DNA of 64,000 nt, from positions 91,033-155,032 of the forward strand of contig CAVPLU010000009.1 in the NCBI GenBank assembly GCA_963706285.1. Direction: 5' to 3'. Made by a program: the position numbers and the translations under genes. The notes below the pieces were generated by a model. It did no database searches. It was given only the letters and a program-made list of their open reading frames with translations, and had not been told where the DNA came from. This DNA is from Candidatus Bathyarchaeota archaeon (GTDB lineage: Archaea > Thermoproteota > Bathyarchaeia > 40CM-2-53-6). This document shows positions 1 to 64,000 of the stretch, piece after piece (within the stretch, counting starts at the first letter, position 1; every line of letters starts with the position of its first letter).

Positions 1-294
1 AATACGCCGAACACTACGCCCCAACAACTGCCTCTGTACAACAACATCAGAATCAGTAATCAGATATGTGAAAGCGTTCCTACGAATAGCACCAACCAAC
101 ATACCCAAGATCCCCAAGCCAACCAATCCCAACGCCGCATACCTGAGGAGAGAATCAGCGGATGAAAGCGGAAACTCAAAAATGAAGCTCACACCGAAAA
201 CCACGATACCCAACAATACAACGAGAAAACCCTTCCAAGCGAACGGCACAAGACTCGGCTTGATTCTGATGCCTTGTTTCGCTTGAGCCGACAA
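1..294 (-). CDS. Membrane-anchored bacterial-type PH (bPH_2/YdbT-like) domain protein, truncated at window edge
   Basis: Manual translation from TTG at 294: MSAQAKQGIRIKPSLVPFAWKGFLVVLLGIVVFG...YAALGLVGLGILGMLVGAIRRNAFTYLITDSDVVVQRQLLGRSVRRI; two TM helices followed by a Y-x-IT...V-x-R pattern. Confidence 0.6.
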   Translation of the reverse strand, partial: MSAQAKQGIRIKPSLVPFAWKGFLVVLLGIVVFGVSFIFEFPLSSADSLLRYAALGLVGLGILGMLVGAIRRNAFTYLITDSDVVVQRQLLGRSVRRI

Positions 295-587
295 AACTTT
301 TCGTTTCAAAGAATCATGAAATTGCTCGGATAAGGTTTTCTATTCTCAATTGAGTTGAAGTTCAGCCGGGTCCCACCTACGAGAACAGGACCACAGCTAC
401 GACACGATTTCCGAGACGTACATTCCGTTCGGAGTCTTCAATTCGTAGTGGACTGTTTTCGCAAGTACCACGTCAGAGCACGTCAAAAATCCGACTGCCA
501 CGTTCCCCACTCAAAACCGTTCTTACTATATCTCTGACTCTCTTGGTGCACACAACACTCTTGGCATTGTGTGGCGAAAGAGTCTCT

Positions 588-1019
588 TCAGACGAAACCA
601 GTCGCCAATATAGCAAGCGCAGCCAGTGCTCCGATAACCATGCCTACCGCCACTTCAGTTGGCGTGTGGCCTAGCGAATAATGCACGGGCGGCGTTCTGA
701 CATGCGCCAGACGTATGATGCTGTTTATTGTCTTTCCCTCCTCGCCAGCTGTGCGACGCACGCCCAACGAATCCCGTATAACAACGACCGCAAGAACGAC
801 GGCCACGACGAATATCGAGTTCCGCCACCCTTCTGTCCAAAGGATAGAGAGGCAAAGCGCAGTGACAGTTGCCGAATGGGCGCTCGGCATACCGCCCGTC
901 ACCACAATGTCCTCAAGTGACAGACGTTGGCGATGACTCAATCTGATGAGTGACAGTTTCAGACCCTGCGCAACCGTCAGCGCGAGCACAACTGAACCAA
1001 ACACCCCAGGAACGTCCAT
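588..1019 (-). CDS. Divergent PAP2 family (DUF212) membrane protein
   Basis: GGMPSAHSA, D-S-x-GVRR-x-AG and LGHTPTEV motifs. Confidence 0.85.
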   Translation of the reverse strand: MDVPGVFGSVVLALTVAQGLKLSLIRLSHRQRLSLEDIVVTGGMPSAHSATVTALCLSILWTEGWRNSIFVVAVVLAVVVIRDSLGVRRTAGEEGKTINSIIRLAHVRTPPVHYSLGHTPTEVAVGMVIGALAALAILATGFV

Positions 1020-1183
1020 GGCTTGTCGAAGAGGTTTTAGAGCAAAAGGGTTTGTAAGTCATTCGTCCCAAAGCCTGTCGTGTCGTCGCTCAGGCTCTTC
1101 TTTGCTTGCGGACCACAAGACGCGCCCTTCGGAAATCAATCATTGATTGGTTGAGAACGCGGAGGGAAAGAAAGTCTCAACGA

Positions 1184-1324
1184 CTACTCTTTCTTTCTCT
1201 CTGTCTTTCTTCTCTCAGATTTCCACGTTGTTGCTTTCTCTATCTGGCGTCGCCCCTGTGTTGCTTTTCTGCCCTTCTGCGTCTCTCTTCGTAGTTTTTT
1301 CAATCTCCTTGTTCTCATTGACAT
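1184..1324 (-). CDS. Putative small Arg/Lys-rich protein (46 aa)
   Basis: Manual ORF MSMRTRRLKKLRRETQKGRKATQGRRQIEKATTWKSERRKTERKKE, co-oriented just downstream of the 1343-1642 gene. Confidence 0.3.
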   Translation of the reverse strand: MSMRTRRLKKLRRETQKGRKATQGRRQIEKATTWKSERRKTERKKE

Positions 1325-1342
1325 GGCAGAACCTCGTCTCCC

Positions 1343-1642
1343 TTACTTGAGGTCCCGGCGCCTCTGCCAAGAGTCGACCTGGTCTCTTGTGGGCTCATCT
1401 TCGTCGTTGTTTCCATTCTCTTCGTTGTCTCCGGCGTCTTGATCGGGTTCATGTTCTCCTTTCTTACGTCCGTGTATCTCGTATCCGCACCGAGAGCATT
1501 TGTAGTAGTTCTCGTAGTGGCTGAATTGCTTGTCTGTCTTTTCTCCAGCCTTGAAGTAGGGTCGGGCAAAAGCGAGCATGAGACCTTCGCCGCATTTGGG
1601 ACAAGGAATGGGACCTGTCATCTCTATCTTGTGTTCGGACAT
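1343..1642 (-). CDS. Small zinc-ribbon protein with acidic tail
   Basis: CPKCG...CSRCG pairs; D/E/N-rich C-terminal half. Confidence 0.55.
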   Translation of the reverse strand: MSEHKIEMTGPIPCPKCGEGLMLAFARPYFKAGEKTDKQFSHYENYYKCSRCGYEIHGRKKGEHEPDQDAGDNEENGNNDEDEPTRDQVDSWQRRRDLK

Positions 1643-1930
1643 GACCCTACACTCTACGCGATAGTTCTAGTTCAGGACCTCGATATAATACGGTACGATT
1701 AGGCACGGTGCGCATCAGGTTCCAAGTGATACTTCCCGAGTCTGCGACAGAGCCACATGATCACAAGCCTCGTCTTCGTTCTCTTTTCGTGTATGTGGCA
1801 TCAAGGGAACCCAACGACGTTCATTGTGCCGCCAATCGCTGTCAATCAGGGGTTCAGGGACTTCTCGCTTGCTCCGCAAAGCGTATTCATATAGGCTTCC
1901 TTCATAAGGTGCACCTCAAGTATCACTCAG

Positions 1931-2500
1931 GTGCACCCTCTGGCTAAACACGAATCGTACATCCATATAGAGAACGTCGTCGCGTCAGCCACACTGAACC
2001 AGAAGATTGACCTCAACTCGATTGTTCGGCTTTTTCCTGGCGTCGAATATAGGCCTGAGCAGTTCCCCGGACTCGTATACCGGCTGAAGAAGCCGAAGAC
2101 CGCGACGCTGATTTTCACCTCTGGGAAGATGGTTTGTACCGGAGCAAAGTCCGAGAGGCAATCAAGGAAGGCGGTCATGAAAGTTGTCGACGAACTCAAG
2201 AGGAACGGGATGATCATCCTTGGAAAGCCGGAAATCCAGATCCAGAACATTGTAGCCTCAGCGGGACTGGGAGGCCACATCGACTTAGAAAAGACAACGT
2301 ACTCTCTGAAGAGGACGATGTACGAGCCCGAACAGTTCCCAGGTCTAATCTACAGAATGGACGACCCGAAAGTAGTCATACTGATCTTTGCGAGCGGAAA
2401 GCTAGTGTGTACAGGCGCCAAGAAAGAGGCGGAAGTACCTAGAGCAATCGCAAAATTGCAGGAAACTCTGGAAGAGAAGGGCCTCATAACCTACGAGTAG
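1931..2500 (+). CDS. tbp: TATA-box binding protein (true start possibly CTG at 1940)
   Basis: Two direct repeats IENVVAS/IQNIVAS, Y-x-PEQFPGL, LIF-x-SGK-x-VCTGAK. Confidence 0.97.
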   Translation: MHPLAKHESYIHIENVVASATLNQKIDLNSIVRLFPGVEYRPEQFPGLVYRLKKPKTATLIFTSGKMVCTGAKSERQSRKAVMKVVDELKRNGMIILGKPEIQIQNIVASAGLGGHIDLEKTTYSLKRTMYEPEQFPGLIYRMDDPKVVILIFASGKLVCTGAKKEAEVPRAIAKLQETLEEKGLITYE

Positions 2501-2570
2501 TCCCGAGCTCGGTCGGGCGAATTAACACTGCTGAGCTTGCCAGACATATGTAATGCTTCACGTTTGTCGC

Positions 2571-2577
2571 AAAAAAA
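2571..2577 (-). terminator. Oligo-T terminator candidate for alba
   Basis: T7 run on minus strand ~40 bp after the alba stop, between convergent genes. Confidence 0.35.
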
Positions 2578-2619
2578 GAACTGGGGGGCTCTGTTGTCCT
2601 GGGCGGTTTGCTGTTGTGT

Positions 2620-2943
2620 TTAGGTTGTTTTTGTTACTGTGATTTCGATGGTTGAGACGTTTCGTACTTGTCCTTCCTCGCCCAGCTGTTCGGTTCCGAT
2701 ATTGATTTTTTTGACGTGAAGTTTGCCTTCGAAGAATCGTCTTCTGCATACTTCTACGACGTCTACGGCTGCTGATATGGCTCTCCCTCTTGCTTTGATT
2801 GTTACGTCGCCGCTGCCGCTGGTGAATTGCATTAAGATGGCTGTAACGTAGGCCATGATGGGTTTTTGTCCGATGAAAATGGTGTTGGAGGGGATTCCAC
2901 TCTGGCTAGGAGGGGTTGGTGGTACTTTTTGTTGTTCTGTCAT
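2620..2943 (-). CDS. albA: DNA/RNA-binding protein Alba
   Basis: IFIGQKP-x-MAYV, IKARGRAISAAVDVVE, RNVSTIEI; ATG at 2943. Confidence 0.95.
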   Translation of the reverse strand: MTEQQKVPPTPPSQSGIPSNTIFIGQKPIMAYVTAILMQFTSGSGDVTIKARGRAISAAVDVVEVCRRRFFEGKLHVKKINIGTEQLGEEGQVRNVSTIEITVTKTT

Positions 2944-3271
2944 GTTCTGTTCACCACTTTTTGCTTTTGTTACACATTGGATAGGACGCACGGTCCGAAT
3001 CCACTGTATACATCCATGGATACCGTTGCCGTCCACTTAAGTATCCTAGGTTCGGTTGACACGCGCCACACATATTCCGCGAATTCTCCCCTCTCAAGAG
3101 GCTGCCCTACGTACGCGTGAGGAAAGTGTACGTCCCCTAACAACCTAACAACAACGGCAAGTCTAATGTTGACTATAACCCGGGAAGGCGACCAACAGCA
3201 ACCCGGTCAGACTCCGCTGAGAATGCTCCCGACATTGTGGCAGCTGTAGTTGGAGGTGAAACGAAGCGGCC

Positions 3272-3508
3272 TTAGGTTCCTTCCATAGTCATCAAGGTCA
3301 GCGATGATCTGAGGTTCTTGAGCTTGCGGACCTTCGAAGTTATGACTTCTTTCAGTTCTTTCATCGTCTCCGCCTCGACTTTCGCGACGATATCATATAC
3401 GCCATATACGGCATGGGCTTCGCTAACGCTGTTGAGCTTTCTGAGTTCCCTCAGAAGTTCGTCTTCTGAGCCGACCTCAGCGTTAATCAAGACGATGGCT
3501 AGGGGCAT
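3272..3508 (-). CDS. Lrp/AsnC ligand-binding (RAM) domain protein
   Basis: AIVLINAEVG, VYGVYDIVAKVEA pattern. Confidence 0.9.
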   Translation of the reverse strand: MPLAIVLINAEVGSEDELLRELRKLNSVSEAHAVYGVYDIVAKVEAETMKELKEVITSKVRKLKNLRSSLTLMTMEGT

Positions 3509-3806
3509 CGTTTGGATACCTACTTCCTAGAAACGCCACGGCCGTGCCGGGTAAAAAGGAGTTTGGTGCAACCGATCCATTCATTCTCTTTCAACGAGAA
3601 GCCTTGACGAACTTCATCTGATTATTCATATGATGGAGTGAAGAGAATTCGAATACTTCGCAACCGATGAAATATTGTAGTTAGAACCGTTCATTTGTGT
3701 GGGGGAGGTTGGTGCTTGAGCTGTGTCCATGATTTCTCATTAGGTATCATAGGCATTGGACTTGAACGGGATATTGATTTTACGAGCTTGACAGATGACT
3801 CACGCG

Positions 3807-4070
3807 CTAGACGGCTTTGTAGTATACTATCCTGCCGAACTTTCTCACGTCAACCTTACCCTCCCGAAACAAGTTATCTAGCGTCATAATGACACAGGCA
3901 ACTATCGCCGCACCAGTCATTGGTTTCATGAGCGAATCTTTCATCACTTCGTTTCCAATCTCCTTCCCTGAGTAGGCTTTGTCACGATCCCTCGTTAGGA
4001 ATTCAAGAACTGTGGCTTCCATTGATACGATACGTCCAGCCTTTTCCCATTCTGCCTTGCCAATTGGCAA
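3807..4070 (-). CDS. Small winged-helix protein
   Basis: VLEFL...KAYS-x-KEI...LDNL-x-REGKV...YY wHTH-like pattern. Confidence 0.6.
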   Translation of the reverse strand: MPIGKAEWEKAGRIVSMEATVLEFLTRDRDKAYSGKEIGNEVMKDSLMKPMTGAAIVACVIMTLDNLFREGKVDVRKFGRIVYYKAV

Positions 4071-4374
4071 TCCAAGAAACGCCTGTCATAGATAGCGCCG
4101 AGTAGCGTTAGTAAGACAATCGGTAGAGCTCGAATAGTCTCTTAATCAAGCGGCCTAGCTTTCTTCGTTCTACTCAGATGACCCTGCTCGGCTTAGCTGC
4201 GGATTCGTTCTAGATCTGATATCTTACTCTCAAAAGTCCGGATGTCTTTGGCCACGAGGCCATCCTGTAGTCCGAAGCTCATCCACTACTTTCTTTGTGG
4301 GTCCGTCGCTTGTCCGACTCCGACAAAACGATCTCGATTTACCTCGCCCCAGGCCCATAGGGCTTGGTGAAAAG

Positions 4375-4552
4375 TGCGGGGGGTGGGATTCGAACCCACG
4401 AAGGCCTACGCCACAGGGTCTCCCAGATCCTCGGTGGTCCCGAGGGATCACCTAAGCTTGGCACCACGCGACTTCGAGGTCGCAGAGTCCTGCCCCTTAG
4501 ACCTGGTTCCCGCCTGGTTCGTTCAACTCGCCAGAGACTCGGGTACCCCCGC
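4375..4552 (-). tRNA. tRNA-Leu(UAG) with three BHB introns (15/16, 30/31, 37/38)
   Basis: Exons 4552-4538, 4506-4489, 4457-4451 and 4419-4375 join to an 85-nt cloverleaf: GCGGGGG/CCCCCGC acceptor, CAGGG/CCCTG anticodon stem, long variable arm, GTTCGAATC; each intron flanked by a 4-bp central helix and 3-nt bulges. Confidence 0.93.
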
Positions 4553-4850
4553 TCATCAGCTCCTGTTTCTACTCACCAGCAGAATATTATCTCTTCGAAG
4601 TCGGCTTCGAGATCGGCATCTATCTATTCGTTCTATCGGAGCAGGAACCAGAGTAGTTCTGGGAAGGCCTTCGGAATATGAGCTCTGTTACATTCTCATC
4701 TGGCGTAAGAGTGCTAATATTCGTCTGCATGAAAGCAGGTTCTTCACGCAACCATCGTTTCATATCGAATCTTCGACGCGTTAGCGATGACGGGCACTGA
4801 TCGGATGAGGGTCCTCGCCCGCTTGAACAATGATTCCAAGTATGTGATAT

Positions 4851-5046
4851 CATTCAACATTCAAGGAGAAAGTCCGGCCAGCAAGAGGCATCAAGACAAC
4901 TGATACCGCAATCCTAGATGGACAACGCATCTACTACAACCACATACGCCCACATCAAGGACTGACGGAAAAACACCGCACAAGTCGCAGGACTCGAACT
5001 AGACCTTAGGCGTGAACAAGTGGGAATCCCTAATCAAGAAGGCATG
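4851..5046 (+). pseudogene. C-terminal remnant of a DDE-type (IS6/rve-like) archaeal transposase
   Basis: Frameshifted translation HSTFKEKVRPARGIKTTDTAILDGQRIYYNHIRPHQGL/GKTP/QVAGLELDL/GVNKWESLIKKA matches the YYN-x-x-RPH-x-x-L-x-GKTP transposase C-terminus. Confidence 0.75.
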
Positions 5047-5744
5047 CCAGCGAGTTCGAGTGATATACAGATTCAGAATGCCACGCGTGTCTTTCTCGAC
5101 TAACACTACTGATGCTTCCCAACGAATTCGAGTCCACTAAGCCATGAAACGAACACCATAAGTACCATTGACGAAATCGCGAAGCATACCGCGAGCAATA
5201 CTTGACTCACTTCTGGATCGAAAAATGCAAACTCCACAACGGCGATACTTGAGCAGACTCAGAGATGTTGCATTCAAGTCTGGCAGAACTCTCCAGCGCA
5301 TTCATGCGAGCATCAATCCTCGTAATGTCAGTCTTGAGGACTCTGATCTCTGCTATCTGCTCAGAGTCGGCTGAGAGCAATACTAAGAAGAGTGCTACGA
5401 CGAACGCCGTAACAACCTAGTAAGACGCAAAGCTAGACAGTGCTACTGTCAAGCCACTGAAGTGCAAGTCATCTTGCTTCATCGATTCTAGTGCAAGTAG
5501 CAATGAGCTGCAACTAATCGCAGGTCACGCTGACACCATCAGAACTACATTGAGTCGTCATACCCGTAGCAAGCAGTGTTGACGCCAACTGCATGACATA
5601 TGTCCGACGGAGAACGAGGTCAGTTGCCACTCGATGAGTTCAGCTTGAGCTAAGACAGGCTAATTCGTGTCGACGCGAACTTGACTCCGTGAACGTGTCT
5701 CAGCTTGACATACGAGCGTGGCTCCATGAGTAACACCCCCCAAC

Positions 5745-5982
5745 AGTTAACAGGGACCGATATATGGACAAGCCACCCAAACAACTTACCAGAACCCCTG
5801 GGACCCCCTCCCCTAGGAGAGGGGATAACCGGTTCAGATAGTTGGCACGAGGATTCTATCGAAAGGTGACTTGTCGACTATCCTGCTGATCATGAAACGC
5901 TCAAACGAAACAAGTCATGCGATCTCTTCTGGTGAGCCGTGAGTTAACAGGTCGGACGGTGAATCGACAAGTTACCAGAACC
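5745..5982. repeat. Cluster of direct and inverted short repeats upstream of rpl10e
   Basis: AGTTAACAGG at 5745 and 5942; ACAA(C/G)TTACCAGAACC at 5781 and 5967; inverted GGTGACTTGTCGA at 5865; hairpin at 5805-5824. Confidence 0.55.
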
Positions 5983-6042
5983 TGAGTGAGCAATAGATAT
6001 TAGTGGCAGTCTGGGTGAGGCTATGTCTTCGCCGAGTGAAGA

Positions 6043-6558
6043 GTGTTGAAAGGTCGCAACTATAGGACGCCTCGCGGTCAGCCGTACACGCGCCACAAGT
6101 ACATTCACGGCTCACCCGCACTGCGAATCTCCAAGTTCACCATGGGTGACACGAAGTCGAGCTTTGACTATAAGGTCAGCCTGGTTGTGCAGGCTCCAAT
6201 CCAGATTCGTCACAATGCGCTTGAGGCGGCCCGTGTCGCCGCGAACAAGGTCCTCTTCGACACGCTTGGCGAGACAGGTTACATTGTCCGCCTTAGACCG
6301 TACCCACATATCGTTCTCAGAGAGAACCGTATGATAGCCACTGCAGGCGCCGACCGACTCCAGGAAGGAATGCGAAGAGCTTTCGGAAAACCAACCAGTC
6401 GAGCAGCCCGTATGCGAGCCGGACAGCCGATTCTGGACCTCTATGTCAATCAATCTTATGTCGATCTCGCGAAAGAAGCTCTCAAAGTGAGTTCGAGCAA
6501 ACTCGGAGCCACCTGCAGGGTCGTAGTGGAGCGATCTGTGCCTCAGTCGGCCGCCTAG
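6043..6558 (+). CDS. rpl10e: 50S ribosomal protein L10e (uL16)
   Basis: QIRHNALEAARVAAN, ATAGADRLQEGMRRAFGKP. Confidence 0.96.
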   Translation: MLKGRNYRTPRGQPYTRHKYIHGSPALRISKFTMGDTKSSFDYKVSLVVQAPIQIRHNALEAARVAANKVLFDTLGETGYIVRLRPYPHIVLRENRMIATAGADRLQEGMRRAFGKPTSRAARMRAGQPILDLYVNQSYVDLAKEALKVSSSKLGATCRVVVERSVPQSAA

Positions 6559-6722
6559 AACTAGACAAGGACTAGACATTAGTCAGGTGCCTTGGTAAGG
6601 ACGAGTCAATACTAGGACCCTATCACGGGTTTCTCCGGCACCTCAATTGTTGCTCGGCCAATCGAGTTCGGATGTGATGATTTATTAGCGATGCAGACGG
6701 AATTTCAGGAACGGTGCAATGA

Positions 6723-9081
6723 GTGGCGCCCTCTAACAAGCAAACGGCGCTGATGCTTTGGTTCAACGAGGTTACGAAAGAGGACGTTCCCCTAGTGGGC
6801 GGCAAGTCCGCAAGTCTAGGTGAGATGACGTCAAAGACGAAAGTTCCAGTCCCTTACGGTTTTGCGCTTACAGCTGAGGCCTTCCGGCTGTTCGTCAGAA
6901 AGAACGGACTGGACAGGAAGATTGTTGACGCGCTGGAGCCTCTTGAGTGATTCAAATGACACTGTTATGCTCCAGAAGGTTGGCGCTGAACTCAGGAAGA
7001 TGGTTATTTCGGCTCAAATGCCGAAAGAGCTTGAAAGAGTCATAGTTGATGCCTATCACGACTTAGCCGTGCATGAGAAGGTCAAGAATCCGTTCGTCGC
7101 AATTAGAAGCTCCGCTACAGCGGAGGATCTGCCCGACGCGAGTTTCGCTGGTCAACAGGAAAGTTATCTGAACATCACAGGGGCGAACGACGTGGTTGAC
7201 AAAGTGCGGGAATGTTATGCTAGCTTGTTCACCGATCGTGCAATCTTCTATAGAGTACAGAAAGGATTCGATCACCTTGACCTCGCTCTATCGGCGATCG
7301 TTCAGATGATGTGCTACGCCGAATCCAGCGGAGTAATGTTCTCGATTGATCCCACGGACGGCGACGATTCGGTGGTAATGATTGAAGCGAACTATGGGCT
7401 GGGCGAGTACGTGGTCCAGGGCCGAGTGACTCCGGATAACTACTATGTAGATAAGGAGACGCTTAAGGTCGTTCGCAAGAATATCCCAACGAAGACTGTC
7501 ATGCTCATACCGAAACCTGAAGGCGGAACAGAGGACAGACAGGTTCCGGATTCGTTGAAGAATCGTCAAGTCATCAGTGACGAACAAGTGATAGAGCTCG
7601 CGAAGTATGCTCTCATGATAGAGCAGCATTATGGTCGACCAATGGACATCGAGTGGGGATTCGATAGGCAAACCGGCAAACTTCTGATACTGCAAGCACG
7701 GCCTGAAACCGTTTGGTCCTTTAAGAAACGCCCGATGGAGAAGTTGGCAACTTTCACGACTGAGAGAAAGATCCTCGTCAAAGGTCTGCCAGCTTCACCA
7801 GGGGTCATTGCGGGCAAAGTTCATCTAATCCCGTCAGCAGAGCATGTGAGTGAGTTCCAAGCTGGCGAGGTTCTCGTAACTGAGATGACTGCGCCCGATT
7901 GGGTTCCGGCTATGAAGAAGGCGAAGGCGATCATTACGGACAGCGGTGGTATGACTTGTCACGCCGCAATCGTTAGTAGAGAACTCGGAATTCCATGTAT
8001 CGTAGGATCTAAGAATGGTACCAAGGTTCTTGCAACAGGAATGGATGTTACCGTGGACGCGAAAAGAGGAGTCGTATACGAGGGAATAATGAAGGAGGCT
8101 ATGACGCCTCAAGTTCAGCAGGGGTCAGCTTCTGGCTCGGCTGGATTCTATGAGGCGCCAGTGACCGGAACAAAGATCTTCGTCAACCTCGGCGAACCAG
8201 AACTTGCGGAGAAAGTAGCTCTGCTCCCATCCGACGGTGTCGGTCTTCTGCGTATGGAATTCATCGTCAACGACCACATCAAGAAGCATCCAATGTGGCT
8301 GATTGAGAACAAGCATCCCGAGGAGTTTGTCGACAAACTCGCTGAAGGGCTCGCCACATTCTGCAGAGCCTTCCATCCGCGACCGGTAGTGCTCAGATTC
8401 AGCGACTTCAAGACAAACGAGTATGCCAAGTTGGAGGGCGGAGAGAAATACGAAAGCGGAATAAAGGAAGCAAATCCGCTGCTCGGTTTCAGGGGAGCCA
8501 GCCGCTATACCGATCCAAAGTTCGAGCCAGCATTCAGGCTCGAGATCGCTGCTGTGAAGAAAGTCAGAAACGAGATGGGCCTCAAGAACCTCTGGTGCAT
8601 GATCCCATTCAACAGGACAGTCGAGGAGTTCGTCAAGGTCCGCGAGCTGCTTCAGCGCGAAGGTCTCCGACAAGATGAGGACTTCAAACTCTGGATCATG
8701 GCGGAGATACCAAGCAATATACTCCTAGCCGACGAATTCTGCAAGGCTGGCGCCGACGGCTTCTCGATCGGCAGCAACGATCTCACCATGCTCATACTTG
8801 GCGCGGACAGAGACAATGAGATTCTGGCGCCCCTTTTTGACGAGAGAAACCTCGCAGTCAAGCGGGCAATTAAGAGTCTGATAGAGACAGCTCATCAGTA
8901 TGGTAAGACAGTCAGCATCTGCGGACAGGCTCCGAGCGTATACCCAGAGTTCACGAGATTCCTAGTCGAAGCAGGCATTGACAGCGTGTCCGTCAACCCC
9001 GACGCTGTTGTGCAAACTAGGAAGCTTGTGGCACAGGTCGAGCAGAGAATCCTCCTTGAGAAAGTCACCCGGCAACGTTGA
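6723..9081 (+). CDS. ppsA: Phosphoenolpyruvate synthase (one apparent +1 indel near 6945)
   Basis: VGGKSASLGEM, RSSATAEDLPDASFAGQ, TCHAAIVSRELG (phospho-His), GFSIGSNDL, SICGQAPS. Confidence 0.95.
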
Positions 9082-9278
9082 AGACAGCCCCAACAACGGA
9101 CCTCCGTGCGCACGATAGGCACTCAAGGGCCCTTCTATGGAGGGGTTTAGTCAATCGGAAATTGCATTTGAGACGCTAATCCAAACAGGCTACTTCTGGC
9201 CTGAGGTAATCGTGGAGCCATATTGCTGGCCATGTGATTCGTGCATACGAGATTCTGGCCAACATAGGGCCAGCGTAT

Positions 9279-9626
9279 TCAGGTCGGTTCCAAGAAACGG
9301 TCGAGCACGTTCCTGACATCCTGCTTAGCAACCGCTCCAACGATGCGCTCAACTTCGGTTCCTCCTTGCAGTAGCAGGAGTGTTGGAATTCCCATAATCC
9401 CAAAGCGTTCGGTCGTTGCAGGGTTCTCGTCAGTGTTTAGTTTTCCAAAGATGACTCTGTCTGCATATTCTTCCGCGAGTTCTTCGATGACAGGTGCCAT
9501 CGCCATGCATGGGCCGCACCAAGGTGCCCAAAAATCCACCACCATCAGATCGTATCGTTCAACGACCGGATCGAATCCGTCATCAGCAAGAGTGATCGGC
9601 TGTGCAGTGTTTTGCTCTGACTCCAT
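9279..9626 (-). CDS. trxA: Thioredoxin
   Basis: DFWAPWCGPC motif, GIPT. Confidence 0.93.
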   Translation of the reverse strand: MESEQNTAQPITLADDGFDPVVERYDLMVVDFWAPWCGPCMAMAPVIEELAEEYADRVIFGKLNTDENPATTERFGIMGIPTLLLLQGGTEVERIVGAVAKQDVRNVLDRFLEPT

Positions 9627-9892
9627 GTGCAATGCCTCCACGATGCGGCGTACGGTGCTTGGCACCTGAATAAAAGAAGATCGTCACGATCATTGTTCTC
9701 GTCGAGTGATCAATCAATCCAATCATCTAATCTCATCCGCGTCCAATCTCGAACGAAGGCTCCACGAGTGGGGCATAGTTCCGTTTCTTCAGAGGACAAT
9801 CGTGAAGTTGACAGTTTCGGTGCTGACACATGCTGGGCATTTGCACAGCAGTTACACAACACCTTATTCACTCGCGAGCCCTAGGAGTGATC

Positions 9893-10291
9893 ATGCCGAT
9901 CAAGTACTTTCCCGCCTCCGACGTTAAAGACTTGACCGATCAATTGATTGAGGAATTGGGTTTCGTTCACATCCCAAAGGAAAGGGTCATCTGCATCAGG
10001 AGTGTCGGATCAAAATCTAGAGGGACTATCGCAAGAGTGCATTCTTTCCCGAAAGTCTGGCAGCGGGGGCTTGCCATGAAAGCACATTATGCAATTGAGG
10101 TTATCTCAGAACACTTCGATGACCTTTCGATGGCAGAACAAGAGAAGGTCATCATCCACGAGTTGCTTCATGTACCGAAGTGTTTTGGTGGTGGATTTCG
10201 ACACCATAGAGACTGGGTCACCAGGCATAGGGTCGATCGGCTTCATGCTGCCCTGGTTGCGGATCGCCTCAGGGACTCAAGCAACGGTTAA
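9893..10291 (+). CDS. Putative metallopeptidase (COG4900-like)
   Basis: IIHELLH-x-P zincin motif, RS-x-GSKS, GG-x-RHH. Confidence 0.8.
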   Translation: MPIKYFPASDVKDLTDQLIEELGFVHIPKERVICIRSVGSKSRGTIARVHSFPKVWQRGLAMKAHYAIEVISEHFDDLSMAEQEKVIIHELLHVPKCFGGGFRHHRDWVTRHRVDRLHAALVADRLRDSSNG

Positions 10292-10327
10292 TTCGAGGAC
10301 AGTTCGTGCGTTACCCCTCGTAGTCCC

Positions 10328-11368
10328 ATGTACGATCTCGAAGAGGCCCGCCTAATCGAGGAGATCAAGAGGCGATCGCCTCGTCGCGTCCTGCTTCAGC
10401 TACCAGAGGGACTGAAACCGCAAGCCGCCAAACTCGCTGAAAGACTTCAGAACGCGAGTGGAGCCGAAGTATTCGTCTCGGGAGACCCATGTTACGGTGC
10501 TTGCGATCTCGCATTGAACCAAATGAAGGAGTTGCACGCGGACCTCTTGATCCATGTTGGCCACGCGGAGATACCAAACGGTGACGCCAGCGATGGCATC
10601 ATCTACGTCGAGGCAAGATCAGATCAGAAGATCGAGAAACCACTCGCTGAGGCTCTCAAACTTCTGAAGGATGAAAAATGTATTGGATTGGCTGCATCGG
10701 TGCAGCATTTGCATTTGCTCAAGCAGGCAAAGGAGTCGCTTGAACATGCAGGGAAGGTTGTGCTCATAGGCAAAGCATCGGGAAGGCTCAGACACGAAGG
10801 CCAAATCTTGGGATGCGACTACGGAAGTGTCCTATCCATAGCGAGCAAGGTTGAAGCGTTTCTCGTGATCGTAGCAGGAGATTTCCACGCTCTCGGCGTA
10901 TCACTTTCTACAGGCAAGAGAACGATTGTGGCCGACCCATACCAGCAGACGGCACGAGACATTACCGGCCTCGTCGGGAAGATTCTGCGACAGCGATACG
11001 CAACGATCTTGAAGTTCAAGGAGGCAAAGAGGATCGGGATTATTGTGGGGCTCAAGAGCGGCCAGATCAATCTGGTTGTCGCTAGGAGGTTGAAGACACT
11101 CCTAGAACAGAATGGGAAGCAGTGCACGCTGATCGCTTCCTCGGAATTCATTCCGGAATCAATGGAATCGTTCACAGATCTGGATGGGCTCGTGGAAACC
11201 GCCTGTCCAAGAGTTGCGATCGATGACCGAAGTCGCTATCACAAACCTCTGGTCAATTCGGAAGAGGCACTGATCGCGATCGACAAGAAAGGCTGGGAAG
11301 AGTACGGCAAGCATACCGAAGAAACATGGGATCGAACGCCTGCTACAACAGATGAGGCCCAATCCTAG
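10328..11368 (+). CDS. dph2: Diphthamide biosynthesis enzyme Dph2
   Basis: LQLPEGLK and the three Fe-S Cys in CYGACD, ILGCD and ACPR. Confidence 0.95.
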   Translation: MYDLEEARLIEEIKRRSPRRVLLQLPEGLKPQAAKLAERLQNASGAEVFVSGDPCYGACDLALNQMKELHADLLIHVGHAEIPNGDASDGIIYVEARSDQKIEKPLAEALKLLKDEKCIGLAASVQHLHLLKQAKESLEHAGKVVLIGKASGRLRHEGQILGCDYGSVLSIASKVEAFLVIVAGDFHALGVSLSTGKRTIVADPYQQTARDITGLVGKILRQRYATILKFKEAKRIGIIVGLKSGQINLVVARRLKTLLEQNGKQCTLIASSEFIPESMESFTDLDGLVETACPRVAIDDRSRYHKPLVNSEEALIAIDKKGWEEYGKHTEETWDRTPATTDEAQS

Positions 11369-11930
11369 CCCTAGGATACGGCTTGAGCAGTATACGATTC
11401 CTGCAAACATTGCAGCAGACATTCTCTTCCTTGCCACCGCCGTGTACCAAGACATTGCGGGCAAGTGCGTGGTCGATCTTGGAACGGGTACCGGCAGACT
11501 CGCGATAGGTGCAGCCCATATGGGAGCGAGTCGTGTAGCCGCGATAGACATTGATCCTGAAGCGATCAGAGTTGCACGCGAGAACTCTCGGGTCGCAATG
11601 ATCGAAGTGGATTGGATAGTCGGCGATCTGAATGCAATTCGCGGAATTTTCGATACGGTTATAATGAATCCGCCATTCGGAACGAAGCTGAAACATGTTG
11701 ACAAAGTTTTCTTGAGCAAAGCCATCCAGATTGGACGCGTTGTCTACTCGATCCACAAGTCAGCCACCCGAGAGCATATCCTACAATACTTGAAGCGGCT
11801 CGGATGCAGAGTGGACGCGATTCACGAATACACGTTGGATATTCCAAGGATGTTCGAACATCACAAGAAAACGAAGCATCCTGTCAGGGTTGACTGCTAC
11901 AGGGTAGAGACCGGAAGAGGCCCACAATAA
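11352..11930 (+). CDS. METTL5-family SAM-dependent methyltransferase (homology appears to extend to ~11304)
   Basis: LEQY, DLGTGTG, MNPPFG, VYSIHK, FEHH motifs. Confidence 0.9.
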   Translation: MRPNPSPRIRLEQYTIPANIAADILFLATAVYQDIAGKCVVDLGTGTGRLAIGAAHMGASRVAAIDIDPEAIRVARENSRVAMIEVDWIVGDLNAIRGIFDTVIMNPPFGTKLKHVDKVFLSKAIQIGRVVYSIHKSATREHILQYLKRLGCRVDAIHEYTLDIPRMFEHHKKTKHPVRVDCYRVETGRGPQ

Positions 11931-12044
11931 CCAGCGCGAGCAAAAATTGTCCCTGCTTATATACGGCCGTTCTCATTATGAAAGAAAGCTTCGGTCGAGC
12001 TACCCTCTCCAAAGTTCCATGAAACAAGTAAGGTTCAATCAGAA

Positions 12045-12620
12045 ATGCCTGCAAGAGATTTCCGTAAGCCACAGCTCGTCGTTCCCGGAGAGGATCTATG
12101 TGTTGCCGAGGAATTCTCACCAGGTCCCGGTACATACGAAAGTGGTGGCGTAGTCTATTCGGACCTTATTGGTGAGAGAGTGGCGGATCTCAAAGAAAGA
12201 AAAGTGAAGGTTGTCGCGAAAGCCCGGACTCCAACAATGCCTACGGATGGATCAACGGTGATCGGTCAAGTCGCAAGCGCTCATGAAAAGTCGGCCATAA
12301 TCAGCATATACAAGGTAGACGCGAAAGCCGTCGGAAGACCGTTCACAGGTATCCTCCACATCTCATCGTCAAGCCCCAGGTACGAGCGAAACATGAATGA
12401 CGTCTGCAAGACAGGCGACCTAGTCAAAGCCAGAGTGTTCAATGACAAGAGCAGGATCCCAGAACTTACCACAGCCGGGAGAGGACTTGGGGTGATCCGA
12501 GCGTATTGTTCCAGGTGCGGGGGCCTGCTTGTCATAACAAACCGTAAGTTGCAGTGTGGTCTATGCGGAAATGTCGAGCACAGACGCTTGGCCGATGAAT
12601 TCGAGGTAGTATCGAGGTAG
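12045..12620 (+). CDS. csl4: Exosome subunit Csl4
   Basis: VVPGE-x-L...EEF, S1 domain GILHIS, LGVI-x-A-x-CS-x-CG...C-x-x-CG-x-x-E-x-R zinc ribbon. Confidence 0.93.
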   Translation: MPARDFRKPQLVVPGEDLCVAEEFSPGPGTYESGGVVYSDLIGERVADLKERKVKVVAKARTPTMPTDGSTVIGQVASAHEKSAIISIYKVDAKAVGRPFTGILHISSSSPRYERNMNDVCKTGDLVKARVFNDKSRIPELTTAGRGLGVIRAYCSRCGGLLVITNRKLQCGLCGNVEHRRLADEFEVVSR

Positions 12621-12625
12621 TACTG

Positions 12626-12910
12626 TTGAATCTCAAGGTTCTAACGAAATCGAAGAACGAGTTGAAATTGGAGCTTCAGGGGGAGGGGCACACTTTCTGC
12701 AATTTGCTCCAGTGGGTATTACTCCAGGACAAGACCGTTGAGATGGCAGGATACGACGTTCCACATCCTCTGCTTCCGAGCGCAATTCTGTACATTCGGA
12801 CGAAAAGGGAGTCGTCTCCCGAGAAAGCACTCACGCGAGCCCTAGCAAAGGTAGGCGAGATGAGCAACGAGTTCTTGGAAAAGCTCGACAAAGCCGTCGT
12901 TCCAAGCTGA
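12626..12910 (+). CDS. rpoL: RNA polymerase subunit L (Rpo11)
   Basis: GEGHTFCNLL, AGYDVPHPL. Confidence 0.95.
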   Translation: MNLKVLTKSKNELKLELQGEGHTFCNLLQWVLLQDKTVEMAGYDVPHPLLPSAILYIRTKRESSPEKALTRALAKVGEMSNEFLEKLDKAVVPS

Positions 12911-12926
12911 TTCAGATACACCACAG

Positions 12927-13292
12927 CTGAAATCTGTTCTTGCTGATTCGAAACTGGCCAAACTTGGAGACGCATACATAAATTTCGTCTTCTCGTTGGG
13001 TAGATCGAGAATCCTTGGAGAACCTCAGGGCATCAAAGTGAGCGATAGGATGCTTGCGGAAGCTCTCAGAAGATCAGGACTGAGACAAGAGCTACCGCAT
13101 CGTACGACCCGTCAGGACTGCGCGAACGCAGTTGAAGCGCTCCTCGTTTACGGGTACCTGAACAATCTGGTTTCGCTAGAGGATTCAGTTGAACAAATAG
13201 CTTCTGCGCCGGATTCGCCCATCGACGGCTTAGTTCAACTGATAAAGACGGTAGCGAACAAGATTGAAGAGCGGAAGTCAAACACCGCATGA
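12927..13292 (+). CDS. Archaeal ribonuclease III-like protein (Ribonucleas_3_2-type); start uncertain
   Basis: In-frame LAKLGDAYINFVFSL upstream of the listed ORF, then LAEALRRSGLR...ANAVEAL. Confidence 0.8.
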   Translation: MKSVLADSKLAKLGDAYINFVFSLGRSRILGEPQGIKVSDRMLAEALRRSGLRQELPHRTTRQDCANAVEALLVYGYLNNLVSLEDSVEQIASAPDSPIDGLVQLIKTVANKIEERKSNTA

Positions 13293-13861
13293 TCAAGAAA
13301 GAGATACGCGTTCTTGGAGTAGCTTGCGTTTCGCCTCACCAAAATGATGCGACTTCCACCCAAATTGTGGGCGTGGTGTACAGAGGAAACCGTTGGCTCG
13401 AAGGCGTGATGCGAGCCATCATACCACGACAAGTGATGAATCTCACTCGCAGGATCATTGAGATTACTGTTAAATCTCCTCATTATCCCCAGCTCAGAGT
13501 CATCGTATTGGACGAGCTGATCGCCAAATCCGGGCGGTACATCGACATTCGCGCCCTCAACAAAAAAACGAGACTTCCAGTGGTTGCTGCCCTGCGTCAG
13601 AAGATACCCATCAAGCGTCTGCAAGAGAGTCGAATGGTGCACAGACGCGTGGTCAGAATATTTTCTGACCTGCCCTATGTGAAGTTTAGACGCGCAGGAA
13701 AGACGTTCTTCGTTTACTTCGCCGGGTTGAGCGAGGTCGATCTCAATGAGCTTCTCAAAGTCTGTGCTTCTAGGGAAGGCGTTCCAGAAGCGGCTAGGGT
13801 TGCTAGGATCACGTGTTCCTCCCTTGAAGCTACTATCCGGGCGCGAGCCTCAAAGAGATGA
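13289..13861 (+). CDS. DUF99 / endonuclease V-like (endonuclease dU) family protein
   Basis: IKKEIRVLG, VGVVYRG-x-x-WLEG, HY-x-QLRVIVLD, LPV, PE-x-x-RVA. Confidence 0.75.
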   Translation: MIKKEIRVLGVACVSPHQNDATSTQIVGVVYRGNRWLEGVMRAIIPRQVMNLTRRIIEITVKSPHYPQLRVIVLDELIAKSGRYIDIRALNKKTRLPVVAALRQKIPIKRLQESRMVHRRVVRIFSDLPYVKFRRAGKTFFVYFAGLSEVDLNELLKVCASREGVPEAARVARITCSSLEATIRARASKR

Positions 13862-13942
13862 TCTTAACCTGCCCGCTATCCACGTCTTCTTCTGAATGTT
13901 TTAATAGAGATAGTGAGCCTCTCGGTGGCGGATCGGCGAAAA

Positions 13943-14266
13943 TTGAGATTCTGTCCAAAATGCGGATCAAGGCTTGTACCCGTAAAGAAGGCCAAGTCGA
14001 TCGTCTTGAGCTGCCCAGGTTGCGAATACGAGACCAGAAAACCCGAAAGAAGCATTCAGCCGGTGAAACCCGAGAAGGAGAACATTATCGTCATCGGCAG
14101 AGAAGAGCAGAAGATCAGGACCCTGCCCAAGATGAAAGTCGAATGCCCCAAGTGCGGCCACATGGAAGCCTTCTACTGGCTCGTGCAAACTCGAGGCGCG
14201 GACGAGTCGTCAACTCAGTTCTTCCGATGCGCAAGCTGCGGAGCCACCTGGCGAGAGACTTCATAG
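13943..14266 (+). CDS. tfs: Transcription factor S (TFS)
   Basis: FCPKCG N-terminal ribbon; CPKCG...QTRGADES-x-T-x-FF-x-C-x-x-C with the catalytic DE dipeptide. Confidence 0.93.
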   Translation: MRFCPKCGSRLVPVKKAKSIVLSCPGCEYETRKPERSIQPVKPEKENIIVIGREEQKIRTLPKMKVECPKCGHMEAFYWLVQTRGADESSTQFFRCASCGATWRETS

Positions 14267-14404
14267 AACCGTGACTCCACTCAACGAAGATTAGGCCATC
14301 CGATCGTTGGTAAAGCCTCCGGCCCCTTGATGCTTAATAACTTAACAGAAACCGAGTGTTAAGCATAAATTACCACCAACGCACGTTAGGGCAGGGAACG
14401 CAAA

Positions 14405-15160
14405 GTGTTCAAAGCATCCGTAAGTGACGCGAAACTCTGGAAGAACCTCCTTGCCGCCATATCGACCCTGATCGAAGAAGCAGACTTCAACGCTACTCCC
14501 GACGGAATCAAACTGAGATCAATGGATCCTTCTCATGTGGCAATGGTTGATTTTGAATGGCAGAAGACTGCCTTTGAGGAATACATTTGCCAAGAACCAA
14601 CCAAGATACGCGTTAACATAGCGTCAATGTTGAAACTGCTGAAACGTGTCGGCAGCGATGAGATTCTGGAGATGCTCTATGATGAGAAAACGCGGAAGCT
14701 GAATCTGACGCTTAAGGGAAAGATGATGCGCAAGTTCACGATACCTACGCTTGATCCTGCGCAAGAAGAGGTGCCGACTCCTAAGATCACGTTCAACTCC
14801 AAGGTCAAATTGACAACTTCGACATTCAGGGACATTATTGACGATGTGCAGGCCGTAAGCGACAATGTTAGACTCGAAACCACGCCCGAGAAGTTGATTG
14901 CTGCCGCAACAACTGAGCTCAGTAGCGCTGTCATCGAACTTGAGAAGGCCAGCGATATGCTGATTGAACTCGACGTGAGAGAGCCTTCGAAGGCGACTTT
15001 CAATCTGAACTATCTCTCTGAGATAACGAAGGCTGGGGCCTCGACTTCTGAGATTGTCACGGTCGAGTTCTCTAGTAATATGCCAGTCAGGCTGGAGTTC
15101 GATATACCCCAACAGGGTCGGCTCTCGTACTATCTAGCTCCCAGGATTGAGGCTGAATAG
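14405..15160 (+). CDS. pcn: Proliferating cell nuclear antigen (sliding clamp)
   Basis: MDPSHVAMV, YYLAPRIE. Confidence 0.97.
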   Translation: MFKASVSDAKLWKNLLAAISTLIEEADFNATPDGIKLRSMDPSHVAMVDFEWQKTAFEEYICQEPTKIRVNIASMLKLLKRVGSDEILEMLYDEKTRKLNLTLKGKMMRKFTIPTLDPAQEEVPTPKITFNSKVKLTTSTFRDIIDDVQAVSDNVRLETTPEKLIAAATTELSSAVIELEKASDMLIELDVREPSKATFNLNYLSEITKAGASTSEIVTVEFSSNMPVRLEFDIPQQGRLSYYLAPRIEAE

Positions 15161-15163
15161 GGT

Positions 15164-15370
15164 TCAGGCGCGTTTTCGGTCCTTGGATTGCGTGTGGAGC
15201 TTTCCACATTTTGGGCAGATCGTATCATTTTGGGATATAATCGCACCGCAGAACCTGCACTTATTCCACTTCACTAACCTTCGTGCAACGTCCTCAACCG
15301 TCTTAGATGATCTCAATAGATCATCCGGTCCAGGCATTCGCCGGTCGGCTCCTGTGTCCTCTATGGACAT
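15164..15370 (-). CDS. Small zinc-ribbon protein
   Basis: CRFCG...CPKCG; fills the gap between pcn and priL. Confidence 0.5.
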   Translation of the reverse strand: MSIEDTGADRRMPGPDDLLRSSKTVEDVARRLVKWNKCRFCGAIISQNDTICPKCGKLHTQSKDRKRA

Positions 15371-15552
15371 AACCCACAGAATAGCGTCTATAAGCTCGTT
15401 GTGTGACTAACGGGGTCAGCTTGGCGACCACAACGACCCGAGAGAGTGCGGAAACGGACAATCTGGACTGGCGGAATGCAAGCGCAATCATCGCACCATG
15501 CTATCTGGAGGCGAGTTGCCGAGCGAGCTGGTGGGCCCACTTAGTCGCGGTC

Positions 15553-16622
15553 TTGACGAAGCTGGATTATGCGAAGTATCCATTCACTAACGAGGCTGCC
15601 GAATACGCCAAGAACCTAAACATTGACCTAAGCGACCTTGCCAGTGGAGAGTTCTCTGTCATACTAGATCTAGCGGAGAAGAGAATCGTTGACGCTCTAA
15701 CGGTTGGAAGGATCGATCCGGAACCCCAAGGCGAACCCGAAATACTGGCATATCCGGCTGCGCTGATGTTGATCGCGCTGGCAGGCGACGAAAGGCTCGT
15801 AGGAGATATGCTCTGGGCGAATCAAAGCGAGCCTACGAGTTGCTTAGACAAGAGTCGCCAGATCTACTGCTACAGATCGCTGAACACACATTTGCCTGGA
15901 ACGCTAAAATCACAGACAAAGAAATCGGCGAAACCCTCTATGAATTTGGACTGTCCTATCCTGACTACCTAAGGAATGCAGTAAAGATACGCGATCCTGA
16001 TTGGAAACTCACTAACAGGGTATTGGCGCAGGGATACGTCTACTGCGACAAAGACGAATTTGCGAGGCTGCTCAAAGAAGAAGTTGAAGCCAGAGTTCTC
16101 TCAAGAATCTCAGGCTACCACGGCACCGCCCCTGATGCTATCGCCCCACGAGTTGAAACAATCAAGAAACTTGTGCTTGCTAGAACACAATTGTACGGAA
16201 TTGAAGAAGCTCCAAAGGCTATTTTGGCTGCTGCGATGCCTCCATGCATGAAGGCTCTTCTCTCAAGCCTCAGTAGCGGAAAACACATCTCACACATTGG
16301 GAGGTTCGCGATCACGGCGTTCCTGAGCAACATTGGAGTCACCGATGAGGATATCCTCAAGATGTTTCACACGCAGAGTGATTTTAGCGAGCGGATAGCA
16401 AGATATCAGGTCCAACACATATCAGGAGCCAGAGGCGGCAAGAAGAAATACACTGCTGCCAGCTGCAAGACGATGAAAACGTGGGGTCTGTGCGTTAATC
16501 AAGATGAGATTTGTGCTACGATATCACATCCTCTCTCATACTACAGAAAGAAAGCAAGAATGATGTCAGCGACATCACGGAGACAAAGATCGGCAGAGGC
16601 GCCGAGGCCGGTTATCTCATAG
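15553..16622 (+). CDS. priL: DNA primase large subunit (one indel near 15800)
   Basis: AKYPF, W-x-L-x-NR, PPCM, YQV-x-HI-x-G, SC-x-TM-x-T-x-GLC...C...HPL-x-YY Fe-S domain. Confidence 0.92.
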
Positions 16623-16676
16623 GGCCTAGCAAGCAGTACTTGACCTAGCTTTCACAATGATTAGTGATCACATTTG

Positions 16677-19111
16677 ATGCGAAACTCACTCAGTGCAGTC
16701 TTATTGGTTCTGATTCTGCTATTCCCCGTTGCGTACTTCACTCTTAATGATGAAGCCAATCTCGCGGTCTCGAAGTCGATTGATCCATTCCTGTTCTTGG
16801 TGGACATTCAGCGAGCAGCACGAATGCGGGAATGGTCAAGGCGCTAGTCACTTCACCTTATCCATTGACGTCGTCTCAACGAACGACGCTTGGTTCACTT
16901 GGTGTGATCACAGGGTCGATGGGAAGAGTGACAACCGTTCAATTGCCCTTGACCGCCGTTGAAGAAGTTGCAGAGCTTGATTTCGTTTCTGGGCTGTTCG
17001 CTCCGAGGAGCTATCGTCCCACACTCGATTTAAGCGCACCCGACCTCGGCGCTACCTACGTTTGGCAAAACGTTACAGATACGCACGGAAAACCAATTGA
17101 TGGATCTGGAGTCCTAGTTGGCATAATCGATACGGGAGTGGATTTGTCTCATCCAGATCTCAAGTTTCCGAACGGAACATCTAAGGTTGTATACCTGTGG
17201 GATCAAACGGCATCAGGGAAGCCGCCGGCAGGCTTCACGTACGGTGTCGAATGCTCATCGAGTGAGATCAACAATGGAAAATGCACAGAAAGAGACACAT
17301 TCGGCCATGGCACACACGTAGCATCAATAGTCGCAAGCTCGGGCAATGCATCAGGCAAGTATCGCGGGATCGCTCCTGGCGCCTCTCTCATAGTTGTGAA
17401 GAGCGGGTCTCCAATATGCGAGGGCGAAAGTTGGACCTTTGAAGACAATGCCATCCTAGACGGTCTGCAGTATCTTGTGGACAGGGCTCGTGCGCTCGGG
17501 CAAAAGCTCGTGATCAACTTGAGTCTTGGAGGGAACATCGGTGGTCATGACGATACAAGTCCTTTCGAACTCATTCTTAACGATCTTAGTGCACAGGGGG
17601 TCGTTGTGATCGTTGCGGCTGGAAACGAGGCGAACACTAACATTCATGCCACAGGCTCCCTGGGCCGCAACAATTCCTCGCTTGTTGGTTGGGCCCCCTC
17701 CGACCAAACTCATAGCGCGGTCGTTGACGTGTGGTATCAAGAGTGATAGAACCATTTCAGCAACTCTCGTTACGCCTTCCGGGGAAAGCGTATCAGGGCC
17801 AACAAGATCCAGTGGAACAAAGACCGCGGATGGTTTGGTCAGCATCGTTTCAGCAACGACAGCCAAGGGAAAGGAGCTCGACGGTCTCAGTTGACGCTAA
17901 TGGCACTCTGCGAACATCTAGGTGGAACTTGATACTGAAGGCAATAGATAGCGGCCCAGACCTGAACTGGGATGCTTGGGTGGACAGCGATAGTTGCTCC
18001 TACCCAGCCGCGTCTTTTCTGACCGGTGATGATTACAGGATCGACGTGAGTGGAACGGTGACGGTTCCCGGCACCGCAAGCGGCGTGATTACGGTTGGAG
18101 CCTACGTTAGCAAGAACTCTTGGACAGACGTCTCGGGAAAAGAGGTCTTCGCCCAGGGTTATCGTGTCGGCGAGGCCACGGATTTCACTTCAAGAGGCCC
18201 AACAAGGGATGGACGCACAAAGCCTGACGTATCTGCTCCTGGACTATTCATCGCTGCGGCCCGCTCGTCGGATGTTTCTCCTGGTGATAACGATCCTGAT
18301 CGGTATCATCGCGTTCTTGCTGGGACGAGTATGGCGGCTCCTCACGTTGCAGGCGTGGCTGCGTTGATGCTTCAGTACAAACCCCAGATGACACCGAGGG
18401 AAATCAGATCTGCTATGGTTGAGGGAACGACCCTTGATGACTTCACGGGTTTCATCGATCCGTCAAGAGGATCAAACGAATGGGGGTGGGGAAAGGTCGA
18501 CGCGAGAACCGTAACCTCGCTCTTCAGAGTATCCTCTACGATAGAATCGCTCCCTCCAACGTTTGCTGTTGACTTGGTCGTCGACGGGCAGCATCACGAA
18601 CCCATCCACGGAGGGGAGGCTATCACCATGCGGTTCTTGTCCGGCACCACTCACTCGTTTGTTGTGGCAGACGAAGCGTTCACAGCAAACTCGACTCGAT
18701 ACTTCGTCAGTCAATATGCTGCTGCTTTCTCCGCCAATGGTGTCTTCACACCGAATGCGAGAGTTCAGTATCTGCTCTCGCTAGAGTCCCCAGTCGGAGC
18801 GACCGAGGGTGGCGGATGGTACGACGCAGGTAGCTACGCCAACTTCACCGTCAGGTTACCCGAGTTTTTGAAAGGCCTTGAGTCAACTTGTAGGGGTAGA
18901 TTTTTCCTTTGACCATTGGGTTGACGAGCATGGTAACAGAGTATTGTCGGACTCTCTACGAATGGATTCACCTCACACGCTCAGAGCCTCTTGGGGTGTT
19001 CGCGTTGCAGATTGGCGGCCGCTCCTTGCCTTGGTCACACTGATTCTTGTCTTGGCGTTAGTTCTCGAATCAAGACGAAGAAGACTGCAAAAAGGACAAC
19101 AACGCGGTTGA
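16677..19111 (+). CDS. Secreted, membrane-anchored subtilase (S8, CspA-like with inserted domain); about four indels
   Basis: Signal peptide MRNSLSAVLLVLILL; catalytic GIIDTG, HGTHV and GTSMAAPHV; oxyanion AAGN; C-terminal TM followed by RRRR. Confidence 0.85.
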
Positions 19112-19200
19112 TGATGATTTGACGTTCGGTAGAACGAGACCCGACGAGGCAAGAACACATTTGTCTTCGCGTTGATAGTGAGGCTGCAAGGATAAGGGGA

Positions 19201-20467
19201 ATGCGAGACGGCCTCAACCAGCGCTCGGGACATAGATCGGATCAGTTTCATCAAGAAGGCCTTCTTGCATTACTACAACCAGCGAAGTAACAGGGTCGCT
19301 CTGCCTCCGGACTTTCGATCTAGAGAATTCGCATTTCTCGCATTTGGCGAGAAATTCATGACGCGGCACAAAGCAATTGGATCGCAAGAAGAACTAGCCA
19401 ATACGATTCGGATGCTAGTCCCATCGGACGTCTACTATTCAACAGCCTACTACTCGAAACCTGCGGAACAGATGGAGCGCAAAGGGTGGCTCGGATCCGA
19501 TCTCGTTTTCGATGTTGACGCCGACCACATAATGACTTCATGCAAAGCAAATCATGACAAGTGGCGCTGCATCAATTGCGGATTCTCAAAACAAGGAAAG
19601 TCTCCTGCTCAATGCCCTAACTGTGGGCAAGCAAAGTTCGAAGAGCGTACTTGGCTATGTGATGACTGTCTCAAAGCGGCGAAAAATGAAGTCTTCAAAC
19701 TCGCTGACTTCCTGGCAAACGATTTTGGAATATCCGAACAAGCGATGCACACATTCTTTTCCGGTCACAGAGGCTATCATCTCCATGTGAGAACAGAAGA
19801 GGTTCGCAAATTGGATGAGTCGCAGAGAAAGGAGATAGTTGACTACGTTCTGGGTTTGGGATTGGATGTTTTCTTTCAGGGACTCTACAAGAAGCCCCAG
19901 GATGTGATCGTAGGACCGCAACGAGACGACCCAGGATGGCGTGGTCGCTTCGCCCGAGAGATCTACCGACTCATCATGCAAGGAACCGAGGAAGAACTGG
20001 TGGACTTGGGTTTCTCGACTCGTCGAGCGCGATTGATCATGCAAGAAAGACCAGAGAGAGAAGAGCGTTGGCAGAAAGAGATTCTGTGGAGCGAGTTCGA
20101 AGATAGGTTCCACGTCAAGGACACAACTTGGCGTACGATATTTGAGCGGGCAATCTCAAAAGGCGCCCTACCTGCAGAGATCGACACCGTAGTAACCACG
20201 GATATTCACAGATTGATACGTCTGCCCGAGACGCTCAACGGAAAGACAGGCCTTCGAGCAATGGCCGTTTCAAACTTGAACACCTTTGATCCATTTGTTG
20301 ATCCAATAGCTTTTGAAGGAGAAGAGACAGTTCGAGTCAGCGACGCACCAGCTTTCAGAATGGGGAATACGAATTATGGGCCATACGTCAATGAGGAAGT
20401 GACGCTACCCGCTGCAGCTGCGATGCTACTACTCTGCAAAGGTGTGGGTGGTCCAATACAGAAATGA
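19201..20467 (+). CDS. priS: DNA primase small subunit with Zn-finger insertion (start ATG 19201 needs one indel; otherwise TTG 19265)
   Basis: REF, YYS, LVFDVD, FSGHRGYHL, ID-x-x-VT-x-DIHRLIRLP-x-TL-x-GKTG. Confidence 0.93.
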
Positions 20468-21061
20468 ACCGTGAGGAACTCTACCGAATCTGGAAAGCCG
20501 AGAAGAGCGAGATAGCGCTCAAAAAGCTCGACCCATCTTTCTACGCAGAGGTCAGGAAGCTGCTGAACGATTGCATGGCCGCTTCAGCAGCAACCGGCCA
20601 AGACCGAACTCAGAAGGCAATCACCGAGAAGGAGCTCATGGTACTGCGACGGCTGAGCACCGAGATCGCCAGTGACGCGGATGAAGAAGATTATTGACGC
20701 AGCACTTGCCGGACTCAACGTTGGAAGTGAAGTGCTTGCCCAAGAAGAAGGAGAATTTACGAGGATAATTGCAGCGCATATAGGGGACTACAGATCGTTT
20801 CATCGACGAATTAGGACTAGGCAGTTTGTCTTCCGTGGAAAAAGCTCCGGAGCAAGCCAGCTGAGATCCGAGTTAGAGGTCGTGCGATTCCTCTCAGACT
20901 TTCCAGCAATAATAGGAGTGGACCTGAGAACCTATGGCCCCTTCAAATCCGAGGATATCGCCACATTGCCAGCTGAGAATGCTTCTGCGCTCATCAGCCA
21001 AGGGGTCGTGAGGCAGGTTCGTTTCTCCGAAGGGATAGCATCCGCTCCGCAATCTGCATGA
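20464..21061 (+). CDS. GINS complex subunit (Gins15/51-like; indel near 20670)
   Basis: W-x-x-E...L-x-x-L-x-x-x-FY, R-x-x-KI, VRFL-x-D-x-PAIIGVDL-x-x-YGPF-x-x-ED-x-A-x-LP-x-x-NA; follows priS. Confidence 0.85.
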
Positions 21062-21102
21062 ATTTTCGGGACTGAAAATAGTCTATTTGGGGCTAGATAC
21101 GT

Positions 21103-21540
21103 CTAGCGTCTAGGCTTCTCTTTCTTGCCTTTGAGCAGAGCGTCGAGAGAAACGCCGTTGCACGCGTATACTTTGAATCGGATTCCCGGAATGTCTCCCA
21201 TGCTCTTACCTTCGGCGCCACCTATGCCTTCTATCAGAACCTCGTCGTGCTCATCAATGAAGTTCATGGCACCGTCGCCAGGCAGGAACGCAGTAAGGAC
21301 CTTCCCGTTCTTTATCAACTGAACTCGAACACACTTGCGCACAGCGCTATTTGGCTGACGACATTCGACGCCAACTTTCTCAAGAACTATGCCGCGGCCC
21401 TGCGGGGCTCCCTGAAGAGGGTCTGCTTTGTAATCCAGCCCAAGCATACGACGTTTGTAAGGCGGATAATGCCATCGGAACCGCTTGTGCCTACGTTTCA
21501 ACTTGCGTGCTCCCAGTAGGCCCCGTGATGATTTGCCCAT
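21103..21540 (-). CDS. rps12: 30S ribosomal protein S12 (uS12)
   Basis: [14 protein letters not shown]-x-KNGK, GDIPG. Confidence 0.97.
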
Positions 21541-21665
21541 TATGACACCCGTATCCTGAAACTCCTCGTGCTAGACTTTGACCCGCCTTATATGTTGTGC
21601 GTAATTCGCGGCACGAATACGGAAGGCTTGAAAGCAATGTTTCGTGAACATCATTCGAGTCACCC

Positions 21666-22751
21666 ATGCGAAAGAGCATCCTCGACGACAGAGTCGCGAC
21701 GACCAAGATTGATCGAGAGAACATGCTCAGGATTCTTGAGAAGACTCCAACCGCCTACGAGGAAGCATACGAATCCGCATTGCGTTCTGTAAATCTCCCG
21801 CAGACATCTTCGACTCCCCCAGCGTATTTGGCATTTGTAGGAATGGGCGGTTCAGCGATAGCGGCCGACATACTGAAAGAATGGTTCTTCGACGCTAGAA
21901 CTTCAATTGAAGTTTTGAGGGGGCCTAAGCTGCCGGGCTCAGTCGGTGCTGGCACATGTGTCCTCGTTGCCAGCTACTCAGGTCAGACCGCCGAGGCGCT
22001 GGAAGCATTGGGCGAGGCTCGCAAGCGTGGCGCTGAGATTTCTTGCATCAGCTCAGGAGGAAAGCTGCTTGAGCTTTGTCGAGAAAACGGAATTCCTCAC
22101 GTGGAAGTCATACCTGGATTGCAGCCCCGTGAGGCATTGCCTCATCTCCTGTGCGCTTCTCTTGTGATACTTGAGAGATGGGCCGTCGGCGACCATCAGG
22201 CAATTGGCGTTGAATTGAGATCTTTGAAGGGGCAACTGGAAGAGCTTAGGAAAAGAGTTGGATTCAAACAGCCTCAGGTTAGGAACCCAGCGAAGCAGTT
22301 GGCCATTGCACTCAACGGAACAATCCCGTTCATCTACACATCCCAACATCTGGCGCCAGCAGGCAGAAGATTCAAGAATCAACTCAACGAGAACTCAAAA
22401 GTACTTGCGAAGTTCGAGATTCTTCCGGAAATGCTCCATAACGAAGTTCAGGGATGGCATATGTTGGAGAACGGATTTGCTGATTCCGTATCATTCGTCT
22501 TGCTCAGAGACCATGAAAATGAAGAAGATGCCGAACAATTCAGAAGACTGAAGCGATTGATCCGCAAGCGGGGAGGCAAGAAGATACACGAAATCCATCT
22601 GAAAGCTCCAACGTCGCCCGCTGCAATCCTCACAACGATCTACTATTGTGACTTTGTTTCATTCTATCTGGCGTTGGCACGCGGTGTAGACCCGACCCCT
22701 GTCAGAACCATTCAATTACTGAAACGTACGAGGCAACTTCTGCGGCCATAG
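21666..22751 (+). CDS. Bifunctional phosphoglucose/phosphomannose isomerase
   Basis: GMGGSAI, SYSG-x-T-x-E, QPR, QLNENSK, PE-x-x-HNE, VDP-x-PV. Confidence 0.9.
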   Translation: MRKSILDDRVATTKIDRENMLRILEKTPTAYEEAYESALRSVNLPQTSSTPPAYLAFVGMGGSAIAADILKEWFFDARTSIEVLRGPKLPGSVGAGTCVLVASYSGQTAEALEALGEARKRGAEISCISSGGKLLELCRENGIPHVEVIPGLQPREALPHLLCASLVILERWAVGDHQAIGVELRSLKGQLEELRKRVGFKQPQVRNPAKQLAIALNGTIPFIYTSQHLAPAGRRFKNQLNENSKVLAKFEILPEMLHNEVQGWHMLENGFADSVSFVLLRDHENEEDAEQFRRLKRLIRKRGGKKIHEIHLKAPTSPAAILTTIYYCDFVSFYLALARGVDPTPVRTIQLLKRTRQLLRP

Positions 22752-22848
22752 GGCTAACCGCCCGTTTCCTACAGTCAGAATGCAAAAGCCTACTAGCCAG
22801 CGGGCCCGATGGGTCTCGATCTAACACTATCACGGGGGAACGAATTGG

Positions 22849-23310
22849 TTGTCGTACGAGGAACATGCAAAAGCAATCGGAATTAAGATCCCGCCTGCCG
22901 CGACTCCCGTTGGAGCATACCTACTCGCGGTTCAGAGCGGTACCTTGCTTTTTACAGCAGGTCAAGGACCTGTGAAAGATGGTGTTCCCGTTTTCAGAGG
23001 CAAAGTCGGCCGTGACATCACGGTTGAGGACGCATATGAAGCTGCGAAACTTTCCGCGTTGAATTGCCTGGCCGCGGCGAAATCACTCTTGGGAACGCTC
23101 GACAGAATCGAACGTGTCGTGAAGGTGAACGGATACGTCAACAGTGCATCGGGGTTCACTGAGCAGGCAAAAGTCATGAACGGCGCTTCCGATATTTTGG
23201 CACAGATCTTCGGAGAGAAGGGACGCCATGCTAGAACATCGGTTGGGGTGAGCGAGCTTCCTCAAAACATAGCCGTGGAAGTCGACCTTGTCCTAGCTTG
23301 CAAGTCCTGA
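22849..23310 (+). CDS. RidA/YjgF family protein
   Basis: AGQGP, NGASD, FGE-x-G-x-HAR-x-x-VGV-x-x-LP. Confidence 0.9.
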   Translation: MSYEEHAKAIGIKIPPAATPVGAYLLAVQSGTLLFTAGQGPVKDGVPVFRGKVGRDITVEDAYEAAKLSALNCLAAAKSLLGTLDRIERVVKVNGYVNSASGFTEQAKVMNGASDILAQIFGEKGRHARTSVGVSELPQNIAVEVDLVLACKS

Positions 23311-23341
23311 TCGCTGGTCCATTCGGTCGAGCTTCAATAAG

Positions 23342-24422
23342 CTATTGAGGAGGCAAGGGCGGCTGCCTTGCGCCACAGTGAGGGCAGAAAACCGCCAGCA
23401 TGACGAGTTGCGCTCCGCAGTTCACACAGTTCTTGATACCCCGCGGAGGTTTGTGAGGATGCCGGAGGTTCCAGAGTTCTGGGAACAGAAACAACTGGGA
23501 CTCCGGAGGGACCTGCAAAAGTCTGTAAGCCGTGTGCCCTGTCTGCATAGATGAAGAACAGCAGTAAGGTAAAGAATGCTGAGAGTAAGGCGGAAATCAT
23601 TGAATAGGCAACATTACTCGCTCTGAGCATCAGCTCTAGTAGACGACCACTATCTGTGTAGATCGCTGGGTTACCTAGTTCCAAGTAGGAGATGCTCGGC
23701 CACATGAAGGACGTAGCCAAAGAGGCTAGCAGCCAAGCGATTCCTGATATGACCATGTAGCCTATTATCGTTGCGAGGTTACTTCGCACGAAAACGAAGC
23801 TTGACTTGATCGATTGCATTATTCCAAGATCATCGACTACTAGAGCTTGCATCCATGGAACAAGGAAGATGTAGAAAACGAGTTCAATCAATGCAACCAC
23901 GAATACAATGCCGAGCAATGTGAAAACGATCGGGGCAAGCAAGCTGAAGATAGTCGCGGCCGTGAGCTCTCCAAGAGCAATCATCTCCCCCAGATTGAGC
24001 GTAAGAATACTCGCCACCGCAACTGCTGTTCCAACAGCCACCGGGAGAACAAAGACTATCGCGACCAGCAAGCGGCCGCCAAGGATCCGGAGGAAGTACT
24101 TCTTGGATCCAATCCACAGATCGGCAAACTCTGTTCGTCCGTCGACGACCGCACGCTTGTTCATGTATGCCCAACCAGCGGTCAGGAACGTGTCGACAAG
24201 GAAGATTCCCATGAGGAGGAACACGCCACCCACGACGATCGGGGTGAGGCTCTCTACATCTGCGGTCAGTCCGAATGCTATCAGTAGCGGAAAGAACGTG
24301 AAGGACGCTATCGTCAAGAAGGCGAGCGGCACAATCACCTGAATCAGGATTGGTGGCAATATCAATATCCAGTTGTTTCTCATTCGCGCTGCACATTTGC
24401 TGATCAACGCTCCGAGATCCAT
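23342..24422 (-). CDS. Multi-pass membrane protein with C-terminal zinc ribbon (indel near 23450)
   Basis: About six TM segments; alternate frame ends KNCVNCG...FCPHCGARQ. Confidence 0.7.
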
Positions 24423-24502
24423 TTGTATCACCGTGACAACCGACTTCGTCAAGCTTCGAGAATGAATTCAGAATTTAAGTGCGACGTTGAGGGATTCAGC
24501 GC

Positions 24503-24952
24503 TCAGGGCCTGAGGTCTCGCACATAGTCGCCTGCGTCATGATCAAAGGGTATCTTGTGGCCCTCACACAATGCAGCGAGATTCTCGACTAGTCCCTTCC
24601 AGTAGAACGTGACAGATTTCTTGTCCTCCTCACTTTCGTACGCGTTGAGGTGATCAAAAACGAGCAGCATGGATTTGCCTGCACTTTTCTCTACGAAGCT
24701 CCAAATGCCGAACCCAGGTACGACATCGCTGTATCGATGCACGATCAAGTGATTTCGCACCAATGCTACAACTTCTGCGCTCGGGTAGTTGTCCCCTACG
24801 AGTTTGCCTCCCACGGCGAATCTTTTGATGTGACATCGTGGATCGTACCAGATCCTCAAAGTCCGCGTCTGCTGGAAACACTTGTACACTCGAGCAACAG
24901 GAGCATTGATTCTCTTTTCGATGTGAATGGTGCCTGCCAATTTGCCCAACAC
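24503..24952 (-). CDS. SRPBCC/AHSA1-like domain protein
   Basis: I-x-AP-x-x-RVY...L-x-x-W...VGG, C-terminal W-x-x-x-x-x-x-L helix. Confidence 0.7.
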   Translation of the reverse strand: MLGKLAGTIHIEKRINAPVARVYKCFQQTRTLRIWYDPRCHIKRFAVGGKLVGDNYPSAEVVALVRNHLIVHRYSDVVPGFGIWSFVEKSAGKSMLLVFDHLNAYESEEDKKSVTFYWKGLVENLAALCEGHKIPFDHDAGDYVRDLRP

Positions 24953-25063
24953 CCAACGATGAATGAACTCATCATGAACTGATTCTTGTTCTTAACAAGT
25001 GCGCATGCGTGTTTCCGAAATCAATGATCGAGAAAAACATTGCAGATGGCTTGTTGTGCTTTC

Positions 25064-25087
25064 GATAACTTATGTCATCTTTAAATA
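25064..25087 (+). promoter_or_regulatory. Palindromic operator GATAACTTATGTCATC abutting TATA box TTTAAATA
   Basis: ATRAC-N4-GTYAT palindrome at 25065-25078 directly upstream of TATA at 25080-25087, ~33 bp before the regulator start. Confidence 0.6.
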
Positions 25088-25120
25088 GACGCCGCCGGGG
25101 TTCCGGGGTCGGTCACCGCG

Positions 25121-25498
25121 TTGTTGCTCCCTGATGAGATTGCCTCAAAGTCTGTCATTCCTGCGATCCGTGCGATGGTTGTTCGCAGACTTGTGGATGA
25201 GCACGGGATGACTCAGCAGCAGGCCGCATGTCTCTTAGGAATCACTCAACCAGCTGTGAGCAAGTACATGCACAACAAACGAGGGATTGCGATAAGGCTG
25301 GATGGCATAGATCGTGTGAACGATGCGGCGAGCAAGATCGCTGCTATGCTCGTATCGGGAAAGGCCGGGCAGGTTCAGATAATGAGTAAACTCAATGACG
25401 TCTCCGTGCAAGTTAGAAAGAGTAGACTAATGTGCGATCTTCACAGACGCCTTGAACCAGGCTTAAACCTAGGTGGATGCCGTATATGCGAAACCTAA
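25121..25498 (+). CDS. COG2522-type HTH transcriptional regulator with C-terminal C-x2-H...C-x2-C motif
   Basis: P-x-E...IPAIR, MTQQQAA-x-LLGITQPAVSKY, MCDLH...CRIC. Confidence 0.85.
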   Translation: MLLPDEIASKSVIPAIRAMVVRRLVDEHGMTQQQAACLLGITQPAVSKYMHNKRGIAIRLDGIDRVNDAASKIAAMLVSGKAGQVQIMSKLNDVSVQVRKSRLMCDLHRRLEPGLNLGGCRICET

Positions 25499-25549
25499 CT
25501 GATCCGTAGCGTTAGAGGATAATCAATGATCTACAGGATGATATGAACG

Positions 25550-26110
25550 ATGGCGGCCGATAACCCTGCAGAAGAACCTCAGACCTCACTTCCGCATCCT
25601 ATCGCGAGTGAGTCTCCAGGTTTCTGGGTTGGGAATCTCAGAGACTTTGTGGAAAAAGCCGTTGGCTGGGGCCCCGTAAAATCCCTGATCAACTGGAGTC
25701 GTATCTACTCACTCTGGCCGGTTCACCTTATGACTGCCTGTTGCGGGGCTGAACTCGGCGCAATGATGAGTGGGAGATACGACCCTGAGAGATTCGGCAT
25801 GCAGGCTGCGACTGGGTCGATGCGCCAGAGTGACCTTTTGATAATAGAGGGAACAGTGACAAAAAAGATGTTGAAGAGGGCTAAGGTGACTTGGGAGCAA
25901 ATGCCCAATCCAAAGTACGCGATTGCGATGGGCGACTGTGCATGCTCCGGTGGCCTCTTCCACGACTCGTATAGCATAATCAACGAGATCGAAAAGGCGA
26001 TTCCAATTGATGTCTTTGTTCCAGGATGCCCTCCTAGGCCTGAAGCGCTTCTAAATGCCGTGATTAAGTTGAGAGAGAAGATCCGACGAGAGGAGGTCTA
26101 CACGAAATGA
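25550..26110 (+). CDS. nuoB: Complex I-like subunit B
   Basis: TACC-x-x-E, RQSDL, MG-x-CA-x-SGG, PGCPPRPE. Confidence 0.93.
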   Translation: MAADNPAEEPQTSLPHPIASESPGFWVGNLRDFVEKAVGWGPVKSLINWSRIYSLWPVHLMTACCGAELGAMMSGRYDPERFGMQAATGSMRQSDLLIIEGTVTKKMLKRAKVTWEQMPNPKYAIAMGDCACSGGLFHDSYSIINEIEKAIPIDVFVPGCPPRPEALLNAVIKLREKIRREEVYTK

Positions 26111-26592
26111 CCGCCGCGCCCTCCACTTCAGAAGATCACATCGCGAGTGCCATCAAGGAACACCTAGGTACTGCAGTAGAAAATGTGGCAGTCATCCGCA
26201 AGAGCCGTATATCAGTCGTAGCCCGCGCGGAAGCAGTCAGAGAAGTTGCGACATGGCTGCAAACCTTCGGATTCGACCATACGCTCGCAGTTTCTGGAGT
26301 TGATTACCCACCGGAGAATCGCATCGACGTTGTGTATTTCGTCTCATCTTACTCGCATGACGATCTCAAGGGTATAGTAGTATTGCTTACAGTCCACCTC
26401 GGGCGAGAGAATCCTGTACTTCCATCGTTGACCCCAATCTGGGAGAGTGCTAACTTTTTCGAGCGCGAGACCTACGAAATGTTCGGAGTAAATTTTGAAG
26501 GCCACCCAAATCTGAAGAAGCTGTTGCTTCAGGATAACTGGGATGGGCCGCCTCCATTGAGAAAAGATCTGAAAATCCCGGAGATGGCATAG
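26107..26592 (+). CDS. nuoC: Complex I-like subunit C
   Basis: ERETYEMFGV-x-FEGHP, PPLRKD. Confidence 0.93.
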   Translation: MTAAPSTSEDHIASAIKEHLGTAVENVAVIRKSRISVVARAEAVREVATWLQTFGFDHTLAVSGVDYPPENRIDVVYFVSSYSHDDLKGIVVLLTVHLGRENPVLPSLTPIWESANFFERETYEMFGVNFEGHPNLKKLLLQDNWDGPPPLRKDLKIPEMA

Positions 26593-26593
26593 G

Positions 26594-27676
26594 TTGTCAA
26601 CACTCGATCTGAATGTTGGGCCCCAGCATCCAGGGTCTGGCCACATGCGAATCATGGTCAAAACAGATGGCGACTTCATAGTTGAAGCAATCCCCGATAT
26701 CGGCTACGTTCACCGGGGATGCGAAAAGATAGCAGAGTCAAGGAATATCATAAAGAATATCCCTATGCTTGAGCGCCCCAACATTGCAGACTCATCAAAC
26801 CTAAACTGGTCCTATATCCAACCAATCGAAGAACTCCAGAGGACCGAAGTCCCAGAACGTGCTAACTACATTCGCACAATACTCTGCGAGATCAACAGAA
26901 TAGCAAGTCACCTTTATGGAATGGCCATAATGGCAGGGATATTTTCTGGGCATACTACGATGTACATGTTTGGTTTTGGAGACCGGGAACTACTCTTGGA
27001 CCTAGCTGAGATGCTCACAGGAGCTAGAATGACATACTCCTTCTTCGTGCCCGGAGGCGTTCGAAGAGACCTTCCAAGGGGCTTCAAGGAGCGGCTTCTA
27101 GAGACTCTCGACTATGTGGAACGTCGGCTCCCCGTGATTGACCGGATATTCGTGAGCAACCCTCTCTTCATCGAACGTGCTAAGGGCATAGGAGTCCTCA
27201 ACAGGGAAGACGCGATCAGACTTGGTGTCGTCGGCCCGGTCGTGAGGGGATCCGGTGTTCGGTGCGACGCGAGAAAAGACGCGCCCTATGGAGCCTACGA
27301 CAAGGTAGATTTCGACATACCCAACTTCAAGGAGGGGGACAGCCTCTCGCGTTGGTTGGTCAGATTCGAGGAGATAAGACAAAGCATCTCGATCTTGCGG
27401 CAAGCGATTCGAGATATTCCGAAGGGAGCGATCTCTAAGAAGAGCCCCATGGTGGTTCCTCGTGGAGAAGCCATCGGCAGGGTCGAATCTTCCCGCGGAG
27501 AGACAAACCACTACATCGTCGGAGATGGAGGCGATCGACCATACCGAGTCAAGATGAACACAGGTTCATTCAAGAACCTGCCGGCGCTTCCGTTCCTATT
27601 GAAAGGCGTTCGCATCGGTGACATGCCGATAGTCTACGGCAGCTTGGACTACTGGCCCGTGGAAGCAGACCGGTAG
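26594..27676 (+). CDS. nuoD: Complex I-like subunit D (no Ni-binding CxxC motifs)
   Basis: GPQHPG, GYVHRG-x-EK, TGARM, GGV-x-x-D, E-x-x-RGE, C-terminal WPVEADR. Confidence 0.93.
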   Translation: MSTLDLNVGPQHPGSGHMRIMVKTDGDFIVEAIPDIGYVHRGCEKIAESRNIIKNIPMLERPNIADSSNLNWSYIQPIEELQRTEVPERANYIRTILCEINRIASHLYGMAIMAGIFSGHTTMYMFGFGDRELLLDLAEMLTGARMTYSFFVPGGVRRDLPRGFKERLLETLDYVERRLPVIDRIFVSNPLFIERAKGIGVLNREDAIRLGVVGPVVRGSGVRCDARKDAPYGAYDKVDFDIPNFKEGDSLSRWLVRFEEIRQSISILRQAIRDIPKGAISKKSPMVVPRGEAIGRVESSRGETNHYIVGDGGDRPYRVKMNTGSFKNLPALPFLLKGVRIGDMPIVYGSLDYWPVEADR

Positions 27677-27679
27677 GAG

Positions 27680-28153
27680 ATGAGAGCAATGTCAGCAGCT
27701 GAAGCATTCCTGGAGGCTGTGAAGCATATGTTCAAGAAGACTTTCACACTGAAGCATCCTTACCAAAGACATGAATTCCCCGACGGGTATCGCGGGAGGC
27801 ACCTGCTCTACATGGACCGATGTACTGGATGCGGAATATGCTCATGGATTTGCCCGGAGAAATGCATCACGATGGTTTCCACAACTGACCAGAAAACGTA
27901 TACGCAGAACCCGTACAAGCGATTCCCTCAGTTCTGGTACATCCGTTGTTGCTTCTGCCATTTCTGCACCGACTATTGCCCCACTGGAGCTCTTGACTAC
28001 ACGAGCGACTATGATCTTGCCGAATACGAGAAGGAACTAATCATCTGGAGCCCTGAAAGGCTATCCAGAGTTCCCGAAGCATACGAAGGATACCGCACGA
28101 AGTTACACGGCTCAGCTGGCGTTGACCATGTGCTCTCCGCGGAAGAGTCGTGA
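27680..28153 (+). CDS. nuoI: Complex I-like subunit I (2x[4Fe-4S])
   Basis: YRGRH, CTGCGICSWICP and CCFCHFCTDYCP. Confidence 0.92.
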   Translation: MRAMSAAEAFLEAVKHMFKKTFTLKHPYQRHEFPDGYRGRHLLYMDRCTGCGICSWICPEKCITMVSTTDQKTYTQNPYKRFPQFWYIRCCFCHFCTDYCPTGALDYTSDYDLAEYEKELIIWSPERLSRVPEAYEGYRTKLHGSAGVDHVLSAEES

Positions 28154-28354
28154 GACATGGAATGAGCCAGATACAAGACACCATCATTCGAAATATAGAC
28201 CGGCGTAGGAAATCTCGTAGACGAACTCGCGGGCCCTATCGAAAGTCATCCAGGGCCGGGCTGCCCGTCTCCAGTTCATAACGTGTCCGTGCTGGAGCCA
28301 AACGAAATGAGAAAGCATGACCGGATCTATGAAGGGTTGGCGAAAAGCCAAAGT

Positions 28355-28368
28355 ATGACGTATGTTAT
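28355..28368. promoter_or_regulatory. Second ATRAC-N4-GTYAT palindrome, upstream of sufS
   Basis: ATGACGTATGTTAT, ~50 bp before the sufS ATG; same consensus as the 25065 site. Confidence 0.5.
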
Positions 28369-28416
28369 GTTCGCCAAGAAACCCCCAGATAAGTCAACTG
28401 ATCAGGGGAGAAAATA

Positions 28417-29646
28417 ATGGGGCTGAATGTGACCAAGCTACGTGCAGATTTTCCCATTCTGAAGAGAAAGATAGGTGGGAAACCCCTCGTCTATTTGGAC
28501 AGTGCTGCGACCTCACAGAAGCCGAAAGCAGTAATCAACGCAATAAGCCGATATTATCGCGTATACAACGCAAATGTTCACAGAGGCATCTACCGACTCA
28601 GCGAAGAAGCAACCATTGCGTTCGAGCAATCGAGGGAGAAGTACACTCGCTTCATCGGTGCAAAGACTCCGAAGGAGATTATCTTTGTTCGAAATACAAC
28701 AGAAGCCATAAACTTGGTAGCGTTCAGCTGGGCAAGAGCGAATCTCAAGACCGGAGATCATATTCTTCTCACCGAGACTGAGCACCACAGCAACATAGTT
28801 CCATGGCAGATACTGGCAAGAGAAAAAGGACTCAGGCTCGACTATGTCAAGATGCAGGACGACGGAATACTTGACTGGAAGAGCTTCCAAGAACTGATCA
28901 GACAAAGTCCAAGGATCCTGAGTCTTGCTCACGTCTCAAACGCATTAGGAACAATCAATCCGATCAAACAGATGGCCCGAGAAGCGCACAAAGCAGGCGC
29001 GATCGTCATCATCGACGGAGCGCAGTCCGTTCCACATATGCCTGTAGACGTTACTGATCTTGATTGCGATTTCATGGCGGCATCAGGCCACAAGATGTTG
29101 GCGCCCACCGGAATAGGGATGCTCTATGGAAGACAAGATCTTCTGGAACACATGGAGCCGCTGATGGGTGGCGGAGAAATGATCAAGGAAGTCCATCTCC
29201 AAACCTCTCGATGGAACGACCTCCCTTGGAAGTTCGAGGCGGGAACTCCGAATGTTGAAGGAGTTATCGGACTTGGGGCAGCAGTTGACTACCTTTCGAA
29301 GTTGGGAATGGAGAACGTTAGACAACATGAGAAGGATATCACAAGATATGCGCTTGACAGGCTTGGACGCGTCAAAGGCTTAGTTCTGTATGGCTCTGGG
29401 GATGTGGAGAAGCGCGGGGCTGCAATCTCGTTCAACTTGGATGGCATACATGCCCATGACCTAGCCACGGTGCTGGACACTCAGGGGATAGCGATAAGGT
29501 CCGGACACCATTGTGCTCAGCCACTAATGGAACGATTGGGCGTGTCAGCGACGTCTCGCGCTAGTTTCTACATCTACAACACGCAACGGGAAGTTGACTT
29601 TCTCATCAGGGCACTTGAAAGAGCGGGGAAGATGTTCAAGATATGA
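28417..29646 (+). CDS. sufS: Cysteine desulfurase, group II
   Basis: YLDSAATSQKP, SGHKM (PLP Lys), FEAGTP, RSGHHCAQP. Confidence 0.95.
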   Translation: MGLNVTKLRADFPILKRKIGGKPLVYLDSAATSQKPKAVINAISRYYRVYNANVHRGIYRLSEEATIAFEQSREKYTRFIGAKTPKEIIFVRNTTEAINLVAFSWARANLKTGDHILLTETEHHSNIVPWQILAREKGLRLDYVKMQDDGILDWKSFQELIRQSPRILSLAHVSNALGTINPIKQMAREAHKAGAIVIIDGAQSVPHMPVDVTDLDCDFMAASGHKMLAPTGIGMLYGRQDLLEHMEPLMGGGEMIKEVHLQTSRWNDLPWKFEAGTPNVEGVIGLGAAVDYLSKLGMENVRQHEKDITRYALDRLGRVKGLVLYGSGDVEKRGAAISFNLDGIHAHDLATVLDTQGIAIRSGHHCAQPLMERLGVSATSRASFYIYNTQREVDFLIRALERAGKMFKI

Positions 29647-30044
29647 CGCCAGATATCTACAGAGAAACGATCTTGGACCATTACAGGCATCCTAGAAACT
29701 ACGGAGACCTGCCAAATGCAAACGCCCATGCGAGAGACTCGAACGTTTTGTGCGGCGACGTAGTCGAGATGCAGTTGAGAATTAACGCAAACAAGATTGA
29801 AGAGGCGCGTTTCAGAGGGGAAGGATGCGCAATAAGCATAGCAACGGCTTCGATGCTCACGGAATTCTCCAAAGGCAAGTCAATCTCAGAGATCAAGGGC
29901 CTCGGAAACAAGGAACTCGTTAAGCTCCTCGGGACTGACCCTGGACCGGCGAGGATTGAATGTGCGATACTGGGCTTGGAAGTCATGAAAGCGGCGATTG
30001 ACAAGCGGCAAAATGTCAAGACTTCCGAGGAAATCGACCGCTAG
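29643..30044 (+). CDS. sufU: SufU/IscU-type scaffold or sulfurtransferase
   Basis: ILDHY-x-x-PRN, N-x-x-CGD, GCAIS, R-x-x-CA. Confidence 0.9.
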   Translation: MTPDIYRETILDHYRHPRNYGDLPNANAHARDSNVLCGDVVEMQLRINANKIEEARFRGEGCAISIATASMLTEFSKGKSISEIKGLGNKELVKLLGTDPGPARIECAILGLEVMKAAIDKRQNVKTSEEIDR

Positions 30045-30295
30045 TCATTCTAATCACGGTTAAGCAGCAGGGAAATGTTGAATTAGAAGTAATCTATTTT
30101 AGCGCAATATCCTGAAGGTAGGTGCCCGGCCGCTCCCCTTGGTACGTCCGTATTCGAGTAATGTAGGGTTAGAACGAAAGGTTTTCCTTACGTTTACCCT
30201 TATTAGGGCGTCCTCCTGTGCTGAGGAGGAGTTGCGTTAGGGGTCCGAATCTTCAGGGCCTATTGAGCATTTGGATATCGGAGAGAGACGATCAT

Positions 30296-30586
30296 TTGAA
30301 GGATGAGGAGAATAGAAAAGCTATTGACGTTTTCGAAAATCAGCTTGTTCCTAAGCATGAGATTGTGCCCAGGCGTGAGGCTGAGGAGCTGCTCGAACGT
30401 CTGCACATCAAGGCGCATCAACTGCCTTACCTAAGAGCTGATGATCCAGCCGCGCGACAGATAGGTGCCAAGCCGTGGGATGTAGTGAAGGTCACGCGTA
30501 AGAGTCCCACAGCCGGAGCGGTTGTAGTGTACAGGTACGTTATTGAGAGTTCAGCTGGAGGGGGAAAACCTGATCAGTCAAGTTGA
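30296..30586 (+). CDS. rpoH: RNA polymerase subunit H (Rpo5)
   Basis: LVPKHEI, QLP-x-x-x-x-x-DP, RKSPTAG-x-x-x-x-YR-x-V. Confidence 0.95.
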   Translation: MKDEENRKAIDVFENQLVPKHEIVPRREAEELLERLHIKAHQLPYLRADDPAARQIGAKPWDVVKVTRKSPTAGAVVVYRYVIESSAGGGKPDQSS

Positions 30587-33500
30587 ACCGCAGATGTGGG
30601 GACTGATCAAGGAATTCTTCCGCGAGAAGGGCCTTGTCAGGCAGCACATCGATTCATACAACGAATTCATTGAAACGGGATTACAGGCGATCATAGACGA
30701 GGTTGGATCAATCCCGATAGAGATCGAAGAGTATCCGTTGAAGATCAAGCTCGGGAAGATTGAGATCGGCACACCGAGGGTAACAGAGGTTGATGGATCT
30801 GAGAGGCCCATTTATCCTACGGAAGCTCGGGTACGCAATCTCACCTATGCCGCGCCATTGCACCTTGAAATGACGCCTGTTATCGGGGAACGTGAAGGTC
30901 AGACGGAGATCGTCTACATTGGGGACTTTCCCGTCATGCTTCGTTCGAAGATATGCCCTCTCTCGAGGCTGACTCCCGATGAGATGACCAGTATCGGCGA
31001 GGATCCCATTGATCCTGGCGGATACTTCGTCGTCAATGGTGCTGAACGTGTGGTGGTTGCGCTCGAGGATCTGGCAGCGAACAAGATTCTCGTTGACACA
31101 GAAAAGACGGGAGTCAACCCCGTCTACAAGGCCAAGATTTTCTCTACGACATTGGGTTTCCGGGCAAGAACTGAAGTCACCATGAAGTCCGACGGTGCGA
31201 TCTTTGTTATGGTTCCGGGGGTGCCTGCGGAGATTCCCTTGGTCGTGCTCATGAAAGCGCTTGGTATTCAGGAAGACTTGAAGATCGCCGAGCTGATCTC
31301 TGATGATGAGATCATCCAGAACCAATTGGAAGGTTCATTCGAGAAAGCGCAGGGCATCCTTTCGGTGAAGGATGCGCTCCTATATGTTGGTAATCGTCTC
31401 GCGCCAGGACAGGTTGAGGACTACCGTGCCAAGAAGGCTGAAACGGTTGTCGATCGTAACTTTCTTCCACATATTGGGCGAACGCCAGCTGAAAGGAAAG
31501 AGAAAGCGTATTTCCTCGCCGAGATCACGACAAGGATTATTGAGCTGAAGCTTGGCAGGCGGGGCCCAGACGACAAGGATCACTATGCGAACAAGCGACT
31601 CAAGCTTGCAGGAGCCTTGATGGGTGACCTCTTCAGAATCACATTTCGAAATCTCGTCCGTGATTTGAAGTATCAACTTGAGCGCATCACGATCAGAAGA
31701 CACCAAGAACTTTCGATTACGAACGCAATTAGGCCTGGCATAATCAGTGAACGAATACAGCACGCGGTTTCGACAGGTAACTGGGTCCGAGGAAGGGTTG
31801 GGGTAACACAACTTCTCGATCGAACGAACTTTTCCTCGACATTAAGCCACCTGAGGCGGCTTCAATCTCCCTTGAGCAGAAGCCAACCCAACTTGGAGGC
31901 GCGCGATCTGCATGCGACGCATTGGGGCAGACTATGCCCGAATGAAACCCCTGAAGGGTCGAATTGTGGTCTCGTGAAGAACTTGGCATTGTCTTCCATC
32001 CTGTCAACAGGGGTCGACTCAAGAGAGTTCGTGCTCAAGCTACGAAGGATAGGGGTCGTGCCAATTGGGGAGGCAGAGAGCAAGTCAGCAACTCCGAGTG
32101 TCATCGTCATAGTTGACGGCCTAATTGCAGGCGTCACGCGTGCACCTAACGAGCTTGTGCAGGAACTTGTACGTATGCGTCGCGCCGGCGAAATCAGCTC
32201 CGAAGTGAACGCCGCGTATTTCCCTCCAGAAAGAGAGACCGTGCGGGGATGCGTCTACGTGAATTGTGACGGCGGCAGAGTGCGGAGACCGCTAATCATA
32301 GTGGATGATGGCATTCCGAAACTGACGCGCGAACACGTGGAAGCCATTCAGAGAGGCGAAATGCGTTGGGAGGAACTCGTTGAGAAAGGGGTCATTGAGT
32401 ATCTAGACTCTGACGAGGAGGAGAGTGCTCTCGTGGCGCTCGATCTTTCCAAGGTCTCGAAGGATAGCACGCATCTGGAGCTTGCTTCTTACACAATGCT
32501 AGGCATCTGTGCTTCAGTAATCCCGTATTCTGAGCACAACCAGTCTCCAAGGAACGCCTATGAGTCAGCCATGGCGAAACAAGCGCTTGGAGTTTCCTGC
32601 ACCAACTTCTTCAACCGAGTCGATTCTCGATCACATCTATTGCACTACCCGCAGTTGCCTCTCGTTAGGACGAAACCAATGGAGGTCATTAACTACGATG
32701 ACAGACCTGCAGGCCAGAACTGTGTTTTGGCCGTACTTTCGTTCCAAGGCTACAACATGGAAGACGCCGTAGTCTTCAACCGATCATCTGTGGACCGTGG
32801 GTTTGGCCGTTCTACATTCTTCCGAATCTACGAAGGTGAATGTAGACAGTACCTCGGAGGGCTCCGCGACAAGTTCGAAATCCCCGAAGCAGGGACAAGA
32901 GGATACAGGGGCGACAGATACTATCGCTTTCTTGAGGAAGATGGAATTATCTCGGCTGAGGCGGACGTGAGCGGAAACACAGTTCTTGTTGGCAGAACAA
33001 GTCCTCCTCGGTTCTTAGAAGAGTACCGTGAATTCGAAGTTAAAGGACCCACAAAGCGTGACTCATCTGTGGGAATGCGTCCTTCAGAGGTCGGAGTAGT
33101 CGACACTATTTTCGTTACTGAATCAATCGAAGGCAGTAAGCTCGTGAAGGTGAAAGTCAGAGACACACGTGTTCCCGAACTTGGGGACAAGTTTGCCTCA
33201 AGGCACGGGCAGAAAGGCGTCATCGGCCTCCTTGTTCCACAGCAAGATATGCCCTTCACTCAGGATGGTGTCGTCCCAGATGTCATCATCAACCCTCATG
33301 CATTTCCGTCCCGTATGACGATCGGACAATTCGTGGAATCATTAGCTGGCAAAGTCGCTTCGTTGAGGGGGGAGCCAGTTGACGGGACTCCTTTCAGCAA
33401 CGAACGCCCAGAGCAACTTCGCGATACCTTGCTGAAGCTTGGATTCACTCAAAGCGGAAGCGAAGTTTTCTACAACGGTATTGACGGAAAGAAGTTTGTA

Positions 33501-33920
33501 GCCGATGTGTATGTTGGAGTCATATACTATCAGAAACTTCACCACATGGTTGCAGACAAGATGCACGCACGGGCACGCGGCCAAGTACAGATGCTGACAC
33601 GACAGCCAACCGAAGGAAGGGCCCGAGGAGGGGGCCTAAGATTCGGGGAGATGGAACGCGACTGTCTAATCGGACACGGAGCGTCTGCGCTGCTCAGAGA
33701 CAGACTCCTCGAAGAATCTGACAAGTACACCGTCATGGTCTGTGAAGTATGCGGCTTGCTCGCTTACCATGATATCAAACAGAACAAGTACGTGTGCCGT
33801 ATCTGCGGCGAGCGGGCGGTAATCTCCCCAGTCGCACTTTCTTACGCCTTCAAACTACTCCTTCAAGAATTGATGGCGCTCGGTGTGGCTCCCAGACTTA
33901 ACATTTCGGAGCGTGCATAA
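30570..33920 (+). CDS. rpoB: RNA polymerase subunit B (unsplit Rpo2); start CTG 30570 or ATG 30594
   Basis: GLVRQHIDSYN, ETPEG-x-NCGLVKN, GDKFASRHGQKG, GGLRFGEMERD, C-terminal Zn ribbon. Confidence 0.97.
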   Translation: MISQVEPQMWGLIKEFFREKGLVRQHIDSYNEFIETGLQAIIDEVGSIPIEIEEYPLKIKLGKIEIGTPRVTEVDGSERPIYPTEARVRNLTYAAPLHLEMTPVIGEREGQTEIVYIGDFPVMLRSKICPLSRLTPDEMTSIGEDPIDPGGYFVVNGAERVVVALEDLAANKILVDTEKTGVNPVYKAKIFSTTLGFRARTEVTMKSDGAIFVMVPGVPAEIPLVVLMKALGIQEDLKIAELISDDEIIQNQLEGSFEKAQGILSVKDALLYVGNRLAPGQVEDYRAKKAETVVDRNFLPHIGRTPAERKEKAYFLAEITTRIIELKLGRRGPDDKDHYANKRLKLAGALMGDLFRITFRNLVRDLKYQLERITIRRHQELSITNAIRPGIISERIQHAVSTGNWVRGRVGVTQLLDRTNFSSTLSHLRRLQSPLSRSQPNLEARDLHATHWGRLCPNETPEGSNCGLVKNLALSSILSTGVDSREFVLKLRRIGVVPIGEAESKSATPSVIVIVDGLIAGVTRAPNELVQELVRMRRAGEISSEVNAAYFPPERETVRGCVYVNCDGGRVRRPLIIVDDGIPKLTREHVEAIQRGEMRWEELVEKGVIEYLDSDEEESALVALDLSKVSKDSTHLELASYTMLGICASVIPYSEHNQSPRNAYESAMAKQALGVSCTNFFNRVDSRSHLLHYPQLPLVRTKPMEVINYDDRPAGQNCVLAVLSFQGYNMEDAVVFNRSSVDRGFGRSTFFRIYEGECRQYLGGLRDKFEIPEAGTRGYRGDRYYRFLEEDGIISAEADVSGNTVLVGRTSPPRFLEEYREFEVKGPTKRDSSVGMRPSEVGVVDTIFVTESIEGSKLVKVKVRDTRVPELGDKFASRHGQKGVIGLLVPQQDMPFTQDGVVPDVIINPHAFPSRMTIGQFVESLAGKVASLRGEPVDGTPFSNERPEQLRDTLLKLGFTQSGSEVFYNGIDGKKFVADVYVGVIYYQKLHHMVADKMHARARGQVQMLTRQPTEGRARGGGLRFGEMERDCLIGHGASALLRDRLLEESDKYTVMVCEVCGLLAYHDIKQNKYVCRICGERAVISPVALSYAFKLLLQELMALGVAPRLNISERA

Positions 33921-33921
33921 G

Positions 33922-36900
33922 ATGGCGATGTTGGAAGAAGCAACTAAGATCATCGGCAGCATCAGGTTCTCACTTCTTTCCCCGAATGAAATACGTCGCC
34001 TGTCAGCAGTTGAAGTTCAGACAGCGGACACATATGATGAAGACGGCGTCCCCATAGTATCAGGTCTAATGGACGGAAGATTGGGAACACTCGAACCTAG
34101 GCAGAAGTGCAAGACCTGTGGAAACACGGCTGTAAGTTGCCCAGGTCACTCCGGGCACATAGAACTTGCGGAGCCTGTGGTTCATGTGGCCTTCGCCAAA
34201 CTCATACACAAACTCCTGTCCATCACTTGTCGCAACTGCGGCAGGATACTCATGTCGAATGAGAGGATTGAGAACTACCAAGCAAGGATAGCGGAAGAAA
34301 AGAAACGCCTCAACGAGGTGCCCACGACTTTCTTCGACGCCATTATGAAGGACGCGAAGAAAGTTCAAGAGTGTCCACACTGCGGAACGCGACAACACAC
34401 AATCGAACATCAGAAACCCACAACGTTCATAGACGAGACCGGAGCGCGGCTCACGCCCAGCGCAATCAGAGAGATGCTTGAACGCATTCCTGATGATGAT
34501 CTTCGCATTGTGGGTATGGATCCAACCGCTGCAAGACCTGAATGGATGATCATGCAGGTCCTACCCGTGCCGCCAGTTACGGTGCGACCATCTATTACGC
34601 TCGAGTCAGGCATTCGATCAGAAGACGATCTGACTCACAAACTCGTTGACATAATTCGAATCAACCAGAAGCTGCATGAGGCACTCGAATCCGGCGTTCC
34701 GGTCAACATCATTCAAGAACTACATGACCTGCTTCAGTATCATGTTACTACGTACTTTGATAATGAAGTTTCCGGCCTGCCACCTGCTCGTCACCGATCA
34801 GGAAGAGCGTTGAGAACGATCAGTCAACGACTAAAGGGCAAGGAAGGCAGATTCCGAGGCAACCTGTCTGGAAAGCGAGTTGACTTCTCAGCTAGGACTG
34901 TAATTTCTCCTGACCCTAACCTAGACATCAGCGAGGTTGGCGTTCCAGTTGACATAGCCGCACGACTGACTATTCCAGAACGTGTTACACAATGGAACAT
35001 CGAAGAGATGAAACGGCTCATCAGAAACGGCCCTGACCAGTACCCAGGCGCTCTCTATATCGTGCGCCCGGACCAAAGGCGAGTCAGATTAGAGTTCGTT
35101 ACCGAACGAGATAGTCTCGCAGACGCAATCGAACCAAGTTTCGTCGTCGAACGCCACATCAGAGACGGAGATATTGTGCTCTTCAACAGACAACCCTCAC
35201 TTCACAGAATGTCAATCATGGCCCACACAGTTAGAGTACTTCCATACAAGACCTTCAGACTGAACCCATGCGTCTGCCCACCATACAACGCGGACTTTGA
35301 CGGCGATGAGATGAACCTGCATGTACCGCAGAGTGAGGAAGCGAGAACCGAAGCAAGGCTTCTCATGCAAGTACAGGATCAGATACTCTCTCCTCGCTAC
35401 GGAGGGCCAATCATCGGTGCTAAGACGGATCTTATCAGCGCGGCCTATCTGCTCACCCGCAAGTCAACAGCCCTCACAAAGGATGAGGTTTGCAGACTCC
35501 TTGCAGCTGCCGGGTACGCGGGCGAAGTTCCCGAACCAGCGATCAAGCGTCCTGTCGAACTCTGGACCGGGAAACAGATCTTCAGCCTCTTCCTGCCGAA
35601 GGGTTTCAGCTTCACCACCAGATCCAGTATGGTGACAAAGGATGACAAAGAACACGTCATAATACGTAACGGAATACTCGAAGAAGGAGTCATCGACAAG
35701 AACTCGATCGGCGCCGAACGCTCGGAGACTCTCTTCCACCGAATTGTGAAGGATCAAGGATCTGAGACCGGGCGTCAGTTTCTCAATCACCTCGCGAAGT
35801 TGCTGGACCGTTTCGTCCTGATGAAAGGTTTCTCATACTCACTGAAGGAACTTGACGTACTTCCGAGTGTCAAGGAAAAGATTGACAAGGTCATAAGGAA
35901 AGCCGAAGAGCGTGTCTACGCACTTATCGAGAGCTACAACCAAGGAACTCTTGATCGACTGCCGGGCCAGTCCCTTGCGGAATCACTCGAGATTCGAATA
36001 ATGGACGAACTCTCCAAAGCTCGTGACGTTGCTGGCGAGCTTGCCGACGCGAACTTGGACGAAAGAAACAGCGGTGTAATCATGACTAGAACAGGAGCAA
36101 GAGGTTCGTCGCTGAATATTGCGCAGATGATAGCATCCGTGGGTCAGCAGTCAATTCGTGGTCAAAGAATCCGCAGAGGATACAGAGACAGAGTGCTGTC
36201 ATTCTTCCGACCTGGAGACGCAGGTCCTGAAGCAAGAGGTTTCGTCTACGCCTCGTATCGTGACGGTCTCAACCCGATCGAGTTCTTCTTCCATGCAATG
36301 GGTGGACGTGAAGGACTAGTGGACACTGCAGTCAGGACCCAACAAAGCGGATACATGCAAAGAAGACTGATCAATGCGCTTGAACATCTCAGAGTGGAGT
36401 ACGACTCAACCGTGAGGGACTCGCGAGGAGATATCATTCAATTCAGATACGGAGAAGACGGTGTGGACACAGCGAAGAGCGATCACGGCAAGGCAGTAAA
36501 CTCTGAACGCCTAATCGAACGTGTAAGGCTCACCGCGGACAAAGGCGCGAAGGCCACCAACAAGTACGTCGAGACCAAGGTTCGAGAAGTCACCGACCGA
36601 CTTTCTCCCCTCCTAGCAGATGAGTTGAAGCGAGATCTCCTGAAGGCTAAAATGTCACGGCGCGGCGTCGACGAAGCCGTTGGCCAAGCCGTCGAAAACT
36701 ACGGCAGATCGCTCATCGAACCCGGCGAAGCAGCAGGAATTGTATCAGCTCAATCCATCGGAGAGCCTGGCACGCAGATGACACTGAGAACCTTCCACTT
36801 TGCAGGAGTGAGGGAGCAGAACGTCACCCTTGGCCTTCCTAGACTGATTGAGATTGTCGACGCAAGGAAGATCCCGTCGACGCCGACGATGACGGTGTTC

Positions 36901-37707
36901 CTTGACGAGAAACACAGGACGAGCAAGGAGAAGGCCGAGGAAGTCGCCACCCTCCTCACGCATACTACACTCGCAGACATCGCCTCTAGTATCGAGTCAG
37001 ACATAACTAGGATGAGGATCGTGGTTAAGCTTGACACTGCAGCCATGCGCGAGAAGTCCGTCACGATGAAAGACATGAAATTAGCGATCCAAGTACCTCG
37101 AGGAGAAACGAAGATCGAAAAAGACGAAGTCGAAATCACCACTCAGGACATGGACATTCCACAGTTCAGGCGTCTCGAGTCCCGTGTCGCCGGAATGCAC
37201 GTGAAGGGAATCCCCGCGGTGAAGCGAGCTCTTGTCATGGAGGAAAACCACGAGTGGATCATCAGAACAGAGGGATCGAACCTCGAACTTGCACTCACGA
37301 CACCAGGTATCGATCCGACCAGAACAGTATCCAACAACATGCACGAGGTGGCAGCTGTGCTCGGAATCGAAGCAGCGCGCAACGTAATAGTCAAAGAGGC
37401 GAAAGCCGTCCTCGAAGAGCAAGGTCTTGACGTCGACATAAGACATGTGATGCTCGTCGCAGATGCGATGACCGCGTCAGGCGAAGTCCTTCAAGTAGGC
37501 AGGCATGGTGTAAGCGGCGAGAAATCGAGCACACTTGCGAAAGCAGCCTTTGAGATCACGATCCCAACGATCGTTGACGCGGCCGTTCGCGGAACAAAGG
37601 ATCACCTGCGTGGAGTCGCGGAGAACGTGATAGTCGGACAACAGGTTCCAATGGGTACAGGCCTCATCGAGGTTTTCATGGCAATGTCCGAGAGGAGGGA
37701 GAAATAG
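33922..37707 (+). CDS. rpoA: RNA polymerase largest subunit, fused A'+A'' (Rpo1)
   Basis: NADFDGDEMN and GGREGLVDTA in the same ORF as AQSIGEPGTQMTL and AAFE...ENVIVGQ. Confidence 0.97.
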   Translation: MAMLEEATKIIGSIRFSLLSPNEIRRLSAVEVQTADTYDEDGVPIVSGLMDGRLGTLEPRQKCKTCGNTAVSCPGHSGHIELAEPVVHVAFAKLIHKLLSITCRNCGRILMSNERIENYQARIAEEKKRLNEVPTTFFDAIMKDAKKVQECPHCGTRQHTIEHQKPTTFIDETGARLTPSAIREMLERIPDDDLRIVGMDPTAARPEWMIMQVLPVPPVTVRPSITLESGIRSEDDLTHKLVDIIRINQKLHEALESGVPVNIIQELHDLLQYHVTTYFDNEVSGLPPARHRSGRALRTISQRLKGKEGRFRGNLSGKRVDFSARTVISPDPNLDISEVGVPVDIAARLTIPERVTQWNIEEMKRLIRNGPDQYPGALYIVRPDQRRVRLEFVTERDSLADAIEPSFVVERHIRDGDIVLFNRQPSLHRMSIMAHTVRVLPYKTFRLNPCVCPPYNADFDGDEMNLHVPQSEEARTEARLLMQVQDQILSPRYGGPIIGAKTDLISAAYLLTRKSTALTKDEVCRLLAAAGYAGEVPEPAIKRPVELWTGKQIFSLFLPKGFSFTTRSSMVTKDDKEHVIIRNGILEEGVIDKNSIGAERSETLFHRIVKDQGSETGRQFLNHLAKLLDRFVLMKGFSYSLKELDVLPSVKEKIDKVIRKAEERVYALIESYNQGTLDRLPGQSLAESLEIRIMDELSKARDVAGELADANLDERNSGVIMTRTGARGSSLNIAQMIASVGQQSIRGQRIRRGYRDRVLSFFRPGDAGPEARGFVYASYRDGLNPIEFFFHAMGGREGLVDTAVRTQQSGYMQRRLINALEHLRVEYDSTVRDSRGDIIQFRYGEDGVDTAKSDHGKAVNSERLIERVRLTADKGAKATNKYVETKVREVTDRLSPLLADELKRDLLKAKMSRRGVDEAVGQAVENYGRSLIEPGEAAGIVSAQSIGEPGTQMTLRTFHFAGVREQNVTLGLPRLIEIVDARKIPSTPTMTVFLDEKHRTSKEKAEEVATLLTHTTLADIASSIESDITRMRIVVKLDTAAMREKSVTMKDMKLAIQVPRGETKIEKDEVEITTQDMDIPQFRRLESRVAGMHVKGIPAVKRALVMEENHEWIIRTEGSNLELALTTPGIDPTRTVSNNMHEVAAVLGIEAARNVIVKEAKAVLEEQGLDVDIRHVMLVADAMTASGEVLQVGRHGVSGEKSSTLAKAAFEITIPTIVDAAVRGTKDHLRGVAENVIVGQQVPMGTGLIEVFMAMSERREK

Positions 37708-38006
37708 TGGACCTTAACAAACAGATCAACATGGCCGTCAAAACCGGGAAGATTAAGCTAGGCTGTAGTGAGGCAACAGATGCTGCCAAGACAGGAAAGG
37801 CACGTCTGATCATCATCGCCTCAAACTGTCCCGAGCCACAGAAATCTAGCATACTCTACAACGCAAAACTCTCGGAGGTTCCCGTATACGTCTACTCGGG
37901 CACCAGCATGGACTTGAGCGCTGCATGTGAAAAGCCATTTCTAGTCGCCGCTCTTACAGTGAAGGAACCTGGCGACTCTGAAATCCTAAAGTTGGCTGAA
38001 ACCTGA
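37707..38006 (+). CDS. rpl30e: 50S ribosomal protein L30e
   Basis: AVKTGK-x-x-LG, IIASNCP, KPF, PGDS-x-I. Confidence 0.95.
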   Translation: MDLNKQINMAVKTGKIKLGCSEATDAAKTGKARLIIIASNCPEPQKSSILYNAKLSEVPVYVYSGTSMDLSAACEKPFLVAALTVKEPGDSEILKLAET

Positions 38007-38008
38007 AG

Positions 38009-38446
38009 ATGTCCTCAACAAAGATCCGCTTAGGCAGCGATGAGATACGTTACATTGCCCTGTTTGAGAACATAACAGGCGCAACCGCAAATGACTGCCT
38101 AATCGACTCCTTGAGCGACCGGATCATATTCATTGCCAAACCAGGACAGATGGGCCTGGCGATCGGAAAAGCAGGGAAGAACATCAACACTCTCAGGAGA
38201 ATGACCGGCAAACCTGTCGAAGTCGTTGAGGCATCGGACAGCGTAGAGGGCTTGATAAGGAACTCTCTCGCGCCGGCGAAGATCAAAGAGATTCGAGTCA
38301 CCGAACGTCCTGACAAGAAGATAGTGGTCGTGGAAGTTGACCCAAGAGACAAAGCCTTGGCAATCGGAAAGAACGGTAGAACAATCGACAAGACTCGTAT
38401 ACTAGCCAAGAGATACTTCCAAGTCGATCACGTGCAAGTTGTCTAG
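38009..38446 (+). CDS. nusA: Archaeal NusA (two KH domains)
   Basis: FE-x-ITGA-x-x-x-DC; GLAIGK-x-G and LAIGKNG KH loops. Confidence 0.94.
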   Translation: MSSTKIRLGSDEIRYIALFENITGATANDCLIDSLSDRIIFIAKPGQMGLAIGKAGKNINTLRRMTGKPVEVVEASDSVEGLIRNSLAPAKIKEIRVTERPDKKIVVVEVDPRDKALAIGKNGRTIDKTRILAKRYFQVDHVQVV

Positions 38447-38607
38447 GAAGAGAAATGGGCAGACCCATCGAAAAATGGGATGATGTTGCAGCGAGCATTC
38501 AGCAAATAGAATGCCAAGCACACTATCCACGGATCTCAACAGCCGCGATCACCCTGTCACCGGTTGCCTCTTTCGAAGATGCTCATGGCTACGAAGAGTA
38601 TCAGATG

Positions 38608-39520
38608 TCAAAGGCCCAACTGGCGCATCACGGATGCGACAATCATCACGTCCGCTATCTCAGCAGACGCCCCGTTGATTATCATATGATCTAGTCTTCC
38701 TCCACGCATGACTGGGAAGTGCACGTAAGGAACGTAGTATTGCGCCAACTCTTCGATATGGAAGCTGTTGCTTAGGATCTGCTTGGATGTTTCTGGCATT
38801 CTGACAAGTCTTTCTTGGAATCTCTGCATGACTGTCTCCTTGGTCTCTTTCGACGTAGCGATTCTTGCTATCGTTCCTTCGACATTTAGATGCGTGATAT
38901 CAAATACTCGTTGGGTCTTCCATGCACGAGGTAGTGCCTCCTCCAGCGCATCTCCTTCTCGTCCGTCAGAGGTCACGTACATCTCAGCCTCCTTCTGCCC
39001 CACCGCTAGCTCGGTCACATGACTGAGATTGAAGTATCTGCGCTCACCCGTAAGAAACCTAGAGAATCGTTTCAGTGTGCGCTTGAACGCTTCCGGGATG
39101 AGGTTCGTCTCTTGCTCCTCTATCATGAGGTCGCGCGTCTCTCCATCAACCTCTACAGCGACTACATCTTTATCCACCCTAATCTGGTAGTTTGTTTCCC
39201 TTAGATAGAAGCACTCATGGTGCCCCTTCACATACCATAAAGGGAAATAGACTACAGTAGGGGAGTCCAGCGAGCCTCGATATTGCAGATGCCTGTCTGA
39301 AGGAGTCCGCCACACGCTGCAATATTCCAGGTCTAGTCGCTCTCCTTACGAGCCTATCAAGTGGCTGCGGAACAACTCTCATTCTAGTCTCGACAATCTT
39401 CGAAGGATCCCAACCGTTTCCCTCACGCAAACCGGGCATTTCTTCGGCCAACTTGTCGAGTGTGCCCAGCTTCTCGAGCCTGGAGGCTATCTGACCTCGG
39501 ATGTCTTCGCGCCTGGCCAA
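38608..39520 (-). CDS. Hypothetical protein (indel near 39315)
   Basis: Two abutting ORFs (39215-39520 and 38608-39315) with protein-like composition (YFPLWYVKG, YYVPY...IING). Confidence 0.55.
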
Positions 39521-39721
39521 ACGAACTGTCCTCCATTGTTGATTCAGGATTCGGAATCTTAGATTGCCATGCGATCAGATGTAACACCCAGAGATAAGTC
39601 TGCCACAGACAAACCCGTGAGTTCGCCCGACCGTTCTCATTTCATGCCAAGGATATTGGAATTTTCGTCGTTGTTAGGCACTCAAAAATAGCTGATAAGA
39701 TTAGCATGATTCTCGAGAGAG

Positions 39722-40460
39722 ATGATGGCTCGCGATTCGGAACCCCGCTTCGTGTTCATCCACGGCGCAGGGGGAACCCATAGAGTCTGGCGTTATCAGA
39801 CATCCGCATTTCCGAACAGTATAGCGTTAGACTTACCAGGCCATCCAATAGGGAAAGGATACAGTACAATCTCGGAATATGCGCAGGTTTGTGACTCAGG
39901 CGATTGAGGAACGAGAACTTGGCCAAGCGATACTGGTGGGTCACTCGATGGGTGGTGCGATTACGATCGAGATCGCTCTTGCTCATCCGAAGTTCCTCAT
40001 GGGGATCGTGCTCATCGGTTCGGGCGCCCGGTTGCGAGTGGCTCCCGTTATCAAAGACGAAGTGAAGCGTGACTACGTGCATGCGGCAGAAGTGATCGCC
40101 GAGTGGGCCTACTCTCCGAAGAGTGATGCTAAGCTCAGGAAGGGCGCGATTCAAGAGCTGCTGGGAGTTCCGGCCGAGGTAACGTATGGTGACTTTCAGG
40201 CCTGTGATCATTTCGACAGGATGAATGAGATCGGTGGCATCGATTTGCCTACTATGGTTGTGTGCGGAGAAGATGATCTGCTCACGCCAGTCAAGTATTC
40301 GCAGTATCTTAAAGAGAAAATAAGAGATGCTCTGAGCGTAGTCATTCCCGATGCAGGTCACTCAGTCATGCTAGAGAAACCAGGAGAACTCAACAATGCA
40401 CTGCGATCATTTCAAGCAAAGCTCTGCAGACATTCCGAATTCTCCGACCGAATTCCCTAG
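39722..40460 (+). CDS. Alpha/beta hydrolase (indel near 39888)
   Basis: FIHGAGG, DLPGH, GHSMGG nucleophile elbow, G-x-x-D...AGH. Confidence 0.9.
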
Positions 40461-40461
40461 C

Positions 40462-41616
40462 TCAGGATGGCCTGGCGTATCCTGATTTCCCAGAGTCTCC
40501 TGCGTAGACAGGGCGTCTTGGAAGTCTCATGTTATTGATGCTTGCCACAGTAGCCGCAAACAGCTCACCTAGGTTCTCACCCGTGAGAGCGCTGATGGCA
40601 ACGATTTTTGTCCCAATAAATTCTCCCCGGATCGCCTCGATGGCGTCCGCAAGTTTCTCAGGGTTAACCAGATCGACTTTGTTGGCGCAGACAACGATTT
40701 CCCCGTCTATGCCAATTTCTCGCAGGATCTTGTTCATAGACGAGCAGCGCCGACCGATGATGTGATTCTCTTCGCTTGCGTCCACGAACAACAATATCAC
40801 GTCTGAATGCGCGATTTCGCCTAGTGTGGCAGTGAATGCCTTCACGATCGTGGGATGCATGTCTTCTATGAAGCCGATTGAGTCGATCAGTAGGAACTCC
40901 GAATCGCGTGAGGCTGCGACTCTGACTTTTCTTGCGAATGTGGATAAAGTCGTGAATGGTCCGAGTCCTACTGTCTTAGTTTCAGAGGCTAGGCGATTGA
41001 ACAGTGTCGTCTTTCCGGCTTGCGTGTATCCTGCTAGTGCCACTATCGGGAATCCAAGTTCACGGCGTCTTCGTCTAGTGATCTCCTTCTTGCGATCCAG
41101 GTCCCGAAGTTGTGCCTCCAAACGACTTATTCTGCTACGTGCGGCACGGGTGTATTCTTGAAATGGGTAGTCGCCTGGACCCATCCAGCCAACCTGTTCA
41201 CCCATTATCCCTCTTAGCTTGATGAACTCACGACCCCAAGACAAGGTGTACTTCAACTTGGCGAGCTTGATCTGGAGTTTTGCTTCCTTGGTCATCGCGC
41301 GTTTGTCGAAAACCTCCAAGATCAGCAGGTTTCTATCGATGACCCGAACTTCCCCGCCTAGGCGCTGTTGAAGCTTGAAGACTTGACTGCTTGGGAGCGT
41401 ATTCGCGAATATCACCGTTTCAACTTCGTTCAAGTCGACTATCTCTTTGAGTTCCTCGACCTTGCCTGGACCTATGCAGTATGAGTGGTGGTCGCTGTTT
41501 CGCTTCTGAACAATAACATCGACGACGTCATATCCTATGTTTTCTGCCATCGCTCTCGCTTCTTCAGCTCGTGGCGGCAGCGAGGGCAACTTACATTCCA
41601 CCACCACAGCACGCAC
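40462..41616 (-). CDS. hflX: GTPase HflX
   Basis: IG-x-GK-x-x-EL, DR-x-x-LIL-x-x-F...EAKLQ, GYTQAGKTT, D-x-x-GFI, NKVD, SA-x-x-G. Confidence 0.92.
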   Translation of the reverse strand: MRAVVVECKLPSLPPRAEEARAMAENIGYDVVDVIVQKRNSDHHSYCIGPGKVEELKEIVDLNEVETVIFANTLPSSQVFKLQQRLGGEVRVIDRNLLILEVFDKRAMTKEAKLQIKLAKLKYTLSWGREFIKLRGIMGEQVGWMGPGDYPFQEYTRAARSRISRLEAQLRDLDRKKEITRRRRRELGFPIVALAGYTQAGKTTLFNRLASETKTVGLGPFTTLSTFARKVRVAASRDSEFLLIDSIGFIEDMHPTIVKAFTATLGEIAHSDVILLFVDASEENHIIGRRCSSMNKILREIGIDGEIVVCANKVDLVNPEKLADAIEAIRGEFIGTKIVAISALTGENLGELFAATVASINNMRLPRRPVYAGDSGKSGYARPS

Positions 41617-41735
41617 GAGTCATCTCACCTCGAATCTTTCCCTAACATTTCACTCTTGATCAATGTGCTATTTAGACTGGCATAAGGAATCGATTCGTGA
41701 TCTATCAGGATGAGACAAGAATAGATGTCAAGCCC

Positions 41736-42017
41736 CTAGTCGGAGTATCTTATCGTGAAGCTTTCGAACTCGCCCTTCCATTCATGTCGCCTGACATCAA
41801 CGTCAACCACGTACGCATTTGGAGGTCCTTTCCGGCAGAAATCAACAATCTTCTGTACGTTGGTTTCCTCTCCATCAAAGATCGCTTCTACACGACCGTC
41901 GGGAAGGTTGCGAACCCAACCTGTGATGTTAAACTGCTTTGCTCTGGATGCGGTTTCGGCCCGGTAGAAGACGCCTTGGACATTTCCGGTGACAATCACG
42001 TGCGCCCTGATCTTCAC
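41736..42017 (-). CDS. acyP: Acylphosphatase
   Basis: G-x-VQGVFYR, GWVRN-x-x-DGRVE, C-x-KGPP. Confidence 0.93.
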   Translation of the reverse strand: MKIRAHVIVTGNVQGVFYRAETASRAKQFNITGWVRNLPDGRVEAIFDGEETNVQKIVDFCRKGPPNAYVVDVDVRRHEWKGEFESFTIRYSD

Positions 42018-42300
42018 AGATCTCGACCCTTTGCTTGCGTTGATCGCCGCTTTCATATTTGGTTTCTCAGAGGGATTTGCATTTACGGTCGTGGTGACTC
42101 CAGGAGTCAAAGAAGTAATCCCGTTCTACTTTGTCCAGATGGCGCCGTATGTCCTCACACTTTGATCCTAGTTGCTGCAATTGGGGGCAAGAAATTCCCA
42201 CGTGCACTTGGCAAACCATACGTCAGAGAGTAGTCAAATCAATCGACAATTGGGTCAAGCCTCAGTCCGAATCTGTCGCACTGGCGGCACGAGGGACGGC

Positions 42301-44565
42301 CTACGAAAGCGAGTACATTACTCTCTTTTCGATCGTGCGCTTCTTGCCCTCAGGCCACAACGCGACAGGTATGTAGGTAGATGATGACCGTCCATATTGT
42401 CCAACATTATCCGATGCGCACGAACTGCAACTTGTAACCAACCCTGCGATAACTCGATTACAGTTCCTGCAAAACGAGTAGGCTCTGGAATAAGTTATGA
42501 ACCGGATGCCGCTGGCAGCTGCTTCGTGCGAAACCGACAAGAGTGCTTCCGTGGTTGCCTTCGAATCCACAGAAATCACGGCCAAATGGCCTCCCGGAGT
42601 CAGAGTCTGAAGCATCCCTTCGATAGCTAACCTTTCACTGAGAGGAACCTTTGATGTCAAAGGAACACCTGGCATATCTGTGTAGAATGGGGAGTTCCTG
42701 CCCCCTTGGGCAGACACCGTGCTCTTGCCGTAGTGTTCGACATCGAGTTCGGCCAGTCTTGAGGCCGCTTCATCTCCGGGTCTTTCTGAAAGTGCCACAC
42801 GCATTCCTAGGTTCTCTGACGCAGCTTCGGTTTGCCTTCGCAACTCTTGGAGGATCTTCTCTCCGAAAACTAGTGAATCTTTCTTCAACTCGCTACCGGT
42901 ATGGGCAAGGCAAGCCTCGTTCAGTCCCAAGATCGCCACTGCATAGATAGCTACTTTCTCACGGAAGTACGGAGTACCTTGACCTGATCCGAAGAGCAGC
43001 GGAAGTGCAGTTTGTTTCAGTCTATCGACCATGAACTTCCGCTTGATCTTGAAGGCCTCTAATGCCAAAGTAAGCGAATCTGTCATTGATTTGAAGAATC
43101 TATCGTCGTCTCTTCGTGCTTCATAAGCAAGTCTAGGCAAGTTGAGAAAGACCGTTGTCATACAACCTGTCCTATAGCAGTCTGACTCCCATTGCTTACT
43201 CCAATCATCCGAAAGCCTAAGGCCCGTGGCTGTGTAGCAGTCGGGTGAGCCGTCTCGAAGAAACGCAATGTACGGTAGCGTCCGAGATGCCGCTAGTTCG
43301 TGAGTTTTGAGAACGCGAGATCGAGTTTCATCTTTTCTCTCGGCCGAGTCCCGAATCTTGAAGATCAACCTGGGGCTCGCCAAAAGGTTGGTCAATGCTT
43401 CTCGTGAAATCGCATCTAGTAGGGCATCAAGAACGACCCTCGTCTCCTCGTGGTAGTCACCGTAGACTCCCATCGTTCTACCTCCAGGCCCGATGGCCTC
43501 AACACTCTCTAGGAACTCAGGCACTCCATATTCGAGCCCAAGAGAAAGTCCGGGCTGAGGGGGGCCCAGTGGCAGGTCGCGTTCTATGGATAAAAGAAAT
43601 AGCGCAAGCGATTCCCTGACCGAGTCCTCAGAGGTATTCTTAACGTAGGGCGCTAGGAAGACATTGAATAGGTCAAAACCTTGTTCGCCTGATATCTCTG
43701 TAATTCCGAGACGGTAGACGCTCTGGATCAATGCCAAAGCTGCGTTGAAGCTTTGTGGTGGTTTCAATCCAACAAGCCCGTTCTTCAGGAAATATCGGAG
43801 ATCATGTTGGATTTCGCTCGGCTTTAGGGGCCAGCTCTCAAGGTCGGATATGTGGATTTGGCCTGAGATGTGCGCGTCTGCGATCTCACGTGGCAAGCAC
43901 TCCAGCAGGACATACTCTCCCAAGACAGACGCTCCTGCGGTCCTCTGAACGTAGTCAGTGGTCAACCCGAGTTCTCCGGTCGAATGGAGAAGCTGAGTGA
44001 CATCGTATACCGGCATTCCAACACGCGTCAGCTTATGCCTGTATTCTTCGAGTTTCTTCTCGATAAGAATTGCATTAACAAACTCGCGGATCAAGGCCGA
44101 AGTCAGGTACGAAGTTCTAAGCTTGATTAGCCGGTCCTCTGCTTCTGCCGCTATTTCGTCCGCAAGTTCCTGGGGAACGCCTGCTTCAACAACCAGTGAC
44201 TTCGCTATCTTGCTTCTGTGGAAGTCCTCGATCGCTAGCCGCGAGGTTCTAACGAACAATTTGCCGCGTTTCACACTGACGTATTCCTCTAGATCTCTCG
44301 CAAAATGTATCACCATATCTCCCAGTTCAGTTATCTCGTACTTCTTTGCGCGTTTATCCGAACTGATTAGTCCGGCTTGAGTCAGGCTTCTAAGGTGGTA
44401 TACGAATTTTCCAGCGTCACGGACAGGATCCAACTTCAGAGCCGACATGATCTCGGTATATGGCAACGCGCCTTTCGTGGAGAGAAGTCGGAGCACTTGC
44501 ATACGTAGCGGAGCGGAGGCAGCGTCGAATATGGTCGCTCCCAGTTTCTCGAAGGAACGCAGCAT
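42301..44565 (-). CDS. wHTH + ATP-cone + class III RNR (NrdD)-fold protein with degenerate catalytic residues
   Basis: N-terminal ArsR-like HTH (R-x-x-VL-x-LL...YHL-x-x-L-x-x-AGL); ATP cone (VRTS...F-x-R-x-KI...LIRE-x-V); NrdD motifs AH-x-x-G-x-IH-x-x-DL, FNVFLAPY, NLPRLA, GGH and C-terminal CxxC...CxxC. Confidence 0.85.
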   Translation of the reverse strand: MLRSFEKLGATIFDAASAPLRMQVLRLLSTKGALPYTEIMSALKLDPVRDAGKFVYHLRSLTQAGLISSDKRAKKYEITELGDMVIHFARDLEEYVSVKRGKLFVRTSRLAIEDFHRSKIAKSLVVEAGVPQELADEIAAEAEDRLIKLRTSYLTSALIREFVNAILIEKKLEEYRHKLTRVGMPVYDVTQLLHSTGELGLTTDYVQRTAGASVLGEYVLLECLPREIADAHISGQIHISDLESWPLKPSEIQHDLRYFLKNGLVGLKPPQSFNAALALIQSVYRLGITEISGEQGFDLFNVFLAPYVKNTSEDSVRESLALFLLSIERDLPLGPPQPGLSLGLEYGVPEFLESVEAIGPGGRTMGVYGDYHEETRVVLDALLDAISREALTNLLASPRLIFKIRDSAERKDETRSRVLKTHELAASRTLPYIAFLRDGSPDCYTATGLRLSDDWSKQWESDCYRTGCMTTVFLNLPRLAYEARRDDDRFFKSMTDSLTLALEAFKIKRKFMVDRLKQTALPLLFGSGQGTPYFREKVAIYAVAILGLNEACLAHTGSELKKDSLVFGEKILQELRRQTEAASENLGMRVALSERPGDEAASRLAELDVEHYGKSTVSAQGGRNSPFYTDMPGVPLTSKVPLSERLAIEGMLQTLTPGGHLAVISVDSKATTEALLSVSHEAAASGIRFITYSRAYSFCRNCNRVIAGLVTSCSSCASDNVGQYGRSSSTYIPVALWPEGKKRTIEKRVMYSLS

Positions 44566-44583
44566 GCTGCAGACATTGTGCGG

Positions 44584-44647
44584 AGTACTCTAAAAAAGTG
44601 TACTGATACTTCTGATCGCTAGATTGGATTTCCAGAACCCTGGAGAT
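44584..44647. promoter_or_regulatory. Two imperfect palindromes in the divergent promoter between the NrdD-like gene and the phosphorylase
   Basis: AGTACTCT-AAAAA-AGTGTACT (44584-44604) and ATTTCCAG-AACC-CTGGAGAT (44628-44647), each with 7/8-bp arms. Confidence 0.4.
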
Positions 44648-44756
44648 CGGTCATGTGCGGTGAATCCAACTGCACAGGTCGAGTTATTCTAAGAACGCGA
44701 GATGTCGACGAACGCTTTTATCCCGTAGCTTTCCACGGCTAAGTAGGGGTCGAAGA

Positions 44757-45590
44757 ATGAACGAAAGACTAGTTTCCGCTGCGCGGCCTCAATCAGCTGA
44801 AGGAGTTCAGTATCACATTTCAGCGAAGCGAGGACAGATAGGTGACTATGTCTTTCTGCCTGGTGATCCGGATCGCGTGCCGAAGATAGCTAAGTTCTGG
44901 GACTCAGCTCACGAAGTATCTTCTCACAGGGAATACCGAATATGGTCTGGAACGGTCAGTGGAACGATGGTGTCGGCCTGTTCTACGGGCATTGGCTGTC
45001 CAGCCACGGCCATTGCAATCGAGGAGCTGGGCAGAATCGGCGCAAAGACATTCATTCGAGTTGGTTCCTGTGGATCACTGCTGCCCGACCTGGAATGTGG
45101 AGACCTGGCAATATCCACAGCCGCCGTTCGTCTCGACGGCACCGGAGCGCAATATGTCACCGCTGCATATCCCGCCGCTGCAAGTCACGAAGTGGTCCTC
45201 GCACTTATCGAGGCTGCTGAGAAACTGGGCAAGAAGTACAGAGCAGGGTATACCGCGTCAACCGACAGCTTCTATGCGGGTCAAGGTCGGCCGGGCATTG
45301 AAGATTATCTGCCCACAGATGCTGAGACGCTCATTGAGAGGCTTCGAAGACAGCGTGTGATCACAATGGAAATGGAAGCTTCTGTGATCTTCACCTTGGC
45401 GGGCATCTATGGATTCCGCAGCGGCTGCGTACTCGCGGTGTACGCGAACAGAGCCACAAACAAGTTTGAAGTCAAAGGGGAAGAGGACGCATGCAGAGTT
45501 GCAGTGGAAGCGGTTCGAATCCTAATCAAATGGGACTTGGATCGTCAAAGAGCCGGGAAAAGATACTGGTCACCAAGCCTCAGTTACTGA
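44757..45590 (+). CDS. udp: Nucleoside (uridine) phosphorylase
   Basis: QYH, LPGDP-x-R, STGIG-x-P-x-x-AI-x-x-EEL, IRVGSCG, SFY-x-GQ-x-R, MEME. Confidence 0.9.
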   Translation: MNERLVSAARPQSAEGVQYHISAKRGQIGDYVFLPGDPDRVPKIAKFWDSAHEVSSHREYRIWSGTVSGTMVSACSTGIGCPATAIAIEELGRIGAKTFIRVGSCGSLLPDLECGDLAISTAAVRLDGTGAQYVTAAYPAAASHEVVLALIEAAEKLGKKYRAGYTASTDSFYAGQGRPGIEDYLPTDAETLIERLRRQRVITMEMEASVIFTLAGIYGFRSGCVLAVYANRATNKFEVKGEEDACRVAVEAVRILIKWDLDRQRAGKRYWSPSLSY

Positions 45591-45742
45591 TATGTGACCT
45601 AGTCACATTGTGGAGCAGCGTTTTCTCTTGGACTCTCGATCAAGCCATGGCGCGGCTGACAGGAGCGCCGTAGGGCCTAATCTCGGCAAACGCCTCGACG
45701 AGCAAAGAACTTAAAGACTCATCTGCTCGCTTTCGCCGTGGT

Positions 45743-45910
45743 GCTCCGGTGGTGTAGCCCGGTTAACCCCGAGGCCGAGAGCATAGCGGCCTTATCCACT
45801 GGTGAGCCAGTGGAGGCCACTCGAGCCGTTGATCGCGGGAGATCGCTCGCAAGCGATCCGCGAATTCGAAAACGAGGCCTCTCTCGTCGCAAATCCCGCC
45901 CGGAGCACCA
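45743..45910 (+). tRNA. tRNA-Glu(UUC) with four BHB introns (20b/21, 34/35, 53/54, 59/60), CCA encoded
   Basis: Removing 45766-45779, 45794-45820, 45840-45864 and 45871-45893 gives a 79-nt cloverleaf: GCTCCGG/CCGGAGC, GCGGC/GCCGT, anticodon TTC, GCGGG-TTCGAAT-CCCGC, ACCA. Confidence 0.9.
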
Positions 45911-46043
45911 ATACAAGAATCGGTAGCCGTCTTAGTCTCGAACCTCAGTTCTTTGAGGCAACGGCTTCAACGTCTGAGGGCTTCACGACACAAACCTTTT
46001 GGTCACTTGAATCCATGAGGGAGAGAGACGGGTTGTCCGGCTC

Positions 46044-46718
46044 ATGCAACTTGGTGAACTGCATCTCGTAGAAGATATCAGAGTGAACGATAGTGATGCG
46101 CTCATCATTGTGGACTTGCAGAACGACTTCATGCCGTCTGGTGCTCTCGCCGTCAAGAGTGGAGATGAAATCGTTGGACCAATCAATCGCCTCGCTGAAA
46201 GCTTCCACAATCAAGGTAACCTTGTTGTAATGACTCAGGATTGGCATCCTGCAGGCCACCTTTCTTTTGCGAGCAGTCACGGGATGAAACCATACGATCC
46301 CTACGAGTCCGATGGGATAGGGCCGATTCTCTGGCCGGATCATTGTGTTCAAGGTTCACTGGGCGCTGAGTTTCATCCCCACATCCAGGTGAAATTTGCC
46401 AATGCAATTATCCGGAAAGGATACCATGTGGGAGTGGACAGCTATTCAACATTCATCGAGAATGACAAGAAAACCCCTACAGGTCTCTCCGGCTACCTCA
46501 GAACATTGGGGAAGAAGCGAATCTTTCTCTGCGGACTTGCGCTCGACTATTGCGTCTACCATTCTGCACTGGATGGTGTGGATCTAGGGTTTGAGGTAGT
46601 TGTGCTAGTCGACCTCTCAAAGGCAATCAACTCACCATCAGGGCGACTTTCCGAGGCGTTGGACAGCATGACTAAGAGACACGTTCAATTCACTAGATCA
46701 ACCGAGATCGTGGTTTGA
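46044..46718 (+). CDS. pncA: Nicotinamidase/pyrazinamidase
   Basis: VDLQNDF, QDWHP-x-x-H-x-SF, WP-x-HCVQ, RKG, DSYS, GLA-x-DYCV. Confidence 0.93.
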   Translation: MQLGELHLVEDIRVNDSDALIIVDLQNDFMPSGALAVKSGDEIVGPINRLAESFHNQGNLVVMTQDWHPAGHLSFASSHGMKPYDPYESDGIGPILWPDHCVQGSLGAEFHPHIQVKFANAIIRKGYHVGVDSYSTFIENDKKTPTGLSGYLRTLGKKRIFLCGLALDYCVYHSALDGVDLGFEVVVLVDLSKAINSPSGRLSEALDSMTKRHVQFTRSTEIVV

Positions 46719-46861
46719 AGTCACGTACACATCGCTGTCATAGTCTTGTTGATCTTTGCACTACAGAATCTGGCGCCGAGCACCAGAATCCAAGAATTTT
46801 TGGGCGGCCCGAGGAACTAATAAATAAGGCGCGTGGTGGGGTTAGGGGCCGCGTGACTTTC

Positions 46862-47140
46862 ATGAAGTTTCCGAAGGCAATCACAACCTACTGCCCCAAA
46901 TGCAAGGGCCACACAGAACACGGAGTGTCAATCTACAAGAAGGGCAAAGAGCGCACGCTCTCAGCTGGCGCTAGGCGTCACGAACGCGAGAAGCATGGGT
47001 ACGGCGGTCAGAAGTGGCCTACACTCAAACGAACAGCCAAGACTACGAAGAAGCAAGTGCTCCGCCTCACATGTAGGAAATGCAATCAAATCGTCCCAAG
47101 ACTCGGGATACGCCTTCGCAAACTCGAAGTTGGAGCGTGA
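46862..47140 (+). CDS. rpl44e: 50S ribosomal protein L44e
   Basis: TYCP-x-C-x-x-HT-x-H, GYGGQ, K-x-TKK-x-x-L-x-x-x-C-x-x-C. Confidence 0.95.
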   Translation: MKFPKAITTYCPKCKGHTEHGVSIYKKGKERTLSAGARRHEREKHGYGGQKWPTLKRTAKTTKKQVLRLTCRKCNQIVPRLGIRLRKLEVGA

Positions 47141-47148
47141 AATCGCAC

Positions 47149-47343
47149 ATGGTCAAGAAAGATCCGATTCCCAAGCCTCGCAGCAATTTTCTGAAAGTCA
47201 AATGCACAAAGTGCGAGCATGAGCAGATAGTCTTTGATCGAGCTGCCGTGCAGGTCAAGTGCGAGAAGTGTGACGATGTGCTCCTTGAAGCACAAGGTGG
47301 AAAGGCCAAAGTAAGAGGCGAGGTCACGCAAGTCCTTGGCTAG
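47149..47343 (+). CDS. rps27e: 30S ribosomal protein S27e
   Basis: PRS-x-FL-x-VKC-x-x-C-x-x-EQ-x-VF, C-x-x-C, GGK. Confidence 0.95.
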   Translation: MVKKDPIPKPRSNFLKVKCTKCEHEQIVFDRAAVQVKCEKCDDVLLEAQGGKAKVRGEVTQVLG

Positions 47344-47371
47344 ACCTCTCTGCGATGGGAGTCTAAGCGTC

Positions 47372-48151
47372 ATGTCTGTTCCTAATTACCCCGAAGTCGG
47401 GGATCTCGCTATTGCTACTGTGAAGCGGGTCGTCGACTACGGCGGCTATGTCAGGTTGGATGAGTACGAAGGGATTGAAGGGCTAATCCACATCTCTGAG
47501 ATCTCGACCACTTGGGTCAAAAACATCCGTGAACATGTTCGTGAGGGGCAGAAGCTAGTTCTCAAGGTCTTGCGTGTGGATCGCGAACGCGCCCAAGTTG
47601 ACCTGTCACTTAGGCGGGTTACGGGTCGAGAAAAGACGGACAAGATGCTTGAGTGGAAGAGAAGTAAGAAAGCTGATTCGATTGTCAAAGGTGCGGGTGA
47701 GCGTCTGAAAGCAGATGCTGAAACGACCGAGAAGATGCGTCTCCTTCTGTACGAGAAGTTGGAGAACCCGTTTGAGACGTTTCAGGAGGCCGTTGAGGAA
47801 GGCGAGGGCGTCTTCGCGAAACTGGAGATAGCGCCAGAATGGGCAACCGCGCTTACTGAGGTATCGCGAAGCAAGGTGAAACTGGAGAAGGCCTCTCTTA
47901 CTGCTACAATCGAACTCACCTGCAGAGCTCCAGAGGGAATCGAAGCAATCCGGACTGCACTAGTCAATGCGAAGAAAGTTAAGAAGCCAAGAGGAGCGAC
48001 CGTTCGGATCTACGCGATTGGTGCGCCGAGGTACAGGATCGAGGCCACAACGCGAGAGTACTCAGAGGCTGAGGCGTTGTTGAACTCAGCCGTTGAGGAA
48101 GCCACATCCACGTTGAAGGGTTTCGGCGGCGAAGGGCGCAGAGCTAGTTGA
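47372..48151 (+). CDS. eif2a: Translation initiation factor aIF2 alpha
   Basis: YPE-x-G, LDEY, HISEI, DLSLRRV, GAPRY. Confidence 0.95.
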   Translation: MSVPNYPEVGDLAIATVKRVVDYGGYVRLDEYEGIEGLIHISEISTTWVKNIREHVREGQKLVLKVLRVDRERAQVDLSLRRVTGREKTDKMLEWKRSKKADSIVKGAGERLKADAETTEKMRLLLYEKLENPFETFQEAVEEGEGVFAKLEIAPEWATALTEVSRSKVKLEKASLTATIELTCRAPEGIEAIRTALVNAKKVKKPRGATVRIYAIGAPRYRIEATTREYSEAEALLNSAVEEATSTLKGFGGEGRRAS

Positions 48152-48309
48152 AGTGGCAGATACGTAAGTGCGTCAGTTGCAGCCGGTACACTCTCAAGGA
48201 CAAGTGCCCTAGCTGTGACGGTGACACCGTGATCGCGCATCCTCCCAAGTTCTCTCCTGCCGACAAATACGCGAGGCTACGACGCCCAACAGGTCAGGCT
48301 TCTGAGTAG
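48148..48309 (+). CDS. nop10: H/ACA RNP protein Nop10 (below the ORF-track length cutoff)
   Basis: Manual translation MKWQIRKCVSCSRYTLKDKCPSCDGDTVIAHPPKFSPADKYARLRR; follows aIF2a. Confidence 0.93.
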   Translation: MKWQIRKCVSCSRYTLKDKCPSCDGDTVIAHPPKFSPADKYARLRRPTGQASE

Positions 48310-48367
48310 ACTTCACTGTCGTTGGGTGAATTTGCGATTCGACCTAACGCGCAGTGCTGCAATTCGA

Positions 48368-51140
48368 CTACTCGACAGTCTTGACGTAGAGTACTGCTGT
48401 GTTGCTGGTGGCAGTTCCGAAGTTTCCGGAGCCCGAGTATGTTGCCCTAACGTAGATAGTTCCAGCTACAACCGGACGCCACGTGTAGTCGAGAGTGCCG
48501 TTCTTGGGTGGGAGGGCGTCGACTCTGCTCCAAGTCTGGTCGTTTGTGCTATACTCTATCGTGAATGTGCCGTTCGAAAGTTTCTCAGACAGCCTCATGG
48601 ATATCGTCACGTTCCGCCCGAAAGTGATAGTGGAGTTCGAAAGTGAGATCTTCAATGTGACAGGCTTGGGCTCGACGAGCACCGACACCTCATTGCTCGT
48701 GGCAGATCGGGCCTCTCCTCTGATTTCATTCAAAGATGCTCTCAGAGAATAGTTCCCAGCGGTCGTGGGTGTCCAGTCGTAGGCGAATCTGCCTTCTGAC
48801 ACAGCGGCATCTGCGATTCTCTGTCCAGTCTCTCCTTCGGCTTGCAGCAAACCTGCGATTGTTACCGTTCCTGTCTTGTAGGGTATCCCTTCGTTATCGG
48901 TTACGGTTCCTGAGATTCGAACGCTTTCGCCAAACCTGATTCTGTTTGCTACTGACGTTGATGGTCATCAGTGTGGTTTTCGGATACAATACCTTGTACA
49001 CCAAAACGAACTTGTTCGATGAGCTGAACACTCGGTCAAAATAGTCCGATGTCGCTTGGGATATTCCCACGCCCGTGTTCATCATGAAGCCCAATACCGA
49101 GTTATCGTTAAGGTTCTGTCCGGACGAAATTGTCACGTTGGAGACGATCTTGTTTCCTGTCTCTAGCAGACGCGTATACGCGATTTGGGTCTGTCCGCTC
49201 TCGTCCTGTCCTCTCTTCTCCTGAAACACGACGGTCTGATTATCGTAACTTGTCTGATTGGCTATGCGTGCCATCCAGTACCATTTTCCATCTTCGCCAG
49301 CACCGAGGAAACTTGGTTGGCTTTCGCCTTGTGTAGCTGCGTAGGTTACGAAGATCGCAACATAGGAAACATCGTATTTCTGCATCATTGGAATAGCTGT
49401 AGTTTCGTTTCGCATGAACATTTGAGCGATCATTGCGATTTGCGTTGTGTTCTGTGTTCCATTGTCCGCCAAAGTTCTGCGATCCGCGAGCGCGGTAATC
49501 CAATAACCATAGTCCCACCATGCCATGACAACGGATGATTGAGGTGTATTGTCACGAATCCATGCGAGTGCTTCGAGCCAGTCTTGATATTTGGTGCCTT
49601 CACTTGGTACGACCGGAATGCTTGATGTTGCTATGGTCGCTGGTGCATATGCTGCGGCGACCGCCTTCGAAAAGGCTGGTACGATTGCGATTATTAGAAT
49701 AAGGAGTACAGCGAGGCCGAATTCTCTGCCGATCCTGACGAGTCCTGGCATCCTCCTTTTCGGGAATATGACCGCCTGGCGGAGTATGTCCACAGCGGGT
49801 TTGGCCATCTCGACAACGGCAATTGCAGCCAGTATGGAGAATGCCGGTGCAAGTATCAGCGTAAGCCGAACGAGAGATCCAGAGAAGTAGAGTGATGTCA
49901 CTGCTGCGAGTGTGAGGAAAATGTCCGTATCGCGGAGACGGCGGATAATGAAGAAGAACCCAAACAGACCGAGGAACGTAAGGGTGTTGTATTCATAGAA
50001 GAATGACGCCCAAGTGGCTGGTCTGTGTTCGGACACGCTTTCGACAATTGGCATATCAAGCCGTGTGAAGGGGTTCAAGGTTGACAGGAACTTGCCGCCC
50101 GGTAGTTGCATCAGATTCAATGCGACCAAGGCGTATGCCACGCCCACAAGAACCACCGATACGGCTACGAGTGCGTAGGCGCGGTACCTCCAATTGGGAA
50201 GCATGCCACCTGCCTCACGCACGAGCAGAAGAAGAAGGACCCCCGGGATAACCAGGAAGCTAAGACCTGTTAGCGCTCCGAATCCTATCTTGGGCACGGC
50301 CAACGGAGTCAAGAATAGGAAGAGGCCATAGGTTACTGCGTAGGAAAGCAGAAGCTTACGTGAGTATCTGCCTGTCACGACGAGAGCCGCAACGTAGAGC
50401 ACAATCAGGTCGACCGGATAGTAAGATGCAGCCCATGTAGCGGATAGATAGAATAACGACAAGCCTGCGAGCAGCGAGTACGCGATAGTTCCTCTCAGGC
50501 TTCGCGTTTTCTGATTTGCACGAAGGAAGAATAGGAAGATCAGAACCATCAGCAGTATTCCAAGCGGCTCATGCCGGAGAAAGCCTAGCGTAGTACGGCT
50601 GATATTGCTCGGATTTAGAGCCATGAATAGCGCAGTCAATAGTCCCGCGCCACGACCCCACAGGTCCTTACCGAGGAAGTAACACGCAAGCGATGTGAGA
50701 GCACCTGCCACGACGGGAAACAACATCGTTACGTCGAAAACAGTCGTATTCACTCCGATCGCTTGCAGAAACATGTAGACAGCAGCCACGGTGAATGCAA
50801 CGCCGTAAAGGTTGCCGTAGGCCATGGTCATGCCCCATGGGTACCAACTGAGCGTGTCATGCCAACTGAACCATGCAAGAAAGCCGTTCTTCACTATGTA
50901 TTCTGACATCCGCCACTGGAGGTATGGGTCGAACTCCGACAAGTAATATCCGAATCGGAGAGGCAGTAGACGAACTGCCAACGCCACCACAAACATCAAT
51001 GACAGTACGAGAACCTCCAACAAGCCTCCTCGTGAGACCGTGGAAGCTGCTTTACGAATCGCACGCATCCTGCTTGCTAGGACTTCCCTGCCAATGTAAG
51101 GCCCAAGAGCGGACTGCAATCGTTCGAACCGTGGCAACAT
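48368..51140 (-). CDS. aglB: Oligosaccharyltransferase AglB/STT3 with C-terminal Ig-like extension (indel near 48940)
   Basis: EFDP, SVSEH, WWDYG, ADN-x-T-x-N, D-x-x-K-x-x-WM; multiple TM helices. Confidence 0.92.
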
Positions 51141-51245
51141 GTTGCACCTTTGTCATTATGCACCTATTTGTACGCGAAGCACCATTGTCAAACAGGGCGA
51201 GCAGTTAAAGTTTGCCCGAAAATGCGGAGGTTCCGCATGCTCGTA

Positions 51246-51992
51246 CTATTTCATTTTGCTGAACGCGATCGAGCCGATCACGATCATTGCGGCCGCAAAC
51301 CCAAGTAGAACGCCCAAGTCTATCATTACGGGATATGTCGATATGCCGAGAATTACGCCTCGCATTCCGTCAACGGCATAGGTGACTGGATTCAAAGTCG
51401 TGAAGATGTGAAGCCAGGAAGGAAGATTATCGAGCGGGAAAAGAGCGCCGCTCAGAAAGAAGAGAGGAAAGATGAGGAAGCTAGTGATCAGGTTGAAACC
51501 TTCGGGGCTTTCCATGAATGAGCCTATTACAAGTCCAATGCTCACCACGGCAGAAGCGAGAACAAGCATGAAAATCATGGAGAGCACCACCATCTGCACG
51601 CTGTAAGAGATGCCGAGAATTACTCCGAAGGCAAGCATCAAGCCGCCTTGAATCAGCGCATCTGTACAGCCACCGAGCGTCTTTCCAGCAAAGATCGTTA
51701 GACGCGAGAGGGGTGCAACAAGCACTTCCTTGAAGAAATCAATTCGCTTGTCCCATACGATGTAGAGACCGAAGAATATTGAGGAGAAAAGGACTGTCAT
51801 CGTCAGTATGCCTGGAAAGATGAATGCTTGATAGTTCGTGCCTGCTAGGGACACGCTAGATCCCAATCCCCCTCCGAAAACGACGATCCAAAGCAGTGGA
51901 GTGAAAAGCGATGAGACGATCCTGGACTTTTCTCGAAGGAAGACCTTGAACTCACGATACCATAGGGCGTACAGACCGTCAAGCTCTGTCAT
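51246..51992 (-). CDS. ABC-2 type exporter permease
   Basis: PGI...G, KE-x-LVAP, FLSGA-x-FP...LP-x-W...NP-x-TY-x-VD. Confidence 0.92.
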   Translation of the reverse strand: MTELDGLYALWYREFKVFLREKSRIVSSLFTPLLWIVVFGGGLGSSVSLAGTNYQAFIFPGILTMTVLFSSIFFGLYIVWDKRIDFFKEVLVAPLSRLTIFAGKTLGGCTDALIQGGLMLAFGVILGISYSVQMVVLSMIFMLVLASAVVSIGLVIGSFMESPEGFNLITSFLIFPLFFLSGALFPLDNLPSWLHIFTTLNPVTYAVDGMRGVILGISTYPVMIDLGVLLGFAAAMIVIGSIAFSKMK

Positions 51993-52999
51993 TTCTCATT
52001 TGACCTCGCTCTTACTGCCCGTTCGAATATACCGCCCTCTGCTTCTGCTTGTCTGATCTCATGGCCGGTGTAGTGTAGGAATACATCATTCAATGTGGGG
52101 GTTCTCAGTTCAACTGACTCGGCGTTTCCCACCAAGCTGAGTATCTCCTGCAGATGCGCGCTGGAGTTCTTCACGGTCAGGAGAAGGTAACTGTCTGTTC
52201 GCTCAACTTTCACGACATATGGCAACTCCTTGATCGGACTGATCTTTGGATTCGCTATTTTGAGGCGAACAATGTCGCCGCCCACGATCTGCTTCAGCTT
52301 GTCAGGAGTGTCCAGTGCCACAATCTTTCCGTCGTCAATAATCGCAACTCTATCGCAGAGGTGCTCGGCCTCGTCCATATAGTGCGTGGTGAGGATAACC
52401 GTTACTCCTTCTTGGTCGGCCAGTCTGCGTATGTAATCCCAGATGTGCTCACGGGTTTGCGGATCAAGTCCGAGCGTAGGTTCGTCTAGGAAGAGTATCT
52501 TTGGCTTATGCAATAGTCCACGAGCAAGCTCAAGCCGACGCCTCATGCCCCCTGAATAGGTCTTGACCTGACTGTTTGCTCTATCCTCAAGATCAACTAG
52601 CCTTAGCACTTCACGAATTCGTTGTCTTCGCACATTACTTTCTACGCCGAACATTAGGGCATGAAGGTAGAGGTTCTCTTGTCCGGTAAGGATGTCGTCG
52701 CTGCTGGGTTCTTGAAAGACAATTCCGATGGATCTCCTCACGGCATCAGATTCAGTTACTATGTCGTGCTTGTTGACCTTCGCTGTGCCTTCTGTCGGTT
52801 TGAGTAGCGTTGCAAGCATCGAAAGGGTCGTAGTCTTGCCTGCACCGTTTGGTCCGAGAAGCCCGAATACTTCGCCCTCGCGGATGGACAGGTTAACGTG
52901 GTCGACCGCCACTAGTTTCTTGAATCTCTTTGTTAGACCAAATGTTTCGATCACAGGCTCGCCAAGCGTGCGATTGGGCACTGCACTGGTGTCATTCAA
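51989..52999 (-). CDS. ABC exporter ATP-binding protein (DrrA-like)
   Basis: GPNGAGKTT, YSGGM, FLDEPT-x-GLD, TTHY, PTL-x-DVF. Confidence 0.94.
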   Translation of the reverse strand: MNDTSAVPNRTLGEPVIETFGLTKRFKKLVAVDHVNLSIREGEVFGLLGPNGAGKTTTLSMLATLLKPTEGTAKVNKHDIVTESDAVRRSIGIVFQEPSSDDILTGQENLYLHALMFGVESNVRRQRIREVLRLVDLEDRANSQVKTYSGGMRRRLELARGLLHKPKILFLDEPTLGLDPQTREHIWDYIRRLADQEGVTVILTTHYMDEAEHLCDRVAIIDDGKIVALDTPDKLKQIVGGDIVRLKIANPKISPIKELPYVVKVERTDSYLLLTVKNSSAHLQEILSLVGNAESVELRTPTLNDVFLHYTGHEIRQAEAEGGIFERAVRARSNEK

Positions 53000-53129
53000 G
53001 GTCGGTCACGCAGAATCGTTTTCGCAGTAGACGGACCGGTCCTCTTAAGCGTTCCTTGATACAATTCGCAGATTCCTTATTTGTACGTGGGTTAATTGTA
53101 CGGGTTGTTCTGTTAATTGAGGTGTAGTC

Positions 53130-54270
53130 TTGGGGCGTGATGTCAGGTCGGAGACGGTCACGCTGTCGCCTCTTGAGCGGGCGATAGGTGAGGAGTGTGT
53201 GAGGACGTGGCTGTTTGAGCTCAACGTTGAGACGCGCCCGTCCTACACGACGAATTATCGAAAGTTTCTGTTGTGGCTTTGGCGAATCCCCGAATGGGCG
53301 GGTAAGATGCCGTCCGCGCTTTTGGATTTTCAGGAGAACGCGACCGGTCGCGAACGCATGCGTCTGCCTCGATTGATTGTTCAGTATGTGCAGGAGCGTG
53401 GGGGCACCTTCAAGAGCATGAACTGTTGCGCGTCTCACATACGCAGCTTCTTTCTACACAACAGCGTTGAGATTCCGATGCATTTCTGGACTCCGCAGCC
53501 GACGCGGGATGCGGTTCAAGGCAAACTAGAGTTCGAGCAAGTCCGCGACATCATCCTCCACGCGGATCCACGCTACACCGCCATCTTCCTAACGATGCTG
53601 CAGGGCATGATGGATCTGGAACGATTCAAACGCTTCAACCAGAAGTACGCGATGCCAGCTCGTGAAGCATCTTAAAGAGAAAAGCCTCGATGACCCGTTC
53701 CGAATCGATTTTCCGAACGGTCGCAAACAGAACCCGCGCCCCTTCTACACGTTCATCTATCATGACGCGTTGGCGGCTTGGAAGAACTACTTCACAGTTG
53801 AGCGAGGCTGGCCGGAACGGGAAGGAGAACCACTCGCGTTGACAGATAGAGGTACACCACCAGGCAAACCGGCAATCCGCGCTGTCTTCCGAACCCTCGC
53901 CGAACGCCAACACTATCGCCCTGAAACACCAAAGGGAGAGATGAGCGGCGTCGGACCACACGAAGCATTCCGAGATGTGGTTCGCTCGCATATGCAGACG
54001 GCGCGAAAGAAAGGATTCGACACCCTCTGCGCTGAATTCTGGATGGGCCACAGCGTCGACCCGTACAACTACAACAAGTTCACCCAAAACGAACCTGAGT
54101 ACGTGCTTGAGAACGCGAAGATCGCTGCGGGATACCTGAATATCATCAGCATGTCCACAGCGGAGCAGGAGAACACGAAAGAAGTGGAGAGCCTACGCGA
54201 AGAAGTCAAGAAACTGAGAGGCGACTTCGAAACCATCATCAAGACAAAGTTTGCAGACGGAAAGAGCTAG
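53130..54270 (+). CDS. Tyrosine recombinase/integrase-like protein (indel near 53655)
   Basis: IRSFF-x-HN; R-x-x-AI...QG-x-x-D; R-K; HEAFR; EF-x-MGH-x-x-D-x-x-x-Y; C-terminal coiled coil. Confidence 0.75.
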
Positions 54271-54275
54271 CGAAC

Positions 54276-54800
54276 CTATTTGACGTCACGAAAGCACCTC
54301 ACGATGTTGTCCTCTCCATGGGCTGCGACTACTCTGTTCGTTCCAGTCATCTGCTTCGATCGTACCAGCTTCTGGAAGTCCGCTAGTATGATCCAAGACA
54401 CGCGAGAGACAAGGAACTCAACGGTCATTCTCTCATCTTCGAGTTCCTCGAGTTTCATCTGTGGCTTGGCATGGATCCGTGACAAGGAGTCCAGAATTGC
54501 CTCCTCTATGGCCTGGAGCATTGGCCGGAACCACTCTTCGAAGTCAATACGACCGGGCTGAGTCTTCAGTCTTCGCTCATAGTAGACCCGAGGGGGGCGT
54601 GTCGAAGTGTCCACGATGCGGTTGACGAGTCTTGTTGCCTCTAGAGACTTCAATTCTTTGCTCAGCGTCGAGGGACTCATGTGGAGCTTTTTCAGTGTTG
54701 ATGTTCGCAATTCTGCGAGCGGTACTCGGCTGCCGTCTGCTGTCATGAGTGAGAGGATCCTGTCGCTGGGCGGTGTTTCGCGGTAAGATGGTCTCGCCAT
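54276..54800 (-). CDS. Winged-helix transcriptional regulator
   Basis: MSPSTLSKELK-x-LE-x-x-x-LV-x-R...RPP-x-VYY (HxlR-like). Confidence 0.75.
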   Translation of the reverse strand: MARPSYRETPPSDRILSLMTADGSRVPLAELRTSTLKKLHMSPSTLSKELKSLEATRLVNRIVDTSTRPPRVYYERRLKTQPGRIDFEEWFRPMLQAIEEAILDSLSRIHAKPQMKLEELEDERMTVEFLVSRVSWIILADFQKLVRSKQMTGTNRVVAAHGEDNIVRCFRDVK

Positions 54801-54811
54801 TGTATCGCCGT

Positions 54812-54849
54812 CTGTATACCAGTACAGTTAGGCGTACTGCTATTTATAA
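54812..54849. promoter_or_regulatory. Divergent promoter with overlapping palindromes
   Basis: CTGTA-N6-TACAG (54812-54827), CAGTAC-N8-GTACTG (54820-54839), TATTTATAA (54841-54849). Confidence 0.5.
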
Positions 54850-54879
54850 CACTTACGCGAACTGTGATCCAGTGGTGCG

Positions 54880-55014
54880 ATGAGCAAACTTACAACTATC
54901 GCCGTCTCAAGAGAAGTCTACGATGCCCTCAAGAAACTAGGGCAGACGAGCGAAAGTTTCGACACAGTACTTCGCCGTCTGCTGAAGGTGCCCCTCGATG
55001 AACGCCGCTTTTGA
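54880..55014 (+). CDS. Small ribbon-helix-helix (VapB-antitoxin-like) protein
   Basis: Manual ORF MSKLTTIAVSREVYDALKKLGQTSESFDTVLRRLL. Confidence 0.75.
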   Translation: MSKLTTIAVSREVYDALKKLGQTSESFDTVLRRLLKVPLDERRF

Positions 55015-55153
55015 CGTCAGGGCGCTCGGAGAAACGATAGCCAAAGCCCTTGGCTTGAGGCCTGGTGACGATGTCGAAATTCAGCGCGATAAACTCGATG
55101 CGAACAGAGTCTTGGTTAGACGTCACGCGAATGACAGTGGATCCACCGCATGA
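54998..55153 (+). CDS. Small AbrB/MazE-like protein
   Basis: Manual ORF ...IAKALGLRPGDDVEI...RVLVRR; ATGA overlap with the next gene. Confidence 0.55.
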   Translation: MNAAFDVRALGETIAKALGLRPGDDVEIQRDKLDANRVLVRRHANDSGSTA

Positions 55154-55338
55154 GCACCCAGCGGTACAGCTTCATCTGTCGCAAGTGCGGTGCCTCGGAC
55201 ACCGTTTCCTTCCAACCCACGGACGAGCGACCATTGCTCTGCCGACGGTGCTTCAAGAAGCAAAGAGGAGAGATGACTGTGGATTCCTCCAAGAGCTTCT
55301 GGAGCCAACGCCGCGAGGTGCATCAGAGTGGCCACTGA
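55150..55338 (+). CDS. CxxC-x17-CxxC zinc-binding protein
   Basis: CRKCG-x4-V-x-F-x-P-x3-RP-x2-CRRCF. Confidence 0.75.
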   Translation: MSTQRYSFICRKCGASDTVSFQPTDERPLLCRRCFKKQRGEMTVDSSKSFWSQRREVHQSGH

Positions 55339-56527
55339 GACCCAACAGACTAGGTTGACGTCAGTCTTCTCGGACAAGCGAGTCTTTCAACTCGACTACG
55401 TGCCAGAACGAATTCTCCATCGCGACGACCAGATATCAAAGATCCAATGCATCTTGGCCGATCTGGAGAGAGGCGTCAGACCGAGAAACGTGCTCTGTGT
55501 CGGAGACTTTGGCACCGGCAAGACAGCAGTGGTTCGTTCCATCTGTCGAGGGTCGCCTGCCGGCAGCCTACGTGATGGAGTCGCTGCACTCTATGTCAAT
55601 TGTTCAGAAGAGAACACGCAGAATCGGATAATCAGAAGTGTCCTTAGAGATCTTGGTGCGCCGGTGAAGCCTGGATTTCCTACCGACTACTATCTGCGCA
55701 CTTTCAAGGAATTAGTCGGGCAGAAGACGAGTCTGATTCTGATCCTAGACGAGGTTGACAAACTCGTTGAACGAAAGGGCTCCGAATATGAAGAACTCTT
55801 CTACACCCTCTCCCGGTCTCTCACCAACGTGGTCATCATACTCCTCACCAACCGCGCCAGCTTGGAGACCACGCTTCTCTCAAGTCTCGACTCCCGGGTC
55901 AGAGACACCTTCCGCTTTGAGCGGGTCGAATTCGGAGACTATGATGTGTCAGAACTCAGCAGCATCCTCTCAGATAGATGCCGAATCGGACTCAAGGACA
56001 ACGCATACGATCCCGGAATCGTGGACCTGATAGCAGGAATAGCGTACAAGAGAGGGCTACGAGCTCGCGGACTTATCGATTTGACTCGAAAGGCTGCTGA
56101 GACCGCTGAATACAATGGACATGAGACGATCACCTACGATGATGTTCAGAAGGCCGCGTTGGAATCGTCTCATGATCGTGAGATGGAGATCATCCGGCGT
56201 TTGCCGCCGGCTCACCGAGCCATCCTCGGCTATATCCTGGTGGAATCGCCGAGGTCAAAAACTGCGAACGAGGGGTTCCGGATGCTGGCAGCTCGTCTGG
56301 GCTTCGGGCAATCACCTGTGACAATCCACGGCTACATCAACGACCTCGAGACAATGGGACTGACTACGAAAGAGAAGCGTGGCTTGGGAAGAGGAAAAGG
56401 CGTAGAGATGAGGCTGATCGTACCGCCCGAACTCGTCAACATCGTGGCAAAAAGCCTCGGTGTAGACCCTCCCCACCCCATTTCCGAATATGTAAATCGA
56501 GGATTCTCTGGACCTCGGGGAGACTGA
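55328..56527 (+). CDS. cdc6: Orc1/Cdc6 family replication initiator (element-borne)
   Basis: DYVPE-x-x-x-HR, Walker A GDFGTGKT, YVNC, Walker B ILDEVD, C-terminal wH with G-x-G-x-G wing. Confidence 0.9.
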   Translation: MATETQQTRLTSVFSDKRVFQLDYVPERILHRDDQISKIQCILADLERGVRPRNVLCVGDFGTGKTAVVRSICRGSPAGSLRDGVAALYVNCSEENTQNRIIRSVLRDLGAPVKPGFPTDYYLRTFKELVGQKTSLILILDEVDKLVERKGSEYEELFYTLSRSLTNVVIILLTNRASLETTLLSSLDSRVRDTFRFERVEFGDYDVSELSSILSDRCRIGLKDNAYDPGIVDLIAGIAYKRGLRARGLIDLTRKAAETAEYNGHETITYDDVQKAALESSHDREMEIIRRLPPAHRAILGYILVESPRSKTANEGFRMLAARLGFGQSPVTIHGYINDLETMGLTTKEKRGLGRGKGVEMRLIVPPELVNIVAKSLGVDPPHPISEYVNRGFSGPRGD

Positions 56528-57375
56528 TTGAGAGGATTGACGTCTGAAAGAGAGCGGACCCCTGTTACATCTTCGGTGCTGGGGTGTGGCGTGGACGTCG
56601 CGCACCGCAGAATAATCAAGTCTGAACGAGCCTACGCCAGGCGCTCAGAGTTCACAGACCCAATCACTAGGAAATGAACCGATATGACAAAACCAACCGA
56701 GAAACCCGGGGAACGTCCCAAACTCGAGACAAATAATAGGCCCCACCATACACCCCCCACCCCCTGTCACGCGTCTAAGTCCGCTGTGGATCCCAAGATT
56801 AAGCCGGAGCGGAGGCGCAGCCTTGACTAGAACTCGCATCCAAATCCATGCGCCGGAAGAAATCAACCGAAATGCGAACGCCATCATCGCCGCGGAAATC
56901 GCTAGGGATCGCACAGAACTCAATGGCAGAACAGTAGTGGCATCTCGGCTTCTTGCCCTCTCTTGGGCTGGAACGATTCGCTCTAAATAGTATGAATCGG
57001 GAATCAGTCACTGTGGTTCTCATGTCTTCTAGAGCAGGGTCAGCTCTTGCAGTCTCACAGACTCTGGCTGAGCTCTGAATAGCTGTTAGGAAGGTGCTGA
57101 CGCGACCATAGATCCAGTACGGGATCATGATCTGGATGTGACCAGGAGGACGACGCTCAATCGGTTCATACGGATCCTCGGATTCAAGTGACGCCTTAGC
57201 CGTCAACGAGATGCAAACCACTGATAGCCAATGAGAGAATGAACACGTAAGGAGAGGCCTAGTCGAACGTGTCAGAGTTTGGGAGTTCAGCTTCAGTTAC
57301 GATCCTCACTCTCGCCGTATTGTTCCTCCGATATCTTATCCACGCCGGTCGTTCTCGCGAGCAATGTGAAATGAA

Positions 57376-57624
57376 ATGGGGAGAACAATACCGTCGTGGC
57401 GAATCGTCTTCAAAGAAGAACTCACGCGATTGGAGCGATTCAGGCAATTCCTTAGGCCAGAAGAACGCGTCGTATTCGATGATCTGGCTGCACAATGCGT
57501 AATCTATGCGCCATACGCTGGAAGCATGGCCTCCCCAATCAAAGAAGTCCCCCTACTTCTATCAATGATCTTCGCACAATACAAGAGACTCATGCAGCTT
57601 GAGAAACGCATCAAGTTACGGTGA
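57376..57624 (+). CDS. Small helical 'MGRT' family protein
   Basis: MGRT-x-PS-x-R...FR-x-x-LR-x-E-x-x-x-x-FD-x-L...LLSM; resembles proteins recalled from archaeal PolB2 operons. Confidence 0.7.
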   Translation: MGRTIPSWRIVFKEELTRLERFRQFLRPEERVVFDDLAAQCVIYAPYAGSMASPIKEVPLLLSMIFAQYKRLMQLEKRIKLR

Positions 57625-57656
57625 GGACTCTTGACTCAAGAACACCCTTTCTGACT

Positions 57657-57917
57657 TCAGAAGTACGGCGCTGCTAGCGTTATTGCCTCGTATCCGACCT
57701 TCTTGATCAACGCCACAATCTCAGCCTCGTCGGTGACTTTCTCGTCATAGTCCACGAGAATCAGGTCCAACATGTAGTTCGATCCTACTGACTTGACGCC
57801 CTCAGCTTTCTCAAGCGCCCTGCGAACGGGGAGGATGCAAGTCGAACAATGCACCCCGACTATTCTCAGTCTAGCTCTCTGCAAAGGACATCCATCCACG
57901 AGAAACTGCGCAGCCAA
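57657..57917 (-). CDS. Heavy-metal-associated (HMA/CopZ-like) protein
   Basis: G-x-HCSTC, L-x-x-x-x-GV, V-x-YD, I-x-x-x-GY. Confidence 0.85.
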   Translation of the reverse strand: MAAQFLVDGCPLQRARLRIVGVHCSTCILPVRRALEKAEGVKSVGSNYMLDLILVDYDEKVTDEAEIVALIKKVGYEAITLAAPYF

Positions 57918-57989
57918 AAATGGGGTGATAGTGGAACTCTCTAGTGCTGGTCACTGATCATTATTCCACTCTTCGATCCGTTCTATGAT

Positions 57990-58412
57990 CTATGCGTTGG
58001 GACAGGCGGTTTGGTTCACGTACTGATTTCGCCACTGGCCATGCCCATGACCGTTCATGGAGCCGTTCCCGCTTGATCCGTTCCCACAATAGTCACACAC
58101 TCCGTCGCCATTCGCGTCAACGAAACCCGATCCTTGGGCGGTGATACCGTATTCTGCTAGCAACTCATGAATCGCCGTCGATGTCTGTTCCGCAGTCCAT
58201 CCCTTGGCTGAGGCTTGCGCTTTGATGTCCCAGATCTTCTGCTGAATCTCGTTCACTTGCTGCTCAGTCAAGCCTTCAGTCCACCACGCATGTCCGCGTC
58301 CGCGTTGGCGAGTCGTATCTGCAATTGCCATAGGCGCCGAGTACGTGGCAAGCAACCCAACGGCAAGAACTGCAAGAAACGCCACTCCAAGCACCGTATA
58401 CTTCTGTTTCAA
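57990..58412 (-). CDS. Exported hypothetical protein with DANGDG-x-CDxC motif
   Basis: GGAGG SD before TTG 58412; N-terminal hydrophobic signal; GFVDANGDGVCDYCG; Gly/His-rich tail. Confidence 0.6.
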   Translation of the reverse strand: MKQKYTVLGVAFLAVLAVGLLATYSAPMAIADTTRQRGRGHAWWTEGLTEQQVNEIQQKIWDIKAQASAKGWTAEQTSTAIHELLAEYGITAQGSGFVDANGDGVCDYCGNGSSGNGSMNGHGHGQWRNQYVNQTACPNA

Positions 58413-58514
58413 TTTCAACCTCCTGCGACTGCTACGCAACGTCAACCAAGTCAAAATAATAAAAGGGGATTTCCCAGAATTGCCCCCATCCAATACCCAA
58501 ATTGCATCCAAAAC

Positions 58515-58919
58515 CTAGCGATATCTGAAAGCAAAGAAGAGTAGGACAACGAGAGCGATCAAGGCGAACAGATCTGGGAAGAAAGCGAAGGGCCCAAGTC
58601 CAGATCCTCTGAATCCAAAACCGGATTGCAACCATGGATTGGATGTAATCGCGTACGTCATCATCGCCAAGGTAAAAATGATGAGTCCAACAGCAAACTC
58701 AGAACGTGTGTCAAAATAGACTCCGAGAAATAGTAGCAGCAAGACAACAAGAAGCACCAGATTGACTGTCGACAGCACTCCCTTGACCGTGTAGTACCAT
58801 TCATAGTCCCCGTGCATACGCATACCCTGCCCTGGCCCTCCTGGTTGCGCAAAAGCCAGCACAGGCATAGACAACGCTAGGAGAGTGAACGCAACTGCCA
58901 CAAACGTCTTCAAATTCAT
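58515..58919 (-). CDS. Small integral membrane protein
   Basis: Signal-like N-terminus and about three TM helices; SNP...GLGPF-x-x-x-PD-x-F. Confidence 0.65.
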   Translation of the reverse strand: MNLKTFVAVAFTLLALSMPVLAFAQPGGPGQGMRMHGDYEWYYTVKGVLSTVNLVLLVVLLLLFLGVYFDTRSEFAVGLIIFTLAMMTYAITSNPWLQSGFGFRGSGLGPFAFFPDLFALIALVVLLFFAFRYR

Positions 58920-58944
58920 TAGCGACAACAGGTGTCGCGGCTCT

Positions 58945-59265
58945 CTACACACTTTTCTCCTTTTCTCCAATTTGGCTCCAAATCTCCTCAAAGACAGCAA
59001 AATTCTCGTCGAGCTGGGGAGAGAGGAAGTACGTGGCTCCGTAGCCTCCTTCGCCAGCATACGTGACGAGGCCATTTCTTTGAAGCACTTCCAAGTGATG
59101 ACGGATCGTCTTGTAGTCGACCTTCATCTTCTCTGCGAGCTGATTTGCGTTACCCGGTCGTTCCTTAAGCGTCAGTATGAGCCGACCTCTTGTCTTGCCT
59201 CCTTTCGTGCCGGATATTAGCCACCATAGTAGGTACTTGATGGAATGCATCGGTGCGTACTTCAC
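58945..59265 (-). CDS. ArsR-like winged-helix regulator
   Basis: WWL-x-x-GTKGG-x-x-R, P-x-NANQLA, DYKTI-x-HHL-x-VL. Confidence 0.88.
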   Translation of the reverse strand: MKYAPMHSIKYLLWWLISGTKGGKTRGRLILTLKERPGNANQLAEKMKVDYKTIRHHLEVLQRNGLVTYAGEGGYGATYFLSPQLDENFAVFEEIWSQIGEKEKSV

Positions 59266-59409
59266 TTCGCCTCGTCATATCTGGCGAGCCACGAACCTGT
59301 GTCTCTCGGATTTGAATATGTGCTGAAATCCTTACGCGCAGAAAAACTGTTCCATGGCACCCAAAGGGTCTGATCCAGAAGCATTCTCGATCAATGGATG
59401 GCACCGTGT

Positions 59410-60880
59410 TCATGCGTTAACGGATAGGTCATCGTCACGGAGTTGGTAGTGATGCTGAAGAAGATGCCGGTACTGCTCCGCGGTCATGGTTGATTGGAAT
59501 GCACGTTGGACCACTTCGCTCATTGCAGGATGAATATGCATAGCGTCAAGGAGCGGGCGGGCGCTCTGGTCCGGCGTGTACATGAGATTGACGATCTCTT
59601 GAATCAGGGAAGAGGCATATGGTCCGATGATGTGTGCTCCAAGGATTCTGGAACTGTCTCTTTCTAGGATGACCTTGACGAAGTAGTCTTTCAGGTCCAT
59701 AGCCTCGCCCTTAGCAGTATCCTCGTACCGTTGGAAGCCGATCAGAATACGATCCTCACCGTATTGCTTGGCTGCCTCTACTTGCTTGAGGCCAACGCTT
59801 GCGATCTCAGGATACGTGAAGACGGCATGGGGGACAGCGTGATAGTCGACTTTGATCTTCTTTTTCATCACAGCATTGTAGTAGACGATGATGGACTCGT
59901 AGTTGGCCACATGCTTGAAGAGATGTCTTCCATCCGCATCGCCGAAAGCCCAGACGTTAGGTTGGGAGGTCTCGAGGTACTCGTTGACACTGATCCATCC
60001 TTTCTCGTCCGTCTTGATGCCTGCTTTCTCTGGATGCAGTATGTCGGTGTTAGGGCCCCGCCCAGAGGCAATCAAGATCTCATCCGCTATGATCGTTTTG
60101 GTCTCCCCAGTCTGTCTATGGACGGCGACGATCTTCTTCTTGCCCTCCTGCGTCCTCTCGGCCTGGACGACTTCACAATTCGTGAGGATAGTCATGTGCT
60201 TGCCCAATTCACGCATGGCTAGGGCTGAGACTTCCGGTTCCTCCTGTGGTAGGAATTGACGGTTGCGGCCGATAATCGAAACCTTTGAGCCCATGGCTGA
60301 TAGGAAGTGACCGTATTCAGCGGCGATGTATCCTCCACCTATGACAGCCACACTCTCCGGCAGCTGCGTCTGGTGAAGGATAGTATCACTCGTCTGGTAG
60401 CCCGTCTGCTCAAGTCCGGGAATCGGGGGTATGATTGGTTTCGATCCTAGACAGAGGAGGAACATCTTCGACGTGATATTCTCCCGCCCAACCTTCAAGG
60501 TATACGGACCGACAAACTCCGCTGGCATATTGGTAGTAGTCGATGTTCTCCGACCCAGTGAGTCCTTGCCGGATGGAATCAATTTCTCCGTCAATCAGCG
60601 TTCTCATTCGTTTCATAACTTTCGCGAAATCGACTTTCTCGATCTTCAAGTCGATACCGAAAGTGTTCGCTCGTTCCATTATGCGCACTAGCTCGGCAGG
60701 ATAGAGTAGGATCTTTGATGGAATGCAGCCTCGAGTGAGGCAGATTCCGCCCGGCTCGTCCTTGTCGACTACGGCCACCTTGATGTTCGGATCACGTTGT
60801 AACATAGCGTCGACAATGTTCATCGCTGAACCTGAACCAATAGCGATCAGATCATACTCTTTCATGTGCTCATAGGTCAT
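59410..60880 (-). CDS. Class I pyridine nucleotide-disulfide oxidoreductase (dihydrolipoamide dehydrogenase/mycothione reductase-like; indel near 60530)
   Basis: IGSGS, GGICLTRGCIPSK, IGGGYIAAE, GD, HIHP-x-x-SE. Confidence 0.9.
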
Positions 60881-60949
60881 GGGTCTACGCCTGCAGTTAT
60901 CTGCGAACAGTCTCGCGTCGCTGTCTAAATAGCAATTTGCAGTCCGGGT

Positions 60950-63369
60950 TTACAATCCGAGTCTTCTGAACACGTAGTGTTTCGGCAAATCTATGCCCAA
61001 TGTGAGGGCTGCTGAATATGCAAGAATGAAGAGGACCTCGAATATTGTAAGTTGCGGCACAATGACACCGTACACTCCTAGCAACGCGAAGCCGATTATG
61101 GTGGCCGTGCTTGCGATTAGTAGTTCCCTGCCAGGCCACGATGACCAGGAGTGCCTTCTCTCGCGGACGATGTATATTCTGAACTGGCTTGTGAATATGA
61201 GCATCAACATTACGTAGCTCTGGAGTTCTCCCCATTTCAGGCCGAAGTAATCTATGCCGACCAGAACCGCAACAGCACCGCCGGCGACCAGCAAGACGCC
61301 GATAACAAGCGATGCCAGAATGATTTTTTTCACGTTCCAAAGATTCGGGCTGCTTGTGTACTCAACGTTGTCAGTTGCGACAGACATTGTAACAAAGTCG
61401 TTTGCGAACACGACCAGAACCATGCCTAAGACAGAAATTATGGCGCCTTGCAGCCAGAAGTAGCCTAGGACGAGCAGGCCTACGAATTGTATGACCTTTG
61501 AGACCTTATTGATCACCCAGGTGAGCATTCGCTGGTAGATCTGCCTGCTTGTCTTTATCGTTTCGATGATTTGACGTGTGCCCGGCTCGGTTAGGACTAT
61601 GCTCGCGGACGCTTTTGCGACGTCTGTTGAGTTGCTTACCGCTATCCCGACCTCCGCTTGCTTGAGGGCTGGTGCGTCGTTGACGCCGTCTCCGGTCATT
61701 CCGACCATGTGCCCTCGGGATTGTAGAAGCTTGACGATTCTGTACTTGTCTTCTGGATATATCTCAGCAAACCCGTCGTACTCATCGAGTATCTTTGCCT
61801 GTTCGGCTTCGCTTTGGCTCTTGAGATCGGATGCTCGGTAGATCTTGTCACCAATCGATACTTGGTGTGCTATCTCCTTGGCAACCGCAATGTTATCGCC
61901 TGTGAGCATCTTCGTCTTCACTCCCAAAGTCTTGAGCTCCTCTATCACACTCTTCGAGTCTGGTCTGATGGGATCGGCCAGCGGCAGCAATCCGACGAGT
62001 TGAAAAGTGTCTGGGGCACCAGCTTCCGACTTAGCCACCGCTATTGTTCGGTAGCCCTTCTGAGATAATTCCTCTACTGCCTTGTTGGCTTGAGTTCGGG
62101 TCTCTTCACTCACGGAGTGGCAGATGGAGACTATCATTTGCGGTGCTCCCTTCGTAACTTTGAAGCGCTGTGCGCCGTGATCTATGATTGCCTCTGATCT
62201 CTTGGTTGCAGGTTCGAAGGGAGTGAACGAAACCTGTTTGTACGCGCTAGAATCTATGCCGGAAGCCTTCGCGTAGCCGATTACTGCTAGATCTATCACG
62301 TCTTTGGTTTCATCTCTGGAAGCCAAGCTTGCGAACAAGACCACGTCTTCTTTCTTGAACCCTAGAAACGATATCGGATCAGTGATAGACAGTTTGTTCT
62401 GGGTGATTGTGCCTGTCTTGTCCAGGAGGAGTACTTCCATCGATGCTGCGTCTTCGATTGAATCGAGCCTAGTCACTAGTGCGCCCTTCTCTGGATAGTT
62501 CTATTGCTCCTACGGATAGGACGACGGCGAAGACGGCTGGTAACGCGACAGGAACAGCTCCTAGGAGAAAAGTCAAGGTGAGGTTCAGAAGTGATAGGAT
62601 GTCGGCGTGCACAAGAACAGAGTCGGCGCGCAACCACGACCAACGCCGCCAAGCTCACGTACATCATGTATTTGACGACGGCCATCATTATCTGTTCTTG
62701 ATGCGATACTGGTTTAGCTATCCTGACTAGCTGGGCTGTCCTGCCGAAATATGTGTTCGCTCCTGTGTTGACTACGACGCATCTAGTCTCTCCACGCTTT
62801 ACTACGGAGCTTGAATAGACGATTCCCGATTTGCGGACGGTCACTGGAAGAGATTCGCCTGTGAGTGCTGACTGATCGACTGAGACTTCACCGTCACCTG
62901 ATACCTTGGCATCGGCTGGTACCAGATCGCCTAGTCCGATGCCAATTATGTCGCCTGGAACTAAGTTTCTGGCATCTTGAATAGTCCATTCGCCGTTGCG
63001 CAGAACCCTCGCCTTGACCGCGAGTCTCCTCTTCAGTAGGTCTAGGGCCCTCCGCGAACTGCGCGTGTGCGCGAAACCTATGATGGCATTCGTCGTGAGC
63101 AGTCCAAAGATTATCGCTAGTTCCAGATAGTGGCCTAGAATGTAGGAAAGTGCCATCGCTAATTCAAGGAGCCACGGCATCGGACCCCAGTAGCGCGACA
63201 GGAAGTCAAGGACTGGGTTCTTGTCCTTCTCGACGACCTCGTTTCGTCCAAGTCTATCGATTCGCTTCCGGACTTCCGACTCAGTGAGGCCGTTGGTGGA
63301 GGTTTCGAGTAGCCTGATTGTTTCTGCGACCGAGATCTCTTTGTATTCATTTGTACTTCTGAGGTTCAC
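60950..63369 (-). CDS. Plasma-membrane-type proton P-type ATPase (type IIIA; two indels near 62490 and 62630)
   Basis: WGPMPW, DQSALTGES, VPVALP, DKTGT, KGAP, TGDN, GDGVNDAP, TM6 ND. Confidence 0.9.
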
Positions 63370-63596
63370 GCGGGGAACAAACTCCTGACTTAATCACACT
63401 TTTGAGAGATTTCGGCTCCAGAGATCGCCTGTTGGACCAAATCGATTAGTAATCCAATGGGCTTCAGTATCTTCTTTGCTAATTTCGAAAGGCCCGCTGG
63501 GTCTTATGATGCGTGACGGAGGGTTGCGTGGACCCCGGGCAATTCCGAAGCTTTTTTCAGTTCAAGCTATCATCTTGACGCGTACGGTCGTTAAAC

Positions 63597-63860
63597 ATGT
63601 CGCGGATCACCTTCAGGGCCCCGCTCTTCTACTCTATGCTGAGTCTCGGTCTTCTTACGATGGTAACAGGTTTCATCCTGTACCTGTGGCCTCATGGTCC
63701 CCGTTCGGGTCAACTCATGTTCTTGGGACTCGACAAGAGCGGATGGGGAACGTGGCACACATACATCACGCTCATCGCCATCGCCCTGATACTCGTGCAT
63801 TTGGTAGAGAACAGGAAGTGCGTAGACGTCTACGTTAAGACCACTCTCGAGAAAGCTTGA
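63597..63860 (+). CDS. DUF4405-like small membrane protein
   Basis: TG-x-IL...W-x-x-x-H...HL-x-x-N two-His membrane pattern. Confidence 0.75.
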   Translation: MSRITFRAPLFYSMLSLGLLTMVTGFILYLWPHGPRSGQLMFLGLDKSGWGTWHTYITLIAIALILVHLVENRKCVDVYVKTTLEKA

Positions 63861-64000
63861 CCACATGAGTGCCCATACTATCCCGAGAAAGACATCTCGA
63901 AAATAGGAGCATAAACTTCACTGCTATCCTGTGCGTGTCTGTACAGAATTTTACCGGGAGTTGAATGGTTGAAATGCTCGCCTGCATTCGCCAAGACTTT

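Follow-up and report, generated by a model that had tools for sequence, protein, structure and literature searches.

A catalytically dead class III ribonucleotide reductase joined to a winged helix-turn-helix in Bathyarchaeia: a candidate nucleotide-responsive transcription regulator

The window analysed here (a 64,000-nucleotide stretch of DNA from a Candidatus Bathyarchaeota archaeon) encodes, on the minus strand at 42301..44565, a 754-residue protein in which an N-terminal winged helix-turn-helix (wHTH), an ATP-cone, a catalytically dead body of the class III ribonucleotide reductase (RNR) NrdD, a Zn ribbon and a remnant of the glycyl-radical loop are combined, as identified by ORF translation, Pfam, NCBIfam, AF2 and Foldseek. 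Because the catalytic residues are lost, a DNA-binding domain is gained and the ATP-sensing domain is kept, the pseudoenzyme is proposed to sense nucleotides and control genes. The resulting reading, in which a fossil RNR serves as a nucleotide-responsive transcription regulator that works like NrdR, is modestly favoured over its alternatives; DNA binding, ligand, regulon and sign of regulation are inferred. The architecture, the family-wide catalytic loss, purifying selection, independence of the NrdG activase, coexistence with NrdD and the nucleotide-gene neighbourhood are shown. No prior description of such a gene was found in the literature searched.

Architecture and fold

The open reading frame is without an internal stop, and a Pfam scan of its translation assigns residues 213-751 to the NRDD domain (PF13597, E 3.8e-71). 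The protein is named anaerobic ribonucleoside-triphosphate reductase in databases, and scores 261.2 bits on the NCBIfam NrdD equivalog model TIGR02487, below the curated cutoff of 326.35. AF2 predicts the structure with confidence (pLDDT 88.8, pTM 0.80), and the best Foldseek matches of the model belong without exception to the class III RNRs (E 1e-28 to 1e-20; top structures 9dca, 8p2s, 4u3e and 1hk8), with a TM of up to 0.75 (T4 and T. maritima NrdD). The model superposes on the NrdDs of T4, T. maritima and P. copri, and the structural check on T4 or Thermotoga NrdD that was proposed in an earlier sequence-only reading of this DNA is thus satisfied. That reading had described a 754-aa ORF with a wHTH, an ATP-cone, an NrdD barrel and an intact Zn site, all of which are confirmed.

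The NrdD-like ten-stranded barrel core spans residues 213-698 (42472..43929, minus strand; PF13597, Foldseek, omega 0.081) and is without catalytic residues, but keeps NrdD motifs of the non-catalytic kind (H254-D255, N301, P306, Y368, E374 and N475-P477-R478). The only other enzyme families matched in the Pfam and NCBIfam scans are the YjjI glycyl-radical enzyme and, on the cone region, phosphoglycerate kinase, all weakly and far under cutoff. The 84 short matches to residues 1-212 are scattered in length (67-399 aa) and resemble fragments; thus, the NrdD body is taken as obligatory, and a stand-alone wHTH-cone family is not apparent.

Loss of the catalytic residues

The finger-loop motif that carries the thiyl-radical cysteine of NrdD is defined as MGCR or MCCR (PMC9669993). 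Its remnant in the window's protein is A-T-G-L-R-L (residues 446-451; 43213..43230, minus strand), of which ATGLR aligns with PMGCR of T4, so that the thiyl Cys position is occupied by Leu449. The same column is Cys in just 1/174 wHTH proteins and in one of the 56 wHTH representatives (the wHTH-bearing representatives of 50%-identity clusters); one locus (L055) retains the finger-loop Cys. The second cysteine is replaced on the beta-A strand K-P-S-E-I-Q-H-D-L (residues 248-256; 43798..43824, minus strand), where HMMER alignment to 8p23 and T4 pairs Glu251 with the beta-A Cys171 of P. copri; this column, too, is Cys in 1/174 wHTH proteins. The glycyl-radical-loop remnant, Y-G-R-S-S-S-T-Y (residues 724-731; 42373..42396, minus strand), is aligned by its R-S-S-S-T (726-730) with R-I-T-G-Y of P. 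copri, such that Ser729 stands at the radical Gly and Thr730 at the Tyr that follows. The loop is conserved inside clades, and RxxGY never occurs together with the finger-loop Cys: Gly is present at the canonical radical column in 7/56 representatives, none of which has that Cys. The wHTH family is, therefore, not perfectly uniform in having lost its catalytic residues.

The substrate-binding residues are affected as well. The HxHD motif and the NxN flap have roles in substrate binding, with HxHD serving the substrate triphosphate (PMC11226230). The HxHD remnant reads H-I-S-D (residues 238-241; 43843..43854, minus strand); by column tallies, the second His is found in 17/18 canonical forms and does not rank among the six most frequent residues across 55 wHTH forms. 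In canonical NrdDs the flap, K(E/D)NANL, comes after the linker that joins cone and core, and it is missing in the 754-aa protein; [DE]NAN is present in 0/55 wHTH versus 16/18 canonical representatives. Further, RTGN, TPAES and YYTNS are replaced by RTGCM, RPGDE and FYTDM. No core column has Cys in at least 30% of the 56 wHTH representatives, and the nearby cysteines of PDCY and RTGC are conserved in just 4/56 and 9/56. By contrast to these losses, the Zn ribbon CxxC...CxxC is retained (residues 699-716; 42418..42471, minus strand), with CRNC at 699-702 and CSSC at 713-716. C699, C702, C713 and C716 are invariant in alignment A1, and the ribbon columns are Cys in 162/174 wHTH proteins, the remaining 12 being gaps. 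On this sequence evidence, the wHTH family is very likely dead as an RNR.

Most of what the sequence-only reading had said of these motifs is upheld. The positions it gave for ATGLRL, KPSEIQHDL, YGRSSSTY and CRNC/CSSC are correct, the absence of the finger-loop Cys, the second Cys and the glycyl-radical motif is confirmed by alignment to T4 and P. copri, and the degraded GCM, PGD and YTDM motifs stand. A small correction concerns the radical Gly, which it had paired with the residue before Tyr731; the Gly corresponds to Ser729 and the Tyr to Thr730. It had missed the H-I-S-D form of HxHD and the absence of the NxN flap. Two outcomes that it had named as refuting, orthologues that retain Gly/Cys and PDCY or RTGC cysteines that occupy the active site, are not observed, given the tallies above (Cys 1/56; Gly 7/56, none with the finger-loop Cys; PDCY and RTGC not conserved).

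The wHTH, the ATP-cone and the linker

The N-terminal wHTH is ArsR/SmtB-like and spans residues 11-87 (44305..44535, minus strand). It is matched over cutoff by DUF7347, a related archaeal family of Pfam (residues 11-87, 31.6 bits, cutoff 27.6), and just below cutoff by HTH_20 (residues 18-67, 26.1 bits, cutoff 27) and HTH_45. The ArsR/SmtB HTH model of NCBIfam, NF033788, is under its cutoff (E 3.8e-7, 29.8 bits vs 55), and the best PDB sequence match, the ArsR-family regulator 8qkf, is weak (E 0.17). The assignment rests on modest scores, with one Pfam family over cutoff and HTH_20 and the ArsR model under. The first 90 residues show an A-x-P-x-R ... H-L-x-x-L-x-x-A-G-L pattern, and distant members are named 'ArsR family transcriptional regulator' by the NCBI pipeline. 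Among 50 sequences, H57 is invariant and G52, F54, Y56, L58 and L61 are conserved at 90% or above; the R-D-A-G-K-F-V-Y-H-L-R-S-L region is likely to be the recognition helix, with DNA binding itself inferred.

The ATP-cone (residues 105-175; 44041..44253, minus strand) is of the V-R-T-S type found in active archaeal NrdDs and is recognised by PF03477 (25.9 bits, cutoff 25.8) and by its conservation. V105, R106, F115, I120 and R160 are invariant among 50 sequences, and the cone matches, motif for motif, the cones of neighbouring canonical NrdD paralogues; it is more conserved in the dead form than in active archaeal NrdDs. The cone is intact and highly conserved, and its nucleotide binding is inferred. 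The cone-to-core linker that follows, Y-R-H-K-L-T-R-V-G-M-P-V-Y-D-V (residues 175-189; 43999..44043, minus strand), is defined by conservation and by alignment to canonical cones, with R176, R181, G183 and P185 invariant among the 50 sequences.

Selection, distribution and relation to active RNRs

Every domain of the protein is under strong purifying selection (omega 0.02-0.10). Over eight orthologues, omega is lowest in the cone and linker (0.018), followed by the wHTH (0.034), the core (0.081) and the Zn ribbon and loop (0.096). The family-wide loss of Cys, together with this selection, rules against private decay of the gene. A protein match at E <= 1e-10 is found in 278/301 genomes of the class and in 148/151 of the high-quality ones, with the caveat that this count also includes canonical NrdDs; 147 of the 150 listed matches start at or before query residue 25. 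The gene is present across Bathyarchaeia, and relatives of it carry the labels Thorarchaeota, Nitrososphaerota and Culexarchaeum.

The dead wHTH form is a paralogue distinct from the real NrdD and coexists with it where the latter exists. An intact NrdD (with the Cys, TPAE, YTNS and RVxGY) occurs alongside the dead form in 4/5 genomes examined, and in a tree of the core a split with support 0.995 has 50 of the 51 wHTH-labelled representatives on the same side. A live NrdD was not found in the window's own genome.

The gene is likewise independent of the NrdG activase and is retained by families in which NrdG is not detected. The absence of an adjacent NrdG, already stated in the sequence-only reading, holds and extends to the whole of the window's genome (G000, 89% complete), in which no match over cutoff was found with TIGR02495 or TIGR02491; weak radical-SAM matches occur there, none of them on the window's contig. 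NrdG is over cutoff in 66/101 genomes that are at least 90% complete, and at this completeness in 0/10 of the other genomes of the window's family; by family, the counts are 0/10 (f1), 0/6 (f4) and 0/8 (f14). The 19 listed NrdG-negative genomes besides the window's own all have a protein match at E <= 1e-120. Whether the genome has another active RNR had been posed as a check: a class II NrdJ is found (717.7 bits on TIGR02504, cutoff 399.95), which gives the genome a working RNR of its own.

Gene neighbourhood and promoter

The context of the gene was sampled at 28 loci, which are related, such that the counts are not independent. In six of these loci, from four families, the dead copy immediately precedes an intact nrdD in the same orientation, with a glutaredoxin-like gene in between in three of the six. 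pyrB lies no more than a few genes away in 16/28 loci and pyrI in 12/28; the arrangement of pyrB relative to the gene is convergent, not operonic, and its proximity may possibly reflect inherited synteny. Neither nrdD nor pyrB was found within six genes in 7 of a set of 20 loci. In the window, a uridine-phosphorylase-like nucleoside phosphorylase is divergent from the gene (44757..45590, plus strand; PF01048, E 2.9e-38), with a TIGR01718 uridine phosphorylase score of 271.6 bits, just under the cutoff of 280.3, and pncA is nearby (46044-46718; NF008623, 204.6 bits, over the cutoff of 174). The sequence-only reading had reported both of these neighbours, and both are confirmed, with the qualification that the phosphorylase arrangement is restricted to a close clade (7/28 loci, all at least 76% identical to the window's protein). 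This clade also has a PnrA/Bmp-type nucleoside ABC importer as a neighbour. The phosphorylase is a possible target, in the close clade only, of a regulon that is inferred; nrdD and pyrBI are the wider and more telling context.

A TATA-like box (a T-rich run with an A on the gene's strand; 44590..44599, minus strand) is positioned ~25 nt upstream of the ATG, is kept in 8/8 aligned orthologous intergenic regions and is likely to be the leaderless promoter of the gene, as inferred from the sequence and the orthologue alignment. No operator was found: the eight aligned intergenic regions conserve only two TATA/BRE blocks, and among the k-mers of 24 promoters, scanned without bias, only TTTAAA-type or TATA-like words are significantly enriched. 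CTAG-containing words are mildly enriched (14/24 promoters vs 27% background, uncorrected p ~0.001), a result to be read in light of the 3744 words tested and of an idea formed after looking.

Comparison with known systems

The closest functional likeness is to NrdR, the bacterial repressor of RNR genes, which is composed of a Zn ribbon and an ATP-cone and binds DNA or not according to whether its cone is in the ATP or the dATP state (PMC12051234). The dead NrdD similarly joins an ATP-cone to a DNA-binding domain (inferred here), and the logic by which the cone's ATP/dATP state decides DNA binding is presumed to be shared. NrdR is often encoded beside nrd genes, as is the dead NrdD in the 6/28 loci directly upstream of nrdD. 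NrdR acts on nrd promoters through operators, the NrdR boxes; for the dead NrdD, the promoter comparisons gave no conserved operator. The two differ in that the DNA-binding part of NrdR is a Zn ribbon and that of the dead NrdD an unrelated ArsR-like wHTH, and no NrdR model gave a match at E <= 0.1 in the NCBIfam scan of the 754-aa protein. The cone of the dead NrdD is derived from that of the NrdD enzyme itself and is accompanied by an obligatory 540-residue dead reductase body, and the protein is archaeal in distribution.

Canonical archaeal NrdD, with an N-terminal ATP-cone and a double-Cys finger loop, shares with the dead form the fold, cone type, linker, Zn ribbon and the non-catalytic motifs AH.SG, QHD, FLAPY and NLPR. 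By contrast, the dead form is without both catalytic Cys residues, the Gly-Tyr, the second His and Asp of HxHD, the NxN flap and TPAES/YTNS; it has the extra wHTH, occurs without detected NrdG and lies opposite to canonical NrdD in the 0.995 split. RNR pseudoenzymes have a precedent in the M45/UL45 proteins of betaherpesviruses, catalytically inactive homologues of the RNR large subunit with a new non-catalytic role. These likewise retain an RNR large subunit as a pseudoenzyme, but they are viral class I proteins that lack a DNA-binding domain and target the cell-death signalling of the host. The ArsR/SmtB regulators share the N-terminal 90-residue wHTH pattern; they sense via a metal site in the dimer, whereas the sensor of the dead NrdD would be the cone and the dead reductase.

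Alternative explanations

An unlikely alternative is that the protein is a regulator at the protein level or a nucleotide buffer rather than a transcription factor. In this view, the dead body would form pairs with a partner (NrdD, NrdJ or another enzyme) or titrate it, or do no more than bind nucleotides, and the role of the wHTH would lie in contacts with proteins or in binding nucleic acids without specificity. The missing operator motif and the modest wHTH scores are in its favour, and since NrdDs are dimers, a heterodimer with the live paralogue is conceivable where both exist. The gene is, however, retained in genomes without detected NrdD or NrdG, the window's own included; thus, a general role in pairing with NrdD is excluded. 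The putative recognition helix, moreover, belongs to the most conserved parts of the protein (H57 invariant, omega 0.034), and distant members carry the ArsR-family name. Slightly less favoured, and also unlikely, is a bifunctional 'trigger enzyme', in which the barrel would catalyse a new, non-radical reaction of a nucleotide or a similar metabolite, with the wHTH coupling this activity to gene control. This reading draws on the purifying selection of the core (omega 0.081), on conserved polar residues common to NrdD (H254-D255, N301, Y368, E374 and N475-P-R), and on the strongly conserved, family-specific linker residues R176, R181, G183 and P185 where the substrate flap would be. Against it, the grip on the substrate triphosphate is gone (second His and Asp of HxHD, NxN flap), the scans suggest no second catalytic family, and the retained polar residues are equally conserved in true NrdDs and are, for this reason, more likely structural or allosteric.

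That the protein is a working class III RNR which uses other residues, or a product of private decay or sequencing artefact, is all but excluded, and is refuted as far as sequence goes. The database name and the intact Zn ribbon and overall fold speak for a working enzyme. Caution on finger-loop alignments is also fair, because crystal structures of T. maritima NrdD place the finger-loop Cys away from the loop tip (PMC9669993). Even so, the core has no conserved Cys anywhere, the Gly-Tyr, beta-A Cys, HxHD and NxN are missing, the activase is not found in the window's genome, TIGR02487 is under cutoff, and true NrdD paralogues of the same genomes as the dead form retain every motif. Decay and artefact are opposed by the recurrence of the same substitutions in hundreds of genomes and an omega below 0.1.

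Proposed function

In the favoured reading, that of a one-component transcription regulator, an old paralogue of the archaeal class III RNR that bears an ATP-cone has lost its whole radical and substrate-binding machinery and gained an ArsR-like wHTH at the N-terminus. The ATP/dATP or dNTP state would be sensed by the ATP-cone, possibly together with further nucleotide sites still left in the barrel, and relayed by the large NrdD body through an altered conformation or oligomeric state. In response, the wHTH would attach to or leave the promoters of genes for nucleotide supply, namely nrdD (in genomes that have it), pyrBI, and the genes of nucleoside salvage and uptake. An RNR pseudoenzyme with allosteric sites repurposed for transcription is what the sequence-only reading had put forward; it is supported where computationally testable, and DNA binding, nucleotide dependence and specificity-site reuse remain inferred.

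A bolder reading, which is possible but for which retention of the specificity site is not established, is that the entire allosteric apparatus of an RNR is kept and used without catalysis in a transcription factor of several archaeal lineages. The activity site of the cone would read ATP versus dATP, a specificity site that survives at the interface of the dimer would report the dNTP present in excess, and the fossil barrel would let the combined signal set the occupancy of promoters of nrd, pyr and salvage genes. If true, the protein would supply the archaeal counterpart of NrdR that has been missing, and be a first case in which the multi-site allostery of an enzyme is reused wholesale for gene control.

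Domain architecture and predicted fold

The wHTH-NrdD-like protein is encoded by an uninterrupted ORF of 754 residues (42301-44565, minus strand) and includes: (i) a winged helix-turn-helix (wHTH) at residues 11-87, matched by Pfam DUF7347 above cutoff and by HTH_20 and HTH_45 just below it, (ii) a Pfam ATP-cone at residues 105-175, and (iii) a Pfam NRDD family match over residues 213-751 (E 3.8e-71). The NCBI equivalog model for NrdD, the class III ribonucleotide reductase (RNR), scores the protein below its cutoff (261 bits vs 326). The AlphaFold2 model, built from a family alignment of 50 sequences, is predicted with confidence (mean pLDDT 88.8, pTM 0.80), the low-confidence region being chiefly the linker at 97-110. 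Its best structural matches by Foldseek are all class III RNRs (S. thermophilus, P. copri, T. maritima and phage T4), with E values of 1e-28 to 1e-20, target-normalised TM of 0.62-0.75 and identities of 15-18%, whereas glycyl-radical enzymes of other kinds, and RNRs of class I, match much more weakly (E about 1e-8). Prediction of a two-copy complex of the NrdD-like core (residues 213-700) gives a score of 0.00, which is evidence neither way on self-association.

A stand-alone wHTH and cone family was considered and rejected. The 84 short proteins that match residues 1-212 are of scattered lengths, form clusters mostly of few members, and are in several cases marked partial. They are read as fragments and, therefore, the NrdD body seems obligatory.

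Loss of the catalytic residues

Residues were mapped by HMMER alignment to solved NrdDs, with roles assigned according to the P. copri NrdD paper (PMC11226230). The radical-initiator cysteine of the finger loop is replaced by Leu449, the second cysteine on strand beta-A by Glu251, and the Gly-Tyr of the radical loop by Ser729-Thr730. The HxHD motif, which holds the substrate triphosphate, reads H-I-S-D, and the NxN flap, which closes over the substrate (PMC11226230), is absent; TPAES and YYTNS are found as RPGDE and FYTDM. By contrast, all four Zn-ribbon cysteines are intact. The sequence-only reading had proposed a dead class III RNR joined to a wHTH as a nucleotide-sensing regulator; its coordinates all held, the register of the Gly loop being the sole correction. 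The specificity site of P. copri NrdD includes Glu290, Asn298 and loop 2 (PMC11226230), a segment left uncovered by the HMMER alignment to 8p23 and, thus, without residue-level mapping. Glu374 may be a specificity-site residue, possibly the Mg-binding Glu, by spacing and conservation only.

The loss is a trait of the family. A phmmer search run exhaustively against 1.84 billion cluster representatives returned 2144 matches at E<=0.001 (420 at <=1e-30), from which 270 fetched proteins were anchored to the query by HMMER; coverage of the finger loop was required, and the 41 lacking it were excluded. Cysteine occupies the thiyl column in 1 of 174 wHTH-bearing proteins and the beta-A column in 1/174, while 162 keep the Zn cysteines and the other 12 have gaps there. 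Among 56 wHTH representatives (50%-identity clusters), a single one has the thiyl Cys, and it is truncated (621 aa). Nearby cysteines that the sequence-only reading had raised as possible substitutes are not conserved (Cys in 4/56 and 9/56 representatives), and no core column attains 30% Cys in this set. Glycine is found at the canonical radical column in 7/56; the Gly-loop remnant is conserved clade by clade, and RxxGY is never combined with the finger-loop Cys.

For comparison, 18 canonical (catalytically intact) representatives were selected for having the finger-loop Cys and PAE, and only features other than these two were scored. The NxN flap is present in 16/18 of these and in 0/55 wHTH forms; likewise, the second His of HxHD is kept in 17/18 canonical proteins but is outside the six commonest residues among the 55 wHTH forms. 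Non-catalytic residues (H232, G235, H254-D255, N301, P306, Y368, E374 and N475-P477-R478) are kept at similar rates in the two groups.

One wHTH form, the anchor gene of locus L055 (genome G268), has the finger loop T-S-T-G-C-R, with Cys at the thiyl column, and is without the Gly-Tyr and the beta-A Cys. This finger-loop Cys could be either a relic or a reversion. Many of the archaeal NrdDs with intact catalytic motifs are 1000-1700 aa (e.g., P0046, P0048 and P0082), compared to about 750 aa for the enzyme, and their alignment is broken at both the beta-A Cys and the finger loop by large insertions, as inteins would do; the wHTH forms of about 750 aa in the list have no such insertions.

Purifying selection

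Selection was estimated from the window sequence and seven orthologues of 73-97% protein identity, all 2262 nt and gap-free (28 pairs), keeping the pairs with dS of 0.05-2.5 (16-22 per domain). The Nei-Gojobori median omega is 0.034 for the wHTH, 0.018 for the cone and linker, 0.081 for the NrdD core and 0.096 for the Zn ribbon and loop. These values are rough, as dS is near saturation (about 1.3-1.7); all four domains are nonetheless far under 1. Private decay and indel artefact are rejected by the omega values together with the family-wide residue tallies, and the gene is not decaying.

The ATP-cone

The cone was aligned across the wHTH family, four neighbouring canonical NrdDs, two canonical representatives and the class II RNR (NrdJ) of the window's genome. 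The wHTH family and the six canonical NrdDs have in common the pattern V-R-T-S ... E-x-F ... K-I ... Y-L-T-A-P-L-I-R-E ... T-R-L-G-x-P-V-x-D-V, from which the NrdJ cone is more divergent. Thus, the cone of the wHTH family is the enzyme's own and is not degenerate. No other part of the protein is as conserved, and divergence begins directly after the cone, where the K(E/D)NANL of canonical enzymes is not found in the wHTH family.

Relation to working ribonucleotide reductases

In the window's genome (2.13 Mb, 21 contigs, 89% complete), the wHTH-NrdD-like protein is the single NRDD match. The genome encodes a class II NrdJ that carries an ATP-cone of its own (TIGR02504, 717.7 bits vs a cutoff of 399.95), while a search of this 89%-complete assembly for NrdG, the NrdD activase, found none above cutoff. 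Across the class, NrdG is above cutoff in 66 of 101 genomes that are >=90% complete, and in 0/10 of f1 (the window's family), 0/6 of f4 and 0/8 of f14. All 19 listed NrdG-negative genomes beyond the window's own have the wHTH gene at E<=1e-120. Four of five genomes examined carry an NrdD with every catalytic motif alongside a wHTH form without them; in these genomes the intact NrdD scores 480-660 bits against PF13597, and the wHTH form 200-260 bits.

A core tree built with FastTree (from 110 sequences of P0001-P0151, 151 in all, with >=80% core coverage; 486 columns; root not established) has a split with 0.995 support, with all canonical forms on one side and 50 of the 51 wHTH-labelled sequences on the other. 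The exception is P0109. The wHTH side also holds 12 sequences without a detected wHTH, mostly N-terminally truncated.

Eight proteins (P0063, P0064, P0069, P0076, P0097, P0118, P0146 and P0126) appear to be dead NrdDs of another kind. All eight are without the finger-loop Cys and without an HTH, and have an NRDD body that stops short of the glycyl-radical domain; two ATP-cone stretches are found in seven and one in P0126. The group nests on the canonical side of the core tree and is likely an independent catalytic loss.

Distribution and naming

The family is widespread in the window's class, with a match at E<=1e-10 in 278 of 301 sampled genomes and in 148 of the 151 of high quality, counts in which canonical NrdDs are included. 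Of the 150 listed matches, 147 start at query residue <=25 and, therefore, include the wHTH. Families f22 and f19 have weak matches only, and the match in the one f22 genome examined is a canonical NrdD. The 28 loci on one-genome-per-species contigs (identity 44-97%) are nearly all labelled Bathyarchaeia, with two in bacteria-labelled bins. Distant wHTH-bearing clusters have source names of Thorarchaeota, Nitrososphaerota/Thaumarchaeota and Culexarchaeum, and some are named 'ArsR family transcriptional regulator' by NCBI. Closer members are named 'anaerobic ribonucleoside-triphosphate reductase', to which the JGI pipeline sometimes appends '/predicted transcriptional regulator'. The reductase label matters in practice: metabolic reconstructions that count the gene as NrdD credit an anaerobic dNTP route to Bathyarchaeia genomes that, like the window's, have only the B12-dependent NrdJ.

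One Bathyarchaeial contig (L038) carries a tandem pair of wHTH-NrdD-like genes (714 and 700 aa). In two MAGs labelled MFD...bin (L042 and L043), the gene is broken into 2-3 pieces, which may be frameshift errors or real pseudogenes.

Genomic context

Context was compared in 28 loci (the window, 7 loci found earlier and 20 newly fetched ones spread over different families of the class); the loci are related to each other, and the counts are descriptive, without a statistical test. In the close clade (7/28 one-genome-per-species loci; >=76% identical), the gene stands in divergent orientation to a uridine-phosphorylase-like gene (Udp; 44757-45590, plus strand, in the window), beyond which pncA is found in the window. 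All seven have two BPD_transp_2 permeases after the gene, followed by a double ABC ATPase (six of these) and a Bmp/PnrA-like binding protein; this set is a nucleoside-type importer. Within a few genes downstream, pyrB is present in 16/28 loci and pyrI in 12/28. An intact cone-bearing nrdD directly follows the wHTH gene on the same strand in six of the 28, from four families, and a glutaredoxin-like gene lies between the two in three of these six. When only the 20 new loci are counted, the six-gene range includes nrdD and/or pyrB in 13 and neither gene in seven.

The intervening ORF of family f32 (L053, L054 and L055) is a 101-aa glutaredoxin-like protein (PF00462) with weak NrdH/YruB-like matches below cutoff, and it may be a reductant of the adjacent NrdD. 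Housekeeping ORFs flank the gene in the window (30543-38446 and 46715-48151). On the upstream flank are ORFs of 1125 and 1274 aa, both very large, and two more of 99 and 145 aa. Three downstream ORFs are read by eye, without a library scan, as ribosomal proteins L44e and S27e and aIF2-alpha. Scanned neighbours include an acylphosphatase and an HflX-type GTPase.

Searches for an operator and for expression

No operator is identified. The divergent intergenic region of the window is without inverted repeats and has a single 11-nt direct repeat, which adjoins the Udp TATA; in eight aligned orthologous intergenic regions, conservation is limited to two TATA/BRE blocks. Likewise, k-mer enrichment in 24 promoters (the 28 less 4 near-duplicates) recovers only TATA-like words. 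CTAG-containing words (such as ACTAG, CTAGAC and AGACT...AGTCT inverted pairs) were spotted by eye, post hoc, beside TATA boxes in 14/24 promoters vs a 27% background, an enrichment not significant once corrected for 3744 words. They are seen at 44760-44775 in the window and in the promoters of L053, L054, L055, L070, L035, L065, L067 and L019, and are a lead for motif search from which no operator can be claimed.

Two of seven sequencing runs contained a small share of the searched words. Four runs were mapped, and one rRNA-depleted RNA library gave five contigs on the gene (163-271 nt, about 92-98% alike) and one on Udp; a probably-DNA library gave three contigs too. Transcription is not shown, as the contigs stem from a relative and could reflect carried-over DNA.

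Proposed function and significance

The explanation that best fits, held with moderate confidence and with no operator found, is that the protein regulates transcription of nucleotide-supply genes in response to nucleotides. It unites an ATP-cone of enzyme grade, a conserved domain of DNA-binding type and a conserved but catalytically gutted RNR body, with recurrent placement beside nrdD, pyrBI and nucleoside-salvage genes as a fourth element. Of the rivals, an RNR that is still active, or an artefact, is all but ruled out. A protein-level regulator or nucleotide buffer, to be set beside the missing operator on the one hand and the conserved wHTH on the other, is unlikely. The body may also be viewed as that of a trigger enzyme with a new activity, a proposal favoured by the non-catalytic residues it keeps and disfavoured by the substrate-holding ones it has lost; this too is improbable.

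The transcription-regulator reading relates the protein to a known kind, the ATP-cone or enzyme-derived one-component regulators. The proposed working is similar to that of NrdR, the bacterial nrd repressor, while the origin would be independent, from the reductase itself. Neither a pseudoenzyme of class III RNR nor an HTH-ATP-cone-NrdD protein is described in the open-access papers and bioRxiv preprints searched (supplements excluded), and the open-access literature searched held no paper on DUF7347 and nothing relevant on Bathyarchaeota NrdD. Passages of two RNR-phylogeny papers mention no HTH, transcription or inactive class III forms; their supplementary RNR lists might include this clade or leave it out.

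If the proposal is true, the protein would be the first pseudoenzyme among class III RNRs and would show with unusual clarity how a whole enzyme has become a sensor domain, with live and dead paralogues adjacent in some genomes. NrdR is essentially bacterial, and gene-level control of archaeal dNTP supply is largely open. The wHTH-NrdD-like protein, found in most Bathyarchaeia genomes searched and in other archaeal lineages, is a concrete and directly testable candidate for this control.

Follow-up and report, generated by a model that had tools for sequence, protein, structure and literature searches.

A tRNA-Glu(UUC) gene interrupted by four introns was identified in a metagenome-assembled genome (MAG) of the Bathyarchaeia. 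It is very likely a functional and probably single-copy gene whose introns are removed by proteins, the cutting and joining being what we infer from the gene itself, its relatives and the splicing enzymes of the genome. The gene occupies 168 nt of the window, the 64,000-nt stretch of DNA analysed here, and the introns make up 89 of these 168 nt (Table 1). The initial annotation, made from the letters alone, had proposed bulge-helix-bulge (BHB)-type introns at positions 20b/21, 34/35, 53/54 and 59/60, and both the cloverleaf that remains after their removal and the alignment with relatives bear this out. Recomputation from the sequence returned the same intron share and the same 6-nt micro-exon, TTCGAA, in the T loop.

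Table 1. Features of the tRNA-Glu(UUC) locus (window positions) and other loci of the source genome mentioned in the text (contig and position).
Feature	Position	Strand	Length (nt)	Description
TATA-like element CTTAAAGA	45710–45717	+		Read directly; ends about 26 nt upstream of the gene
tRNA-Glu(UUC) gene	45743–45910	+	168	Five exons, four introns
Exon 1	45743–45765	+	23	Acceptor 5' strand, U8, D stem 5' strand, D loop to 20b
Intron 1	45766–45779	+	14	20b/21, relaxed BHB; 4-bp central helix, 1-bp flanking helices
Exon 2	45780–45793	+	14	A21, D stem 3' strand, 26, anticodon stem 5' strand, 32–34
Intron 2	45794–45820	+	27	34/35, inside the anticodon, HBh'; 8-bp inner helix
Exon 3	45821–45839	+	19	35–53: remainder of anticodon loop, anticodon stem 3' strand, variable loop, T stem 5' strand
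Intron 3	45840–45864	+	25	53/54, HBh'; 7-bp inner helix
Exon 4	45865–45870	+	6	Micro-exon TTCGAA, T loop 54–59
Intron 4	45871–45893	+	23	59/60; central helix with 3/4 pairs, 6-bp inner helix
Exon 5	45894–45910	+	17	60, T stem 3' strand, acceptor 3' strand, discriminator A, CCA (45908–45910)
Leu-like interrupted tRNA	4375–4552 (C9:95407–95584)	-	~178	At least three insertions; CTT in place of an encoded CCA
tRNA-Trp(CCA)	C13:120377–120597	-		Five insertions: 10/11, 28/29, 37/38, about 45/46, 59/60
tRNA-Pro(GGG)	C3:165484–165727	-	~241	At least five insertions
RtcB	C4:105729–107043	-		Two adjacent frames
Second copies of tRNA loci of C6 and C4	C1:14034–14186; C20:1503–1613; C20:9022–9127

Gene structure and intron motifs

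When the five exons are joined in silico, they yield a product of 79 nt including CCA, which ARAGORN recognizes as tRNA-Glu(ttc) with a full cloverleaf. All four stems are paired throughout, the D stem with two G-U pairs, and the product carries U8, A14, G18G19, U33, the T loop TTCGAAT, the discriminator A and an encoded CCA. From the unspliced DNA of the locus, ARAGORN returned 0 genes with the intron option on or off, and the Rfam library produced no match there at the gathering score. The expectation that standard annotators would miss the gene thus holds for ARAGORN and the Rfam tRNA model, the two that were run. Given that the five exons are collinear and lie on one strand within 168 nt, this is not a split or permuted tRNA gene.

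In every intron, the four exon bases preceding the 5' cut pair with the four intron bases preceding the 3' cut, and all four of these central helices are flanked by 3-nt bulges. Their sequences are those originally reported, namely CGGT/GCCG, GGCC/GGCC and CGCG/CGCG with 4/4 pairs each and TTCG/CGCA with 3/4. The inner helices of introns 1–4 measure 1, 8, 7 and 6 bp and the outer helices 1, 0, 0 and 0 bp. Introns 2 and 3 fit the BHB definition fully, intron 4 has three of four central pairs and a 6-bp inner helix in the source genome, and intron 1, with four central pairs and 1-bp flanking helices, is a relaxed, bulge-helix-loop-like form. Contig C4 was sampled at 400,000 random places for each intron length, and motifs equal to or better than those of introns 1–4 occurred at frequencies of 7.2e-3, 7.5e-6, 2.5e-5 and 4.9e-4, respectively.

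A custom BHB search, one of the checks suggested with the initial annotation, used a solver that lists BHB-like candidates and seeks sets whose removal leaves a cloverleaf. It returned the gene as the best solution on its contig, with a penalty of 4.0, against a best penalty of 7.5 in the reversed genome. With intron 1 placed instead at 14/15, where it would span 16 nt and leave a D loop of 9 nt, the score was equal here and better in six orthologues, but this placement was dropped because relatives free of the insertion show a continuous D loop of 11 nt.

In the lowest-energy fold predicted for the precursor (-75.9 kcal/mol; z = -3.84 relative to shuffled sequences), the acceptor stem is formed, as are the motifs of introns 2 and 3. 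In the same prediction, positions 45776–45781 (CGAGAG, the end of intron 1 and the start of exon 2) pair with 45881–45886 (CUCUCG), displacing the hairpin of intron 4 by using its 3' half; this pairing may be due to chance.

Conservation and covariation among relatives

When 40 related genomes were searched with the DNA, all nine other genomes of the same genus gave matches. The same four insertions are present in eight of these congeners and in one genome of another family of the same order (G037). Across the resulting 10-sequence alignment, the exons vary at only two columns, a D-loop base in G006 and the change of G57 to A in G037. Exons 2, 3 and 5 are thus invariant in 10/10 sequences, exon 1 is invariant except for the D-loop base, and the micro-exon reads TTCGAA in nine orthologues and TTCAAA in one. 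All remaining variation, along with every change in length, falls within the introns. Where G57 has become A, the intron base paired with it has changed as well (pair 135/164).

Of the BHB helix cells in this alignment, 93.7% are paired. Nine pairs have changed on both sides, compared with 3.5 ± 1.3 in shuffled alignments, none of 500 shuffles reaching nine; the aligned sequences share ancestry, and this count is therefore not to be read as a probability. Sliding the partner columns yielded at most three doubly changed pairs against the real nine. Four of the doubly changed pairs lie in the inner helix of intron 2. The central helices of three introns, intron 1 among them, do not vary in the alignment and are neutral with respect to covariation, while the mismatched central pair of intron 4 is standard in 3 of the 10 orthologues and non-standard in the other 7.

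The intron boundaries do not depend on the motifs, as a motif-free alignment with relatives that have one or two insertions placed the same four boundaries. Each insertion is missing from at least one relative in which the flanking sequence is contiguous. Among the six aligned genes, intron 1 is absent from three (G022, G033 and G034), in which exons 1 and 2 are continuous, intron 2 is absent from G022, and introns 3 and 4 are absent from G039, G033 and G034. The insertions are thus missing in orthologues, lie between conserved exons and vary while keeping their pairing. In total, 24 full-length genes from relatives were parsed (4 of them were left unsolved by the automatic solver); they range from 102 to 179 nt and carry one to four insertions, and none is uninterrupted.

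At this place, the ninth congener, G005, has just a remnant of tRNA-Glu(UUC), made up of the promoter and the gene's first 16 nt, and a complete tRNA-Glu(UUC) lies about 750 bp downstream (L013, C1, reverse strand 1500–2445). In our reading, that gene also has four insertions, at 10/11, 20b/21, about 38/39 and 59/60. This arrangement looks like a gene replacement or rearrangement, i.e. recent intron turnover. In four loci from two other genera of the same family (L025, L026, L028 and L029; genera g2 and g3), an apparent exon of just 5 nt, TCGAG (positions 35–39), lies by eye between the 34/35 intron and a second long intron.

The core CTTAAAG of the TATA-like element, situated some 27 nt upstream of the gene's first base, is identical in 10/10 orthologues, including the one from another family. 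It fits an archaeal TATA box and would be expected to act as a promoter.

Intron or enlarged D loop

The weakest of the four motifs is that of the 14-nt insertion in the D loop. It could be proposed that only the other three insertions are true introns and that this one is kept as an enlarged D loop or removed by a route independent of BHB recognition. Neither flanking helix of the insertion reaches 2 bp, its central helix is invariant in the 10-sequence alignment, and a preprint on Asgard archaea describes D-arm insertions as often devoid of a canonical motif, some of them perhaps not being introns (bioRxiv 10.64898/2026.10.13.758758). Outside the genus, however, the helix does vary. All 19 loci with an insertion at 20b/21 have the 4-bp central helix, fully paired, and the 3-nt bulges, with three different 3' strands in use, and the strands ATCG and ACTG, found in two other families, still pair at 4/4 positions. 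Its length varies between 12 and 20 nt, a spread that a D loop with a structural role would be unlikely to withstand, and relatives that lack it have a normal D loop of 11 nt. In addition, alpha/beta EndA and a chimera bearing the specificity loop were reported to cut BHB and bulge-helix-loop substrates in the D loop (PMC3241643). We therefore regard the three-intron interpretation as improbable and treat the D-loop insertion as a fourth intron.

Copy number, integrity of the locus and distribution

Another intact tRNA-Glu(UUC) in the genome, which the initial annotation had named as a finding that would speak against the gene, was looked for, and none that is credible was found in the assembly. 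The DNA search of the assembly returned this locus and the 3' end of tRNA-Glu(CUC) only. A second TTC solution on contig C12, with seven 'introns' and a penalty of 8.0, falls inside the noise range of the reversed genome and was rejected. Likewise, no uninterrupted tRNA-Glu(UUC) was found in the searched assemblies that share the four-insertion architecture. The gene is thus probably single-copy; the source assembly (2.13 Mb in 21 contigs, 51% G+C) is 89.2% complete with 7.47% contamination, and an uninterrupted copy could lie elsewhere.

With this level of completeness and with standard tools making no call at the locus, one might suppose that the gene is decaying or non-functional and that a working tRNA-Glu(UUC) resides in the unassembled part of the genome. 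This is very unlikely, however, considering that 10 species share nearly the same exons but have introns that differ by 2–17% overall, with compensatory changes, and that the promoter-like element upstream is conserved. Nine other assemblies share the architecture, with no uninterrupted copy in those searched, and every one of the 29 tRNA genes resolved in this genome is interrupted. That the structure arose as an artefact of assembly or binning is hardly credible: the genome is metagenome-assembled and contaminated to the extent given, with contigs C1 and C20 duplicating tRNA loci of C6 and C4, but the same structure occurs in nine further independently assembled species records, and the searched stretch is at least partly present in 20 public runs from 15 studies, seven of which hold half or more of its sampled words. 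The 16 runs with the largest shares are labelled as wetland, peat or soil metagenomes. Of the duplicated loci on C1 and C20, one is identical to its counterpart and two differ mainly within introns, with at most one exon base changed, which fits a co-binned related strain given the contamination.

The arrangement of the 53/54 and 59/60 introns was also searched for as an exact pattern in one genome per species across 185,579 species. It was found in 11 records, all titled as Bathyarchaeia or Bathyarchaeota MAGs. Nine of them parse with all four insertions and correspond to the loci already aligned, and the other two have three.

In four runs labelled as RNA libraries, contigs span positions 45691–45954 with all four introns retained, and none of these contigs joins across an intron; they are assembled contigs, which precursor RNA and DNA carry-over would yield alike, and they speak neither for nor against the existence of a spliced tRNA. 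At 95–99% similarity to the locus, they come from relatives, and the fact that contig cover stops on both sides of the gene is uninformative for assembled contigs. One contig in which 96 nt are replaced by 51 other letters was recognized as the gene of another organism rather than a spliced form.

Splicing enzymes encoded in the genome

Two loci of the genome match the catalytic domain of the tRNA-intron endonuclease. One encodes an EndA alpha subunit of 186 aa with both tRNA_int_endo domains, which aligns end to end with the catalytic subunits of Sulfolobus tokodaii (2cv8_A, 4.4e-40), Aeropyrum pernix (3p1z_B) and Pyrobaculum aerophilum (2zyz_B), the first two being its best matches in the PDB. 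Two of its lysines align with K44 and R46 of the A. pernix specificity loop. Hirata and co-workers reported that a loop of the A. pernix type confers broad substrate specificity (PMC3241643). The second subunit, of 174 aa, is a divergent paralogue that also has both domains. In a pairwise alignment, it has H at the Y of the conserved DFAVY stretch of alpha, in the catalytic region, and it may be the structural subunit. Its nearest relatives of solved structure are those of Methanopyrus kandleri (5x89_A) and Methanocaldococcus jannaschii (1a79_A) rather than crenarchaeal beta subunits.

Typing of the EndA supports the broad specificity that the initial annotation had supposed, in that the enzyme is of the alpha/beta type with the crenarchaeal loop to which such specificity has been linked. 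Such a crenarchaeal-type alpha/beta enzyme with a specificity loop is predicted to act on the introns described here. RtcB and archease are both encoded in the genome, so that by gene content the host possesses a predicted endonuclease for non-canonical positions as well as an RNA ligase. The RtcB gene is read in two adjacent frames that overlap by about 23 nt and cover profile positions 1–243 and 236–426; this may be an assembly frameshift, or the gene may be truly split or broken.

Proposed splicing route

Transcription from the conserved TATA-like element would yield a precursor of about 168 nt, in which each intron would fold into its own local motif, consisting of a 4-bp helix with the upstream exon and two 3-nt bulges. 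The alpha/beta EndA would cut inside every bulge, making eight cuts, and RtcB together with archease would ligate the five exons into a tRNA of 76–79 nt with its CCA already encoded. Introns 3 and 4 would be removed one after another, in either order, with ligation in between.

The initial annotation had argued that the 59/60 motif gains its outer helix only after the 53/54 intron is removed and that this implies an ordered splicing. The first part stands, as the outer helix of intron 4 grows from 0 bp in the primary transcript to 5 bp, the T stem, once intron 3 is gone. The implied order does not follow, because intron 4 already has its 6-bp inner helix, and a motif with such a helix belongs to the class accepted by alpha/beta enzymes. 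The micro-exon offers what we consider the stronger argument for cutting and joining one intron at a time. TTCGAA pairs with no other exon and would be freed if both flanking introns were cut while neither junction had yet been sealed, and the removal of introns 3 and 4 should therefore be sequential. There are precedents for such dependence. In the red alga Cyanidioschyzon merolae, intermediates seen by RT-PCR revealed a preferred order of intron removal (PMC3728597), and in archaea, cases were described in which one intron must go before the next motif forms (PMC8450103).

tRNA introns across the genome

The tRNA genes of the genome were surveyed from two kinds of anchor, an encoded CCA and an intact T-loop motif without CCA, supplemented by a relaxed local search near weak Rfam hits. 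Solutions with a penalty of up to 5.5 were accepted (the best reversed-genome values for the two schemes were 7.5 and 6.0), the near-duplicates on C1 and C20 were counted once, and all solutions above 5.5 were dropped except tRNA-Trp. The solver is blind to introns in the acceptor stem, to non-consensus T loops and to introns longer than 200 nt. The census comprises 28 genes with 63 introns, or 29 genes with 68 introns when tRNA-Trp is included, and represents a subset, with about 17 expected anticodons outside it. No gene in it is free of introns; 7 genes have one intron, 11 have two, 6 have three, 4 have four and 1 has five. The genes with four introns are those for Phe(GAA), Asn(GTT), Gln(TTG) and Glu(UUC), the one with five is tRNA-Trp, and tRNA-Glu(CUC) has three. 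Within its own genome, then, a tRNA gene with four introns does not stand out. The gene for tRNA-Trp, with a penalty of 7.5, was kept because five congeners have a full-length orthologue with near-invariant exons and variable introns.

We lean towards viewing this genus, and to a lesser degree its order, as a third hotspot of tRNA introns, with about 2.3 introns per gene and a maximum of five, distinct from and probably independent of those in the Thermoproteales and the Asgard families. Not all congeners have the same four introns in tRNA-Glu(UUC), and the turnover of introns therefore appears to be recent. If the genus is such a hotspot, this turnover could be caught in natural populations, and exons of 5–6 nt would survive only where introns are cut and ligated one at a time.

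These observations also bear on the annotation of MAGs. The usual quality standard for MAGs counts tRNAs and asks for at least 18. In this genome, the Rfam tRNA model finds 16 places at E <= 0.001 and ARAGORN finds none in the window, and such Bathyarchaeia bins will therefore look poorer than they are. The decoding capacity of comparable Bathyarchaeia bins will consequently be misjudged. For the evolution of tRNA introns, these archaea, whose congeners differ in which four introns they carry, provide a further comparison lineage for how introns arrive. For the mechanism, a 6-nt exon between two introns provides a direct test of ordered or ligation-coupled splicing of archaeal tRNAs.

Comparison with known systems

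The presence of several protein-spliced BHB introns in one tRNA gene is of a kind already known. The novelty lies in the lineage, which belongs to the Bathyarchaeia, in a tRNA set that is interrupted almost throughout, and in the 6-nt exon, through which the order of splicing can be approached. The suggestion in the initial annotation that four introns may be unusual holds against the peer-reviewed maximum for archaea, given as "up to three" introns per tRNA gene (PMC8450103), and fails against the five reported in an October 2026 preprint, which describes 2.2 intervening sequences per gene in three Asgard families (bioRxiv 10.64898/2026.10.13.758758). In a search of largely open-access literature, no paper on a four-intron archaeal tRNA was found, nor one on tRNA introns of Bathyarchaeia.

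A close counterpart is found in the Thermoproteales, in which short BHB and HBh' introns likewise occupy canonical and non-canonical positions, several per gene (PMC8450103, PMC3241643), and in which introns are also closely spaced, one being removed before the next motif forms, and are handled by an alpha/beta EndA with the loop. Among complete genomes, that of Pyrobaculum calidifontis is described as the richest, its 46 genes having 71 introns or 1.54 per gene (PMC8450103). However, the maximum published for this group is three introns per gene, as opposed to four in tRNA-Glu(UUC), five in tRNA-Trp and 68 in 29 genes here, and the Bathyarchaeia host, from wetland, peat or soil runs, is no hyperthermophile.

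The Asgard families resemble the present case in that hardly any of their tRNA genes is free of insertions, a gene having about 2.2 on average and five at most, and in their weak D-arm motifs and insertions missed by standard annotation. Valentin-Alvarado et al. reported introns in 92–95% of the tRNA genes of three complete Asgard genomes (PMC11291895), and the preprint states that many D-arm insertions are missed by the annotator (bioRxiv 10.64898/2026.10.13.758758). These archaea belong to a different phylum from the Bathyarchaeia host, and the text of the preprint contains no word beginning with 'Bathy' or 'Thermoproteota'.

In C. merolae, a single nuclear tRNA gene can likewise bear BHB-type introns in its D arm, its anticodon loop and its T loop (PMC3728597), but the alga is a eukaryote, its genes hold no more than three introns each in that study, and the part of that account available to us describes no 6-nt exon. 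As for the enzyme, the alpha2beta2 EndA of A. pernix and S. tokodaii is paralleled by the end-to-end alignment of alpha, the loop with two basic residues and a divergent second subunit of two domains. The predicted Bathyarchaeia enzyme differs in its second subunit, which among solved structures is nearest to those of M. kandleri and M. jannaschii.

Other interrupted tRNA genes

The 65-nt intron of tRNA-Trp at 37/38 hardly differs among six genomes, whereas the gene's remaining four introns vary; this suggests that the 65-nt intron has a function of its own. Box C/D guides occur in the tRNA-Trp introns of other archaea. The Rfam match of this intron to sR19 is weak (15.2 bits, E 0.93), and a box C/D guide is unsupported here.

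For tRNA-Pro(GGG), the best solution has a penalty of 7.0 and is not clean. Congeners match its 3' two-fifths only (query 153–288 of 321), and its two long 5' insertions, of 32 and 64 nt, may occur in this genome alone. The window also contains an interrupted tRNA gene with a Leu-like 5' end and T arm, again without a clean solution (penalty 7.0), of which Rfam matches the T arm alone at 14.6 bits.

An encoded CCA is present in 13/13 full-length Rfam tRNA hits of the genome. It is absent from at least four other tRNA genes, namely those for His(GTG), Ser(GCT) and Leu(TAA) and a CAT gene, as it is from the Leu-like gene.
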